Positions 1 to 64,000 of a stretch of DNA of 64,000 bases are shown here, in pieces; positions within the stretch are counted from its first letter, which is position 1, and each line of letters opens with the position of its first letter. The notes under the pieces are model-generated. The model saw only the letters and a program-made list of their open reading frames with translations. It was not told the origin of the DNA and did no database searches. The position numbers and the translations under genes are program-made. The DNA is from Escherichia phage 4MG: sequence record NC_022968.1; one strand, 5' to 3'.

Positions 1-331
1 CACGGAGAGAAGGGTCATTAACAGACCATCCCCCTGCACCAACACCCCCGGTGCTCTCCGGGGTTGAGTTGGCAGGAACCAGCTTAGGATAAGAACCCGT
101 CCACTGGTACACCTTGTTAGTTGTGCGGTCAATTACCTGGTCCTTAGCGGAGGTCAGCGTACCACCATCCTGGAATGAGAACATACGCATGACACCGAAA
201 CGAGAGAACAGGCTGGACCAAGTGGATTTGCGTGTAGCATCCGACTGGTCAACAACCAAGAAATCACCCTCGAAAGAATCCGTCGCGGTCGGAAGGTCCG
301 AAATTTTGACGGTAGGTAATAGATCTGCCAT
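1..331 (-). CDS. tail fiber-associated protein, 5' part only (CDS runs off window start)
   Basis: ATG at 331 with RBS AGAGGA; N-terminus MADLLPTVKISDLPTA...DQSDATRK is paralogous to N-terminus of 3130..3804 product; not in ORF track because stop lies outside window. Confidence 0.45.
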   Translation of the reverse strand, partial: MADLLPTVKISDLPTATDSFEGDFLVVDQSDATRKSTWSSLFSRFGVMRMFSFQDGGTLTSAKDQVIDRTTNKVYQWTGSYPKLVPANSTPESTGGVGAGGWSVNDPSLR

Positions 332-340
332 TAATTCCTC

Positions 341-3130
341 TTATCTTGTAAGGTTTCTGTACATAGCATACAGCCCAAATCCTCGTAACAGTTCTCCGGC
401 GTGGAAGCCAAAGAACATCCCGTTATCAGTATCTGCACGAGGAGCAACAGACCAGCTACCGTTCATCGGATGATTGGCAGTCAGAATGATGTAGTTCTCC
501 TGGATCAGACTGAAACAACGCTCTGCCACAATGTCGATGTTAGGAATACGAGTACGCATCCCAGCCATACCAAGGATGGAACAACCACCCATGAACAGCG
601 CCGACATATGGCTTGTAAAGTCATCCTCTGGTGCCAGAACAGTACCATCCGGGTTAAAGATGGTTGGTGTACGGCCCTCGTTGTTATCCTGGAACCATTT
701 CAGATAGTCAACCCAGTTCTTAGCCACTGTAAACAGCTTGCTAGGAATGGCTTCTCCACGTTGAGAGAGTTCATAGATACAACGACAAACACAGAAGAAC
801 GCACGAGCCTCATATCCGTCCCAAGCCTTCTCGTTCCAGTGTTTCATGGTGAAGGTATTTGGTTCCCCGTACTTACGGGCATCCCAGCGATCCCAGACAA
901 AGGCCTGAGCCATTGGTCCTGGCATAATAGGATGGAATGTGTTATAGAACCACATCTGGGAGTCATACAGGAAATCAATAGTGCTGTTCAATCTTGTCCA
1001 GTCAATGTTTTGACCTTTGAAGCAATACAGCGTAGGATATTGATACCCTGGGTATGGAAGACCACGCCAACCATCATAGAGCGCCGTGTTAGGGTCACTG
1101 ATGTTGGAGAACGGGATCAGTCCCGGAGTGTAGTACAGGCTGTTAAGTTTGTAGTCGATAATTGTACAATCACCAAGCTTCGCATTGTATGCATTATCAC
1201 CAGAAACCGTGATACGGAAGTACATGGTATAGTCGTCACCACCAGTGGAGGTGTACAACTCTGGGACAGCATTGATACAATACCAGTCGATCTTCGCACT
1301 AACACCGTCAACAGGGTCTGTGTCTGGTGCCAAGTTAATCTGTTTAAGATTATGGAGACTGATTTGGTTAGGCTTAGGATCTGTTTCTGGATGGTCTGGT
1401 TGGTAGCTGCTCAGAACGAAGTTGGAAGGACTCAACTGAAGTGTTGTCCATTCTCCGTTGGTTGCAGGAACCATAGCCCACCATCTCCACAGATTGTCAT
1501 CGGTGATTGTGATGTTAAAATTGTCAGCATAGGAACGGTATGTGAATGCTGAAAGGTCAGCAGTTTCAGTATCTGTCAGCCAGAAACCGATTGTGCAACC
1601 ACCATCCGCATCGGTCACAAGCGTACATGCTTGGTCATTGATTCGCCCAAGAATACCAGTCTGGTACTGGAAGTCAATAACTGTGTTTGATCCCCAATCT
1701 ACAACGATACGTGGATCAGCTACAATGTAGCTACCACCACCGGGAGGTGTTAATCTCACAAAGTTGGACAGAGGGATATCCATAGAAACGATGGAGTCTG
1801 TACCGCGTGGAAGGCCACAACGATAGGTCACCCTACCAGTTTCTGATTTGGTCTTGTTAAGGTCTAGTTCTGGTCTGAACAACAACCCATTCCCTGCTTC
1901 ATCCTTTCCTGAGAACTGGACACGCAGTTTTGAAGTGCCGTCAACACGGAACCAAATAGCCTGCTGTTCAAGAGTTGTCTGTGCTGCCACGTTCTGACGA
2001 ATACCAATATATCCTTCTGCGTCACGAGAATACTGTGGAACGGCTGTTGAAGGATAGGAGTAGTCATAGCTGATCCCATCAGTGAACGGGATTGTAGCGA
2101 ACGTAGATTTACGGAAGAACTTATCGAAACGGTCAATGTCTGAATAGTTATCACAAACAATTAATGAAGACTGCCAGCAAAGCCAGTATTTTCTTTCCCC
2201 GGTGATCTGATACATAACATAGTTCGCATCACACCACCATGTTTCTGCGTCAGAAGCATTGTCCTGGAAACCCATTTCAATCGGTACGTTAACAGGTCGG
2301 TTGTGCCACATGGTGTTTCTACCCATCAGGTATCCACCGTGTTCAACAGGATTACAGGTCGCATAGTTGAACTTGTAATTTCCTGTGATTGTGGTATTCT
2401 TTAACTGAACTGTACCCCATTCAGCCTCAGGGAACCCTTCAGCGAGGATATTACCATCCCAGTCAACCTTACGACCAAGACGATCAATGATCCAGTCAAC
2501 ATCCCACTGAGAGCCATACTCATCCCAGTTGGTGCTTCCGTCAGGGTTCTCTTTGTAGACTGTTGCGTTAACAGAGTTCCAACCAAGGTTTCCGTCGAAG
2601 GCAAACCAAGCCTTGTCCAGATATTCCCCCCAGTGAGGCGCTCCGTGCGGGATCAACGTTTTACCATTTGTCCACGTCATAACGCTACCCTTGAAACCAC
2701 CGTGGGTTGGGTATCCATCATCTGTCAATGGGTAGTGGGCGAGGCGTGGCTCTTTTCCGTTAATGATCCAGTTAGGACGATAAACAGCAGGAGGATCTGG
2801 GATTGGCTGACCAGCAAAGAACCAGTCAATATATGCCTGCCAGTATGCCTCTGCAAGTTCCAAGTATTTTGGATCGTTGGATGCCAGGTAAGCATAAGCG
2901 CACCCAAGGATCAGCACTGACTGACCCTCGGTAGTTGCGTCACCATTCGGTTGAGCTTCCTGTGCTGTCCAGTTGATGAAGTGGCGGTTGTTAGCCAAAA
3001 CATTTTGCAAGTTCAGAATGTAGTGCTGAACCGTAGGATCGATTGTCTCTCCGGTGTTTCTCTGAAGAAACTGAATGTGTCCGTCGATCAACTGAAACAC
3101 ATTATCAATGTTGTGGCTTAACTTTGCCAT
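341..3130 (-). CDS. tail fiber / tailspike protein (929 aa), possible carbohydrate-active C-terminal domain
   Basis: long ORF in tail module next to baseplate genes; size and W/Y/G-rich composition typical of receptor-binding proteins; enzymatic role is inference. Confidence 0.6.
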   Translation of the reverse strand: MAKLSHNIDNVFQLIDGHIQFLQRNTGETIDPTVQHYILNLQNVLANNRHFINWTAQEAQPNGDATTEGQSVLILGCAYAYLASNDPKYLELAEAYWQAYIDWFFAGQPIPDPPAVYRPNWIINGKEPRLAHYPLTDDGYPTHGGFKGSVMTWTNGKTLIPHGAPHWGEYLDKAWFAFDGNLGWNSVNATVYKENPDGSTNWDEYGSQWDVDWIIDRLGRKVDWDGNILAEGFPEAEWGTVQLKNTTITGNYKFNYATCNPVEHGGYLMGRNTMWHNRPVNVPIEMGFQDNASDAETWWCDANYVMYQITGERKYWLCWQSSLIVCDNYSDIDRFDKFFRKSTFATIPFTDGISYDYSYPSTAVPQYSRDAEGYIGIRQNVAAQTTLEQQAIWFRVDGTSKLRVQFSGKDEAGNGLLFRPELDLNKTKSETGRVTYRCGLPRGTDSIVSMDIPLSNFVRLTPPGGGSYIVADPRIVVDWGSNTVIDFQYQTGILGRINDQACTLVTDADGGCTIGFWLTDTETADLSAFTYRSYADNFNITITDDNLWRWWAMVPATNGEWTTLQLSPSNFVLSSYQPDHPETDPKPNQISLHNLKQINLAPDTDPVDGVSAKIDWYCINAVPELYTSTGGDDYTMYFRITVSGDNAYNAKLGDCTIIDYKLNSLYYTPGLIPFSNISDPNTALYDGWRGLPYPGYQYPTLYCFKGQNIDWTRLNSTIDFLYDSQMWFYNTFHPIMPGPMAQAFVWDRWDARKYGEPNTFTMKHWNEKAWDGYEARAFFCVCRCIYELSQRGEAIPSKLFTVAKNWVDYLKWFQDNNEGRTPTIFNPDGTVLAPEDDFTSHMSALFMGGCSILGMAGMRTRIPNIDIVAERCFSLIQENYIILTANHPMNGSWSVAPRADTDNGMFFGFHAGELLRGFGLYAMYRNLTR

Positions 3131-3804
3131 TACTCAACTCCTGCCATAATGAGGGAGCCGAACCATGTGTTCCCTCCGTCATAAGTGACGAACTGGAAGA
3201 TGTCTCGTACCCCGGTTTTATATGAAAGAACTGGTTCTCGTCCATAGTTCCACTTGATGTTGCTAGGCCATGAAACAAGGTTGGCCCCTGTCCCCTGAGT
3301 TAAAGATAACTGGAAGGTTTGGGAAATTCCCTGAGCGGTAGATGGGTTGGTGATACCGACCACACACTGCCCTGATGTCAGGTTAGCAAGGAAGGTATCT
3401 CCAAGTGTCAGGTTGCAGGTTGCAGTCCCCTGGACGTTACCCAGATTAACAACCTTACCTGTAGAACTTCCACCACCGCTTGCACCAAACTCCTGCCAAG
3501 CGTTAGAACTGATACCCCCGGTTGTCGCCGGGGATGAAGACATTGGAATTGTCTTTGGATAAGTACCGTTCCATGTGTAATATTTACCATCAGTTGCGAA
3601 GAAGGCGAGATCCTTTTTGGATTCAAGATATCCTCCCTCAGCAAAGAAAACCACTCTTGTCAAGCTCATCTTGGAAACGATTGTGTCCAAAGAGGCCTTT
3701 CTGGTAGTATCTGACTGATCAGTAACAACAAAATCGCCACCTGCAACGGTGACGGCAGTTGGAAGGTCAGAGACCTTCACTGTTGGAAATGCAACATCTG
3801 CCAT
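3130..3804 (-). CDS. tail fiber-associated protein (224 aa)
   Basis: start overlaps stop of upstream gene; N-terminal motif FPTVKVSDLPTA..GDFVVTDQSD shared with partial CDS at 1..331. Confidence 0.5.
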   Translation of the reverse strand: MADVAFPTVKVSDLPTAVTVAGGDFVVTDQSDTTRKASLDTIVSKMSLTRVVFFAEGGYLESKKDLAFFATDGKYYTWNGTYPKTIPMSSSPATTGGISSNAWQEFGASGGGSSTGKVVNLGNVQGTATCNLTLGDTFLANLTSGQCVVGITNPSTAQGISQTFQLSLTQGTGANLVSWPSNIKWNYGREPVLSYKTGVRDIFQFVTYDGGNTWFGSLIMAGVE

Positions 3805-3814
3805 TATTTACCCC

Positions 3815-4432
3815 TTAGTGGTTACGGTTGATGGACTTACCATCTTCGGTGGTGATGACATTACTCTTGTCATCCATCAGGCTACCGACAGGAATTGGGT
3901 TATCAATATCTGTACCAGCCCAGGTGTTCCACCATGTAGCATCGCCAGTGCGAGGCAGACGGAAGTTGATCAGATAGTAGAGCTTGTTAGCCCACGTAAT
4001 CCAACCATCATCGTCACAAAGAACCGTTGCACCTTCATCAGGGATTGGGTAATAATACTCATCCTGACCAACGAAAGCAAGTCGTACAACCTCTTGTTCT
4101 TTGGTGGTCACTTCGAAGAAGGCCTGATAACTACGTGTGGTCCGATCCATTGAAGAGTGGAACGAAGTGATCTCAAGCACATCAGGCTCAAGTCGGGTAA
4201 CTTCCTTGATCTTATTGTCAAGGACTGTTTTCATTACCTTCTTGCTCAGATATGTTCGGTATGGGAAACCAAAGGTTTCATCAAAATACCAGTTGCCAGC
4301 CCAGATATTAAAACGTAGCCACAATCTCTGACGGAGGCTTGTCTGGTTTGACTCAATGATCTGGAGACCCGTGGAGACATCAAGGTCTCCAGTAACAGGG
4401 TCCATAAGAAGGTCAGAATAAAGAGTAGCCAT
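3815..4432 (-). CDS. putative baseplate protein (205 aa)
   Basis: ORF in tight minus-strand operon between tape measure and fibers; function by position only. Confidence 0.4.
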   Translation of the reverse strand: MATLYSDLLMDPVTGDLDVSTGLQIIESNQTSLRQRLWLRFNIWAGNWYFDETFGFPYRTYLSKKVMKTVLDNKIKEVTRLEPDVLEITSFHSSMDRTTRSYQAFFEVTTKEQEVVRLAFVGQDEYYYPIPDEGATVLCDDDGWITWANKLYYLINFRLPRTGDATWWNTWAGTDIDNPIPVGSLMDDKSNVITTEDGKSINRNH

Positions 4433-4441
4433 TTATTCCCC

Positions 4442-5143
4442 TTATGCGTTTGGTGCGGCGGTGTTGCTCTGACCTGAGCCGTCCGTCCAAGTGTAGTGGT
4501 GGGTGTGGCGCATGAAGTAATCATAAAAGTCATTCATGTTGACACCACGGGCGGTGATCAGGTTTCCATCAGGTGTGATCTTTGCCCCGTTCATTTCAAT
4601 ATTCCCGTCAGTTTTCGCTGTCAAGGTTGCTGCTCCGTTAGTGAACTGCATCTGACCAGACTTATCCACCTTGAAAGTACCAACAGGCCCTGTTAAAGTA
4701 AAAGTCCCATCCGGGGTCATCGAGAAGTGAACCGTGTCATTCCACAACTCGACGTTATCAGGGTCGATTGTCATGGCGTTCCCATCACTATGCACACCAA
4801 TGATTGACCAACCAGGAAATAGTCCATGAGTTGTCGTATCGTTAGCATCACCCTCATTACGTTCGGAGAATGAAAGTCCAACCACGTCACCAGGCTTCAC
4901 AGGAAGCGTCAGGCGAGCTTTTCCACCGTTAGCTGAAGGCATGGAAAGGGGGACATCAAAAACCGCAGGATAAGCGTCTACGGTGCCATCATCGAAGTTT
5001 GTAGATGCAAGGGGTTGTACGGTTGCAGAAGGGATGCTGTAATCAACATCAACAACCCTTGCTCTTAGCCCGGTGTGGATATCACGAGCTTGACGGGCGA
5101 ACCACTGGTTCAAGGCAGCATCCATACGTTGAATTGATGCCAT
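4442..5143 (-). CDS. putative baseplate spike/tail protein (233 aa)
   Basis: ORF in baseplate block; C-terminal His-rich motif HTHHYTWTDG; assignment by position. Confidence 0.4.
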   Translation of the reverse strand: MASIQRMDAALNQWFARQARDIHTGLRARVVDVDYSIPSATVQPLASTNFDDGTVDAYPAVFDVPLSMPSANGGKARLTLPVKPGDVVGLSFSERNEGDANDTTTHGLFPGWSIIGVHSDGNAMTIDPDNVELWNDTVHFSMTPDGTFTLTGPVGTFKVDKSGQMQFTNGAATLTAKTDGNIEMNGAKITPDGNLITARGVNMNDFYDYFMRHTHHYTWTDGSGQSNTAAPNA

Positions 5144-6132
5144 TATTCCTCCACAATGCCACCACGGGTTTCTGCAAGTCCGATCTCAGACACCCAATCG
5201 CCACCTTCAAGTTGGCCTTTGTGAGTAAGATAAACTACCTTGTAGAAGCCTGTGTATTTCTGGCTTTTTAGATAAATTGTGCTTTCTGGGATGATCGCAC
5301 CGTTAAGTTCTGTAACAACAACAAGACCTGCGTCCTCTTTGATTTCAGCACGACTTGGACCTTTATTGGTCTTCGGCTTACTTTTAGACTTCTTCTTTTT
5401 CTCAAGGCGGCGTTTTGCAGGCTCTGGGTTTTGCGGGGTTGGTGAATCATGCATCCCAGATTCAGCACTGATCTCAAACACCGCATTGCGGAATCTCTTG
5501 CCCTGTGTAGTCCAGTACACAGCACCGTCCTGAACACTAAAGGTTGATCCGGTGTTTTTGGCAAGGCGTTCGAGATTGTTTGCAGCGTTACCAGTAAATG
5601 CCATAGACTGCTGAAGGGTCTGGTTACCGAACTTAACCACCTTACCAATAGGTAGTTTAAGGTCTGAAACAAGGTCATTAAGAACCGTATCCAGCGGTGT
5701 CCCCTTCTTGTAAGAACGGGCAGTCTTTGCTGTCATGATGTTGGTTGTTGCATCACCCAAGATCATTTTTGTTTGACGAGTATGACCATCCCACTTATCC
5801 TGAACAAACTCTACAGTCCCGGAGAAGATTGTCTGGTTTTCACCATCGAACCCTGCCTCCAGAACAATAGCAATCGACTCACGCTGGTTAGCATCAAGAT
5901 AGCTTACCGTTTCATCAGACAGGTTGTAAAGGGTGACATACCCTTTGTTAGGGTCTTTTGAGTTATCTTTCTTCACCTCGAACTCGATATTTGCTGCCCC
6001 TGTTTCGTTACTGACAACATAGGCATCCTTCGTGTTCTGGTTGGTGTAGTCAGAAATGTTGGTTGGCTTTTGCCCGATGTATACGGGCTTGCCAATAGTA
6101 AGTCTGAATGTTCGTGTTCTGTAAGAAGGCAT
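5143..6132 (-). CDS. putative baseplate protein (329 aa)
   Basis: ORF with start overlapping upstream stop; position downstream of tape measure. Confidence 0.4.
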   Translation of the reverse strand: MPSYRTRTFRLTIGKPVYIGQKPTNISDYTNQNTKDAYVVSNETGAANIEFEVKKDNSKDPNKGYVTLYNLSDETVSYLDANQRESIAIVLEAGFDGENQTIFSGTVEFVQDKWDGHTRQTKMILGDATTNIMTAKTARSYKKGTPLDTVLNDLVSDLKLPIGKVVKFGNQTLQQSMAFTGNAANNLERLAKNTGSTFSVQDGAVYWTTQGKRFRNAVFEISAESGMHDSPTPQNPEPAKRRLEKKKKSKSKPKTNKGPSRAEIKEDAGLVVVTELNGAIIPESTIYLKSQKYTGFYKVVYLTHKGQLEGGDWVSEIGLAETRGGIVEE

Positions 6133-6134
6133 GA

Positions 6135-6485
6135 TTACTCCTCGTCAGTTAACTCTTCGTCAGGAGATGAATAAAGGAGTTGCAAGTCAGACAAGAATCC
6201 GATATTGTATCTACCAACACGTTTGGTTGACTGTGTAAAAGAAAAGACACGCAGTTGTCCGGATGGGATGTTTTCCAAGTATTTAAACGGAGCAAAGATG
6301 TCAAAAATGGTTGTAAGTTTAAAAGAGATTGTTGGTGTTTGACCAACATCACCAAAGGAAACGAGCCAAGACTCATCTCGCTCGTTCCATTGGAAACGCA
6401 TTTCATAGGTTTGACTGTCCAGAACCACACGCATGGTCTGGTCAGCGAAGCCGTCAATGTCCCATGAGAAAGTAATAGCTGACAT
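6135..6485 (-). CDS. hypothetical tail protein (116 aa)
   Basis: compact ORF, stop/start overlap with neighbours in tail operon. Confidence 0.35.
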   Translation of the reverse strand: MSAITFSWDIDGFADQTMRVVLDSQTYEMRFQWNERDESWLVSFGDVGQTPTISFKLTTIFDIFAPFKYLENIPSGQLRVFSFTQSTKRVGRYNIGFLSDLQLLYSSPDEELTDEE

Positions 6486-7357
6486 TAGTTCCCCACTGCT
6501 TTTTTATAGTCCATGATTGAGCCGTCAGTACCACGAATTTTACCATCTGGGGTAATAGTACCAATGACCTGATCTTGTTTTGTGAAGTTACCTGAATCCA
6601 TAGCCTCAGCAATTTTTTGCCACCCATCTTTATTTGGGCCAGCAAACTTGGTGCGTCGGGCAGTTACTTCAACTTCATTATCTGTTGCGGAAGATTGTTG
6701 AGAACCTTTCTGCTTGGTCTTCCCACCAGACTTTTTAGGATCTGAGTAGACTGTCGCGAGGGCTGTTTTACCAAGGGTGAATGTACGGAATTCCGTAAAC
6801 TCAAGCTGGAATACCAGCGCCGCACCGTCAGAGTTGCTACGTGCAGCCTCCATTGAGGTGAGGATATAGTTCTCAATAATTTTGTCTTCGGTAACCAAAG
6901 TCACAATTTGACGATCAGTAATCAGACGTTCCAAGATCTCCAGAGCTTTTTCTGGACGACGAGAAGCAACCGGGTTCTGGTCATCAGTATCTTTGTCAAG
7001 GTAGTTGTTTTCGATAAGGTAAACAGGAGATGAGTTCACTCTGGCACTGAAGGAGAATTTACCATCTTCAATAACACCGTGGTCACTAAATTTTACCTTT
7101 TCTTCAACAGCATATGATGTCTTGTCAACTGTGCGTGTGTAAGAATGTTGTTCAACAACGTCGAAAATGATCGCGAGGTCGTTGGTGTAGTTTTTGTCCT
7201 TGAGTTCTACGTTTCTACCGCCGTAGTTAAGACCGCTGGCGAAGAGCGTATATTGCACCTCACCGCTGGCTTCCTGGGCTGTGTTGACCTTTTTCTCGAC
7301 GTTAGCCGTGGCCTTGCCCTGTTGCGGTTTGGACTGGTTGTTGGATACAAATGCCAT
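6485..7357 (-). CDS. putative tail/baseplate protein (290 aa)
   Basis: ATG at 7357 preceded by RBS GGGAGGA; directly downstream of tape measure gene and terminator hairpin. Confidence 0.4.
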   Translation of the reverse strand: MAFVSNNQSKPQQGKATANVEKKVNTAQEASGEVQYTLFASGLNYGGRNVELKDKNYTNDLAIIFDVVEQHSYTRTVDKTSYAVEEKVKFSDHGVIEDGKFSFSARVNSSPVYLIENNYLDKDTDDQNPVASRRPEKALEILERLITDRQIVTLVTEDKIIENYILTSMEAARSNSDGAALVFQLEFTEFRTFTLGKTALATVYSDPKKSGGKTKQKGSQQSSATDNEVEVTARRTKFAGPNKDGWQKIAEAMDSGNFTKQDQVIGTITPDGKIRGTDGSIMDYKKAVGN

Positions 7358-7412
7358 GAGTCCTCCCATTATACATGTTACGATTTTATCATAAATCTTG
7401 AGATAAAACAAT

Positions 7413-7436
7413 AAAAAAGGGGCCGAAGCCCCTTTA
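7413..7436. terminator. bidirectional hairpin terminator
   Basis: A-run, GGGGC-cgaa-GCCCC, T-run; just downstream of tape measure stop. Confidence 0.5.
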
Positions 7437-7438
7437 AA

Positions 7439-9832
7439 TTATTGAGGAACACCAAGGATTAGGTTGATGTTACCCATGTTCGCAGCTTCAATCTGCTGGT
7501 CGATCATGTTCTTCATTTCGCCTGCGTCGATTTTGATCGTGATCTCACCGCTCACAGGTTCAGTTGGAATCACCATCGGAGGTGTTGCAGCCCCGGCTGG
7601 TCCAGGAACCATTCCATTCTGGTTCAGATAATCAAGTCTGCGCTGGTCAGTCATTGATCTCTGGCCTGTAATGAAGTCCCAAGCCTGTCCCATCCAAGAG
7701 TTTTTCTTCAGGTTACCACCTGCCGTGGTTTCAGTTCCATAAGTCTTATCGCTGTATTCCTGAGCAGAGTCGAAGACGTAATCTCCCAACAGCATACTCT
7801 CACCAGCGATCAGTGCAAACAAACCACCCTTACGTGCAAGCTTATTGCCAAGGCTTAATCCCTTGCCTTTACCCTTCTTCTTGCCCGGACCATCCTCTTC
7901 ACCACCGCCACCATTTCCAACACCAAAGATATCAGAGATAACCTTCAGTGCAGTGGAGAGACCAGCGATCTTAGTCAGGATGTTAAAGACACGAATAAGT
8001 GCAGAAGCGAAGAACAGAGCACCTACGCCCCAGCCTACCCATTTCCATGCAGAGGAAAGCTCTTCACCGTTCTTACGGAAGATCGGGATATAACGCTCCA
8101 TGATGCCTTGGATCAGGACAAAGGTGTTGTAGACAGTATAGACCATCTCCATAAACCCGGCTGTGAATCCAGCAAAGAATTGACCAAGATTTTGCGCAAG
8201 GGGACCGTTGGAGTCAAGAATTTTTGCGAGTTCGTTAAACGCGCTAGTTAATTCTTCACCAAAGCCACTCTGGAATACCTTGTTCTGGAAGTCCATCCAT
8301 GTTAATGTCAGACGCTGCATTGCAACACGGTTACCTTGCAGGGCTTTCTGAAGCGCACCACCCTTGTTTGCTGCCTCTGAGTAATACTTGGCAACGAATG
8401 GCAAGATTTTCGCAGCCTTCAGTTCACCCTTCTGCATCATGTCCATCATCTTGGTTACATCAATGGTGGAATCACCAAAAGCTTCCTGCGTTGCTTTGAG
8501 GAATACCTGTAGAGAACCAGGAATACCTTCCGCAAGCTGTTGCTTAAGTTCTTCAGCCATGATCTGACCTTTACCCATCATCTGTTGGATCGCAGTAATA
8601 CCACGTTGGTATTTAACTGGGTCAACCTGGAGGGCTGTTGAATATTCAGAGAAGGACTTGAATAGCTCATCGTTTTGTGATTTACTAAGAACACCGTTAG
8701 CGGCAATAGCCATTTGGGTGTAACCCTGTGCAGCAACTTTCAGGTCAAGACCTAAACGGTAGGACTGATCACGAACAAATTTCAGACGCTTACCTGCCTC
8801 TGCGGAGTCATCAGAAACCATCAGCATGGTTGCTTCCATACCCTGGAAGAACTGACCTGTTCTTACCACGCTTGCAGCAGCGTTGAATGCACCGTATGCA
8901 GCAGTTACACTCACCAACGTGCTACGCAGGTTCTTCAGCCCATCAGTCAAGGACAGGGTGTTCATGTTTGCTTTACGAAGTCCGGTCTCCATTGCAGCAA
9001 GTTCAGCACGGAAGTTTGAAGACTTCATGGTGTTGCTGTCAAGGAATCTTTCTTTCAGGGAGTCGAAACCCTTAAGTTTGGTTGCGTAGTTGTCACCATA
9101 TTTTGCACGAAGACGTACAGAGGCGTTGGCTACAGTTGATTCTTTACCTGCAAGATAACGAGAGTAACGAAGGTCTTCTGCCTCTTGTTTCTTACGGGCT
9201 TGTTCACGAGCACGAAGTTGCTCTCTGGATGCTTTCTGCTGTTGGCGTTGAACCTGCTGTTGCATTGCACGGTTTTGACGTGCAATCAGTGCCGGATCAG
9301 ATGCAGTACCACTACCAACCATGCCTGAAGCATTCCCTGATTTAGAACGGCGAGCCAGTTCCTCTTGCAGAGCAGCTTGACGTGCAGCAGAGATAGCGGG
9401 GTTTGTACCATAACCACCACCCGTTTTTTCCATTTGACGTAGACGTGCTTTCAGTCCATTATAGTCAGCTTGGGATTCAGGTGAACGTTTGGATGTCAGT
9501 TGAGCAACAGCTTGTTTTCTACGTGCTCTCTGGATCTTGTCAATTGCTTCACGAGCACGAGCCTCTTTCTTCGCCATAGCAATGTTATGGGCTGTGGTCT
9601 TTGCTTGTTCAGCACGTTCAGTTTGTTGCAGTCTTTTGTTGACAAGGCGAGCCTGCATTGCAGAACGCTTCAATGCTGCCGCTGGGTCTGACTTGCTGGC
9701 AGAGAATGCCTTACCAGCTTTTTCCCACTCAGTTTTCAAAGACTTCACAGCTTTCATGGCACGACCGAAGGAGGTCTTGTCCACGTCCCATGTGACTTTG
9801 TTGACTGTCTGGGTTACAATAATGTTCGCCAT
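7439..9832 (-). CDS. tail tape measure protein (797 aa)
   Basis: long A/Q/K/R-rich coiled-coil protein with Gly-rich segment, located after tail tube/chaperone genes. Confidence 0.7.
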   Translation of the reverse strand: MANIIVTQTVNKVTWDVDKTSFGRAMKAVKSLKTEWEKAGKAFSASKSDPAAALKRSAMQARLVNKRLQQTERAEQAKTTAHNIAMAKKEARAREAIDKIQRARRKQAVAQLTSKRSPESQADYNGLKARLRQMEKTGGGYGTNPAISAARQAALQEELARRSKSGNASGMVGSGTASDPALIARQNRAMQQQVQRQQQKASREQLRAREQARKKQEAEDLRYSRYLAGKESTVANASVRLRAKYGDNYATKLKGFDSLKERFLDSNTMKSSNFRAELAAMETGLRKANMNTLSLTDGLKNLRSTLVSVTAAYGAFNAAASVVRTGQFFQGMEATMLMVSDDSAEAGKRLKFVRDQSYRLGLDLKVAAQGYTQMAIAANGVLSKSQNDELFKSFSEYSTALQVDPVKYQRGITAIQQMMGKGQIMAEELKQQLAEGIPGSLQVFLKATQEAFGDSTIDVTKMMDMMQKGELKAAKILPFVAKYYSEAANKGGALQKALQGNRVAMQRLTLTWMDFQNKVFQSGFGEELTSAFNELAKILDSNGPLAQNLGQFFAGFTAGFMEMVYTVYNTFVLIQGIMERYIPIFRKNGEELSSAWKWVGWGVGALFFASALIRVFNILTKIAGLSTALKVISDIFGVGNGGGGEEDGPGKKKGKGKGLSLGNKLARKGGLFALIAGESMLLGDYVFDSAQEYSDKTYGTETTAGGNLKKNSWMGQAWDFITGQRSMTDQRRLDYLNQNGMVPGPAGAATPPMVIPTEPVSGEITIKIDAGEMKNMIDQQIEAANMGNINLILGVPQ

Positions 9833-9885
9833 TGATTTCCTCTCAATAAAAAAGCCAGGTTCCCGAAAAGGAACCCGGCTTGAGA

Positions 9886-10637
9886 TTAACCTCTTCTACC
9901 ACGGCGCGGCTTGCTAGCGGCTTGAGCAGCTTTTGCTTTACTTTCTTCCTCTCTCTCGTGGACATCGTTGACAAACTCTTCCACATCGAGAAACTCATTC
10001 AGCCTGAGCAGATAGGCCATATCCGCATGTTCAAGGGACATATAAGATTCCCCTTTGAAACTTTTCAGAGCACGACACCACAAGTAATCGAACCAAGTCA
10101 GTGAGCTATTTTTCTTTGCATACTCCATAGCCCTCAGGACGACTTTCGAAATTTTGGACGGTGTTACTCCGCTGCCACTTCCGTCGCCTGATCCACCGTA
10201 TTCACTTGATGGGTCTGTCCCAGGCGTCCCAGAAGTCCCTGAAGGTCTGCGAAACCGTCTTTCGTGAAAAAACAGCCGTAGTTGATCTCCAGAACTTTAG
10301 CAACAAGCTTAATGAGGTCTAACATTTTATCTTGGAACAGAGCGTCAATATCTACTTTACCCGCCATACCATCAACGGATACATCCTCAAGAATCAATGC
10401 GAAAAGTTTTTCGATATCATCTTGCTCCATCTGTTCAAAGAGGTATAGAATAGCAGTTGGGAGAGCGTCAGAAAGGTTCTGGCCTCCAGTCATCATGGAA
10501 CCAGAGATGGTTGCCATAGGGACTGCTACATAACGACCGATCTTCGGAAGGTTTTTCATAACCTTGGAAGGAGACCAGTGTGTGATAACAAAGTTGTGAC
10601 CTGCGAGGTCGATGTCAGTTGTTGGTCTGATATTCAT
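9886..10637 (-). CDS. tail assembly chaperone frameshift product (GT-like), made by -1 ribosomal frameshift at 10266..10272
   Basis: -1 frame is open from slippery site TGT TTT TTC through the downstream ORF 9886..10128 with no stop (hand-translated). Confidence 0.5.
10164..10637 (-). CDS. tail assembly chaperone (G-like, 157 aa)
   Basis: ORF between tail tube and tape measure; contains slippery heptamer TTTTTTC near its 3' end. Confidence 0.6.
   Translation of the reverse strand: MNIRPTTDIDLAGHNFVITHWSPSKVMKNLPKIGRYVAVPMATISGSMMTGGQNLSDALPTAILYLFEQMEQDDIEKLFALILEDVSVDGMAGKVDIDALFQDKMLDLIKLVAKVLEINYGCFFTKDGFADLQGLLGRLGQTHQVNTVDQATEVAAE
10266..10272 (-). promoter_or_regulatory. -1 programmed frameshift slippery heptamer T TTT TTC
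   Basis: plus strand reads GAAAAAA; X XXY YYZ pattern in zero frame of chaperone gene. Confidence 0.55.
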
Positions 10638-10712
10638 GTACGCTCCTGCGTCTTTGAGATTGAGAGATCCTTACGTGTTTGAAAGGCCACGTCCATGTGG
10701 CACACGAAACAC

Positions 10713-11186
10713 TTATACGATACCTGCAAGACCAGCAAGACCGAAGCCTGCGGAAGACAGAGTATCTGGGCTTAACCAAGCGTCGAGGATACCGATTTCC
10801 CAGTCCATCTGGCCCACTTCTGTACCGTAGGTCAGGTCTGGTTGTTTCTGAATCCAACCGATAGTGCTGAGACCCATACCCTGAGAACCTTCAAGAAGGA
10901 CAGGGAAGAAGATCAGCCCGGTGATAGAAGCTTGTTTCTGCCAGTTTGCGAAGTTTCCGTTCCAAGAAGCGGTGTTCTGGAGGGAAACCGTCATAACACC
11001 AGATTGGTTACGGGATAGTGCGGCAGACAGTTCACCATCAACCCCCATGTGGGGGATGATGTTATCTTCGTTACGAGCAACGACGATCTTGGTATCTGCG
11101 GCAAATCCGGTAACACGCTGAGTCATCAGGTATAGCTTGACTTTTTTAGGGTCGTAAGCATACGGTGTTAGGATAGCTGTATTCAT
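10713..11186 (-). CDS. tail tube protein (157 aa)
   Basis: small ORF immediately downstream of tail sheath gene. Confidence 0.55.
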   Translation of the reverse strand: MNTAILTPYAYDPKKVKLYLMTQRVTGFAADTKIVVARNEDNIIPHMGVDGELSAALSRNQSGVMTVSLQNTASWNGNFANWQKQASITGLIFFPVLLEGSQGMGLSTIGWIQKQPDLTYGTEVGQMDWEIGILDAWLSPDTLSSAGFGLAGLAGIV

Positions 11187-11189
11187 TTA

Positions 11190-12602
11190 TTACACTCCTG
11201 CTGTTACAGTCTGACCGTTTCCGGAACTAGACCCTGTTTTATCTAACAGAACGGTCATGCGGATCTTAACGAAGTGCAGTGGTGTGTTGTACACAAGTTC
11301 CACTTTCACGTTGTTCAGAGTACGAGCAGCCAGATCGTTAGTCGGGATGTTTGCACGAAGCGGGATAGTGATCACCGGATCGTAGAACACTTTGTTAACG
11401 TCATCGTATCCGGTCAGGATAGAACCGTTAGCGATACCTACGTTGATAGGGTTGTTCAGCATCACAGACTTCAGGTTTGGCAGATCGTCATCACTCATCT
11501 TCATGGACAGGCCCTGATTAGAACGACGAGACATGTAGCCGAACACGCTTTCTTCTGTGCGGAATTTCAGCCAGTGACCGAAACGAACAACGTCAACATA
11601 GTTGCCGGAAGCACATTTGCCTTCGTAGAAGGAACCAACACCGTTAATCATACGGTAGAAGTTCAGGTTCTGACCCCAAATGGTCATACGGTCTGTTGCG
11701 CTCAGAACTGGAGCGATAACACCTTCCATAGTCTTCAGGTGAATAGAGTCACCATAAGAAGGATCGTTGGAAGCCATTGCACCGATGATACCACCTTCGG
11801 AGAACGCGCTATCCGCAAGCGGATCGTACATACCGATAGAGGTGTCGTACTGAAGAGCTTTCAGTTGGTTTGCAATAGAGTTGCTACCCGCTGTTTTAAC
11901 CAGTTCGTCAGCAGTTGCATAGACGTGCAGCTTGTAGTTAGCAGCAGCGAATGATGCAGCAGCCAGAATGGATGCGTTAGTGTGAGATTCGGTGCTCAGG
12001 AAGTACCAGTTCTCAGTTGCAGTCAGGATCTGAGGAAGAACAGAGGATACAGTTTCACTTGAAGTGTTGCTGATCACCATGTTTCCGCTGTCGCGCCCGA
12101 CGCTGAATGCACCACCGTTCTTAGGAACGATTGTTACCACACCTGCGCTTGCAGTTGCAGTCAAAACAGTGGTCAGGGTTGCATCACCGTTCAGAGATGC
12201 TGCCAGAGCGGTAGCAATACTGGTTGGTGTAGATGCACCAGTTACCGCCACGATAACGCTGGTCTGATATGCACCAGAAACTACGTTCAGGGCTACAGGA
12301 GCGTCAGGGTCGGTATTGACCTGTCCGGTGAAGTCCACGATGGTGTTAGTAAAGCCTTGACGACCAACCATCAGGTACTGAGGACGGAATGTTCCAGCGA
12401 ATGCTTTTGTTGCGAAGACATAAGCTGGGGAACCTGGAGCGAATCCATCATCTACTAGCTGATCGAGTTCGGTATAAGCGCGAAAACGTTCAGGGAAGAC
12501 GTTGTGGATAGCCAGGAACAGCGGGGTTTCAAACCCTTTGGTGTCGATTGGTTGAGTACCAAGCGCGACTGTTACGTCAACCACCTTATCATTATAAGCC
12601 AT
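11190..12602 (-). CDS. tail sheath protein (470 aa)
   Basis: 470 aa ORF followed by tube gene; N-terminus MAYNDKVVDVTVALGT typical of contractile sheath proteins. Confidence 0.7.
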   Translation of the reverse strand: MAYNDKVVDVTVALGTQPIDTKGFETPLFLAIHNVFPERFRAYTELDQLVDDGFAPGSPAYVFATKAFAGTFRPQYLMVGRQGFTNTIVDFTGQVNTDPDAPVALNVVSGAYQTSVIVAVTGASTPTSIATALAASLNGDATLTTVLTATASAGVVTIVPKNGGAFSVGRDSGNMVISNTSSETVSSVLPQILTATENWYFLSTESHTNASILAAASFAAANYKLHVYATADELVKTAGSNSIANQLKALQYDTSIGMYDPLADSAFSEGGIIGAMASNDPSYGDSIHLKTMEGVIAPVLSATDRMTIWGQNLNFYRMINGVGSFYEGKCASGNYVDVVRFGHWLKFRTEESVFGYMSRRSNQGLSMKMSDDDLPNLKSVMLNNPINVGIANGSILTGYDDVNKVFYDPVITIPLRANIPTNDLAARTLNNVKVELVYNTPLHFVKIRMTVLLDKTGSSSGNGQTVTAGV

Positions 12603-12642
12603 CGGTTTCCTCTTCTTTATTTCTGTACATACAGTTATTGAC

Positions 12643-12683
12643 CAGCACCTCGTTGTGCTGTATTATGAGGGCCGAAGCCCTCT
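12643..12683 (-). other. pair of stem-loops upstream of tail sheath gene
   Basis: CAGCAC-ctcgtt-GTGCTG and GAGGGC-cgaa-GCCCTC in intergenic region 12603..12732. Confidence 0.3.
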
Positions 12684-12732
12684 TATACGATCACTAATAA
12701 GCGAGAGCTTATCAATAACCGAGTGGTTTTCT

Positions 12733-13263
12733 TTAATCTTGAGCCGGGAAGTGATAAACGATTTGAGCGTTGATCTTCTCCAGGTCCTCGAAAGATCCGG
12801 TATCTGTTTCGATGAAGCATACGTTGAACGTAATCAGCACCACAGCACGGTTTTCGAACTTCTGCACGTTCAATGGGACTCTCAAACGAGAAATCGTCGA
12901 AGAGGATGAGTATGCAAAAGGAGAGTTGGTTGGGAAATACTTATCGTAAATGAACGGTAAGTTCATCGCCTGTAGCACCCTGCTTAAAGCATTGGGGGCC
13001 TTGCCACGGTAAGCTGTCAGAGTATACACAACCTCATAGTTGTGAACTGTCGTAGCGTTTCCGTTTACATCAAGCCCCTCGTCAGATTGCCAGTCAAGCT
13101 GGTCAACTGCTGTTAGGTCTACAAGAATGAATTCACCATCAATTTTGGGGATCTCATCCTCTCCTGCCAGAACCACCTTTCGGCCTGTGGTTTCTTTACA
13201 AAAAGAACCAACCGTTTTGGTAAGAGCATCAAAGATCTCATCGGAATTGGTGAATCCTGCCAT
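12733..13263 (-). CDS. hypothetical neck/tail completion protein (176 aa)
   Basis: ORF between head and sheath genes; function by position. Confidence 0.35.
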   Translation of the reverse strand: MAGFTNSDEIFDALTKTVGSFCKETTGRKVVLAGEDEIPKIDGEFILVDLTAVDQLDWQSDEGLDVNGNATTVHNYEVVYTLTAYRGKAPNALSRVLQAMNLPFIYDKYFPTNSPFAYSSSSTISRLRVPLNVQKFENRAVVLITFNVCFIETDTGSFEDLEKINAQIVYHFPAQD

Positions 13264-13700
13264 TAAATTCCTCCGTTTGTTCCTTCAGGAACAGACACCA
13301 CGTAAGCGCGGAAACGTGCAACACCTGTGGTCTGATATGCATCAGACTTGATCACGGTGAACCACACCATTTCCCCACGGGAATTCATCAGCTTAATTTG
13401 GTCAGCAAGTTCATTAGAACCTTCCACCGGACCGCGTAGCATCACTGAAGAGTACACGGTGAAGGAGTCATATTGTCTCCCACCTTCCTGCATCAGTTGA
13501 GATGTGTAATCTCGTGCGGCCTTACCAGTAAGCGGCTGAACAACGCATTCCAGGACATCAAACTCTTCATAGTCGATTTGGATGCCTTGGTTTTCAAATG
13601 GGTTGTCCATATCCACTTTGGCGTATTCTCTGTGTCGTCCAACAAATGTTGGTCGCGGGATCAGTTTGTTTCTACCAATAAGTCTGTAACCTTGAGCCAT
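13263..13700 (-). CDS. hypothetical neck protein (145 aa)
   Basis: ORF with overlapping stop/start in neck region. Confidence 0.35.
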   Translation of the reverse strand: MAQGYRLIGRNKLIPRPTFVGRHREYAKVDMDNPFENQGIQIDYEEFDVLECVVQPLTGKAARDYTSQLMQEGGRQYDSFTVYSSVMLRGPVEGSNELADQIKLMNSRGEMVWFTVIKSDAYQTTGVARFRAYVVSVPEGTNGGI

Positions 13701-14182
13701 TATACCCCCGAATCCTTACCTTTTGAAATTCTGAATGTTGTGGACTCTTTGAGGTCTCCATAATGGAACATCGCCTCTTTGAATCCCTTGACATCAGCCC
13801 AGGCATCAGATACTGTGTTGTGAGGGAAAAGTCCGGTGTCGATCACGAATTGGATTTTTCTCGCCCCGGCTTTACCAATCCTGTTGAGGATCGGGGTCAG
13901 GTTCTGACCACCCATTGCGAGATATGCAAACAGATCTTTTTGTAGTTTGTTCAGTTCCTTGTTAAAGGCAACTGCGGCACTGGTCATGAATGTACGAGCA
14001 GGTAGCCCGTTCCAGCCCTCTTGGTGAATCGCTGCGAGAGTCGCAGTATTAAGACCTGAGTAGTGAGGGTCATCGTAGTAACCGTATGATACTTGACGAT
14101 AATCAAGCACTTTGGTTGCCTTATAAAAGTTCTCTAACTGACTCAGATCTTGCTTACTTGTGAATTTTGGTCTCATAGCCAC
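13700..14182 (-). CDS. hypothetical neck protein (160 aa)
   Basis: ORF in neck region. Confidence 0.35.
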   Translation of the reverse strand: MAMRPKFTSKQDLSQLENFYKATKVLDYRQVSYGYYDDPHYSGLNTATLAAIHQEGWNGLPARTFMTSAAVAFNKELNKLQKDLFAYLAMGGQNLTPILNRIGKAGARKIQFVIDTGLFPHNTVSDAWADVKGFKEAMFHYGDLKESTTFRISKGKDSGV

Positions 14183-14241
14183 ATCCGTTTAGGTATTTTA
14201 CCACATTATCTTAGCAAAATCAACGATCAAGCGAAGGATAA

Positions 14242-14760
14242 TTAACGAGGCCAGCGGTGAGGGTATCTACGGGGGATTCCCGGTACACCAGTCTGGGGTA
14301 CAATGCCTGCAACATCGAAAGGACCTCTTGAGTTTGGATTCCTTTTAACGCGAAGATATTCATCTTGACGAACACCGCCAACAATGACTAAACTTGATAC
14401 CGCGCTGAGGCAATCATTCACATAATCCGGGTTAGCTTGCAGCCAGTCTAGGAAGTCTTTCCAGTTCTGGTATGTAGATCCACCCTTGACCTGGATAGTC
14501 TCGTCACCGATCTTTTCCAGACGTTCTGTGATAGATGCTTCACCAGAGTTAACTTCTTGCAGGATTAACCAACGAACGACATCCACCATCGTGTTATAGA
14601 TAACACGCCACATGTCGCAAGGGGTTGCATCAGGATTAGGCCACCCGGCCTTTACCTTTTCAATTGCAAGGAATGCCAGAATTGTTTCATCAGGCAAGAC
14701 CTCTGGAGGAATTGACCCAAGGAGCAGTCGAATGTAATCAATAATTTCTTGGTCTGTCAT
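14242..14760 (-). CDS. hypothetical head-tail connector protein (172 aa)
   Basis: ORF in neck region. Confidence 0.35.
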   Translation of the reverse strand: MTDQEIIDYIRLLLGSIPPEVLPDETILAFLAIEKVKAGWPNPDATPCDMWRVIYNTMVDVVRWLILQEVNSGEASITERLEKIGDETIQVKGGSTYQNWKDFLDWLQANPDYVNDCLSAVSSLVIVGGVRQDEYLRVKRNPNSRGPFDVAGIVPQTGVPGIPRRYPHRWPR

Positions 14761-14834
14761 TTTCGCTCCTGTTGGATTGCTCTTCTATTAATCAATATCT
14801 TATCATAAAAGATTCTATTTGTCATTAAAAAGAC

Positions 14835-14862
14835 TTGACAAGGCGTTATCACATGGTATATT
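14835..14862 (+). promoter_or_regulatory. sigma70-like promoter (TTGACA, 16 nt spacer, TATATT)
   Basis: -35 at 14835..14840, -10 at 14857..14862, upstream of RBS TAGGAGAA and ATG 14895. Confidence 0.5.
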
Positions 14863-14894
14863 AACCTTAATTAACGAACATAGGAGAACATTTT

Positions 14895-15299
14895 ATGAAG
14901 AATACTAAGGGAATTGTTTCACTGGCTGTCGGTGCTGTTGTTGCGGCTTTGGTGACGACCACCTACATCATGAAGCATCCAAATCTGGACAACATGCAAG
15001 CCATCGAATCAAGCTGGCTGTCGAAGGAAGAGAAAACAGCAAGTATCCATCGACTTGTGCGTTTGTCTTGCGACCAATCATTTCGTAAGGCATTTAAGCC
15101 TGGGGTGTCTGTAGTGCAGACAGGGGAGATGGATGAGATCACAGAGCAAGCAGAAGGCTATCAATATCTCAACGATGTGGCAATCCTCTATGGAACGAAA
15201 GGTTACAAAGGGGCATACATCTGCACATACTATAAAGATGGTAAAGAGCCTATGGTTAATGTGAATATGGAAGCGGGTGTTAAACCACTCCTAAAATAA
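14895..15299 (+). CDS. membrane-anchored protein (134 aa), plus-strand insert in minus-strand structural block
   Basis: ATG with strong RBS; N-terminal hydrophobic segment IVSLAVGAVVAALVTTTYIM; own promoter and flanking hairpin. Confidence 0.55.
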   Translation: MKNTKGIVSLAVGAVVAALVTTTYIMKHPNLDNMQAIESSWLSKEEKTASIHRLVRLSCDQSFRKAFKPGVSVVQTGEMDEITEQAEGYQYLNDVAILYGTKGYKGAYICTYYKDGKEPMVNVNMEAGVKPLLK

Positions 15300-15300
15300 A

Positions 15301-15316
15301 AGGCCCCGAAGGGCCT
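15301..15316. terminator. bidirectional hairpin terminator
   Basis: AGGCCC-cgaa-GGGCCT, A-run upstream and T-rich downstream on minus strand; between convergent genes 14895..15299 and 15322..15621. Confidence 0.5.
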
Positions 15317-15321
15317 TATGA

Positions 15322-15621
15322 TTACGCCATAATACCAGCGGCTTTTAGTTTTGCCAGCAGAGCGTTAAAGTCAGTAACCAGACCAGCAGCATCAGTTGCT
15401 GTACTGTTTGCCTGAGTTGCAGCCATTTTAACGCCACCAACTACGCTTGTAGTCGCAGCCACAGGTGCGAAAGTGGTTGGTTTGCCTGTGATATCAGCCC
15501 AAGCTACAGAACCACCGCCACCAGATCCTGAGATAATATCAGCAACGCTGATTGATTGTCCAGTACCAAGGTCGATGAGTTTAGTTGCGTAAAGCAGACC
15601 AGCTACACCAGAAGTTGCCAT
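15322..15621 (-). CDS. hypothetical protein, Ala/Gly/Thr-rich (99 aa)
   Basis: ORF with RBS. Confidence 0.35.
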   Translation of the reverse strand: MATSGVAGLLYATKLIDLGTGQSISVADIISGSGGGGSVAWADITGKPTTFAPVAATTSVVGGVKMAATQANSTATDAAGLVTDFNALLAKLKAAGIMA

Positions 15622-15634
15622 ATTTTATTTCTCC

Positions 15635-16279
15635 TTATAGGAATGAGTCGGGTAATGCAGGGATTGTTGCGATTGTGGAAGCTTGTTCCACTTGGTCAAG
15701 GTAAGACCAATAAGACTTCATCATTTCATACTGAGCACGAGAAACCTGTGTTACAAGGTCTTTCATTTCTGCATGGGTGAAGTCAGATTTGTATCCATCA
15801 AGGAATCGGAATGGGTAGACTTCTGAGGACTGATCCCCGTCTGCTTCCAGAACCGACTTAATGGAGAGAAGAGTCGCAAGGTCGAAGCTTTTAACTCTAA
15901 CTTTGTACTCAACATTGTCAACCGGATAAGGAATCCCGATATCAAGATCGCGAGATAGAATATTTTGAGCCGCAGCCTTGTAACTCTGCTTGGCAGATTC
16001 AAGGTTTGCTGCAATTTCTTCTGGCGTAAAATCTCTTGAGTTCCACGTCTGTTCCCATTGCTGAGTTTGGTCGTTGAAATGTGGAGCACCCTCAGTTACC
16101 ACATCACCAGTCGGAGGTGTGACAGGGATTACCGGAAAGTAGCCAAACTCAACAAGGTTCTCAGAATAAATCCAAGTACCGATGCTCACGTTAGGATTGT
16201 CTGCTCTGAAGTCAGCCAAGTAAACCGGATATCTCCCATCAGAAGACCTGATCATGGGTGTGTATGAATATACTACCAT
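15635..16279 (-). CDS. hypothetical tail fiber-associated protein (214 aa)
   Basis: ORF immediately downstream of collagen-like fiber gene, RBS AAGGAGAG. Confidence 0.4.
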   Translation of the reverse strand: MVVYSYTPMIRSSDGRYPVYLADFRADNPNVSIGTWIYSENLVEFGYFPVIPVTPPTGDVVTEGAPHFNDQTQQWEQTWNSRDFTPEEIAANLESAKQSYKAAAQNILSRDLDIGIPYPVDNVEYKVRVKSFDLATLLSIKSVLEADGDQSSEVYPFRFLDGYKSDFTHAEMKDLVTQVSRAQYEMMKSYWSYLDQVEQASTIATIPALPDSFL

Positions 16280-16295
16280 TTACTCTCCTTGAGAA

Positions 16296-16315
16296 GGGGC
16301 CGAAGCCCCTTTATT
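16296..16315. terminator. intergenic hairpin (GGGGC-cgaa-GCCCC) with T-run on plus strand
   Basis: stem-loop directly after stop of fiber gene. Confidence 0.35.
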
Positions 16316-18941
16316 AGTTGACAGTAAGAGAGGTTGTACCTGTCAGGTTTGTACCATCCCAAAGGATCGTAACAACTGTGCGGGTAGTTCCCAAAGTAAC
16401 CGCCGTACCGTTTGACCATGCTAAGTTTCCAGGCCACGTCAGTGACGCACCAGAACCTGTGAACACGATAACGATTGTCATTGCCCTGTTTGCAGGCAAA
16501 TTAGTAAAGCTCATGGTTTTGTTCGCTGTACCATCAACCTTGAAGACCTGAGACACGCTAACATCCATAGCTCCAGTTGAAGAAGTTACCAGAAGGTCGT
16601 AACGATCCAGTTTCTTCCATGCACTGTTTACACGAACGTAATAGCCGCTGTCAGCAGGGGCTTCAAGAACTGGCACATCTACCCAACCAGAACTTGTACG
16701 CGCCTGTGGCGTTGTTGAGGAGGTATCGTAGACGTTACCACCACCCATGTATCCCAGAGAAGCCCATACCGTAGCAGAAGTCTTCTGGAAATACTCAAGG
16801 GTGCTTTTGTTGATGAAGTAGTCACCAACACGTCCATCAGCAGGCCCTGGGTTACGTGGGAAGTTCAACCAAAGCGTACCTTGGTCACCTTTCACACCCT
16901 GGATACCCTGAGTACCTTGTGGACCCTGAGGTCCAGTTGGTCCAGCAGGCCCCGTAGGTCCTACGAATCCACCAACGTTGATCCAGTCATTGTCTGTTAC
17001 ACTCCAAACCCACAGGTCTGTTCCGATGATCCAGCCGTCACCTTCAGTACCTGTTGCTGGTAGATCAGCTTCAGATGCTTTGGTTCCTAGAGGTTTAATA
17101 CCAGCGCCCTGGTCTCCTTTAGGTCCTTGTGGGCCTGTTGGTCCGGTAGGACCTGCATCACCCTTCGGACCCTGTGGTCCATCAACACCTTGGAGTCCTT
17201 GGATACCCTGGTCTCCCTGAGGTCCTCGCATTACACCCAAGTTGGCCCAGTCAGAACCTGTAAAGGCAAAGCCCTCCCCGGTATCTACTGTGGTGTAATA
17301 ATCCCCATGAGATGCCCCAACCGGAAGGTCTGCTTCTGTTGGTACTGTTCCAAGAGGGTTAAGCGGAACACCCATTGGACCCTCAGGCCCTTGAGCACCA
17401 TCAGCACCAGCAGGCCCTGTATCTCCGGTGTCACCTTTAGGACCCTGAGGTCCATCAACACCTTGTGGACCCTGTGGGCCTGTAGGCCCGGTATCACCAG
17501 TGTCACCTTTATCGCCCTTCGGACCTACATATGGACCAACGTTGATCCACTGTGCATCAGATTGACTCCAGACATACAGGTTTGGTACAATGATCCAAGC
17601 ATCACCAGATGTTCCTGTCGCAGGAAGTTCAGATGTGGCACCTTTCGTACCGAGAACGCGAGCACTGTAACCTGTTTCACCACGGTCGCCCTTCGGACCT
17701 ACTGGTCCTTGAGGTCCAACTGGTCCGGTAAGGCCCGTGTCGCCCTTATCTCCTTTCGGACCTACGGGTCCCTGGATACCCTGTGCGCCGTCATTTCCCT
17801 GAGGACCCTGAGGTCCTGTTGGTCCGGTTGGACCTTGATCGCCTTTCTGTCCCTGTGGACCCTGAGGACCAACGTCACCATCGTCGCCTTTTGGCCCCTG
17901 AACAGGACCGATATCTTCCCATGCACCGTCAGAAGTCCACACCCAAACATGATTATCTGTTTGAACAACCCAAGCATCAGCAACGGCGTTGCCGAAAGCA
18001 GGAAGATCTGCGGTGGTGGCTTTTGTACCTTTCAGTTTAACAATGGCGGCATCGTTACCTTTATCGCCCTTCGGACCCTGAGGTCCTTGTGCGCCAGTAA
18101 GCCCTTGGATACCTTGAACACCCTGATCGCCTTTCTCACCACGATCACCTTTGTCACCTTTAGGTCCTTGTGGCCCTGTGGCACCAGTCGCACCCTGAGG
18201 CCCTGTTGGACCTACCTGACCAACTGGTTGCCAACCGTCAGCAGCGCCAGTCCATACCCACATCTGTTCTTGGACGATATAAGTATCACCCTCAGTGTTT
18301 CCTTCTGTAGGCAGGAATGCTGTGTCTGTGAAAGAGCCTTTGATTACAAGACCGATACCGTCCTGCCCTTGTGGACCTGCGAAGTCTCCAAGGTCAACCC
18401 ATTGCTGGTTTACAACAGTCCAGTAGTGTGTTCCAATAACGTATGTGTCGCCTTCCTGCATGGTTGATGCAGGTGGGAGTTGGGAAGGGTCTCCCAGAAT
18501 ACCTTGGATGTAAATACCAACACCCGGTTCACCTTGCGGCCCCTGGTCACCCTTATCCCCCTTTTCACCAGGTGGGACATACAGCCCCTCTTCACCTGGA
18601 TCAGTAACCTCAACAAGGGTGTTTCCATCCTTACTTGAGATCGGAATAACGATTTGAGGAGGAGCAACATACAGCTTTCCACCCGCCAATACAAGCAGGT
18701 TGTCACTGATTGTGCTGACACCAACGGAAAGACCGTCAGCACCAGCCACAAGAGCATTTCCGGAAGCAGGATCTACAATAACAGTTGCCTTCAGTGGGGT
18801 AGTGGATGTACCATTACCGAGAAGTGTGACGGTGGTCGTATCTTCCGTATGGAATTGACCATCATCAACAAAGGTCTCACCTGCACCGCCCTCAGGAAGG
18901 ATCAGTTCAGCGTTGACGACCTTATCATTGTAATCTGCCAT
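16314..18941 (-). CDS. collagen-like tail fiber protein (875 aa)
   Basis: multiple Gly-X-Y runs ([42 protein letters not shown]) separated by non-collagen segments. Confidence 0.65.
16840..18580 (-). repeat. in-frame collagen-like GGN-CCN nucleotide repeats
   Basis: reiterated ggtcc/ggacc motifs encoding G-X-Y triplets. Confidence 0.6.
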
Positions 18942-18950
18942 TTTTACCCC

Positions 18951-19484
18951 TTATTTTGCAGGCTCTAGTTCTTCAAGAGCAGCCTTGAAGTCAGCCATCA
19001 TGTTTTCGAAAGATTTGTTTTTCGCAAGGGTGATACCTTTGGTTGCAGCAAGATCAGCAAGTTTATCTTTGCTTCCTTTCTTATCAGCTTCATCATTAAG
19101 GGCTTCTGCCTGAGCCAGAATAGCTTCATAGCTTGCAGATTTAACCTCAACAACCTCAGTCTTGACATCTTCAACCTTAGGCGCTACAGTCGCTTCTACT
19201 GCCTTACCGCGACGGTTAGGGTTTGGAAGAGCACTGTTGAAAAATACGATGTATGTACCCATACGCAGTGTGGAATGTTCAGCATCAACATCCAGTCCGG
19301 AGATCTCTGCAAGAGCTTTGAAGAAGTCAACGGAGTTGCGGAAAGCTTTGTGCTCTTTTCCAACACAGAATCCATTCAGAGGAAGACGTGCTGATACCCC
19401 AACATTCAGGTCAGGAGCATAAGTGCCGAAGAATTTGAACAGTTCTACTTTGTTCGGGAAAATACGATAGTTTTGATTAGCCAT
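18951..19484 (-). CDS. hypothetical structural protein (177 aa)
   Basis: ATG at 19484 with RBS GGAGA; downstream of major capsid gene. Confidence 0.4.
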   Translation of the reverse strand: MANQNYRIFPNKVELFKFFGTYAPDLNVGVSARLPLNGFCVGKEHKAFRNSVDFFKALAEISGLDVDAEHSTLRMGTYIVFFNSALPNPNRRGKAVEATVAPKVEDVKTEVVEVKSASYEAILAQAEALNDEADKKGSKDKLADLAATKGITLAKNKSFENMMADFKAALEELEPAK

Positions 19485-19617
19485 AAAATCTCCATTGGTT
19501 ACCTTAGTAAAAACCACTTGACACCAGTCATGAAGTGGCTATTATTAAGGTGACGAAAATAAAAAAGGGAGAGGTGAATAATCACCTCCCCCTCTTAGAG
19601 GTAGCAGTTACGCTATC

Positions 19618-20631
19618 TTATGCGAAAGTACCAGTAGAGCGAACAACCAGTTCCGGACGGGTGTTAACAGTCAGGAAGGAAGTTTCGGACTCAACCTTTT
19701 CTTCGCGCAGGTATGCAGAAGATTTGTACCACAGGTACAGTTCTTGTGCAGGAGTGTTCGCGTCACGAACGTCATCTGCTGGTGCATAGTGAATCTGGAA
19801 CATGTCGTCGATTCCTTGCGGCAGAATGTAAGCTTCACCATCAGGGATGTAGTTGGAGATATCCTCGATGTAAGTTACGTTCTTGTGAACAAACATACGG
19901 TTGTTGGCGTTTTCCTGCCCTTGACCCAGACGACGACGAAGCGGCTCTTGAGTAGAAGAGTAGTATTGGTAAGCGTTCATTACCAGCGGATGAGCGATCA
20001 GCGCTGAGAACCACTTACGAGAAGCCAGAACTACGATGTTGTAGTTGTTACCGTTGTCACCAGCATTGTCGATGATGTACGCACGAGCGTCAGCTTCGAT
20101 GATGTCGGTTGGGTCGGTTGCTACATCGGTGAAGTCGATGTTAGCTGTGTGCTGAGTAACACCCCACTCGGTGAAGTAGTTGTACTGAGCAGTTGGGTCC
20201 TGTGGTGCCCAGGATTTACCCATGATCGCCTGAAGCATTGCTTTTTCTTTCAGTTGTTCATGAGAGATGCGGATACGACGAACCACACGAGCAACAACAT
20301 CTTCTACAGTCTTCGGAGCGTCAGCAGTAAAATACTTACGGAAGTTCTGTACGTCTGCCGCTGTGATCTGACGATCCAGTGGGAAGAACGGAATGTTGAA
20401 GTTTCTCAGTTGGGCCTTTTCAGTACCAACGTAGTTACGTTCACCCTGACGACGACGAGCCGGGAAGTCAGTTACAACTTCATCAACACGTTCGATCTGA
20501 GCGATAGTCGTTACACCGTGGTACGCTGTGAACAGGTCCATATTGGTGATCAGACGGTACTGACGTGGTACGATTTCCAGAGTCGCGCCGAGATCGACGA
20601 TCTGGAAGTCATTAGTGCGTACTACTGCCAT
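19618..20631 (-). CDS. major capsid protein, lambda gpE-like (337 aa)
   Basis: length and motifs (DPTDIIEADARAYII, YIPDGEAYILPQG) resemble lambda E family by recall; follows decoration gene. Confidence 0.75.
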   Translation of the reverse strand: MAVVRTNDFQIVDLGATLEIVPRQYRLITNMDLFTAYHGVTTIAQIERVDEVVTDFPARRRQGERNYVGTEKAQLRNFNIPFFPLDRQITAADVQNFRKYFTADAPKTVEDVVARVVRRIRISHEQLKEKAMLQAIMGKSWAPQDPTAQYNYFTEWGVTQHTANIDFTDVATDPTDIIEADARAYIIDNAGDNGNNYNIVVLASRKWFSALIAHPLVMNAYQYYSSTQEPLRRRLGQGQENANNRMFVHKNVTYIEDISNYIPDGEAYILPQGIDDMFQIHYAPADDVRDANTPAQELYLWYKSSAYLREEKVESETSFLTVNTRPELVVRSTGTFA

Positions 20632-20652
20632 TGTTATTCTCCTTGGTGTAGA

Positions 20653-21072
20653 TTAGATAGACGTTACTGGGATCTCAACGGAACCGTCGTAATATTTATC
20701 AGTGATCTTCAGACCTTTGGCCTCAAGAGCAGCGATAGCGGCAGCGTTGATTGCAGTAGTACCGTCAGCGAAAAACAGTTTGGATTTGTTCAGGGTCAGA
20801 CCACGAACAGCCACGACGAAGTTGTACTTCTGTCCTACCACGAAAGGACGTGGAGCAGAGTATGCAGGAACCAGGTCACGGTCAGTGATCACACCAAAAG
20901 CGCTTGCAGCGTCAGCAGTTGCGGCAAGAGTACCGTCTGCCTTAACGATCATACCAGCCTTCAGGCCTGCGGCGTAGGTGATTTCCATTTCTAGGAAGCT
21001 GTAGCCCTGGTCAGAAGAGTCAACTTTACCCAGAACGATGTCAGAGTAGTACCCTTGGATTGGATTAGCCAT
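20653..21072 (-). CDS. head decoration protein, lambda gpD-like (139 aa)
   Basis: small Ala/Gly-rich protein immediately upstream of capsid gene. Confidence 0.55.
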   Translation of the reverse strand: MANPIQGYYSDIVLGKVDSSDQGYSFLEMEITYAAGLKAGMIVKADGTLAATADAASAFGVITDRDLVPAYSAPRPFVVGQKYNFVVAVRGLTLNKSKLFFADGTTAINAAAIAALEAKGLKITDKYYDGSVEIPVTSI

Positions 21073-21092
21073 TTATTTAAATCTCCTCGATA

Positions 21093-22094
21093 TTAGGCGT
21101 TTTGTGCAGCTTCACGAGCGCGAGCTTTCGCTTTCTCGATGTTAGCTTTCAGAATGTCTTCAGCAGACTTGTTGATGTCATCAACAGGCGCTTCAGCACC
21201 AGAGCCGTGTTCAGCAGTGCTGAATTCTTTCTTCACGGTTTCAACTTCTGTTTCCAGTTCGCTAATACGAGCCTGAGCTTTTTCCAGAAGAGCTACTACC
21301 GGAGCGTTAGCTTTTTCGATGATGAAGTCAGCCAGAGCGGAATGGTCTGCATCAGTAGCAAAGGTGAAACCTTTAGCTTTGGTCAGAGCAGCATTCTTTT
21401 CTACTTCCACAGCAGCTTTGATGATTTCATCAGCTTGTGCGGCTTTAGCTTTGGCATCTTCCAGTTGCTTAACCAGGTCAAGATATTCTTGAGACTTGGT
21501 TACATCAGTAACATTATCGGACACTGAGGTCTCCTTATTTTCTTTGGATGTATCAATTACAGGGTCAGTACCTGCTTCTTTGACGACCCCAGTTACCTGG
21601 AGATCTTTGGACTCACCTTCTGTGAAGGTCAGACCTAATTCGCTTACACCTTTTTCAAACAGTTGCTGAAGTTTCAGCAGTTCGTACTGTTTAACAAGGT
21701 CAATTTCTTCACCACTGTTTGCAGCCTTGGCGATGGAGATGGACTCCATACGTTCTTCAAGCCATTCCTGATGTTGTGCATTCCACGCTTGGACCCATTC
21801 ATCGTCAGGATTTTCAGCAGCTTCGTTTTCAAGTTCTGTTTCAAAGCCCAGTAGCTTAGTAAGCAGTTCCGCGTCATCACTCCACATATAGAAGAATCTA
21901 CGCAGGAATTCTTCAAAGCTCATAGAGACAGTAACTTGCTGCAATGCCTTGATAACGTCTTCAGTAATCTGTTCTGGTTTCAGGTCAGACTTCATCAGAA
22001 GTGACACTGGTCTCAGGTTTGCAGAAAAACCTTGACTCTCGTGGCAGAGTGCGATACCCTTCTCTTTAATGGCTTTGGCTTTAGCAATTGTCAT
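21093..22094 (-). CDS. putative scaffolding protein (333 aa)
   Basis: acidic, highly alpha-helical/coiled-coil composition (EAKAKAAQADEIIKAAVEVEK); between portal and capsid. Confidence 0.45.
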   Translation of the reverse strand: MTIAKAKAIKEKGIALCHESQGFSANLRPVSLLMKSDLKPEQITEDVIKALQQVTVSMSFEEFLRRFFYMWSDDAELLTKLLGFETELENEAAENPDDEWVQAWNAQHQEWLEERMESISIAKAANSGEEIDLVKQYELLKLQQLFEKGVSELGLTFTEGESKDLQVTGVVKEAGTDPVIDTSKENKETSVSDNVTDVTKSQEYLDLVKQLEDAKAKAAQADEIIKAAVEVEKNAALTKAKGFTFATDADHSALADFIIEKANAPVVALLEKAQARISELETEVETVKKEFSTAEHGSGAEAPVDDINKSAEDILKANIEKAKARAREAAQNA

Positions 22095-22720
22095 TCGCCA
22101 TCTTCCTCAACATATTCGACACCGAAATCAACGTTGGTGATCTCACCTGTTTCTTTGTCGATAGAACCGGAGCACTGAATGCTTAGGCCACCAACAACAT
22201 TGGACTTTTTGAGGTCCCAGAGAACAGGGTCGTTATATTTAACTTTAGCTACCCAGGTGCCAGCTTTAATTACTTGCTCGGTCCCGATAACCACCACATC
22301 AAATTCTTCCTGAATCCAAGTCTTCTCGATTGTGAAAGAGTCAGTCTCAATCATGTGGAAGAGGTTCTCTTTAACAATGCCAGCTTCGTGTGCCTTATCA
22401 AAAGACTGCTTCGCTTTGGCGATTGTATCAGCAGACATCCATTCGCCGTGAGCATCTTTGGCATCTGGTTCATAAATGACCTCGTAAGAAATCATTTGTT
22501 CTCCAGCATCCTTTTGGACACTTACAACAGATGTTGACTTGTTGATTTCAGTTTTAACGTTCACGTTTAGAACGTCTTTGGAAGCCTTCTCGATAGCGGC
22601 TTCAGGAGATTGGCCTGAAGCAATCAGGCCATTTGCAATATTCAGTACCTTGCTCTTCTGAACGAGAGACAGATCAGATACTGATGCAGGAAGGTCAGCA
22701 ATACTTGTGTATTTCATCAT
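22091..22720 (-). CDS. head morphogenesis protein, possible prohead protease (209 aa)
   Basis: position between portal and scaffold; stop overlaps start of scaffold gene; function unverified. Confidence 0.35.
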   Translation of the reverse strand: MMKYTSIADLPASVSDLSLVQKSKVLNIANGLIASGQSPEAAIEKASKDVLNVNVKTEINKSTSVVSVQKDAGEQMISYEVIYEPDAKDAHGEWMSADTIAKAKQSFDKAHEAGIVKENLFHMIETDSFTIEKTWIQEEFDVVVIGTEQVIKAGTWVAKVKYNDPVLWDLKKSNVVGGLSIQCSGSIDKETGEITNVDFGVEYVEEDGE

Positions 22721-22786
22721 TTTCCCCGTTGATAGTTATTTTAACACCGTTCATTTTCTTTTGCAAGCTATTTCAGTAAGTTGAAA

Positions 22787-24337
22787 TTAATTATCCATAT
22801 TGGATACGGAATTGTCTCTTGTTGAGGAGATTTTTCCAGTTCCATTACCGCTAGAGCCTGCTGCCATACCATCACCGGAGCGACTGACATCCTGACCAAG
22901 GAGTTTCAGAAGTTCGTCGGTAGACATGTCCTCAGGAATCTCCTCATCAAAGCCACCAACTTCAAGGATCTTGTTGATAACAGTAGGAGTTTTAGGTAAG
23001 TACCCAACAGCACCAATACGCTGAACAAACTTGGAGAACCCTTCCATATCCACTTCTTGAATCAGTCCCGGCTTCAGTTTAGGCATGTCTTCGTCGGAAA
23101 GACGAATGTCATTTAGTGCCAGAAGCTGCGGGATCAGGTTCTTGTTGAACGCTTCAACAATGATGTCGATATCGCGTTGAACGAAGTGTCCGTGAATAGA
23201 TTGCTTGGATTCTGACAGGTTGTAGGAACCCTGACCATCGTTACCAAGGTTGATGAAACCAGCACCAAAACGGTCAAGGATCGCCTTTTTACGTGAGTTC
23301 ACCAGTTCTTGTGTGCTATACTGCTTACCAGCACCGTCAATGCCCTTCAGAGCCATCTTGTACTGTTCACCACCCTGAGCGTTCATATCTGAAGGTAGGA
23401 TGAAGTAAGCTTGCTCACCTGCGTGTGCGTTTGCAGCGTCAGCCATTAATCCTTGAACCATATCGGCTTCTGGGGATTTAGGGTCCATTGCTGCTTTGTT
23501 CAGAATCTGAGAAGGGATCTTAAGTTCAATGATACCACCAAGGTCTTTAGATGCCCCGATAGTCTCAAGGTTTTCAATCAAGATCTTCTCACGGAAGGCA
23601 CGATAACATCCAACCAAAGGAGATACACCCGCCGGGTTGGATTCTGTACCACCCAGACTCATCACCATCAATTTGTTGATAGGGATAAATACTTCATCAG
23701 CAGAGGATGTCAGGTTGGTAACCAGAGACATTGCAGAAGAAATCTGGGTCAATCCGTTCTGGAAGTTAGCAAAAGCCAGTTGGCTTTGGTAAATCCCTTT
23801 CAGTGTACGACCATCATCGTCGAAAACCCAAGGCTTAGAACGAGACAGGCTTGACTGAGGACGGAAAGCAATCTTATCAATAGTGATGTACCCTGCATAC
23901 TTTGACGGAGCAGATTCAGTACGGTATACTTTCTCAAAGATGGAAAAACCATATTCGTTGAAAGTTGCTGCACTACGAGCAACGTCACGAAGGGTTTGCT
24001 GGTTGGCAAGGTTCTTCAGGGCGTACTCTACAAACTCTGCGGCATCTTTGGAAGCTTGGCTATCACGATTGAACAGGATTTTAAAATCGTTGAATGCTTT
24101 AGTTACGAATACGTATTTCGTATCAAGCGCCGTGGAGACAGTATGATCCTGTTTCATCGCCTCTACGGTAGCCAGGAAGCAAGGCCAGCGTAGCTCTTCT
24201 ACCTTCATCACTTCGGACTCTGCACGAAGCTGGGAGAGAGCACCAGAGCCTAATTCCCCGGTACGGAGGCGGCTAACCGCAAGGTTTTCATTCCCTGCTT
24301 TTACAACCGCCCCTGGTTGTGCAAATCTTGTTGACAC
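22787..24337 (-). CDS. portal protein (516 aa)
   Basis: ~500 aa ORF immediately downstream of large terminase. Confidence 0.65.
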   Translation of the reverse strand: MSTRFAQPGAVVKAGNENLAVSRLRTGELGSGALSQLRAESEVMKVEELRWPCFLATVEAMKQDHTVSTALDTKYVFVTKAFNDFKILFNRDSQASKDAAEFVEYALKNLANQQTLRDVARSAATFNEYGFSIFEKVYRTESAPSKYAGYITIDKIAFRPQSSLSRSKPWVFDDDGRTLKGIYQSQLAFANFQNGLTQISSAMSLVTNLTSSADEVFIPINKLMVMSLGGTESNPAGVSPLVGCYRAFREKILIENLETIGASKDLGGIIELKIPSQILNKAAMDPKSPEADMVQGLMADAANAHAGEQAYFILPSDMNAQGGEQYKMALKGIDGAGKQYSTQELVNSRKKAILDRFGAGFINLGNDGQGSYNLSESKQSIHGHFVQRDIDIIVEAFNKNLIPQLLALNDIRLSDEDMPKLKPGLIQEVDMEGFSKFVQRIGAVGYLPKTPTVINKILEVGGFDEEIPEDMSTDELLKLLGQDVSRSGDGMAAGSSGNGTGKISSTRDNSVSNMDN

Positions 24338-24352
24338 GAGTTATCCCCTCTG

Positions 24353-25909
24353 TTAAAGTCTTTTATACAAGGTCGGAGCAACAATTTTCGGGATTACGAC
24401 AGGTCTGATGACTTCGTTCTTCTCAAGGTAGTTAATACCGGAAGCTACGCAGTCGGCCCAGTCATCCTTACGGGTTGTTGTGCTTCGCTCACCATTGAAC
24501 TTTTCAAGTTCGGTCATAAGGGCTTCGTAAGTTTTAGCATCAAAGCTGTCTCTTACGACACGTACCATTCCGGACTGTGCAAGTTTTGCAAATGGGGTGA
24601 AGCGGGTAAGTTTTGATTTGTTACCCGGCGTTGGATCTCGCTCAACGATAAATCCTTCAGCCAGAAGCTCACGAGAACTTGTTGTGAATTCACTAATACC
24701 AGCCTGACCAGGGTCAACGTTGAAAATGATAACAACGTCATCACCATCGTAATGGGCTTGCTTTTTAATGATCACATCACGTTCGCCAGCTTTTTTACAG
24801 AAACGACCTTGTGTTTGTGTTGAGTACATTCCGTCATCAACGAACTCAGGGCAATAGTCACCGGACAGGTAGTAGAACCCGTCACTATCCTTACTGATCT
24901 TGACAGACGCTGTAAAGTCGGGATATCTGTTGCCAGAGGTTCTCTCTGTACCCGCCTTATCGTAAGGACGGACAGATGTCACACCCAAAGGAAGGCAAGG
25001 AACTTCTTTCAAATAAGATCGTTGGAAATAGTTTGCACCTTCAGGGCGAACTTTCCAGTTACCGTGAAGTAGCTGTGCCTTTTCGATTTCAGGTAGACCT
25101 TCAAGGAACGCAAGGTAATCAGGGTTGTTGTCAAGCATCGGTGGGTTATCAAAGATAGTCGCACTGATGAATGAGAATGATAGTGGTTTTGGTTTCTTAC
25201 GAACGTCAAGACCATCCCAATACTGCTCGATCAGTTCCTCTGCACTCTCTCCCCAAATGAATTCACCATCACGACGAATGAACCAGCGAATAACACCGTC
25301 ACGTTCAGGGATAGGGAAACCATCATCATCAAGATACCATTCGATAAGCTCTTTGATCTTGTGATCTGGGTCCGGGTTACAAGAGATAACCATGCGGCTT
25401 GGGTATTTGGATTCAGAACGAAGACGAGACATAAGGTATTCGATCTGAGACCATTCAAACTGTGTTCCTTCGTCAAAACCGACAAAGGTATATTGCAGAC
25501 CCTGGTGAGAATACTTATCTTTCTCATATTCCATGTGGGACCACTTAACTTTAGCACCGGAAGGGAAAATTGCCTCTAGGTCTTTCTCCCTGAAGCGTGG
25601 CTTCCATTCAGGAGCAAGCTGTGTGTAAATGCCTCGTGCAGTATCATACAGACCACCACCACCTTTCAACTGAGGTGTGTTTCTACGGAACATAATACAG
25701 TTCGTTCTTGGGTCGTCGATAATGTTGAGGGGCATTAATTGAAGCAGGTAAGATTTACCTGACCCCGCCGCACCCCCAATGATCAGGATTTGTGCGTTGT
25801 TTTCCAGGATCATTTTCTGCTTGGGGCTGGCAGGTCCGAATGTTTTACTCAAAAGACCTCCATATTGTGCCTTAAATTGGCCTATAGGAGGTAGTTTACC
25901 ATGAAACAT
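24353..25909 (-). CDS. terminase large subunit
   Basis: Walker A IIGGAAGSGKS near N-terminus; start codon uncertain (ATG 25909, or alternative TTG at 25951). Confidence 0.75.
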   Translation of the reverse strand: MFHGKLPPIGQFKAQYGGLLSKTFGPASPKQKMILENNAQILIIGGAAGSGKSYLLQLMPLNIIDDPRTNCIMFRRNTPQLKGGGGLYDTARGIYTQLAPEWKPRFREKDLEAIFPSGAKVKWSHMEYEKDKYSHQGLQYTFVGFDEGTQFEWSQIEYLMSRLRSESKYPSRMVISCNPDPDHKIKELIEWYLDDDGFPIPERDGVIRWFIRRDGEFIWGESAEELIEQYWDGLDVRKKPKPLSFSFISATIFDNPPMLDNNPDYLAFLEGLPEIEKAQLLHGNWKVRPEGANYFQRSYLKEVPCLPLGVTSVRPYDKAGTERTSGNRYPDFTASVKISKDSDGFYYLSGDYCPEFVDDGMYSTQTQGRFCKKAGERDVIIKKQAHYDGDDVVIIFNVDPGQAGISEFTTSSRELLAEGFIVERDPTPGNKSKLTRFTPFAKLAQSGMVRVVRDSFDAKTYEALMTELEKFNGERSTTTRKDDWADCVASGINYLEKNEVIRPVVIPKIVAPTLYKRL

Positions 25910-25951
25910 GATAAAAATAAAGCCCTTATCACAAAATAAGGGCCTTGTCAA

Positions 25952-26242
25952 TCACTTTTTAGGATCAAATATGTTGCGAATATACTGCTGAAGGATGCGA
26001 AGTTTGCTACGATCATTTGCTCCGTCGAGGTTGTTCTTCTTCATGATCGCACTGTTAACCGAGTTGTCAGCACCATAAGGAAGAGGTGTAGGCTCAACAG
26101 GGTCAACCATAGCCGCAGCAGGAGGCTTTGCAAGGACTTCTGCTGGGTCAAACTTCTGCACCACTGGAACAACCTCAGGTGCATTTCTGCACCCGCTTAT
26201 AAGCGCTGTAGCAACCAGCACTGCGATTATCGTCTTTCTCAT
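25952..26242 (-). CDS. outer-membrane spanin lipoprotein (Rz1-like, 96 aa)
   Basis: signal peptide with lipobox LISGC, Pro-rich mature part; follows i-spanin with 4-nt overlap. Confidence 0.55.
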   Translation of the reverse strand: MRKTIIAVLVATALISGCRNAPEVVPVVQKFDPAEVLAKPPAAAMVDPVEPTPLPYGADNSVNSAIMKKNNLDGANDRSKLRILQQYIRNIFDPKK

Positions 26243-26643
26243 TTCAACCCCAGGCTCTCGTTATAAATATCCACAAAGTCATTATCCAGACCCTTCTTCT
26301 TTCCGTTATCAGAGTTTCGATAAGCGTCTTGCTTCTTGTCAAGCTCTGATTGCAGTTTTGCATTCTTTGCTTTCTCTTCCTCAAGTTGCTTACTTAACTC
26401 ATCAGAAGACTTCTGCTGGTTGTCTTTGTAGTCATGATTGGCATTCTTGTTTTCCTGTTGTTTGGCAGTCCACTTATCATCAGTATCTTTCACACCACGA
26501 TTGTAAGAAGCTGTGATTTGGTCATTGTACCAGTGCTTAGTATAAACCGCCCCGGAGAACAGGGCGATTGCTAAGATTGCTGCGATGACTAATTTAGTGT
26601 TGTTCCTGATAAAGGCAACCACCATTCTAACTACATCTATCAT
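26239..26643 (-). CDS. inner-membrane spanin (Rz-like, 134 aa)
   Basis: N-terminal TM helix then charged coiled-coil (EEEKAKNAKLQSELDKKQ). Confidence 0.55.
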   Translation of the reverse strand: MIDVVRMVVAFIRNNTKLVIAAILAIALFSGAVYTKHWYNDQITASYNRGVKDTDDKWTAKQQENKNANHDYKDNQQKSSDELSKQLEEEKAKNAKLQSELDKKQDAYRNSDNGKKKGLDNDFVDIYNESLGLK

Positions 26644-28064
26644 GAGATATCCCCATTTGATTCAATAAGACGTTCTATTCTGAGAAGAGTTTCTTCATCG
26701 TCAAGGATCTCAACCTGTGCATCATCATACGCGATCTTTGTTGGATCAAGCACGGTCACCTCAAGCAAAACAGCGCCCGGTTTGGAGAGTCTGTCGCCCC
26801 AACGTCCTGTTTTACCCTTCTCACCCCAAGACTTATAAACATCGTATGCTTCTTTCTCATCTACATACAGATTCATTACATCAAGGAATTCATCAGCAGG
26901 TTTTGTCTCCAGAAGCCCTACAGACTGGTTTGGGTTGGTTGCCTGCATCAGGTAGAAATTCTCTGCTGGACAAACACCCCATAACTTTGAGAAGTAAGGC
27001 CTGCCCGTATTCATACGGAGGCGTTGATACATAGAGAAGATGTTTTCCGGCTTTAACCCTCGGTATCGGCTGAACTGACCCTTTTCAGATTCCGTTGCGA
27101 TGCTGGAGATCATGTAATCACCCGCTGAATCCAGTTTATCAAATAATAGGTCAAATGAAAATGGTTTAGTTTCATTGAAAAGCTCTTCAACGTTTGTACC
27201 ATACATCCCACTCAGGTGTGCCTTGGCATCTTCCCACGATTCAATATTAAGACCTGTCGCTGCGATACCGAGCTTCATTGTTTCACGACGAGAGATCGTG
27301 TACCCACGGGCGCGGTATTTGTCTGAGCGAAGCATACTGATAATGGGGTAATCTGTGCCGGGATTAATCACCAGCACCTTTTGTGCTAAGTGCTTGAGGA
27401 ATCGGCTATCAAACTCCCATTTCTCGCTGGCAAAGCTGAAGGCACCCATATTGATCGTAAAGTCAAATTTATCGAAGATCGCCTGAGAATCCTGGAACAC
27501 ATCGAAAGCAATAACCTGCATCACCGGGGACGACTGATTGGTGAACATAACGCTCTTATCCGTCATACCGAGGTTGTAGATGTTGTCTGGTTTATTATCT
27601 TCAGTTGCCTTCTGGATAGCCTTGAATACATTCCCGTTTCTCTCCCGGAGCAGAGAATACAGCTTTGAAAGCTGAGATGCGGAGAGCGGGGTTGGTTGGC
27701 GCTCTTTCTTCTCACATACCAATGCGTTCACGTAATCTTTGTGGCAACCAGGGTTATCCAGTTCAAGGAAATAGACGAACGAACGTTTTGAATTGCCCCA
27801 GTTGTTACTTGTAGGGGTTAGGTCGCTGTCACCAATAAGTAGACCGCGATCAGTCATGTATGCGAGGAAGATCTCTAAGTTTTCCCATGATGGGAAGTAG
27901 AGGTCAAGGTCGTTGACTTCACGATTAGAGAACAGAGAGGTGAGCGTACCACCCGCAATACGGGCATCAAGACGCTTGAGGATCTCGTACACGCCCTTAG
28001 GGATCAGGCTGTTGAGGATATTGAATTCACGCTGGAAGTCTTCTTTTGGGTAAATATGAAGCAT
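26640..28064 (-). CDS. hypothetical protein with Pol-beta-type nucleotidyltransferase signature (474 aa)
   Basis: motif GGTLTSLFSNREVNDLDLYF fits G[GS]x9-13-DhDh; otherwise unassigned. Confidence 0.4.
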   Translation of the reverse strand: MLHIYPKEDFQREFNILNSLIPKGVYEILKRLDARIAGGTLTSLFSNREVNDLDLYFPSWENLEIFLAYMTDRGLLIGDSDLTPTSNNWGNSKRSFVYFLELDNPGCHKDYVNALVCEKKERQPTPLSASQLSKLYSLLRERNGNVFKAIQKATEDNKPDNIYNLGMTDKSVMFTNQSSPVMQVIAFDVFQDSQAIFDKFDFTINMGAFSFASEKWEFDSRFLKHLAQKVLVINPGTDYPIISMLRSDKYRARGYTISRRETMKLGIAATGLNIESWEDAKAHLSGMYGTNVEELFNETKPFSFDLLFDKLDSAGDYMISSIATESEKGQFSRYRGLKPENIFSMYQRLRMNTGRPYFSKLWGVCPAENFYLMQATNPNQSVGLLETKPADEFLDVMNLYVDEKEAYDVYKSWGEKGKTGRWGDRLSKPGAVLLEVTVLDPTKIAYDDAQVEILDDEETLLRIERLIESNGDIS

Positions 28065-28102
28065 GGTTTTCTCCTTTAGTTAGTTAACTATTGGAGTGTA
28101 CC

Positions 28103-28133
28103 AGAAAAAGAAAAGCCCCGCAAGAGCGGGGCG
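28103..28133 (-). terminator. rho-independent terminator at downstream end of tRNA cluster
   Basis: hairpin GCCCCGC-aaga-GCGGGGC with run of T on minus strand (A-run 28105..28114 on plus). Confidence 0.6.
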
Positions 28134-28178
28134 AGGCAAAGGAGAGGAGATTGAATATTTATTATTATTAGAATTTGG

Positions 28179-28257
28179 ATGCGTGGATGGGAGTCGAACC
28201 CACAATTTTCGGCTTATGAGGCCAACGTGATCTATATATCCGTTTCACTAACACGCA
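28179..28257 (-). tRNA. tRNA-Met or Ile2 (anticodon CAT), extended D-region
   Basis: hand-folded: T-loop TTCGACT, anticodon loop CTCATAA, CCA encoded; D-loop about 14 nt. Confidence 0.55.
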
Positions 28258-28266
28258 ATTGTTTGG

Positions 28267-28339
28267 TGGGACCGGGTGGACTCGAACCACCGACCATCTG
28301 CTCTTCAGGCAGGCACTCTACCAACTGAGTTACAATCCC
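28267..28339 (-). tRNA. tRNA-Phe (GAA)
   Basis: T-arm GGTGG/TTCGAGT/CCACC, anticodon loop CTGAAGA, A73, CCA encoded. Confidence 0.75.
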
Positions 28340-28349
28340 ATAAGATTGG

Positions 28350-28420
28350 TACTTCCTGGTAGAATCGAACTACCGCAACTGCCGTGTAAAGACAGGGTTC
28401 TACCATTAAACTAAGGAAGC
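28350..28420 (-). tRNA. tRNA-Val (TAC)
   Basis: T-loop TTCGATT, anticodon loop TTTACAC, CCA encoded. Confidence 0.7.
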
Positions 28421-28430
28421 ATTAAGGTGG

Positions 28431-28504
28431 TGGGCGACAGGGGACTCGAACCCCCAAAATTCGGAATCTAAATCCGACACGTATACCAATTCCATCAATC
28501 GCCC
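28431..28504 (-). tRNA. tRNA with Leu-type anticodon TAG but short (5 nt) variable arm
   Basis: 74 nt cloverleaf, anticodon stem TCGGA/TCCGA, loop TTTAGAT, A73, CCA encoded. Confidence 0.55.
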
Positions 28505-28616
28505 ATAAATGTTTGGAAGCCCATACTGTCTTCCTGATCAGCCAGAATCCTTTTCTAGCATTATCATCGGCCCTGTAGATCCTATCATTAGCCAGGGGAT
28601 CGACGCCTTAATTTGG

Positions 28617-28689
28617 TGGAGCCACTGAGAATCGAACTCAGTTCTACAAGGTGCAAGCCTGTGATTTTATCCAAATAAACTACAGCCCC
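28617..28689 (-). tRNA. tRNA-Ala (TGC)
   Basis: anticodon loop CTTGCAC; G3:U70 pair present; CCA encoded. Confidence 0.75.
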
Positions 28690-28696
28690 ATGTTGG

Positions 28697-28769
28697 TGCA
28701 AGTACAGGGATTCGAACCCCGATTCTCAGCTTCGTAAACTGATGCTCTGTCCAGTTGAACTATACCTGC
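28697..28769 (-). tRNA. tRNA-Arg (ACG)
   Basis: T-loop TTCGAAT, anticodon loop TTACGAA, CCA encoded. Confidence 0.7.
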
Positions 28770-28778
28770 TAAAATTGG

Positions 28779-28853
28779 TCGGAGCGGCAGGATTCGAACC
28801 TGCGACCCAGTGCATCCAAGGCACCCACGCTGACCAGACTGCGCTACGCTCCG
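28779..28853 (-). tRNA. tRNA-Pro (TGG)
   Basis: T-arm GCAGG/TTCGAAT/CCTGC, anticodon loop CTTGGAT, perfect acceptor pairing, CCA encoded. Confidence 0.75.
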
Positions 28854-29040
28854 AAGGTGCAGAATTTTAATTATCCCAGATACTGCAACTGGTATCGCTG
28901 GCTAGCTAATTTGATCCGCTCTGGTCACCTCGTGTGACATTGCAGACAGGCTAACCTATTCTGCAAGAGCGTATTGGGTTTGATACGTCGAACTCATTTT
29001 GAGTGCCTTCCGGCAATTTACATCAACATATCAAATTTGG

Positions 29041-29111
29041 CGGGAACTTCCTGACTCGAACAGGAGACAACCGCAGCACAAGCGGCCATTATGCCCCTTA
29101 ACTAAATTCCC
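29041..29111 (-). tRNA. tRNA with anticodon GTG (His-type) but G73 and C37, atypical
   Basis: T-arm TCCTG/actcgaa/CAGGA on plus strand, anticodon loop TTGTGCT, CCA encoded. Confidence 0.45.
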
Positions 29112-29118
29112 AATTTGG

Positions 29119-36117: not shown

Positions 36118-36140
36118 AGAAAAGCCCCCGAAGGGGCTTG
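36118..36140 (-). terminator. rho-independent terminator after NAMPT-like gene
   Basis: hairpin AGCCCC-cgaa-GGGGCT followed by TTTT on minus strand. Confidence 0.6.
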
Positions 36141-36144
36141 TGGA

Positions 36145-37827
36145 TTACAGTTGAGCGGCTGCTCGTTCACGAATCGTTGTCAGGTCTTCATCGACAATCA
36201 GTTTGCCGTTGTAGAACACACGACGCAGTTCGTTATCGTCAGACTGTACATCTTCAAGCTGACAATTGTCAATCAGTTCTAGCTGACCAAACATATTGCG
36301 AACAACCTTCAGGAAACCTTTTGCAGACTTCTTACCGAGGTCAGTCTTAGGTTCTTTGACAACCATGATCTGCTGACCATCAATAACCGCACCAGTTGCC
36401 TTCACAGCCATACCCAGTGAATCGCGGGTTGTGTACTGGGTAGTAAAGGAACCAACACCGTACACGATATTGCTGGATGCAAAGCCTTTATCTTTCAGAC
36501 GTTCAAAGATGTCTTTTGCACGAGCAACAGTGATAGAGTCACCGTAGATCAGGCCAACATGACTATCCAGAACTTTGTAACCCTTGGAGTTAACTTCACC
36601 ACCAAAGATTTCCCACAGACACTGGATTGCACCTTTGACTTCATGGTCTTGCAGATCGGAAGGCTCAAGATCAAGGTAATCCGTATCTTCATCGAATTCG
36701 ATGTTGTAATACTTACCTTTGACTGATACAACTTCACCTTTCTCGCTTTCCCATGCTGCGTCTTTGGCTTCAGACAGCGTTTCGAAATCACCAATATAAC
36801 GATACCCCGCAATGATATGTTCCGGAATGCCTGAATCAGGACGGAACACAACACGACCGTCACGAGCCATGATTTCTTCTTTCAGAATCAGTGCTGCACG
36901 GGTAATAATCGCCCAGAAGTCATAGCTGTCTGCTACGTAGGAAACAAAACCTTTCGGGAAAATTTCCGTGATGTAGCGTTTCAGGAATTCAACTTCAGCC
37001 AGGAAACGCAGTTCATCCAGGGACAAATCAGGATTTTCAGTTTTCAGGCGACCGACGATAAAGCCAATGTTAGTTGTTGCAACACTGTGTTCTGATGCAG
37101 GAATAGAACCAGCAACGAACTTACCTTTCATGTTGTAATAACGGTTCGCATACAGAATCGCAGGAATGGTATCTGTACCCATTGAGTTGATCAGTTGACC
37201 AAACTCACTCTGTGCCGCGTCGTGAGTACCAGATTCACCGCGATAAGCGAAGCAGTGGTTCTGGAACGGAACATGCAGGTTGTTATCACAAGTTTCGGCA
37301 GCGTATGCTTCAGACAGTTTGCGATACTGCCAGAAGGTAGTTGCAGTTGTGATGGTTTTCCATGTCTCTGCGGAGATCACGCTTTCCAGGAAGTTCGGCA
37401 ACCAGTAAAAATCAGGGTGCGTGTTCTGAATGGTGAACAGCGGAACCTGTACCGGGGACAGAGTGCCTTCAGGAATCGAACGGATTTCCAGTGGCAGGTA
37501 ACCAAGGTCATGCAGCTTTTCAAAGCCCCAGGTTTCAACCATGTCCGGGCCGATGCTCAGTTCACAAATTTCTTTGTACTGTGCGATAGCCGCTTTCTTT
37601 TTCATTTTGAAAAAGTTTTCGTTGAACAGGTCGATCAGGAACCATTTGATGAAACCTTGCAAGCCAGCCATCATCACACGCTGATCGTTATCAGCGAAGT
37701 GAATGAAGTGCTTTGCATTGCGTGGTGTCATGTTGTCCTGAACAATTTCAGAACGTCGGTCATACATGGAGATGTGTGAAGGTTTGTAAAAGTCAGCGAA
37801 TACGAGTGGGCTTTCTTTATGCAGCAT
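36145..37827 (-). CDS. nicotinamide phosphoribosyltransferase family protein (560 aa)
   Basis: NAMPT-like sequence features across ORF by recall; adjacent to PRS-like gene. Confidence 0.7.
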   Translation of the reverse strand: MLHKESPLVFADFYKPSHISMYDRRSEIVQDNMTPRNAKHFIHFADNDQRVMMAGLQGFIKWFLIDLFNENFFKMKKKAAIAQYKEICELSIGPDMVETWGFEKLHDLGYLPLEIRSIPEGTLSPVQVPLFTIQNTHPDFYWLPNFLESVISAETWKTITTATTFWQYRKLSEAYAAETCDNNLHVPFQNHCFAYRGESGTHDAAQSEFGQLINSMGTDTIPAILYANRYYNMKGKFVAGSIPASEHSVATTNIGFIVGRLKTENPDLSLDELRFLAEVEFLKRYITEIFPKGFVSYVADSYDFWAIITRAALILKEEIMARDGRVVFRPDSGIPEHIIAGYRYIGDFETLSEAKDAAWESEKGEVVSVKGKYYNIEFDEDTDYLDLEPSDLQDHEVKGAIQCLWEIFGGEVNSKGYKVLDSHVGLIYGDSITVARAKDIFERLKDKGFASSNIVYGVGSFTTQYTTRDSLGMAVKATGAVIDGQQIMVVKEPKTDLGKKSAKGFLKVVRNMFGQLELIDNCQLEDVQSDDNELRRVFYNGKLIVDEDLTTIRERAAAQL

Positions 37828-37880
37828 GTTTTGTTTCTCCTTTGTGTGTTTTGATGGGGTGATTCTACACCCCGTTTCGT

Positions 37881-38414
37881 TTAGATGTCAAGTGAAAAAT
37901 CTAAAGATTTAGATTCTTCTGTTACAACCGTTGTTTCTTTAACCAGACGACAGCCTTTCACCTTGATTTCTTTGGCTGGTGACCACTTAGTCGCACGGAT
38001 ATAGAATGTGTTTGCACGAATAACCATGAACCGGGCTACATCTTCAGGTGGTTCCTCGTTAATAAAAATCGCAACACTTTCGTATGCAGGCCACTTCATA
38101 GGGTTTTCATCGGTAACATCGGAATGTATACCATTACCGTTGTTAGTGCGACCCGGTGTAGGCCAGATAGTACAAGGTCGATAGCAGGCGTGGTCATCAG
38201 GAACCTGAATAACGTGATTTTCTAACCACGAGCAAATTTTTTCCAGGTCAAAATCATAATGGTCTTCTTTCAGGTCTTCAATATCTGTACGATATTCAGC
38301 CCCAACACCACACTCACCGATTTGCCCGGTAATATGAGCGCACATGTCACGCTCAAAGTTTCCTGCGTATGAGTCAGTATCGACAACAAAAATAAAACGA
38401 GTTGATTCAGTCAT
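37881..38414 (-). CDS. hypothetical protein (177 aa) between NAMPT-like and PRS-like genes
   Basis: ORF track; Cys/His-containing, no family recognised. Confidence 0.45.
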   Translation of the reverse strand: MTESTRFIFVVDTDSYAGNFERDMCAHITGQIGECGVGAEYRTDIEDLKEDHYDFDLEKICSWLENHVIQVPDDHACYRPCTIWPTPGRTNNGNGIHSDVTDENPMKWPAYESVAIFINEEPPEDVARFMVIRANTFYIRATKWSPAKEIKVKGCRLVKETTVVTEESKSLDFSLDI

Positions 38415-39214
38415 TAAAAATTCTCCGTCCAGTCATGGTATGCGTAGATTTCATCAACCCCGCCATCGAGGATGATTTGTTTCCCGAATGAGAAAATGCC
38501 GTGCGTAACGTAAAGGATAACACGTTTTGCACCATTCTCTTTCAGGGCTTTAGCCAGGGCGATGAAGGTACGACCACCATCACAGATATCATCGACGACA
38601 ACGCATTCGCGTCCTTCAACATCACCAAAGATTGCTGTCCCCGTAATTTCGTTTGTTTTCAGGTCACGAACCTTACCAGCTTCAACCAGAGGGAGTCGCA
38701 TACGGTCGGCAACCTTCTGTGCCTTCTTGCGAGCGCCTGCGTCTGGTGCAACAATGGTCACATCTTTCCCGGCAAGTTGATCATGGAATTCTGCAACAAG
38801 AATCTCTTGTCCACGAATCTGAACATTGTCCAGCAGTGCAGCAGAAACATCACTGTGTGGGTCATCAACAATCACTTTGTCGAAGCCAAGCGAGTTGACG
38901 AGGTTTGCAAAAACCTTGATAGATAGTGACTGTCCAGGTTGCATCACGCGATCCTGACGGGCATACGGGATGTATGGCAGGTGCAGGGTAAACTCAGCAT
39001 GGTTATGCAGCCCTTCAAGACGGGAACATGCATCCACCAACATAGCTAATGCCATGACATCGGTGGAGTTTTTGATTTTTGCAGTGATATCGACGAAACC
39101 AATACCGCCTTTTGGGGCATGTTTCAGATCAATCTCAACCTGTTCCTCACCACCCTTGAAGGTGAAGTGGTTAACAGGCACTTCCAGTTTGTTCAAGCGT
39201 AATTCAATACTCAT
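38414..39214 (-). CDS. ribose-phosphate pyrophosphokinase family protein (266 aa)
   Basis: PRPP-binding motif CVVVDDICDGGRT; shorter than typical bacterial Prs. Confidence 0.7.
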   Translation of the reverse strand: MSIELRLNKLEVPVNHFTFKGGEEQVEIDLKHAPKGGIGFVDITAKIKNSTDVMALAMLVDACSRLEGLHNHAEFTLHLPYIPYARQDRVMQPGQSLSIKVFANLVNSLGFDKVIVDDPHSDVSAALLDNVQIRGQEILVAEFHDQLAGKDVTIVAPDAGARKKAQKVADRMRLPLVEAGKVRDLKTNEITGTAIFGDVEGRECVVVDDICDGGRTFIALAKALKENGAKRVILYVTHGIFSFGKQIILDGGVDEIYAYHDWTENF

Positions 39215-39215
39215 T

Positions 39216-39533
39216 TTATTTCTCCTCTATCCAATCGTGAATTTCGTAAACCGTTTTGTTGTGGCCCATATTGGTGCGTGTTGTATCCTTTGTCAACCAT
39301 TTTATTTTCTCAAGGTTACCCACACACCGGGCAACAGTCGCCCTCGATAATCCTGTGGCATCAGCGATACTATCAAGTGACTCATGGTAAGTTTTCCGGA
39401 GAGACTTGAAGTAATGATACTGATGACGCATGTAGAGGTACACAATCTTGTCGTTGGACGAGGCGCAGGTCACCGACAGCAACTTCAGTTCGAAGTTACC
39501 GTAGATGTGCTTACCTGACGCGATGTACCCCAT
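39216..39533 (-). CDS. helix-turn-helix DNA-binding regulator (105 aa)
   Basis: HTH segment LDSIADATGLSRATVARCVGNLEKIKWL; first minus-strand gene next to divergent control region. Confidence 0.5.
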   Translation of the reverse strand: MGYIASGKHIYGNFELKLLSVTCASSNDKIVYLYMRHQYHYFKSLRKTYHESLDSIADATGLSRATVARCVGNLEKIKWLTKDTTRTNMGHNKTVYEIHDWIEEK

Positions 39534-39539
39534 GTCTCT

Positions 39540-39805
39540 CCTCCATAGCCTATACTCAAATTGACACTAAGCCTAGTCTCAAATTGATAACAGAAATAAA
39601 TACTATATAAAATAAATAAAACAATACTCTTTTAAAAAACAATAAAACATAAGATCTAAAAACAAGATCTTTTAGTATGATCTATATATTCTACTATCAA
39701 AGAGTCGCTGACTCGATGGAACGCAGTATGAATGAACAAAAATGTGCTGTCAAGTGGTTGACTTGAGATTTTGTTCATGTAGAATGCTCGTATTGTTAAA
39801 GGAGA
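39540..39805. promoter_or_regulatory. AT-rich divergent control region with direct repeats and palindromes
   Basis: direct repeat CTCAAATTGA(C/T)A twice, two AAGATCT palindromes, sigma70-like promoter at 39758..39785. Confidence 0.5.
39758..39785 (+). promoter_or_regulatory. sigma70-like early promoter (TTGACT, 16 nt spacer, TAGAAT)
   Basis: -35 39758..39763, -10 39780..39785, upstream of RBS AAAGGAGA and ATG 39812. Confidence 0.55.
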
Positions 39806-39811
39806 TTGTTA

Positions 39812-40135
39812 ATGTTGTCAAGTAAACAAACAAAAGATATTGGTGATATGGTATGTGGAAAACCTCGTCGTAAACCTGAACAGACTGACGAGGAGAAGTC
39901 AAGACTTATGTTAATTCGTGATGTTTTTCATGAAACAATGAAAGAACAAAATGTGTGTGTTGTGTTACCAGATGGTAAGTCCGAGCAGGAAGTGTTCGGA
40001 GATTACCTCACGTCATTGCGTGGTCGATTAAGACGTAGAAATGTGACTGTGGTGTGGTATAAAGACTTGACAGTGGAACACATCGAGAGTAATAATTGTG
40101 TGGTGGATCTCAGTGAGATTCGTATAACGCTCTAG
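39812..40135 (+). CDS. hypothetical early protein (107 aa)
   Basis: ATG 39812 after strong RBS. Confidence 0.45.
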   Translation: MLSSKQTKDIGDMVCGKPRRKPEQTDEEKSRLMLIRDVFHETMKEQNVCVVLPDGKSEQEVFGDYLTSLRGRLRRRNVTVVWYKDLTVEHIESNNCVVDLSEIRITL

Positions 40136-40252
40136 GAAGCGTTGTAAGACGTTTTTATTGTGTGGTAGTACACTTGGGTTACCAACACCTGTTTAATTCA
40201 ATACAGGGCCGCTCAGAGGCTCTGAGGGCTATTGTGGAGGGTTAATTTGGAT

Positions 40253-40522
40253 ATGAAAAGCATTAGCAGTGAAAACTCCATCTACAAAGATGCGTATGAC
40301 GCTTTGGTGGGGTTCATGAAAGCTGCTGAGAAGCGGTATGGTGTGAAACTATACCTTGACAGCAAGGTTGACTGGGGTAAGACATGGATGGACTCCAGTG
40401 TGTACATTCATGGTGATCGCCATGTGGTTAATTTGGTGTGCATGAAACTGATTGTGTGGCAACACCAACAGAAGATTCTGGACGGTATTCTGTACGCTTA
40501 CCCGGCATCGGAGATGAAATGA
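40253..40522 (+). CDS. hypothetical protein (89 aa)
   Basis: ORF track 40232..40522; ATG 40253 after GGAGGG. Confidence 0.4.
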   Translation: MKSISSENSIYKDAYDALVGFMKAAEKRYGVKLYLDSKVDWGKTWMDSSVYIHGDRHVVNLVCMKLIVWQHQQKILDGILYAYPASEMK

Positions 40523-40803
40523 AAAAGGATATCAAGAAACCAGTTCGTGAGAAGTTCGATACCGAGGCGTTTGTGTTCACAACCGATATTGGTGTGATCA
40601 AAGAGGCGCTTCAGCGACTACATGACCAGGAGGCAGATCCTGAAGCAGAACCACTGACCAAAGACCAGATCTACTGGATGGGTTGGTGGGAGCTTAACAT
40701 GCCGGAGGTTGATCGTCGTAAGATCGAAAAGGTACTCACCTGCGCTAAAGAGAATGCGGCCTTGGGCCTGTATAAGAAAACCACAAAGAGGAAGAAAAAA
40801 TGA
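40519..40803 (+). CDS. hypothetical protein (94 aa)
   Basis: ATGA start/stop overlap, RBS GGAG. Confidence 0.4.
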   Translation: MKKDIKKPVREKFDTEAFVFTTDIGVIKEALQRLHDQEADPEAEPLTKDQIYWMGWWELNMPEVDRRKIEKVLTCAKENAALGLYKKTTKRKKK

Positions 40804-41039
40804 GCAGACTTTCAAAGCTTCACAGACGAAAGAACATGCTGAAAGAAAAGCAGAAAAATATCACCGCAACTTTCCAAGTGTGCCGTGAAGCTATGAAGGC
40901 AAATCTGATAACGCCTTCACAGAGGCAGATTATCCGTGATATACTCCGGCCTGTGCTGCACGACCTGGAGGGCGAGGTTCGTGATGTTTTATGCCACATT
41001 CAAGAAGAACTTGAAAAATTAAATCAGGAGAATACATGA
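40800..41039 (+). CDS. hypothetical protein (79 aa)
   Basis: ATGA overlap with upstream gene. Confidence 0.4.
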   Translation: MSRLSKLHRRKNMLKEKQKNITATFQVCREAMKANLITPSQRQIIRDILRPVLHDLEGEVRDVLCHIQEELEKLNQENT

Positions 41040-41629
41040 TCGACCACGTTACATCAGACACGCATTGGTGGCACACCAATATTCTGGGTTTTCCCTCGTG
41101 TGATAAATTCCGGAAAAACCTGTACGGTCCAAAGGAAGTCCGTGAAAGTCTGTATGCCATGAATGCTGGCATGATTGAAATCTGGAATAAGCACGTCAAA
41201 CCAGATGATGTCGTAGCACACCTCGGTGATTTCGTGATTGCTTACGGACGCTACATGGAGCCTCGCGTTCGTGACATCTTGGAAAAGATCAACGGAAAGA
41301 TCATTCTGGTTGGTGGAAACCATGACAACCGAGATACGAAACGTATCTTCCGTGAGTTTGGTCACGAAGTTGTTGATTATAAAGAGATTAACTTCAGCAC
41401 TGGAAAAGAGAAGGTGCATGTGTGTATGTCTCACTATCCGTTTGCATCGTGGAATAAAGCTCACCACGGGTCAGTTATGCTGCACGGTCATAGCCACGGC
41501 TCCTATACAGCCCCTGGTGGACGTATTCTGGATGTGGGTTGGGATGTACATGGTCGTCCTCTGACGATGCGTGAAGCCGTCCTGATGTGCCTTGAAAAAC
41601 CAATTTACACTGCTGATCACGGAGAATAA
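41036..41629 (+). CDS. calcineurin-like metallophosphoesterase (197 aa)
   Basis: motifs HLGDF, GGNHD, HGHSH typical of Ser/Thr phosphatase-type phosphoesterases. Confidence 0.65.
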   Translation: MIDHVTSDTHWWHTNILGFPSCDKFRKNLYGPKEVRESLYAMNAGMIEIWNKHVKPDDVVAHLGDFVIAYGRYMEPRVRDILEKINGKIILVGGNHDNRDTKRIFREFGHEVVDYKEINFSTGKEKVHVCMSHYPFASWNKAHHGSVMLHGHSHGSYTAPGGRILDVGWDVHGRPLTMREAVLMCLEKPIYTADHGE

Positions 41630-41630
41630 T

Positions 41631-41987
41631 ATGCACAACAAAGTACGTAATTTCTTACCTAAGAAAACATCTAAGTCTTTTTATGCTACGATACACATTG
41701 CTGGGGATCTGGAATCAGCAAGACCATTGCTCCGTCAATGGACTATGCGTGGTGCTTGTGTACAACTAGTCGGGTGTGATTACATCTACACTGGCGGCTC
41801 TGAACGGGGTATGACAGTTCGCATCATGCAGTATCCTCGTTTTGAACGACCGGAGCACGAGATCCTTGAAATGGCGGTTGAACTTGCTAACTTTTTAGCT
41901 CAGGAACTCTGCCAGATCAGTTTCAGCATTGAAACTCCTTACAATACAACGTATTACCAAGCAGAAGGTTACGAAAAGCGATCATGA
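41631..41987 (+). CDS. hypothetical protein (118 aa)
   Basis: ATG 41631 after RBS GGAGA. Confidence 0.4.
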   Translation: MHNKVRNFLPKKTSKSFYATIHIAGDLESARPLLRQWTMRGACVQLVGCDYIYTGGSERGMTVRIMQYPRFERPEHEILEMAVELANFLAQELCQISFSIETPYNTTYYQAEGYEKRS

Positions 41988-42187
41988 AAATTCACAACAT
42001 AACCAAGGACAGGATTCATTTCATAATGGATTCAGGGGCTTACGGTTCAATTTCAAAGGTGGATGCCATGAAGTTTCTGTATGCTTCAAATATTCCTCAG
42101 GCAAAGCTTGACTCCCGTTCAGGAGAGTGTATTATTGACTCTATTACGAATACACAAGAACTGTGGGAGATATATCATGAAATTTAA
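41984..42187 (+). CDS. hypothetical protein (67 aa)
   Basis: ATGA overlap. Confidence 0.35.
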   Translation: MKIHNITKDRIHFIMDSGAYGSISKVDAMKFLYASNIPQAKLDSRSGECIIDSITNTQELWEIYHEI

Positions 42188-43097
42188 CGTAGATGATCTG
42201 GTTGCTAAAAAGCTGGTAACCAAAAAGACTTACACCGAAGGCCCGTTCGCGGGTCTGTCTGTACTGAAATATAAGAACAATGTGTTCTGGGATAACCTGT
42301 GGCACACAGATGCGCGTCTGCTTGAGTGCCGTGGCATGGTTGTTGATGCAGAGGACAACGTTGTTATCTGGCCTTTCACGAAGATTTTCAATCGCTTCGA
42401 GAACAACACTGATGTCCCACAGGACAAGTTGGTGTGCGTACCTCGTAAAGTCAATGGCTTTATGGCAGCAATGAGTGTTTACAATGGTGAAGTAATTGTG
42501 TCTACCACAGGAACACTTGATTCTGAGTTTGCACAAATGGCAAAAGATAAGATCACTGGTTCCATGCCTGAAGGGATGCTTGACTATTTCGTGAAGAATG
42601 CTGGACCTTGCACACTTATCTTTGAAATATGTGATGAGAGTGATCCCCACATTGTCGCAGAAGAAGCGGGTGCTTATCTGATTGGTTGCCGGGTCCACTT
42701 AAGTGGTGGTATGCTTCCAGAGTGGGACCTTGATAGAGTTGCAAATCGTTATGGTTGGAAACGTGCTGACTGGGACAACATGATCTTCAGCGATGTTGTT
42801 AAGGCTTCCAAGTCAGTTAATCATGAAGGTTTTGTTGTTCGTGATGTTGACACCAATGAGCTACTGCTGAAAATTAAGTCTCCACATTACCTGGCGAAGA
42901 AGTTCCTGATGCGTGGTAGCCAGAACAAGTGGGACCTGATTTGGGACAACCCGAAAGAAGCCAAAAAACGTATCGACGAAGAGTTCTACGAACTTCTTGA
43001 CTGGCTGCGCTGGGCTTACGAAAAAGATGAGTGGGCGGCTAAGGACTCTCAGTATCGTCGTATGATTATTGAAAAATATTTTGAGGATCGCAAATGA
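42177..43097 (+). CDS. ATP-dependent ligase-like nucleotidyltransferase, putative RNA ligase (306 aa)
   Basis: covalent nucleotidyltransferase motifs I KVNG, IV EGFVVR, V LLKIK; start ATG 42177 within ORF 42081..43097. Confidence 0.5.
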   Translation: MKFNVDDLVAKKLVTKKTYTEGPFAGLSVLKYKNNVFWDNLWHTDARLLECRGMVVDAEDNVVIWPFTKIFNRFENNTDVPQDKLVCVPRKVNGFMAAMSVYNGEVIVSTTGTLDSEFAQMAKDKITGSMPEGMLDYFVKNAGPCTLIFEICDESDPHIVAEEAGAYLIGCRVHLSGGMLPEWDLDRVANRYGWKRADWDNMIFSDVVKASKSVNHEGFVVRDVDTNELLLKIKSPHYLAKKFLMRGSQNKWDLIWDNPKEAKKRIDEEFYELLDWLRWAYEKDEWAAKDSQYRRMIIEKYFEDRK

Positions 43098-43330
43098 CAC
43101 TCATGTCAATCAAGAACAAACTTGACCGGGCTGTTTCCATAATTACCAGACTTATCATTGGGTTATCTGTGTTTATCTTCTTATTTGCACTGATAATCTT
43201 TGTGAATTGGGTTATCGAAACTCTGGGTGGTAAAGTAATATTCGGTGGAATTCTGCTCATCATTGCGGTGATTGGCTGTTATGGTGTTGGATGTTCCATC
43301 TACCCACACAAAGAAAAGGGTGAAAAATGA
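43094..43330 (+). CDS. small membrane protein (78 aa)
   Basis: two hydrophobic helices. Confidence 0.4.
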   Translation: MTLMSIKNKLDRAVSIITRLIIGLSVFIFLFALIIFVNWVIETLGGKVIFGGILLIIAVIGCYGVGCSIYPHKEKGEK

Positions 43331-43671
43331 TCATCTGGCTTGATGACTTGAGAGACCCAAAAGACTACGGGTATCCTGATGCCTTGTGGTTCAAGACCTC
43401 TCAGAAGTTTATGGATTTTCTTGATAATCGGTCAAAGTTCTATCGTTATGTCACAGAGTGGCATTTTGATAATGACCTAGGTGAAGATTCAGAAAAGGAG
43501 GGCTATGACTGCCTACTGGCCTTGGAAGAGAAGCTTGTGTATGGGAAACTTCCTGTGCATGATGCTAAACTCTATGTCCATACGTCTAACCCTTCTGCGG
43601 CACAAAAGTTCATGCTTGCAAAAGAGAGCTTCTTGAAGTATCGTATCACGATCTTAAGAAACAATTACTGA
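43327..43671 (+). CDS. hypothetical protein (114 aa)
   Basis: ORF track, ATGA overlap. Confidence 0.4.
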   Translation: MIIWLDDLRDPKDYGYPDALWFKTSQKFMDFLDNRSKFYRYVTEWHFDNDLGEDSEKEGYDCLLALEEKLVYGKLPVHDAKLYVHTSNPSAAQKFMLAKESFLKYRITILRNNY

Positions 43672-43680
43672 GGAGAAGAG

Positions 43681-44088
43681 ATGGAAAAGACTCTGATCAT
43701 CCTGCGTGGTGTGTCTGGTGCTGGTAAGTCTACAGTAGCAGATATGCTGGCAGAGGATTTGTGGCCTGTCTATGAAGCAGATAAATTCCACTACACAGAA
43801 GATGGCGTGTACGACTGGAAACCTGAAAACATGCAGGCTGCACACGCATGGTGTCAGTCAGAGGTCAAAGATATGATGGGGTGGAATATCAGCAGGATCA
43901 TCGTATCTAACACCTCTACCAGTGAAAAAGAACTGAAGCCGTATCTTGATCTCGCAGCGGAGAACGGGTATCGTGTCATCAGCTTGGTGGTAGAAAACCG
44001 TCATGGCAATGACTCCATTCACAGCGTTCCGCAGGAAACCCGCGATGCTCAAGAGCGTCGTCTGCGTAACTCATTGAAATTACAGTAA
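43681..44088 (+). CDS. P-loop kinase, polynucleotide-kinase-like (135 aa)
   Basis: Walker A GVSGAGKST at N-terminus; small AAA-kinase architecture. Confidence 0.55.
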   Translation: MEKTLIILRGVSGAGKSTVADMLAEDLWPVYEADKFHYTEDGVYDWKPENMQAAHAWCQSEVKDMMGWNISRIIVSNTSTSEKELKPYLDLAAENGYRVISLVVENRHGNDSIHSVPQETRDAQERRLRNSLKLQ

Positions 44089-44098
44089 GGGGAAACAA

Positions 44099-44875
44099 TT
44101 GAGGCGTTTAATTGTTATTAGTGGTGCAGGCTTCTCTGCTGAAAGCGGTGTTCGTACATTCCGTACTGATACAGACTCCGGAAAGGCTTTGTGGGATGAG
44201 TACGACCTTGAAGAGGTCTGTAATATCCATGCTTTCCGTGGTAATTTCTATCACAAAACGCACATGTTTTATAACAAGCGTCGTGTAGAACTGCAAACTG
44301 TGCATCCGAATGCTGCACATATGCGTGTTGCTGAGTGGTATAAAAACTACCCAAAACAGGTTGTTAATCTGACGACAAACGTAGATGACCTGCTGGAACG
44401 TGCTGGTGTTCCTAAGGAAGATACTCTGTATATCCACGGATATCTGAAAGAACTTCGGTATAAACTTCACGAAGATTCTGAAGAGCAGTTAGTTGACATT
44501 GGTTACAATGAAGTAGATCCTGATGAATTTCACTGGTGCAAACCAAATGTGGTCTTCTTTGGTGAGGCTGCTCCAGCATATAACGACCTATACTCAACCC
44601 TAGATAGCCTGACATCTGAAGACATGGTGATTGTTGTTGGATGCTCAAACACAGTTATCAACTTCAACTGGGAGCTTTTCCCAGCATCAAGGATGGGTAC
44701 TAAGATTGTTGTGGTTAACCCTAATGTTCGCTACGATGAACAGTTGATGTACGAAGACGCTGGTGTTGTTGTATACCGAACTGGTGCTGTAGATGCGTTC
44801 AGCAACCCTGGTCTCATCAAAATGGTTGAGGATCACCTTGAAGGTAAAACCTCATTGCAGAAGAAGGAGAAATAA
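44099..44875 (+). CDS. Sir2-family (sirtuin-like) NAD-binding protein (258 aa)
   Basis: motifs GAGFSAESGVRTFR, TTNVDDL, YIHG, VVFFGE; canonical Zn-binding Cys pairs not evident; TTG start. Confidence 0.6.
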   Translation: MRRLIVISGAGFSAESGVRTFRTDTDSGKALWDEYDLEEVCNIHAFRGNFYHKTHMFYNKRRVELQTVHPNAAHMRVAEWYKNYPKQVVNLTTNVDDLLERAGVPKEDTLYIHGYLKELRYKLHEDSEEQLVDIGYNEVDPDEFHWCKPNVVFFGEAAPAYNDLYSTLDSLTSEDMVIVVGCSNTVINFNWELFPASRMGTKIVVVNPNVRYDEQLMYEDAGVVVYRTGAVDAFSNPGLIKMVEDHLEGKTSLQKKEK

Positions 44876-46179
44876 TGTCAATTAGTTTAGACACACCAAC
44901 ACTATACGCCATTAACAAGGACGGATCGTATCAAGTTTGGAATGTAACCACAGAAGGTGATGAGGTTGTCGTTTCTTTCGGTAAGGAAAATGGAAAGATT
45001 CAACAAAAGCGCACCAAGTGTGAAATGAAAAACATTGGTCGTTCCAATGAAACCACCGCTGAGTTCCAGGCCGTCCTGGAGGCCCGGTCTAAGTGGGAGA
45101 AACAGGTCCGTTTAGGTTATCGTGAGACCAAAGAGGAGTTACAGACGGAAGAGAACTTCTCTCCTATGCTGGCACACGATGCGATCAAACGGTCAAAGTC
45201 AATCGTCTATCCTGCGTATATTCAGCCAAAGCTCGATGGTGTTCGTGCTCTTGTGACGCTTGACAAGGACGGCATCCCGGTGTTTAATAGCCGTGGCAAC
45301 AAAACATACCCAGTACAGGGCGCTTTATTGCAGCAAGTTAAAGAACTTGCAGAGCACACAGGGTTTGACAAGTTCGATGGTGAACTGTATATTCATGGTC
45401 TAAGCCTTCAGAAGATTGTTGCTTTGGCTAAGAAGTGGCGCACCCCTGAACAGATTGAAGCTGAGATCGAGAAAGACTATCAGGCTGATATCAAGCGCTG
45501 TAATAAGGCGGTTGCCGATGGTGAGCATCTCTGGAAAGACTTTGATGGTAATGTGTGGGCTGTTTCCACGTATAAACCAGTAAAAGACGTTGACCGCTTC
45601 AGTGGTTATTCCAGTCTTGACCTAGAGTATCACATCTTTGACATTCCTGTGAATGCACAAAGCCCTTGGTACTCTTATGAGCATGATAAGACCAGACATC
45701 AAGATCTGTTGGTGGTTGCCGATGCTGTTGAATGTGAACTTAACGTACCTATGGTGAAAGTTATCCACGGGATCGTGGTATCTTCTGAAAGGGAAGTTAA
45801 ATGGTCCATCGGTAAATACATGGAGCAGGGATTTGAAGGTTCAATCATCCGAAACTTCAAAGGTGTCTACGAATTTGGTCAACGATCCTCTGATCTCCAA
45901 AAATGGAAACAGTTCCAGGATGGTGAGGCAAAAGTTCTTGATTCTGTAGAGGATAAGAACGGTGAGGGTGTCCTGCTCTGTGAAGAAAGAGATGGTACTC
46001 GATTCAACTGCAAAATGAAAGGCACTCACGCAGAGCGTTCTCAGGCGAAGATGCTATTGTTGGTTGGCGATTTCATCAACTTTACATTCCAGTCGCGTAC
46101 TGATGATGGTGTACCTCAGTTCCCGGTGGGGCAGAGTGTACGTGAACTTGATACATTAACATGGGAGCCAGTATACTAA
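44875..46179 (+). CDS. ATP-dependent DNA ligase (434 aa)
   Basis: motif I KLDGVR, motif III DGELY, motif IV EGSIIR. Confidence 0.7.
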   Translation: MSISLDTPTLYAINKDGSYQVWNVTTEGDEVVVSFGKENGKIQQKRTKCEMKNIGRSNETTAEFQAVLEARSKWEKQVRLGYRETKEELQTEENFSPMLAHDAIKRSKSIVYPAYIQPKLDGVRALVTLDKDGIPVFNSRGNKTYPVQGALLQQVKELAEHTGFDKFDGELYIHGLSLQKIVALAKKWRTPEQIEAEIEKDYQADIKRCNKAVADGEHLWKDFDGNVWAVSTYKPVKDVDRFSGYSSLDLEYHIFDIPVNAQSPWYSYEHDKTRHQDLLVVADAVECELNVPMVKVIHGIVVSSEREVKWSIGKYMEQGFEGSIIRNFKGVYEFGQRSSDLQKWKQFQDGEAKVLDSVEDKNGEGVLLCEERDGTRFNCKMKGTHAERSQAKMLLLVGDFINFTFQSRTDDGVPQFPVGQSVRELDTLTWEPVY

Positions 46180-46625
46180 TGGGATTCTATAAACGTAAAC
46201 CTCAGGAAGTTGAAGCACACGTATTCAACGGATCGAGCACAGGGGTTGGTCAGGTGACCAAGTGGATCGAGACCGGGGTCTGGAAAGACGCTGAGATCCA
46301 CACACGGGATATCCGAAATATGGACGTGAATGGCGTTCAGGCGTTTCCTGGTGATTACATAGTAAAAGTGGGTGACCAGTTCACAGCAATGTCCCCACAA
46401 GCGTTCAGCGACCTTTATGAGGCTGTTAGCGATGAAGATCGTCTTCCAGGGGACTACAAAGCAAAGAACGTAGTGATGGGTGACAAAGTTGAGATGTGGG
46501 GTAAAGACTACATCGTAAAAGGTCACAAAATCAGTGGTGACGATATTATCCTCACCCTTGATGACGGATCTAACATTCAGCTTCGCGGCGAAGCAACCGT
46601 GAAGGTAACAGAGGTACGTGCATAA
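46179..46625 (+). CDS. hypothetical protein (148 aa)
   Basis: ORF track 46161..46625, ATG overlapping ligase stop. Confidence 0.4.
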   Translation: MGFYKRKPQEVEAHVFNGSSTGVGQVTKWIETGVWKDAEIHTRDIRNMDVNGVQAFPGDYIVKVGDQFTAMSPQAFSDLYEAVSDEDRLPGDYKAKNVVMGDKVEMWGKDYIVKGHKISGDDIILTLDDGSNIQLRGEATVKVTEVRA

Positions 46626-46996
46626 TGATCTGGTACTGGCTGGCGCTCTTAGGCGCAACACTGGTCACAGGGGGCGGTATTTATACCGCTTTCCGTTTCC
46701 GGAAAGACAAGCTCGATGACTTTATCGACTGGATTCAGGGTAAAGTAAAACGACTGCTGTTGATTTGGGCTGTGGTGTTGGGCCTGGTAACGCTGGCCCT
46801 TACCAAACCGTTGTGGAACACCATGACCTGTCAGTTCGACGGCATGGCCTACAAGGTGAATACGTCTTATTCTTGGTATAAGAATGGGACATATGGCGAC
46901 AAATGCCTGTTCGTTGCTAAGAACGGTGCTCTTTTGCCATTACGAATTATCCGTGACCAACCGGAAGGTGATCACGCAACAGATGTAATTAATTAA
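46625..46996 (+). CDS. membrane protein (123 aa)
   Basis: two N-terminal TM helices. Confidence 0.4.
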   Translation: MIWYWLALLGATLVTGGGIYTAFRFRKDKLDDFIDWIQGKVKRLLLIWAVVLGLVTLALTKPLWNTMTCQFDGMAYKVNTSYSWYKNGTYGDKCLFVAKNGALLPLRIIRDQPEGDHATDVIN

Positions 46997-47005
46997 GGAG
47001 AATCA

Positions 47006-47695
47006 ATGAGTAAGGTTTACGAAACACTTTTAGCGATGACAAAACCAACAGATCTGTACGCATATGCGGAGCATGTTATCGAATGGAACCATGTTGCATA
47101 TCGTGCTCGCAATAATGTGGCAACACCATTCGATCTGCAATGGGGCTTTATTCGTGAAGAATTCAACGAACTCGTTGACGCACTCCGTGTTGGTGACCGT
47201 ATCGAAACTGTTGACGCTGCCTGTGATCTCTTTGTTGTAGCTTCATACGCTTGCCAGTTGAAGAGTCCTGAGTATCTTCGTGAAGCCTGTATTCCTTCAC
47301 CGACACTGACGTTCACTATTGGCGATCTTGAGCACAACCTGTATGGCAATATGCGAGACCCGGTTTATGTTCTTAAGCTGGTAACTGCATTATGTTATCG
47401 CCTTGATATTAATCTTGACTACAATATGCGACAGGTGTTACATTCAAACGATACCAAATACCCATATGTGCAAGATATCCTTGCCTTGTGGCCTGGTAAG
47501 GCGAAAGCCGAAGCTTTACGTCAAGAATGTAAGGCAATCGAAGATCGTTCCAATGGTCGTTATGAGGGTGTTGGTTTCCGCGAGGTAATTGATATCCGCA
47601 ACCCGGATGTTAAAGGTTCACGCCTTGTCTTCTTCGATAGAAACGGAAAAATCATGAAGCCAAGCACTTTCGAAAGTCCGAAAATTATTGCTTGA
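47006..47695 (+). CDS. hypothetical protein, possible MazG-like NTP pyrophosphohydrolase (229 aa)
   Basis: segment IREEFNELVDALRVGDRIETVDAACDL resembles EExxE...D motif; weak. Confidence 0.35.
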   Translation: MSKVYETLLAMTKPTDLYAYAEHVIEWNHVAYRARNNVATPFDLQWGFIREEFNELVDALRVGDRIETVDAACDLFVVASYACQLKSPEYLREACIPSPTLTFTIGDLEHNLYGNMRDPVYVLKLVTALCYRLDINLDYNMRQVLHSNDTKYPYVQDILALWPGKAKAEALRQECKAIEDRSNGRYEGVGFREVIDIRNPDVKGSRLVFFDRNGKIMKPSTFESPKIIA

Positions 47696-47719
47696 CAATG
47701 GATAAGGGGTCTGTATAAT
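47692..47719 (+). promoter_or_regulatory. consensus sigma70 promoter (TTGACA, 16 nt spacer, TATAAT)
   Basis: -35 47692..47697, -10 47714..47719; upstream of RBS GAGGAGAA and gene 47750. Confidence 0.65.
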
Positions 47720-47749
47720 GGCCCCTATCAAGACAGAGAGGAGAAAGCA

Positions 47750-47971
47750 GTGGAAGAAATTATTGATTACCCAGAGATTATTGCGTTAGCTAATCGCCTC
47801 GGCATTACTATCGTCAGTCGTGGTCCAAATACACGTTATCTGATCCGCTTCACCATGAAACGTCGCTGGGGTGGCGCTAAGAAGTACGCTTACGAATGTA
47901 CGCTTGGCACACTGACAGCGTATGTTGACCAGATTGAGCGCTCTGGTGGAAAGATTGTCGGCATTGATTAA
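47750..47971 (+). CDS. hypothetical protein (73 aa)
   Basis: ORF track; GTG start with RBS. Confidence 0.4.
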   Translation: MEEIIDYPEIIALANRLGITIVSRGPNTRYLIRFTMKRRWGGAKKYAYECTLGTLTAYVDQIERSGGKIVGID

Positions 47972-47977
47972 AAGTGT

Positions 47978-48005
47978 TTGACAAAAAGAATTAAAAAGCT
48001 ATACT
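47978..48005 (+). promoter_or_regulatory. sigma70-like promoter (TTGACA, 16 nt spacer, TATACT)
   Basis: -35 47978..47983, -10 48000..48005; upstream of RBS AGAGGAGA and ATG 48039. Confidence 0.6.
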
Positions 48006-48038
48006 GAACAGACTAAATAAACAGAGGAGAAACAAAAC

Positions 48039-48401
48039 ATGGCACGTACCGCAAAAATCAAAGTAGCACTGATCACCTCCCTGCCTTCTGACCCGGCATC
48101 CCGCGAGCGTCTGAAGTCAACCGTTAACGAAATCGTTGATCTACAGCGTCAAATCGCTGACCTGAAAGACCAGATCAAGGACATTCGTGCTGTGGAAAAA
48201 GAAAACCACAACATCTCTCCTAAGTTCCTGAATTCTCTGGTAAAACGTGAGTACGATGTGCGTTATGAAGCAGAGAAGAAGACTGCTGCACTCGATGCAG
48301 AGCAAGAGATCTTCACCGAAGCGGATATCCTGTTCGGTCGCGGCAAGCCTGCAAATGTCGCACAAACCGAAGAAGATGACGGTGCTGAGGACGCTGAATA
48401 A
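48039..48401 (+). CDS. hypothetical acidic protein (120 aa)
   Basis: ORF track. Confidence 0.4.
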   Translation: MARTAKIKVALITSLPSDPASRERLKSTVNEIVDLQRQIADLKDQIKDIRAVEKENHNISPKFLNSLVKREYDVRYEAEKKTAALDAEQEIFTEADILFGRGKPANVAQTEEDDGAEDAE

Positions 48402-48592
48402 TGAAACACTACCTTAACGCTGTTGGTATCTTCCTGTTTATCTGCATCACCTTTGGCGTCGGTGTTCCGACGCTGGTGTCAGCGAAAGATACCCTGATGC
48501 TGTGTGCTGGTTTTGCATGGATCATCGCAACACCTGCAATCGTGTGGTATTGGGCGAGAAAAGCGTTCTTCCCTAAAAAATCGGAGGCGTAA
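48401..48592 (+). CDS. small membrane protein (63 aa)
   Basis: two hydrophobic segments. Confidence 0.4.
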   Translation: MKHYLNAVGIFLFICITFGVGVPTLVSAKDTLMLCAGFAWIIATPAIVWYWARKAFFPKKSEA

Positions 48593-48756
48593 TGTTACTA
48601 AACCTGAAAGCGTCTACCTGGGAAAAGTTGCAGCACTTAGCGCGAGTTAAGAATAAGTCTGCTGCTGCCCTTGTAGCAAAAATTGTTGACGAACATGTTG
48701 ACGAGAAAGTAAAAACTACCTATAAAATTGAAGAGGAGAACCAAACCAATGCTTAA
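48592..48756 (+). CDS. small ribbon-helix-helix-like DNA-binding protein (54 aa)
   Basis: ATG 48592 after RBS GGAGG; LNLKASTWEKLQHLAR..SAAALVAKIV pattern; hand-translated. Confidence 0.35.
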   Translation: MLLNLKASTWEKLQHLARVKNKSAAALVAKIVDEHVDEKVKTTYKIEEENQTNA

Positions 48757-49639
48757 GAATATCAAACGTGTGATTTTTGCTGGCCTGATCGCTCTGGGTG
48801 CCGTTGGCCTGACTGGTTGTGAACGTGCAACTGTCCCGGCAGGTTATGTGGGTGTGAAGGTTGACCTGTATGGCGACGAAAAGGGTGTTCAGCAGCAGGA
48901 AGTGGGTGTTGGTAAATACTGGCTGACCTGGAACGAAGAAATCTATCAGTTCCCTACATTCAACCAGTTAAACAACTACGACCAACCGTTTAACTTCCAG
49001 ACCAAGGATTCTATGACGGTCTCTGCGAAGGTTGGTGTTGAGTATTACGTTGACCGCTCCAAGGTCACCAAGATCTTCCAGACCTACCGTAAAGGTGTTC
49101 AGGAAATCACTGATGTCAACATTCGTCAGAACATCTCTGATGCACTGATCAAAGAAGCGGGTACGATGGATATCGGTACGCTGGCTGGCGATGGTAAATC
49201 TCAGCTTCTGGATCGTGTGACGAAGACCCTGAAAGCGAAGCTTGACCCGATTGGTATCGTGATCGTGAAACTGTCTTACACTGATGATCTGCGTTATCCA
49301 CCACAGGTAACCGCATCCATCAACGCGAAGATCGAAGCGACTCAGAAAGCGCTGCTGCGTGAAAACGAAATCCAGCAGACCAAAGCTGAAGCTCAGAAAC
49401 AGATCGAAGCCGCTCGCGGTGAAGCTGAATCTAAGCGACTGCAAGCTCAGGGTGAGGCAGATGCTAAAGTAGCACTGGCAAAAGGTGAAGCAGAATCCAT
49501 CCAACTGCGTGGTGATTCTCTCCGCAAAAACCCAGAAATTATGCAACTGGAAGCGATCAACAAGTGGAACGGTGTGACCCCGGTCTATATGACCAGCGGT
49601 TCTCAGACCCCATTCGTTACCCTGCCAGCAGGTAAATAA
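48749..49639 (+). CDS. SPFH/band-7 domain lipoprotein (296 aa)
   Basis: signal peptide with lipobox LTGC, then SPFH-like core and C-terminal coiled coil; start within ORF 48728..49639. Confidence 0.55.
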   Translation: MLKNIKRVIFAGLIALGAVGLTGCERATVPAGYVGVKVDLYGDEKGVQQQEVGVGKYWLTWNEEIYQFPTFNQLNNYDQPFNFQTKDSMTVSAKVGVEYYVDRSKVTKIFQTYRKGVQEITDVNIRQNISDALIKEAGTMDIGTLAGDGKSQLLDRVTKTLKAKLDPIGIVIVKLSYTDDLRYPPQVTASINAKIEATQKALLRENEIQQTKAEAQKQIEAARGEAESKRLQAQGEADAKVALAKGEAESIQLRGDSLRKNPEIMQLEAINKWNGVTPVYMTSGSQTPFVTLPAGK

Positions 49640-49642
49640 GAG

Positions 49643-49675
49643 TTGACAAAAGGCCCGGTGATAGATTATCATCGG
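49643..49675 (+). promoter_or_regulatory. TTGACA box overlapping near-perfect inverted repeat CCCGGTGATA...TATCATCGGG
   Basis: intergenic between 49639 and 49703; possible promoter/operator. Confidence 0.35.
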
Positions 49676-49702
49676 GTCTCAACTTAACAAAGGAGATACA
49701 AA

Positions 49703-49897
49703 ATGATCCGCACAACAATTCTTTTAGCAGTAGCTCTGCTCTCTTCTCCGGCGTTCGCCACAGTTAATACACTCTCTTTGGTAGATGAATACACCGATGG
49801 GAGTTCTAAAGTATGCATCTACAGCGACGGTAACCGTACCGAAAGCGTTGTGAAAGAAGGTGCTGGCTCATGTCCGTCTAAAAAGACGTTCCACTAA
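49703..49897 (+). CDS. small secreted protein (64 aa)
   Basis: N-terminal signal peptide MIRTTILLAVALLSSPAFA. Confidence 0.4.
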   Translation: MIRTTILLAVALLSSPAFATVNTLSLVDEYTDGSSKVCIYSDGNRTESVVKEGAGSCPSKKTFH

Positions 49898-49908
49898 GAG
49901 GATGAACC

Positions 49909-50415
49909 ATGAGAGTAACTGATCAGCATGTTTTCTTCTTCACTTATCGTGATATGTTCAGCAACCACTTTCGACAGATAATTCCTATTCGTTGTGGTGG
50001 CTATGAGTTCTTCACGGTGGAGCACTTTATGATGTTCCAAAAAGCAATGCTCTTTGATGACAAAGAGATTGCTGCACGTATTGCCACAGTTGATAATCCA
50101 AACGAGGCAAAAGCGCTGGGTCGTAAAGTCAGGGACTTTGACAACAGTGTTTGGGAAGAAAACAGAATGGACATTGTAACAAACGGTCTTGTTCTGAAAA
50201 TGAAGGCTAACCGCTCTATTCTGGAGTCTGCACTGACTCACAGAGATGCTGGGCGGCGATTTGTAGAGGCATCCCCGTATGATGCAATCTGGGGTGTAAA
50301 ACTGAATGAATATGATCCACGCATTGATGATCCTGCTAACTGGCAAGGTCTTAATCTTCTCGGTGAGTGCTGGGAAAGAGCAATTGATGTTGTGATCGCA
50401 GCTTCGTGGAGGTGA
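49909..50415 (+). CDS. NADAR-domain protein (YbiA-like, DUF1768) (168 aa)
   Basis: N-terminal FFFTYRDMFSNHF, EHFMMFQKAML, later WGVKLNEY block characteristic of YbiA/NADAR family by recall. Confidence 0.6.
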   Translation: MRVTDQHVFFFTYRDMFSNHFRQIIPIRCGGYEFFTVEHFMMFQKAMLFDDKEIAARIATVDNPNEAKALGRKVRDFDNSVWEENRMDIVTNGLVLKMKANRSILESALTHRDAGRRFVEASPYDAIWGVKLNEYDPRIDDPANWQGLNLLGECWERAIDVVIAASWR

Positions 50416-50416
50416 G

Positions 50417-50854
50417 TTGAAATTAGAGATTGAACTTGTTCCAAAAACAGCTTGGTTTACTAACTTACGCTCTCACCTCACTAAATCCCAATGGGATGTC
50501 GTAAGAAAGAAATGCTATGCCAAAGCCAATTACAGATGTGAGATTTGTGGTGGTAAAGGGAATAAGCACCCTGTTGAGTGTCACGAAATCTGGGACTTTG
50601 GTAATGGTAAGATCACGCTGAAAGGTCTTATCGCGCTCTGCCCGTCATGTCACGAAGTAAAACATATCGGCCTTGCTGGTATTCGTGGAAGAGGAGAGAT
50701 TGCCCTTCGTCACTTCATGAGGGTCAACAATGTCTCCCGACAGGTTGCAGAGAAATACGTGAGCGAGGCATTTGCCTTGTATCATGAACGGAGTAAGCGA
50801 GAGAAATGGGAACTGGATGTCCGGTATTTGGACGAGTATTTGAGTAACGATTGA
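50417..50854 (+). CDS. HNH-like zinc-finger nuclease (145 aa)
   Basis: TTG start after RBS GGAGG; CEICGG...ECHEIWDF...CPSCHEVKH. Confidence 0.45.
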   Translation: MKLEIELVPKTAWFTNLRSHLTKSQWDVVRKKCYAKANYRCEICGGKGNKHPVECHEIWDFGNGKITLKGLIALCPSCHEVKHIGLAGIRGRGEIALRHFMRVNNVSRQVAEKYVSEAFALYHERSKREKWELDVRYLDEYLSND

Positions 50855-50862
50855 GAGGGCTA

Positions 50863-51984
50863 GTGGGATATCCGTATGATAAAGATTGGAAAAATAAAGT
50901 CACGAATGACTGTGTGATCGCTTTAGACCTTGACCAGACTTGCTTTGTGTCTGCTGCTGGCGCTGAGAAGCGCACAATTAAGGCAACACACATCGCCTCT
51001 GGCAGGGAAAAGATCTTCAAAAACAGAACAGAATTCTGGGGTTCCACCAAAAGGGTGGTGGGCGGTTGGCTAAAAGACCAAAACGCCAATATGGAAATTA
51101 AGGCAAAATCCGAGGGTCGTGAATTCACACCTTGGGGACGCGATGACTTCCTGATTGAGGATATTCAGACTCCGGAACCTGTTGAAAACTGTCTGCACAT
51201 CCTGAAAACAAAGATCAACGCGATCTTTGAGCACTTAGAGATGGACAGCCAGTATGGTATGGGCGTGTTGGGTGGGGAAAATAACTTCCGTCTACTACTG
51301 CCTGCACCAGAACGCTATAAGGGTAACCGTGAGGACACCCTACGTCCTAAACTGTTACAGGAAACGCGTGATTACGTCAAGAAGAAGTACAAGGCAAAGG
51401 TAATTGACGGAGTAGAGGCAGATGATTATCTTTCTGTCCTGATGAATACCGGGTGGGAGTTCTACCAGGCGACTGGCAAGTTCAACTACATGGTTGCATC
51501 CTTCGACAAAGACCAGAAAGGAACGCCGGGGCTTCTGTTCGACACCATGCGGGACAGTGAAGAGAGATCATGGAAACATCCTATCCCTATGGTCATTGAT
51601 GACTCTATGGGTGAGATTTGGATGGAAGGTAATAAGGTTAAGGGTTGGGGACGTAAGTTCTTCGGCTACCAGATGCTCTGTGGCGATAGCTCAGATAACA
51701 TCAAGCCTTATCAGTGCTTTGACATCTCCGGACGATTTGGTGATACCGCCGCATTCAACCTAATCGGTCATTTACAGACTGAAAAGGATATGTGGACAGC
51801 TATTGTTGACCAGTATAAGACCTGGTTCCCTCAGGGTGTGGAGTTTACATCGTGGGATGGAACACAGCGTAAAATGAGTGCTGGTCAGTGGGCTTCGATC
51901 ATCTTCCAGATGGTATACATGAAGCGCACAGCCAACGATCCAACAACTCTGGCAACAGAACTGCGTCGTGTGGGGGTTTTATGA
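50863..51984 (+). CDS. 5'-3' exonuclease / flap endonuclease (FEN family)
   Basis: motifs YKGNR, GVEADDYLSV, GDSSDNIKP; start codon uncertain (GTG 50863 or TTG 50851). Confidence 0.6.
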   Translation: MGYPYDKDWKNKVTNDCVIALDLDQTCFVSAAGAEKRTIKATHIASGREKIFKNRTEFWGSTKRVVGGWLKDQNANMEIKAKSEGREFTPWGRDDFLIEDIQTPEPVENCLHILKTKINAIFEHLEMDSQYGMGVLGGENNFRLLLPAPERYKGNREDTLRPKLLQETRDYVKKKYKAKVIDGVEADDYLSVLMNTGWEFYQATGKFNYMVASFDKDQKGTPGLLFDTMRDSEERSWKHPIPMVIDDSMGEIWMEGNKVKGWGRKFFGYQMLCGDSSDNIKPYQCFDISGRFGDTAAFNLIGHLQTEKDMWTAIVDQYKTWFPQGVEFTSWDGTQRKMSAGQWASIIFQMVYMKRTANDPTTLATELRRVGVL

Positions 51985-52286
51985 TTGATGGGATGATCAT
52001 GGAAGCAGTAATGAGGGACTCCAAGGCCCTCGCTGTTTCTTCTCTGAAGCCTAAGTTCATAGTTGGAACAGGTATTTGGCGTATGCTTGAGACAGACCAC
52101 GGTGACTACGTGGTCTTCACAGATGACTTTATTGACCCGGATAAGGCCTTCACGGTACTTCTTCTTGAAGATTGTGAGCTTGTTGAAGGTGAGAAGTTGC
52201 TGTTGTTGACAAGCGTTGCCTATGGAGACCTTGAATGCTCCCTTGTTCTTTTCCGTGAAAATGCTGTGGATGGGAATGATGAGTGA
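51981..52286 (+). CDS. hypothetical protein (101 aa)
   Basis: ATG 51981 overlapping upstream stop. Confidence 0.4.
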   Translation: MIDGMIMEAVMRDSKALAVSSLKPKFIVGTGIWRMLETDHGDYVVFTDDFIDPDKAFTVLLLEDCELVEGEKLLLLTSVAYGDLECSLVLFRENAVDGNDE

Positions 52287-52914
52287 TTTCCCATATGTAC
52301 TGATGTCTGTTGACCAGTCGCTATCCCATTGTGCTGTTGTTATCTGGCGCGATGGGGTGCCAATCTACAGGGAGATGATCAGGACAGGGTCTACAAAGAG
52401 TAAAGGGAAGCAAAGCCCGGATGTCTACTACTTTGACACTGTTTATGAGCAGATAGAGCACATCTGTAAGCGCATAAATGAACTCTGTGAAGAGTATTCA
52501 CCCGATGACTATGTGATGGAAGCACTAAGTCTTGGATCGATTGGTAGCGCAACAAGGGACCTTGCTGGACTGTTTTATTGTATTGCTCTCAGTCTGGATG
52601 ATTGCGGTAATCATTTTATTGAATACTTCAATATCCACACTGTTGCACCAACTTCTGTTAAGTCTTTTGCCCGTAGTCTGCTCCCGGAAGATGAGCAATG
52701 GGAAGTTAAGGAAAAGCTTGACAAAAAGAAGAATAAAATGGTATCATCCAAGTCCAAAGTTAAGATGGACAAAGCCATGATGGTTAAGGCTGTCAATTAC
52801 GACTGCCCTGGCTGGTTGGATGGTGTTACTCTTGCAGCAGGAAAGGCTGACTATGCAGATGCATATTTGATTGGGAAAAAGTTCTTGGAGGACCTATCCG
52901 CAGGAAAAGAGTAA
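52276..52914 (+). CDS. RuvC-like Holliday junction resolvase
   Basis: N-terminal LMSVDQSLSHCAVVIWRDG, central DYVMEAL, C-terminal ADYADAYLIG match RuvC catalytic blocks by recall; start approximate. Confidence 0.5.
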   Translation: MMSDFPYVLMSVDQSLSHCAVVIWRDGVPIYREMIRTGSTKSKGKQSPDVYYFDTVYEQIEHICKRINELCEEYSPDDYVMEALSLGSIGSATRDLAGLFYCIALSLDDCGNHFIEYFNIHTVAPTSVKSFARSLLPEDEQWEVKEKLDKKKNKMVSSKSKVKMDKAMMVKAVNYDCPGWLDGVTLAAGKADYADAYLIGKKFLEDLSAGKE

Positions 52915-52955
52915 AGAGTCCTGCATCTAAACCCAAGGCAAGGAAGAAACCTGTC

Positions 52956-53444
52956 GTGGTGCCATTGACGGCAGAACTTTGGGTTAAGGATGCAAGACAG
53001 ATAGCAGCATTCAGGGAGAAGTTAATTCTGGAACAAGGCGGTCTTGATCCTGTACTTGGTGAGCCACTTCGCAAACCATGTCTCGATCATGATCACTTCG
53101 ACGGAAAGTGTCGAGGAGTCCTTAGCCAGTGTGTGAATACGTTTGAAGGATATGTCCTGAAGGCTTGGATGAAGTACGTTTCTGCTTACACAGAGACCTC
53201 GTTGTCCACAGCGCTTAGAAATCTTGCTGACTACTTGGAACAAGATTTCAGTGGGTATCCTATTCATGCTGGCTACAAGGACGACATGCTGAAGTTTTTG
53301 AGAAGATGTACCAATGAGAAGATCATTGAAAGGGCTGAGTCGGATCTCGGCCTCATCATTCCGAAAGGAACTCAGAAGCATGACAGCATCACACTTTACC
53401 TTACGGAGTTTGTCAGACAGACGGAGGAAAGATTTGCTGAATAA
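52956..53444 (+). CDS. endonuclease VII-like recombination nuclease (162 aa)
   Basis: CLDHDHFDGKCRGVLSQCVN and YLE blocks resemble T4 endonuclease VII by recall; GTG start. Confidence 0.5.
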   Translation: MVPLTAELWVKDARQIAAFREKLILEQGGLDPVLGEPLRKPCLDHDHFDGKCRGVLSQCVNTFEGYVLKAWMKYVSAYTETSLSTALRNLADYLEQDFSGYPIHAGYKDDMLKFLRRCTNEKIIERAESDLGLIIPKGTQKHDSITLYLTEFVRQTEERFAE

Positions 53445-53645
53445 TTTGAGTAAGCCCCTGAAGTTCTATTACAAGAACTGGCGCGGGGAATACGGTTACC
53501 GTACCGTGGTGGACCCGGTGATGTGGTATGGGTCTACAGAGTTTCACAAAAAGCCTCAATGGATGATCAAGGCATATGATGTCGAGAAAGATGCCGTGCG
53601 AGACTTTGCTGTGAATGATATCGTTGAATTTATCCGAGAGGTGTA

Positions 53646-54620
53646 ATGCTGAGTGCAGAAGAAATCCTTGATTTAAAAGCTAAAGGCCTGAGTAACCGTG
53701 AAATTGCTCGTCGTTATCTGGGAAAAGAAAGCAAGGAATCCCACATCCGTCTTATTCTTAAGGCGCATGAGTATAACAAGGAAGCTGAGAGAGTGATCAG
53801 TGATGTTATTGAGCAGCATCCCGGTGCTAAGATCTTCCTCGGTGACGTAGAAGTATCACCAACACTGGCTTGGGTCTTTAACCGATTCAAGGCGTTTGTA
53901 ACACCTTCCCACGTAGAGCATGAACCTTACATGTACACATGGGCTGGTAAGTGGTTACATAACCCTGCGATCATCAGTCGCAAACTTCCTGACTACGAAA
54001 CGTTCAAAACAGATATCCACGACGACCGTGAACTGGTTGAAGAACTGTGGCATATTTTGGATGAGTGTGATATCTTCATCGCACACAACGCTCGCTTCGA
54101 CAAAGGTTGGGCTAACCAGCGTTTCGCGTTCCACGGAATGAAACCGCCATCTCCGTACATCGTGATCGATACGCTTGCAGAACTCAAGTCAGCATTCTCC
54201 TTGCCTTCTAACGCTCTGGAAGCTGCGTGTAATTACTTCCAACTGGACGCTCGTAAGCGCCACCACGAAGGTATCACGCTGTGGATTCGTTGTTTCCACG
54301 GAGAGATTGAAGCATTCGAAGAAATGGAATACTACAACATCGGGGATATCCCGACACTTGAAGGTATCTACTTGAAAGTCCGTCCTTTCATGAAGAAACA
54401 CCCTAACGTGACCCTGTACAATGATGAAGACGAAAACACGGTCCTGCGCTGTGTCCGTTGTAACTCTGATCAGGTTGTTGAGATGCCGGGTAAGGTCGGT
54501 ACTACGTACCTGTCTAAGTTCCAGGCATACCGTTGTGAGTGCTGCGGTTCTGTGATGCGTGACCGCCGTAACATCCGTACTAAGGAAGAAATGGCTAACA
54601 CGCTTGTGAATATCATTTAA
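53646..54620 (+). CDS. DnaQ-like 3'-5' exonuclease with N-terminal HTH and C-terminal zinc ribbon (324 aa)
   Basis: HTH LSNREIARRY; exonuclease motifs FLGDVEV, FIAHNARFD, YYNIGD; CxxC...CECC. Confidence 0.5.
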   Translation: MLSAEEILDLKAKGLSNREIARRYLGKESKESHIRLILKAHEYNKEAERVISDVIEQHPGAKIFLGDVEVSPTLAWVFNRFKAFVTPSHVEHEPYMYTWAGKWLHNPAIISRKLPDYETFKTDIHDDRELVEELWHILDECDIFIAHNARFDKGWANQRFAFHGMKPPSPYIVIDTLAELKSAFSLPSNALEAACNYFQLDARKRHHEGITLWIRCFHGEIEAFEEMEYYNIGDIPTLEGIYLKVRPFMKKHPNVTLYNDEDENTVLRCVRCNSDQVVEMPGKVGTTYLSKFQAYRCECCGSVMRDRRNIRTKEEMANTLVNII

Positions 54621-54636
54621 GGGCTTCGGCCCTTTT
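54619..54636 (+). terminator. rho-independent terminator
   Basis: AAGGGC-ttcg-GCCCTT followed by TT(T)G after stop at 54620. Confidence 0.55.
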
Positions 54637-54651
54637 GCAAAGGAGAGAAGA

Positions 54652-55257
54652 TTGGATATTATTGTTCTTAACGCCCCGCCACAAAGCGGTAAAGATGAGA
54701 TCTCTGCGTATCTGTGCAAAGGTAATCCCAACATCAACCACGAAGAGGTAAAGGAACTCCTGTTTGAGGTTGCTATTCGTTCAGCGGGGATTTCCCGTGA
54801 GTTGTGGGATGCAATGTATACTCGTCGGTATAAAGAGATCCCAAGCCCATATCTGATGATTGATGGTGTGAATGTATCTCCACGTCAGTGGATGATCCAT
54901 TGCTCTGAGAAGGTTATCAAGCCGTTGTTTGGTAAGTCTGCATTTGGTAAGGCCGCTGTAGAGCACCTGAAAAAGACCTATGCGAATGATGAAGTCATTG
55001 TGTATTCTGATGGTGGTTTCAGGGAAGAAATCAAAGAGTTATCCGATTACGCATATTCAACTGGTGGTGAATTCTTCCTTGCACGTATCCACCGAAAAGG
55101 TTATGATTGGGGTAATGACAGTCGTAACTGGTTGTACCTTGATGGTATCAGAGGCCACGAACGTGACTTTGACAACAAAGAGGGCGGCATGATAGACTGT
55201 GCTGAAGAGGTTCTCGAATGGGCGAGAACTATTAGCTACGGAGAAGAGAATGCGTAA
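54652..55257 (+). CDS. deoxynucleoside monophosphate kinase-like protein (201 aa)
   Basis: TTG start after RBS AAGGAGAG; N-terminal IIVLNAPPQSGKDE resembles T4 gp1-type P-loop. Confidence 0.5.
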   Translation: MDIIVLNAPPQSGKDEISAYLCKGNPNINHEEVKELLFEVAIRSAGISRELWDAMYTRRYKEIPSPYLMIDGVNVSPRQWMIHCSEKVIKPLFGKSAFGKAAVEHLKKTYANDEVIVYSDGGFREEIKELSDYAYSTGGEFFLARIHRKGYDWGNDSRNWLYLDGIRGHERDFDNKEGGMIDCAEEVLEWARTISYGEENA

Positions 55258-55852
55258 ACCGCTAAATATCGGTATTGATGTTGACCTGACTTTTGTCGAT
55301 TCAGGGTCCCCTTGGATTCTATGGATGGAACAGGTGTATGGTGTGAGTGCTGACTACAAGCTTCCACCACCAAACCCACAAGGGAAACTCTACTACAACG
55401 TTTCCAAGTATTTTCCACCTGCAAAGGTAAATCAGGTTCCACCATACGAGTTCTGGGAAGACCCATACCTCTATGACAAACTGAAGCCTCTGCCTGGTGC
55501 AGTTGAAGCAGTAGCGGCTTGGGCCGAAGCTGGACACTTCAACCAGTTTGTGTCTTACTGTAAGAAAGGCCACTTCTCGTCTAAGGTGCGATTCCTGAAA
55601 CGTGAAACGGAAGAGTTTTTCAGTATCGAGCCAGGCTCAGGCCACGGGTTCTATGCAACGAAAAACAAAGCTGGTATCAAACTCGATGTCATCATTGATG
55701 ACCGCAACGAGTTCCTGAATCAGTTCGGTCCTGAAGTGATCAAGATTAAGTTCAAGACACCTTACGATCAGTCCGAAGAACTTCGTGTCTCGATTGACCT
55801 TGAGACCGATAACTGGGACGACATCCGGAAGTTTGTTCTGGACATTGCATAA
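55250..55852 (+). CDS. HAD-superfamily 5'-deoxyribonucleotidase (200 aa)
   Basis: HAD motif I IGIDVDLTFVD near N-terminus; ATG 55250 within ORF 55199..55852. Confidence 0.5.
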   Translation: MRKPLNIGIDVDLTFVDSGSPWILWMEQVYGVSADYKLPPPNPQGKLYYNVSKYFPPAKVNQVPPYEFWEDPYLYDKLKPLPGAVEAVAAWAEAGHFNQFVSYCKKGHFSSKVRFLKRETEEFFSIEPGSGHGFYATKNKAGIKLDVIIDDRNEFLNQFGPEVIKIKFKTPYDQSEELRVSIDLETDNWDDIRKFVLDIA

Positions 55853-56046
55853 TGAAGAGATGCCCCACAGGAGACTTCGTTGTCCACTATGGGGATTGGG
55901 TGGAGGTTTTCACCGAGGACGGAACCTTCCTCATATCCTTCAAAGCAACAAGCGACATGTGTCAGGACATCCTGACACGTTATCTGGTGTTTAAAGCAGG
56001 AATGAACCCTGAGACACCATATCGAATCAAAAGGAGAGGCAAATGA
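55852..56046 (+). CDS. hypothetical protein (64 aa)
   Basis: ORF track. Confidence 0.35.
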   Translation: MKRCPTGDFVVHYGDWVEVFTEDGTFLISFKATSDMCQDILTRYLVFKAGMNPETPYRIKRRGK

Positions 56047-56366
56047 CATTAAAACAAGAATCTTTCGACATCCTGAAAAATGAATTGCAACGCCGTGTGG
56101 ATAAGGTTCCACAGGTTATGGGGTTTGATGCCTATGGTATCACCGCCGCAGATATGGGTCTCGATGCCGATTTCATTAACCGACTGATCACTGAAGCCTA
56201 CCTTGGTATCTTCACTGCCGAAGAAGCTGAAGAAATGATCGCATTCCAGCAACGCTTTGCTGATCGCACCGCGATCCTTGAAAAGGTTGTGGAAGAAGCT
56301 GTTGGAAAGGTAATGGAAGCCAACAAAGAAAACATCCTGAAAAAACTGCAAGAAGGGGTTAAGTAA
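56043..56366 (+). CDS. hypothetical protein (107 aa)
   Basis: ORF track. Confidence 0.4.
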   Translation: MTLKQESFDILKNELQRRVDKVPQVMGFDAYGITAADMGLDADFINRLITEAYLGIFTAEEAEEMIAFQQRFADRTAILEKVVEEAVGKVMEANKENILKKLQEGVK

Positions 56367-57331
56367 TGACAGAAGCTGTAATCGCTCGCGTAGTAGCGGA
56401 TAGTGTTTCTCCGCAGGGACAACGTATTACAACTTTTGAGCTTGAATACCCGCGTATCATCCACAGTGAGTTGATGACGCACCGACTATTCAGTCGTAAT
56501 GCTATGAGTAGCCGTGCAATTCCGATCAAGAAGATGATCGAGCAGGTTCAGCAAAATCCAGCAATGCCTGTTAAGTTCGGGAAGAACCAGCCCGGTATGC
56601 AAGATGCAGGTGACCATAACCAGTTGATCGATGCGGGTTATGAACCCGCAACTTGGTGGGGACTAGCAGGGCTGAGTGCAGCACGATTTGCTGAGGCATT
56701 TGCAGAAGCTGGGTATCATAAGCAGATTGCAAACCGCCTTCTGGAGCCATTCCAGCGTATGAAGACGGTCCTGACTGCTACCGACTTCGAGAACTTCTGG
56801 TGGTTGCGTGTGGATAAGGATGCAGATCCTACCATCTTCGCACTGGCTGAAGCCATGAAGAAGGCCTTTGATGAGTCCTTACCAGAACTTCTGGAACCGG
56901 GACAGTGGCATACGCCGTATGTTGATCACGTCTACGAATACGAAGACATTGACGACAAAGAATGTGTTGTGTTTGTTGGGTATTGTGTTCTTGACGAGAA
57001 CGACAAGCCTGTTATGCTTACCGTTGAGGAAGCAAAGGCAATATCTGCCTCGTGTTGTGCTCAGGTCTCTTACCGTGTCCTGAACAACACAAAAGATAAG
57101 GCGCTGGACATTTATGGGAAACTTTTGAGCGGTAATAAGGTTCATGCTTCTCCGTTCGAACACCAGGCTACGCCACTTGTTCATGCTTCCTGTGATGAAC
57201 TGGAGAATGGGGCATTCGCTTGGGAAGAGGGCGTTACCCACGTTGACCGGAATGGGATGTTCTGGAGTGGTAATTTCCGTGGTTGGTCACAACACCGCCA
57301 GTTAGTTCCCAACAACGTAGTTTCAGGTTGA
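56366..57331 (+). CDS. thyX: flavin-dependent thymidylate synthase ThyX
   Basis: ThyX signature HSELMTHRLFSRNAMSSRAIP (RHR-S motif region). Confidence 0.75.
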   Translation: MTEAVIARVVADSVSPQGQRITTFELEYPRIIHSELMTHRLFSRNAMSSRAIPIKKMIEQVQQNPAMPVKFGKNQPGMQDAGDHNQLIDAGYEPATWWGLAGLSAARFAEAFAEAGYHKQIANRLLEPFQRMKTVLTATDFENFWWLRVDKDADPTIFALAEAMKKAFDESLPELLEPGQWHTPYVDHVYEYEDIDDKECVVFVGYCVLDENDKPVMLTVEEAKAISASCCAQVSYRVLNNTKDKALDIYGKLLSGNKVHASPFEHQATPLVHASCDELENGAFAWEEGVTHVDRNGMFWSGNFRGWSQHRQLVPNNVVSG

Positions 57332-57356
57332 CAAAGGTTCCAGTAATCCGTATCTT
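57328..57356 (+). promoter_or_regulatory. sigma70-like promoter (TTGACA, 17 nt spacer, TATCTT)
   Basis: -35 57328..57333, -10 57351..57356. Confidence 0.45.
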
Positions 57357-57412
57357 GGTTGTATGAATTGCGGGGAGAGTTTCTCCCCGATTATAGGCAG
57401 AATGGAGAATAC

Positions 57413-57889
57413 ATGAGTAAAACAAAACGCAAACCTACCCAACACATTTCGGTCACTTTGGACTTCCTGAGAACCGTTCCTGGATTCGATGTGACACAAG
57501 AAAGTGGACTCCGCGCTGCCCTTTATGCAGTAGGATTCCAAGTCTCCGACAGTGAGGGTAATCCTAAGCAAGTAACTATGCTTAACAACAAAAATGTACG
57601 ATGTGCTAATTTGCCATATTTGTACCGTAAGACCACGATCTTTGTCGGTGACATGCGTCCGGACTATCCGTATGCAAAAATTTATAACGGCGTTGACATC
57701 CTTGATGTCGGTGTGTATTCAGAGCGCGACATGGAGTTCGTTATCGACTTGCCTTATGACATCCCGGTAAACGAAAAAGTCAACACCCGTAAGTACACAA
57801 AACGCGGTGACCGCCCAGACTCGTTCGATATTACGTTCAATAGTGAAGATGAAGCACGTCTGAGTGACGCATTTGGTCTGGGGGACTAA
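57413..57889 (+). CDS. hypothetical protein (158 aa)
   Basis: ATG 57413 after GGAGA within ORF 57359..57889. Confidence 0.4.
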   Translation: MSKTKRKPTQHISVTLDFLRTVPGFDVTQESGLRAALYAVGFQVSDSEGNPKQVTMLNNKNVRCANLPYLYRKTTIFVGDMRPDYPYAKIYNGVDILDVGVYSERDMEFVIDLPYDIPVNEKVNTRKYTKRGDRPDSFDITFNSEDEARLSDAFGLGD

Positions 57890-58119
57890 TGAGTAAAGAG
57901 AAGACCAAGTGGAAAGACCGTGGCTTTGATGATAAGCATCACTACGCCGGGTGGCTCTACTTCAATGATTTGACCGATGACAGTAAGATGTACGATGATG
58001 TTTACTATGATCAATATTCTGGTAAAATAATCAATGTCACTGCTCCGTCTGAAGAAACACCTCAAGACGAGGAAGTTGACGAAGCCGATAAATATCTTGC
58101 TCAATTCGAAGAGAAATAA
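57889..58119 (+). CDS. hypothetical acidic protein (76 aa)
   Basis: ORF track. Confidence 0.4.
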   Translation: MSKEKTKWKDRGFDDKHHYAGWLYFNDLTDDSKMYDDVYYDQYSGKIINVTAPSEETPQDEEVDEADKYLAQFEEK

Positions 58120-58128
58120 GGAGAAAGT

Positions 58129-60444
58129 TTGATCAATACAGTTGTAAAGAGTGATGGAACAGAAGTTGTGTTCGAGCCGGAACGTCTTAACAAAGCAGCA
58201 ATCTTTGGTGATGACGGCAATGGCAACTGGTCACATATCTCAATGGACGCTTACAAGCGTCTGTATGACGGTTGCACCACTCGTGAAGTAAACCAGGCAT
58301 TGATCGACGCTTGTGTAAGTCGTAAAGATGAAGCTCACTCCCGCATGGCTGGACGTGTTCTCATCGGGCAGATCTACAAAGAGGCGTATGGTGGTTTTAC
58401 AAAGATCCCTACGCTGTTTAACTTCTACCACTACATGACCAATATCGGCTACTGGGAAGATATGGGTTATGACTCTTTCGACCTGATTAAGCTGGAAGAA
58501 GCTATTGATCACTCGAAAGACCTGAGTTATGGTTATGCGGTTCTGAAACAGTTCCGCGATAAGTACGGTATCAAGGACAACATCAACGATGTTCTGTTTG
58601 AATCTCCGCAGATGATGTTCATGGGTATCGCAATGGCAGTAATGAAACGTATGCCGAAGGAACGCCGTATCAATGACGTTATCCAACTGTACACGTACCT
58701 GTCTGATCTGAAGATCAATGCTCCAACGCCGTACCTGAATGGTCTGCGTACTGGTCGCACTGGCTATGCGTCATGTTGCATCATCAAAGCAGACGACACA
58801 GCTAAGAGCATCGGTGTTGCTCGTGAAGTTGCGTACACAATGACGGTTGCACAGGCCGGGATTGGGTATTACCTGTCCTCCCGTTCAATCGGTGATGGTG
58901 TCCGTGGCAATACGATCAAACACATGGGTAAAATCCCATATTACCGTGGGATTGACTCTGGTGTGAAAGAGAACCGTCAGTCAACTCGTGGTGGCTCTGC
59001 AACAGTTTCGTTCTTGGCTATCGACCCACAAGTCGAAGACCTGATGAAGCTGAAGAACCCGCTCACAGTGACCTCTAAACGCCTGAACACAATGGATTAC
59101 TCCATCGGTATTAACCAGTCGTTCATGAACCGTGTGGCTAAGAACCTTGACTGGATGCTGGTCTCTTACAAGGATGCACCTCAGTTACACGAGGGTATGT
59201 TTAAGATGACCATGCAGGAGTTCGATGCGGAAGTTGCTCGTATCGCAGCGGATAAGAAGATCCCTAAGACTTGGGTTAAAGCCCGTGACTTAGCTCTGGA
59301 GATCATCACACAACGAGCAGAAACAGGTCGCCTGTACGTGTACTGGCCTGATGAGATGAACCGACACACGCCGTTCCTGGAGACAATTTACTCCTCTAAC
59401 CTGTGTCAGGAAATCTGTCTGCCGACCAAGGGCTACAAAGATATGCGTAATATCTTCAACCCTGTTGCAGACGATGGTGAGGTTGCGCTATGCTTCCTGT
59501 CCTCTTTGGTTGCTGGTCGTGTTACTCCTGAAGAGTACGAGGATGTTGCTTACTACACCGTCCTGATGATCGATAACGTTATGGATATCATGGAATATCC
59601 GTATGAGAACATGAAGCACACAGCCGAATCTCGTCGTTCGATTGGTGTTGGCCTGACTAACCTTGCTCACTACATCGCGAAACACAAAGTCGCGTATGGT
59701 TCTCCGGAAAGCAAGCAGTTGGTTCACGATCTGGCAGAACTGCACAGCTACAGCCTGCACAAGGCAAGCTTGCGACTGGCGAAAGAGCGTGGTGTGGCAC
59801 CGTGGATGCATAAGACCAAATACCCTCAGGGTTGGTTGCCTATCGACACCTATAACAAGGCAGTTGATAGTGTTGTGAAGAATCCGAGTCTGAAGCAGGA
59901 CTGGGAAACTCTGCGACAGGAAATCATCAAGAATGGTGGTATTCGTAACAGTGTTCTGGAAGCGTATATGCCGAACGAAAGTTCCTCATTGGCTACCAAC
60001 ACAACCAACGGTCTGTATCCGGTACGTGATCATGTGATCTTCAAGAAATCGCCTCAAGGCTCTGTGCTGTTTATTGTGCCTGAGTATGAAGAACTGAAGG
60101 ATTACTACACCTCTGCGTGGGATATCAACACAAACGACCTGATTGACATTTACGCCATCATTCAGAAGTTCGCAGGCCAGGCAATCAGTGCTGACCTCTA
60201 CATCGACTACACCCAGTTGAAAGACGGGAAGATTTCGATGAAAGACCAGATTGGTTATCTGATCCGTGCGACGAAGATGGGGATGAAGACCTGGTACTAC
60301 CTGAACTCGAAGGTTGGTGCTGGCGACTCCCTCACCGCAGAACTTCAGGCGAAGAAAGAAGCAGAAGAGGCCACCCGCAAGGATTATCCTCTGATCGCTG
60401 ACAACTCTGTCGAAGATCCGTACTGTGAAGGTTGTGCATTGTAA
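58129..60444 (+). CDS. nrdA: ribonucleotide reductase class Ia large subunit
   Basis: TTG start after RBS; N-terminal ATP-cone, active-site SSNLCQEI, C-terminal CEGCAL. Confidence 0.85.
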   Translation: MINTVVKSDGTEVVFEPERLNKAAIFGDDGNGNWSHISMDAYKRLYDGCTTREVNQALIDACVSRKDEAHSRMAGRVLIGQIYKEAYGGFTKIPTLFNFYHYMTNIGYWEDMGYDSFDLIKLEEAIDHSKDLSYGYAVLKQFRDKYGIKDNINDVLFESPQMMFMGIAMAVMKRMPKERRINDVIQLYTYLSDLKINAPTPYLNGLRTGRTGYASCCIIKADDTAKSIGVAREVAYTMTVAQAGIGYYLSSRSIGDGVRGNTIKHMGKIPYYRGIDSGVKENRQSTRGGSATVSFLAIDPQVEDLMKLKNPLTVTSKRLNTMDYSIGINQSFMNRVAKNLDWMLVSYKDAPQLHEGMFKMTMQEFDAEVARIAADKKIPKTWVKARDLALEIITQRAETGRLYVYWPDEMNRHTPFLETIYSSNLCQEICLPTKGYKDMRNIFNPVADDGEVALCFLSSLVAGRVTPEEYEDVAYYTVLMIDNVMDIMEYPYENMKHTAESRRSIGVGLTNLAHYIAKHKVAYGSPESKQLVHDLAELHSYSLHKASLRLAKERGVAPWMHKTKYPQGWLPIDTYNKAVDSVVKNPSLKQDWETLRQEIIKNGGIRNSVLEAYMPNESSSLATNTTNGLYPVRDHVIFKKSPQGSVLFIVPEYEELKDYYTSAWDINTNDLIDIYAIIQKFAGQAISADLYIDYTQLKDGKISMKDQIGYLIRATKMGMKTWYYLNSKVGAGDSLTAELQAKKEAEEATRKDYPLIADNSVEDPYCEGCAL

Positions 60445-60451
60445 TTCTTAT

Positions 60452-60470
60452 GGGGCTTCGGCCCCGTTTT
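60452..60470 (+). terminator. rho-independent terminator after nrdA
   Basis: GGGGC-ttcg-GCCCC followed by GTTTT. Confidence 0.55.
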
Positions 60471-60481
60471 AGAGGGGAATA

Positions 60482-61570
60482 ATGGCTGTATTTAACGTTG
60501 AGAACACCGCTCATAAAACTGGTGACTATCCGCTGTTCTTAGGGCAGCAAATGGGGATGTATGACTCCATCAACAAAAAGTACCCGCAACTGTTCGACCT
60601 GTACAAAAAGCAGAAAGAGCAGGACTGGTCTGAAGATGAAGTTGAACTGAACCAATCCATTACCGATTTCGCGACCTGTAGCAAATCAACCTACGATGTC
60701 ATGGTCCAGACGATCATGTGGCAGTGGGAAGCCGACAGCGTTGCAGCACAGGCGATTATTTGTCTGTTCGCACCATTCATCACCAATAGTGAACTGTTTG
60801 CTATGATGATGAAGCAATCTGAGATTGAAGTTCTTCATGCTTTAACGTATTCTGATATTGTCCGTCAGTGTCTGCCAAACTCACGACAGATCATTGAAGA
60901 CATTCAGAATAACCAAGCTGTTCTCGAACGCTCTGGTGTAATCGTGAAGTATATGCGTGAACTGGAAGTTCTCGGTGCAAAATACCGTATCGATCCTGAG
61001 TCCGTGGACAAAGAAGAGATTCGCCGTGGTATTCTGCGAGCGCTGTTCTCTCTGCTTGGTCTTGAAGGTATCGAGTTCATCTCCAGCTTTGCATGTACCT
61101 TTGCACTGGCAGAACAGGGTGTGTTCGTTCAGGTCGGTCAGCTTGTCCAGAAAATCATGCTGGATGAAATGCTGCACACCAAGATGGACTTCGGTGTTAT
61201 TGACATTCTCCTGAAAGACCCTGTGTGGAAAGATAGTTTCTACGCTATCAAGTCAGAACTGAAGGCGATCCTCGATGAGGTACGTACAAACGAGTATGCA
61301 TGGGGTGATTACCTGTTCAGTGAAGGCCGTGCGATCATCGGGCTTAACGCTCCATTACTGAAGGACTGGACAGACTGGAACTGCGCCCCGATCTACGATT
61401 ACTACGGTATCGAACGTGACTTCGAAGCACCAAAACGCGATCCTCTTCCGTTCATGGACACTTGGATGAACCCAAGCAAACAGCAGAATGCGAATCAGGA
61501 ACAAACCAACACCGATTATCGTGTCAACGCGGCAATTGATGACACTGAAGGCGAAACCTGGGATTTCTAA
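60482..61570 (+). CDS. nrdB: ribonucleotide reductase small subunit
   Basis: 362 aa ferritin-like ORF directly after nrdA; family assigned by recall. Confidence 0.8.
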   Translation: MAVFNVENTAHKTGDYPLFLGQQMGMYDSINKKYPQLFDLYKKQKEQDWSEDEVELNQSITDFATCSKSTYDVMVQTIMWQWEADSVAAQAIICLFAPFITNSELFAMMMKQSEIEVLHALTYSDIVRQCLPNSRQIIEDIQNNQAVLERSGVIVKYMRELEVLGAKYRIDPESVDKEEIRRGILRALFSLLGLEGIEFISSFACTFALAEQGVFVQVGQLVQKIMLDEMLHTKMDFGVIDILLKDPVWKDSFYAIKSELKAILDEVRTNEYAWGDYLFSEGRAIIGLNAPLLKDWTDWNCAPIYDYYGIERDFEAPKRDPLPFMDTWMNPSKQQNANQEQTNTDYRVNAAIDDTEGETWDF

Positions 61571-61580
61571 GGAGAAAAAT

Positions 61581-61937
61581 ATGACAGTGCAAGACAACGT
61601 TCCACTTAAACCGCTACGCTTAGTGGCTTACGACCCACAGAAACTCCATCTTTTCCTTGGTGGCGAACGGGTTAGTGGATTCATGCCATACCGTAAGATT
61701 TCCTTGCGCCGTGGTCTGAACGGCACGTTTGAAATGGAAATTTTCCTAAGTGGGGTGTCTTCTTGGGTCCCTAAGTTGCGTCAACTTTTAGGTTATGAAA
61801 TGGCTATCAGTGTTCAGTATCCAAATGAATTTGCTGATAATCTTGGTTTTGAGGATGTTGGTGTCCTCTCCGGATTCGACCTGCACTTCACCAACGAAGT
61901 TCCGGAAATTGTGTTCTACTTTAAAAATAAGGATTGA
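61581..61937 (+). CDS. hypothetical protein (118 aa)
   Basis: ATG 61581 after AAGGAGAAA. Confidence 0.4.
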   Translation: MTVQDNVPLKPLRLVAYDPQKLHLFLGGERVSGFMPYRKISLRRGLNGTFEMEIFLSGVSSWVPKLRQLLGYEMAISVQYPNEFADNLGFEDVGVLSGFDLHFTNEVPEIVFYFKNKD

Positions 61938-61938
61938 T

Positions 61939-62205
61939 ATGAGTATCAAAGACAATACCTTCGTGATCTATGGCAAAGATAGCTGCCCTCACTGTGTTCG
62001 TGCGAAAGAATTCGCAAAGTCAAAAGGTCTTGACTTCCTGTACATGACCCTTGACAAGAACTATACAAAGGAAGAACTGGTTGCCAAATGTGCTCCAGTG
62101 ATCCCGACAACCGTCCCACGCGTATTTATGGAAGTAGACGGTACTGAGCGTTATGTAGGGACCGCAGATGAGTTTATCGCATTTGTGAAATCTCATAACA
62201 TCTGA
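61939..62205 (+). CDS. glutaredoxin/NrdH-like redoxin (88 aa)
   Basis: CPHC active-site motif near N-terminus; adjacent to nrdAB. Confidence 0.6.
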   Translation: MSIKDNTFVIYGKDSCPHCVRAKEFAKSKGLDFLYMTLDKNYTKEELVAKCAPVIPTTVPRVFMEVDGTERYVGTADEFIAFVKSHNI

Positions 62206-62234
62206 TTGACAGTCGTCTAAAAACCATATAAGAT
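62206..62234 (+). promoter_or_regulatory. sigma70-like promoter (TTGACA, 17 nt spacer, TAAGAT)
   Basis: -35 62206..62211 immediately after redoxin stop. Confidence 0.4.
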
Positions 62235-62282
62235 TAACTAAGCCCATCCTCATGTTGTTGGTGGGCCACAAAGGAGAAAAGA

Positions 62283-62423
62283 ATGAGCAAACGTACTCTG
62301 CGTAAGGCATATCAAAAGGAACTGGCACTGGAACTGCGTGGTAAAAAGCGTAAGACTAAACGTGCCACTGAAGACGAACTCCTGCAACTGGTAGCTGACG
62401 CTGCTGCCCGTAGCACATACTGA
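62283..62423 (+). CDS. small basic protein (46 aa)
   Basis: ATG after RBS AAAGGAGAAAAG; hand-translated. Confidence 0.3.
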   Translation: MSKRTLRKAYQKELALELRGKKRKTKRATEDELLQLVADAAARSTY

Positions 62424-62431
62424 GGTAACCC

Positions 62432-62857
62432 ATGACTGACGTTATCAATGATGAAGGACAAACATTCGTCCCAATGCCACAATCAGAGCTTGACACTATT
62501 CTGTTTGGTGACCACGAGCAACTGGCCCGTGACTTTGTTGGTCTTGTATTCCCACGACTGATTAATCAGTTCAGTGAACAGACTCAATACCAGATCGAGG
62601 CAATGCGCCAGATGAAGTCTAGTTCAAAAGACCCGGCTTTCGAAAAGGAACTGAATGCCGCTCAGGTTCGCCTGAAAAAGGCTCTTTCCGAAGAGGTTAT
62701 GCAAAAAGTTATGGATAAGATGGTCTATCTCCTGAAAGAAGAGCTTGCGCCACATGAGCTGGCCTATGCTATCTACCAGGAACGTATTACCATCAAGATC
62801 TCTGGGATTGCCGCCCAACTTGAAACGGCTTTTGAAGAGGCGCTAGGAGAGGGTTAA
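62432..62857 (+). CDS. hypothetical protein (141 aa)
   Basis: ORF track. Confidence 0.4.
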   Translation: MTDVINDEGQTFVPMPQSELDTILFGDHEQLARDFVGLVFPRLINQFSEQTQYQIEAMRQMKSSSKDPAFEKELNAAQVRLKKALSEEVMQKVMDKMVYLLKEELAPHELAYAIYQERITIKISGIAAQLETAFEEALGEG

Positions 62858-62876
62858 TCCGTAAGGAGGTCTTCTT

Positions 62877-63431
62877 TTGAAACTAACGCTTGAACAACTC
62901 AACAAGATTTTTCCAGTAGGTGCATCCGCTGGGCGTAACGCAAAGTTCATTGATGCACTGAACGACTTGTTTGAGAAGGGTGGTATTAATACTGTCAACC
63001 GTATCGCCGGATTCCTCTCCCAAATTGGTGTGGAGTCTGCCGAGTTCCGTTACGTCAAGGAGCTTGGGAAGGATTCGTACTTTGATAAGTATGATACTGG
63101 CTCTATCGCAAAGCGTCTTGGTAACACCCCAGAGAAGGATGGGGATGGGGCCAAGTACAAGGGGAGAGGCCTGATTCAGGTAACCGGACTTGCAAACTAC
63201 AAAGCTTGCGGTAAGGCACTTGGTCTGGACCTCGTTAACCACCCAGAATTGCTTGAACAGCCTAAGTATGCAGTTGCCAGCGCTGGTTGGTATTGGAACA
63301 TGAGAAACATCAACGCCGCTTGCGATGCTGATGATATCGTTAAGATTACCAAGCTGGTAAACGGTGGTACAAACCACCTGGCCGAGCGCACAGCCTATTA
63401 CAAAAAGGCAAAATCTGTTCTAACCTCGTAA
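62877..63431 (+). CDS. GH19 chitinase-like endolysin (184 aa)
   Basis: TTG start after AAGGAGG; motifs AGFLSQIGVESAEF and YKGRGLIQVTGLANY typical of family 19 lysozymes. Confidence 0.65.
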   Translation: MKLTLEQLNKIFPVGASAGRNAKFIDALNDLFEKGGINTVNRIAGFLSQIGVESAEFRYVKELGKDSYFDKYDTGSIAKRLGNTPEKDGDGAKYKGRGLIQVTGLANYKACGKALGLDLVNHPELLEQPKYAVASAGWYWNMRNINAACDADDIVKITKLVNGGTNHLAERTAYYKKAKSVLTS

Positions 63432-63443
63432 GGAGAACCAATA

Positions 63444-64000: not shown

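Follow-up and report, generated by a model that had tools for sequence, protein, structure and literature searches.

A RuvC-like and an endonuclease VII-like nuclease gene form a conserved adjacent pair in Escherichia phage 4MG and related phages

The genome of Escherichia phage 4MG carries two nuclease genes of different families back to back, a RuvC-like gene (ORF A, 52276..52914, + strand) and an endonuclease VII-like (EndoVII-like) gene (ORF B, annotated at 52956..53444, + strand), within a nuclease-rich replication operon. All positions refer to the 64-kb stretch of sequence record NC_022968.1 that was analysed as a whole, hereafter the window. Both genes retain intact active sites, evolve under purifying selection and keep their synteny across the clade. 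The most probable reading, to which we assign a probability of roughly 0.55, is a division of labour in which ORF A acts as a junction resolvase and ORF B, made in two nested forms, as a packaging debrancher.

Phage 4MG is an rV5-like phage of the genus Seunavirus (Vequintavirinae), and other Seunavirus genomes share 82-91% identity with the window DNA. The tightly packed string of genes that contains the pair opens with a 5'-3' (flap) exonuclease gene (50851..51984, + strand; PHROG 107, E = 2e-67), the synteny of which is kept in rV5, PVP-SE1, FENT2 and in Vibrio and Aeromonas phages. A small conserved ORF follows (51981..52286, + strand; PHROG 7583, E = 1e-50), for which homologous coding sequences are present in FENT2 and PVP-SE1 and whose stop codon overlaps the start of ORF A. 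Downstream of ORF B, a single small ORF precedes a DnaQ-like gene for a "DNA polymerase exonuclease subunit" (53646..54620, + strand; PHROG 403, E = 7e-111; Pfam RNase_T). Since both genes of the pair are located in the early/replication cluster, with no packaging genes adjacent, there is no specific tie between ORF B and packaging within the window. A neighbourhood of EndoVII and exonuclease genes is also seen in a phiKMV-like podophage.

ORF A begins with two consecutive ATG codons and encodes a protein of 212 amino acids that matches PHROG 159, "RuvC-like Holliday junction resolvase" (E = 1.3e-33); it is the sole member of this family in the 64-kb window. Neither ORF A nor any of 63 family members had a match in a Pfam search at E <= 1, and a PDB profile search with ORF A gave no match at E <= 10. 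Because these sequence-only routes yielded nothing, the RuvC assignment rests on the predicted structure, on hhalign and on transitive profile matches. The predicted model has an RNase H-like fold with RuvC topology, and its top structural matches are RuvC, bIL67 RuvC, Ydc2, MOC1 and the poxvirus resolvase, all of which are true junction resolvases. The hhalign comparison with a RuvC alignment gave an E value of 7.7e-4 at a probability of only 25%, and the profile of the ORF A family led to proteins of about 160 amino acids, with 7 of the 10 distant matches passing the gathering score of PF02075.

In hhalign as well as in a multiple alignment, residues D13 (codon 52312-52314), E82 (52519-52521), K129, K166, D192 (52849-52851) and D195 (52858-52860) of ORF A align with D7, E66, K107, K118, D138 and D141 of RuvC. 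All six are unvarying across 63 homologues, and the gene is under purifying selection (omega 0.04-0.13). Judged from the model and the alignments, ORF A is a divergent enzyme of the RuvC superfamily. It is only 14-17% identical to RuvC (E. coli 1HJR, T. thermophilus 4LD0; PF02075) and to the RuvC of phage bIL67 (4KTW), and with 212 rather than about 160 residues it carries two insertions. One of these, at residues ~135-163 (52678..52764, + strand), is a lysine-rich beta-hairpin that appears in the model (strands 142-149 and 154-161), in the alignment and as a gap in hhalign; neither canonical RuvC nor the short RuvC-like proteins of phages have it in an alignment that includes the E. coli enzyme. 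The other lineage-specific insertion spans residues ~41-54. No obvious counterpart of F69, the aromatic wedge residue in E. coli RuvC, is present in ORF A.

ORF B matches PHROG 423, "endonuclease VII" (E = 1.1e-35), likewise a single occurrence in the 64-kb window. Against PF02945 it scored 22.4 bits (gathering score 23.6) over profile positions 38-81 only, and 50 of 51 family members matched this domain at E <= 0.01, the best at 1.5e-9. A PDB profile search with a profile built from family members only, the T4 sequence being excluded, recovered T4 endonuclease VII (gp49; 1E7D/2QNC; PF02945 plus the PF09124 dimerisation domain) with an E value of 2.5e-14 over residues 9-152. The two proteins are about 22% identical and align from end to end, with the C-terminal helical (dimerisation) domain included. 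Residues D44, H45, H47, N61 and E64 of ORF B form the catalytic block (53085-53147, + strand) and correspond to D40, H41, H43, N62 and E65 of the T4 enzyme; among 51 homologues of ORF B the first four residues are unvarying and E64 is present in at least 90%. The gene is under strong purifying selection (omega 0.02-0.04).

The zinc ligands of T4 endonuclease VII, C23, C26, C58 and C61, are replaced in ORF B by D31, a gap, S57 and V60, and none of the four positions is conserved as cysteine in the alignment of the Vequintavirinae family; one or two of the cysteines are retained in some marine relatives. The ligands are needed for the integrity of the T4 enzyme, and with their loss the activity of ORF B is therefore not guaranteed. 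On the alignments, ORF B and T4 endonuclease VII are homologous over the full length, with the zinc site lost from ORF B.

The annotated ORF B of phage 4MG, to which the window protein is 100% identical, is a short form of 162 amino acids (52956..53444, + strand) that would start at GTG 52956 or at a conserved GTG at 52959, with an invariant AGGAAG upstream (52941-52946, + strand). The frame is open from position 52851 and thus reaches back into the end of ORF A, and this open upstream extension contains no ATG, GTG or TTG start. Located in it is a Shine-Dalgarno-like GGAGG (52887-52891) that is followed, after a 4-nt spacer, by ATC (52896-52898), 16 nt before the ORF A stop codon (whole element 52887..52898, + strand). 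The motif (GGGGG in Hena1), the 4-nt spacer and the ATC were found in all nine Vequintavirinae loci, the window included, and the same pattern with either ATC or ATA recurs in IMG/VR loci with juxtaposed genes. Initiation at this ATC would yield a long form of 182 amino acids (52896..53444, + strand) with a basic N-terminal extension, IRRKRVKSPASKPKARKKPVV....

The extension stays in frame across genera in spite of indels, and it is homologous to extensions initiated at ATG, GTG or TTG in Certrevirus, Septuagintavirus and in Aeromonas, Vibrio, Pseudoalteromonas and Shewanella phages. Sites that vary in the stretch from the stop codon of ORF A to the GTG are mainly third codon positions. The start actually used for ORF B is probably at 52896, upstream of the annotated GTG, which would turn the 41-nt gap between the genes into a 19-nt overlap. 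The GGAGG followed by an invariant ATC suggests non-AUG, translationally coupled initiation, and there are probably two nested products, a long one started at ATC and a short one at GTG 52956/52959. The GenBank coding sequence starts at ATC in PVP-SE1 and GAP31 and at the neighbouring ATT in rV5, as opposed to GTG or TTG in 4MG, FENT2, EC152, BIS47 and Hena1, and gene callers likewise place it downstream. The start annotation thus differs across the subfamily and is correctable.

The proposed long and short forms have a parallel in T4 gene 49, which is reported to give rise to two nested products (Barth et al. 1988, as cited in PMC2988021). The start of gene 49 is hidden by an RNA hairpin; folding of positions 52850-52990 revealed no significant hairpin that could mask the start of ORF B (z = -1.27). 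Unlike T4 gene 49, ORF B has a proposed non-AUG start that overlaps an upstream resolvase gene, and its basic N-terminal extension of about 20 residues is missing in T4 endonuclease VII. In its proposed near-cognate AUH start, and in the low or regulated translation that may go with it, ORF B resembles infC and pcnB of E. coli, which start at AUU; the start of ORF B would be AUC or AUA, on comparative evidence. Initiation at AUA, AUC and AUU in E. coli amounts to about 1-2% of that at AUG, and AUU is the only one of the AUH starts that has been confirmed experimentally in this species (bioRxiv 10.1101/063800).

An open frame without a start codon would also be explained if ribosomes made a programmed -1 frameshift towards the end of ORF A and so produced a RuvC-EndoVII fusion. 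In the window and in eight other Vequintavirinae, ORF B is indeed in the -1 frame relative to ORF A; this frame is open over the 45-69 nt ahead of the ORF A stop codon, and the overlap in the window contains A-rich runs (GGG AAA AAG and GGA AAA GAG TAA). We give this alternative almost no credence and regard it as largely refuted, because no slippery heptamer is conserved among the relatives, L044 and Vibrio phage 496E54-1 depart from the pattern by an overlap of only 3-8 nt (3 nt in L044) or by another phase, a stop codon directly preceding the ATC in the Vibrio phage, and no fused protein is present among about 180 homologues. Nor is the downstream RNA structure significant, the z value being that given above.

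A sigma-70-like promoter match (TTGACA-18 nt-TATCAT with a TG; 52718..52747, + strand; 11/12 consensus positions) lies within ORF A, with the region of the EndoVII start about 150 nt further downstream. Of 8 relatives, 7 share both hexamers and the distance between them, with differing spacers. This candidate promoter could permit transcription of ORF B without dependence on ORF A, while protein-coding constraint could be an alternative cause of the conservation of the hexamers.

To assess how widespread the pair is, we surveyed 80 RuvC-like viral loci. An EndoVII gene was located just downstream, within 3 kb, in 20 of the 28 loci with close RuvC-like genes and in none of the 52 distant ones; the family match counts were 293 versus 771 records. 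Same-strand pairs, adjacent or nearly so, were found in Seunavirus, Mydovirus, Vequintavirus, Henunavirus, Certrevirus, Septuagintavirus, Plateaulakevirus, Shandongvirus and 137-kb Vibrio phages. In genomes with juxtaposed genes, the start of ORF B lies within or touches the ORF A stop codon (UAAUC in Hena1 and L044, ATGA in phage H101), whereas an extra gene separates the pair in Certrevirus, Septuagintavirus and Plateaulakevirus and the ORF B start is canonical. The relatives of ORF B in Vibrio and Aeromonas phages retain the synteny at 29-32% identity. By these comparisons, the pair is an old, conserved and clade-specific module of the Vequintavirinae and of related marine and Aeromonas phages.

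The original prediction, made from the letters of the sequence, had placed two adjacent junction-resolving nuclease genes at 52276-53444; the coordinates are exact and the families were confirmed by PHROG 159 and PHROG 423. It would have been overturned by a protein from an unrelated family or by missing catalytic residues; alignment instead placed both proteins in the families named, with every catalytic residue kept, and the prediction stands on this point. Its premise that phages usually carry one resolvase agrees with the absence of EndoVII genes from the 52 distant loci and with a survey of jumbo phages, in which RuvC-like and EndoVII-like resolvases were "nearly complementary" (PMC7824862). 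The pair is not an oddity of one genome. Since it is conserved in relatives, and both genes are already labelled as resolvases in newer GenBank records of these, it is mildly unusual rather than new. In the literature on rV5-like phages we found annotation-level mentions of the pair or its unusual start but no experimental or comparative study, and no biochemical or genetic data on either protein in any relative.

We saw no sign of the suggested repurposing of one of the enzymes, as both have their full length, keep their synteny and evolve under strong purifying selection. Packaging-linked debranching, offered as an example of such a new task, is already the ordinary role of T4 endonuclease VII, which debranches DNA at packaging while recombination-dependent replication proceeds without need for it (PMC3016281). 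Under the favoured division of labour, the replication/recombination gene string would encode in tandem two different kinds of structure-specific DNA nuclease, both catalytically competent. ORF A would most likely be a dimeric Mg2+-dependent Holliday-junction resolvase serving recombination-dependent replication and fork repair. ORF B would most likely be a broad-specificity debrancher that, ahead of headful packaging and in its course, clears concatemers of junctions, Y-structures and heteroduplex loops. With separate roles of this kind, the two would be complementary, neither duplicated nor repurposed. Synthesis of the long form of ORF B from ATC 52896, inside the 3' end of ORF A, would be coupled to translation of ORF A, and the coupled non-AUG start would hold a toxic nuclease at a low level; the short form would be initiated at GTG 52956/52959. 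A more specific version, in which the two nucleases form a two-tier junction-processing module and a zinc-less EndoVII is dosed through an AUC/AUA start, in some lineages within a UAAUC stop-start overlap, that requires ribosomes to complete the RuvC-like gene, is put forward tentatively and with some doubt. The amount of EndoVII might then be a small fraction of that of the RuvC-like resolvase, and the GTG isoform would lack the basic N-terminal arm.

It is unlikely that the second enzyme is simply insurance, both nucleases resolving the same branched intermediates so that the phage copes if one is lost or is inhibited by host factors, defence systems or ionic conditions. Complete active sites and purifying selection in both genes would fit such redundancy, as would the 8 of 28 close RuvC-like loci that have no EndoVII gene within 3 kb (one of the eight ends at a contig end). 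Phage resolvases are typically promiscuous (PMC3864405), and the substrate ranges of ORF A and ORF B may therefore overlap. Redundancy in its pure form is, however, rarely stable over a divergence as deep as that at which ORF B keeps its position in the Vibrio and Aeromonas phages, and the very unlike evolutionary rates of the two genes suggest different constraints. It appears quite improbable that one of the proteins has a job other than resolution, with ORF B, for example, serving in homing, in site-specific cleavage or in the degradation of host DNA, or ORF A acting on another substrate. The missing zinc site of ORF B, the two lineage-specific insertions of ORF A and the HNH homing-type genes clustered around the locus in several phages point in this direction, and ORF B shares its D-H-H-R-N beta-beta-alpha-metal motif with F-CphI and other DHHRN homing endonucleases and with the restriction enzyme Hpy99I (PMC6083498). 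Yet these non-resolvases have a C-terminal motif, an association with introns or methylases and no whole-length alignment to T4 endonuclease VII, while the resolvase clade of that study is defined by such an alignment and an N-terminal motif (PMC6083498), both of which ORF B has. Its position is moreover fixed in every relative at an omega of 0.02-0.04, when selfish homing genes are patchy, and a homing function was rejected on these grounds. For ORF A, the structural matches of the model, all to true junction resolvases, argue against another substrate.

We give little credence to the view that the two proteins form one machine, associated or acting in sequence by nick and counter-nick, at a ratio fixed by translational coupling. 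Gene order and overlap are kept over deep divergence, and in Hena1, L044 and H101 ORF B begins within the stop codon of ORF A or directly next to it, as this would predict, and eukaryotic SLX1-SLX4/MUS81-EME1 provides an example of a nick followed by a counter-nick. Tight coupling is nevertheless dispensable, because the pairs of Certrevirus, Septuagintavirus and Plateaulakevirus are separated by a gene and have a canonical ORF B start. The lack of RuvC-EndoVII fusions among the roughly 180 homologues also speaks against one machine, as does the fact that T4 endonuclease VII and RuvC both work as homodimers.

The T4 genome is not known to have a RuvC-like gene, unlike the locus described here. 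Two or more junction resolvases also coexist in cells, for example RuvC and RuvX in Mycobacterium smegmatis, RuvC and the cryptic RusA in E. coli or GEN1, MUS81-EME1 and SLX1-SLX4 in eukaryotes. The genes of these cellular systems are unlinked, whereas those of the phage pair are adjacent or overlapping and their complementarity is presumed. The RuvC and RuvX of M. smegmatis are coexisting, unrelated structure-selective nucleases with complementary substrate ranges (PMC11466669).

The presence of the pair as first predicted is of little import, both families being known and GenBank labels existing in relatives. Its conservation makes it a stable natural exception to the pattern of one resolvase per phage, and this exception extends over a large set of phages that are candidates for therapy (rV5, PVP-SE1, 4MG and phi92-like). 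An entire clade of EndoVII enzymes is devoid of the zinc site that is credited with keeping the T4 enzyme intact. The pair offers a tractable system for asking why a virus needs a canonical junction resolvase plus a debranching nuclease. If the proposed dosing of ORF B holds true, AUC would be a natural, clade-wide initiator codon and its use a new way to dose a dangerous nuclease.

The two ORFs, both on the plus strand, are located exactly at 52276-53444, where the original prediction had placed adjacent RuvC-like and endonuclease VII (EndoVII)-like genes: ORF A covers 52276..52914 (212 aa) and ORF B 52956..53444 (162 aa when counted from a GTG codon). ORF B shares 100% identity with the GenBank entry 'endonuclease VII [Escherichia phage 4MG]', and the DNA around the pair matches other Seunavirus genomes, such as EC152, GAP31, FENT2 and PVP-SE1, at 82-91% identity. 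The window thus belongs taxonomically to a Vequintavirinae (rV5-like) myovirus that is nearly the same as phage 4MG. Both are part of a dense same-strand run of replication and nucleotide-metabolism genes, which starts with RNA ligase, a Sir2-like protein, DNA ligase and NADAR and continues with an HNH nuclease (50417..50854), a 5'-3' flap exonuclease (50851..51984) and a small ORF before ORF A. ORF B is followed by another small ORF and a DnaQ-like exonuclease (53646..54620), and the run ends with dNMP kinase, nucleotidase, ThyX and ribonucleotide reductase. No second copy of either nuclease family was found in the 64-kb window.

ORF A was matched by PHROG 159 ('RuvC-like Holliday junction resolvase', E = 1.3e-33), while Pfam gave no match and the family profile had no sequence match in the PDB. 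After RuvC, its structural matches include yeast Ydc2, chloroplast MOC1 and a poxvirus resolvase (predicted structure). In a profile-profile alignment with E. coli RuvC, the sequence of which was verified against PDB 1HJR, residues D13, E82, K129, D192 and D195 correspond to D7, E66, K107, D138 and D141, and a multiple alignment including shorter relatives paired K166 with K118; these ORF A residues are all invariant in 63 homologs. An exhaustive profile search yielded 585 cluster representatives. Since the remoter matches, proteins of about 160 aa, passed the Pfam RuvC gathering score in 7 of 10 tested cases, ORF A is placed within the RuvC superfamily, on a long branch. It carries two lineage-specific insertions, at residues ~41-54 and as a lysine-rich beta-hairpin at ~135-163.

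For ORF B, the match to PHROG 423 was strong (E = 1.1e-35), whereas Pfam PF02945 scored 22.4 bits against a cut-off of 23.6 and did not extend beyond the catalytic half of the model; 50 of 51 members of the ORF B family matched PF02945. Residues D44, H45, H47, N61 and E64 correspond to the T4 catalytic residues D40, H41, H43, N62 and E65 and are invariant or nearly so. In contrast, none of the zinc ligands of T4 endonuclease VII (C23, C26, C58 and C61) is kept, the ORF B positions being D31, a gap, S57 and V60. ORF B is a full-length endonuclease VII homolog without the zinc site. The four cysteines are absent throughout the Vequintavirinae EndoVII family. The marine relatives in Vibrio phage 496E54-1 and Pseudoalteromonas phage H101 retain one or two of them or have additional loop cysteines, which suggests that the site was lost stepwise.

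In comparisons with four Seunavirus relatives, dN/dS ranged from 0.04 to 0.13 in ORF A and from 0.02 to 0.04 in the ORF B core. ORF B is much more conserved than ORF A, with amino-acid identities of 96% versus 71% to PVP-SE1 and 63% versus 49% to rV5. These values indicate purifying selection on both genes and decay of neither. The outcome that would have overturned the original prediction, with one protein lacking conserved catalytic residues or belonging to an unrelated family, was not observed. For the same genome pairs, synonymous divergence of the RuvC-like gene was 3-4 times that of the adjacent EndoVII gene (for example, dS 1.33 versus 0.39 against FENT2), which hints that the RuvC-like allele has undergone mosaic exchange or that EndoVII is unusually constrained at the nucleotide level.

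Among 50,697 phage records, translated searches identified relatives of ORF A in 293 and of ORF B in 771; many of the latter are ~43-kb podophages and T4-like phages, neither of which is among the ORF A matches listed. A RuvC-like gene followed on the same strand by an EndoVII-like gene was observed in Seunavirus, Mydovirus, Vequintavirus and Henunavirus (adjacent or overlapping), in Certrevirus and Septuagintavirus (one intervening gene), in Aeromonas Plateaulakevirus (one or two intervening genes), and in Pseudoalteromonas phage H101 and 137-kb Vibrio phages (adjacent). Among 80 IMG/VR loci encoding an ORF A relative, an EndoVII gene follows shortly downstream in 20 of the 28 close long-type loci, whereas all 52 distant short-type loci lack one within 3 kb. 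In jumbo phages, RuvC-like and EndoVII-like resolvases are 'nearly complementary' (PMC7824862), which, like the distant loci, agrees with the initial premise that phages usually carry one resolvase. Because of this survey contrast, the jumbo-phage data and the synteny across genera, we regard the pairing as a real exception that belongs to an old clade and is not peculiar to the phage 4MG genome. Both genes are already annotated in newer GenBank records of relatives, and our literature search found no paper discussing the pair.

Other features of the neighbourhood were also recorded. In the phiKMV-like podophage Pseudomonas phage vB_PaeP_PAO1_1-15pyo (match H116 in the search with ORF B), the EndoVII gene directly adjoins a 'DNA polymerase exonuclease subunit' gene; the arrangement in the window, with EndoVII close to an exonuclease gene, is nearly the same, and this neighbourhood may be older than that of RuvC and EndoVII. 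The small ORF between the EndoVII and DnaQ-like exonuclease genes (53314-53646, with a tentative start; PHROG 3715) overlaps the 3' end of the former and weakly matches a WYL domain (E = 9e-4). NAD-related genes at 36145-39214 (minus strand), 44099-44875 and 49909-50415, namely nicotinamide phosphoribosyltransferase, ribose-phosphate pyrophosphokinase, a Sir2-like protein and a NADAR-domain protein, may function in NAD+ salvage or counter-defence. At 42081-44088, an RNA ligase (PHROG 562) close to a polynucleotide-kinase-like ATPase (PHROG 2071/505) resembles a tRNA-repair pair. HNH endonuclease genes are located near the module at positions varying by phage (50417-50854 in the window; 3480-3917, 2570-3352 and 472-1965 in the homologous loci L005, L004 and L016). 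Aeromonas phage 4L372XY has one between its RuvC-like and EndoVII genes, for which the GenBank note cites similarity to a phage 4MG HNH endonuclease. Homing-type insertions may be especially frequent at this locus.

The frame of ORF B is open from 52851, within ORF A, and upstream of its first canonical start (GTG 52956) it encodes ...LGGPIRRKRVKSPASKPKARKKPVV. Eight further Vequintavirinae genomes, representing four genera, also have this frame open, with frame-preserving indels and a conserved GGxI(R/A)(R/K)KR... motif; an open conserved upstream frame was seen at 52851-52959 in the window and in the homologous loci L003, L004, L006-L009, L011, L018-L026, L040, L041 and L044. The extension is basic. 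Over the 45 nt past the ORF A stop, six Seunavirus and Mydovirus genomes have 4, 6 and 10 variable sites at codon positions 1, 2 and 3 of the ORF B frame, a third-position bias. Homologs of the extension in Certrevirus, Septuagintavirus, Aeromonas, Shewanella, Pseudoalteromonas and one Vibrio phage are N-terminal extensions with an ATG, GTG or TTG start, and we therefore conclude that it is part of the ORF B protein.

The window and the eight genomes share an invariant ATC, which in the window (52896-98) lies within the 3' end of ORF A; it is preceded, at a distance of 4 nt, by a GGAGG-like motif (window positions 52887-91; in Hena1, GGGGG). This ATC is the first codon following an in-frame stop in Vibrio phage 496E54-1, and Hena1 and locus L044 have a UAAUC arrangement, the non-AUG counterpart of the classic UAAUG stop-start overlap. 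The extension starts at an isoleucine codon (ATC, ATA or ATT) in all 12 juxtaposed IMG/VR loci, directly preceded by a Shine-Dalgarno-like motif, none being seen in L044; only L041 has a canonical start (ATG) further upstream. All 8 loci with an intervening gene have a canonical start at the same position. GenBank annotations disagree, placing the start at ATC in PVP-SE1 and GAP31, at the adjacent ATT in rV5, and at a downstream GTG or TTG in 4MG, FENT2, EC152, BIS47 and Hena1. Initiation at AUC reaches ~1-2% of the AUG level in E. coli (bioRxiv 10.1101/063800). We infer a low-level long isoform of 182 aa (52896..53444), coupled to translation of ORF A, and a short isoform that would begin at GTG 52956/52959, with an invariant AGGAAG upstream. 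T4 gene 49 reportedly also gives nested products.

Fusion to ORF A by a -1 frameshift is essentially excluded: the slippery site is not conserved, the phase is different in the Vibrio phage, overlaps are down to 3-8 nt and none of the homologs examined is a fusion. No significant RNA structure was detected over the ORF B start region. A strong sigma-70-like promoter match (TTGACA-18 nt-TGnTATCAT, 52718-52747) is located within the lysine-rich insertion of ORF A, and 7 of 8 relatives preserve its two hexamers and their spacing. The element could drive ORF B separately, or its conservation may result from protein-coding constraint.

The analysis shows that the RuvC-family and EndoVII-family nuclease genes are both intact and under purifying selection, that the pair is syntenic across the clade, and that ORF B has a coding extension upstream. 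We propose that, in recombination and fork repair, ORF A would be the junction-specific resolvase and that ORF B would be a broad debranching enzyme required for packaging, as in T4, with the AUC start holding its expression low. T4 does not need endonuclease VII for recombination-dependent replication, but the enzyme clears branches at packaging (PMC3016281). Plain redundancy of the two enzymes seems unlikely. We give less weight to a non-resolvase role for one of them, such as ORF B acting as a homing endonuclease: homing and restriction enzymes employ the EndoVII motif too, but the resolvase clade is characterized by alignment over the whole length of T4 endonuclease VII and an N-terminal motif (PMC6083498), and by both features ORF B fits this clade. 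A cooperating pair is slightly less probable again. The original prediction was right that two resolvases are unusual, but its suggestion that one may have been repurposed found no sign in either gene, both being intact and under purifying selection.

Both enzymes belong to known families, and the gene arrangement is already visible in public annotations. The loss of the zinc site and the conserved, overlapping putative non-AUG start add slightly to the interest of the pair, and both are directly testable.
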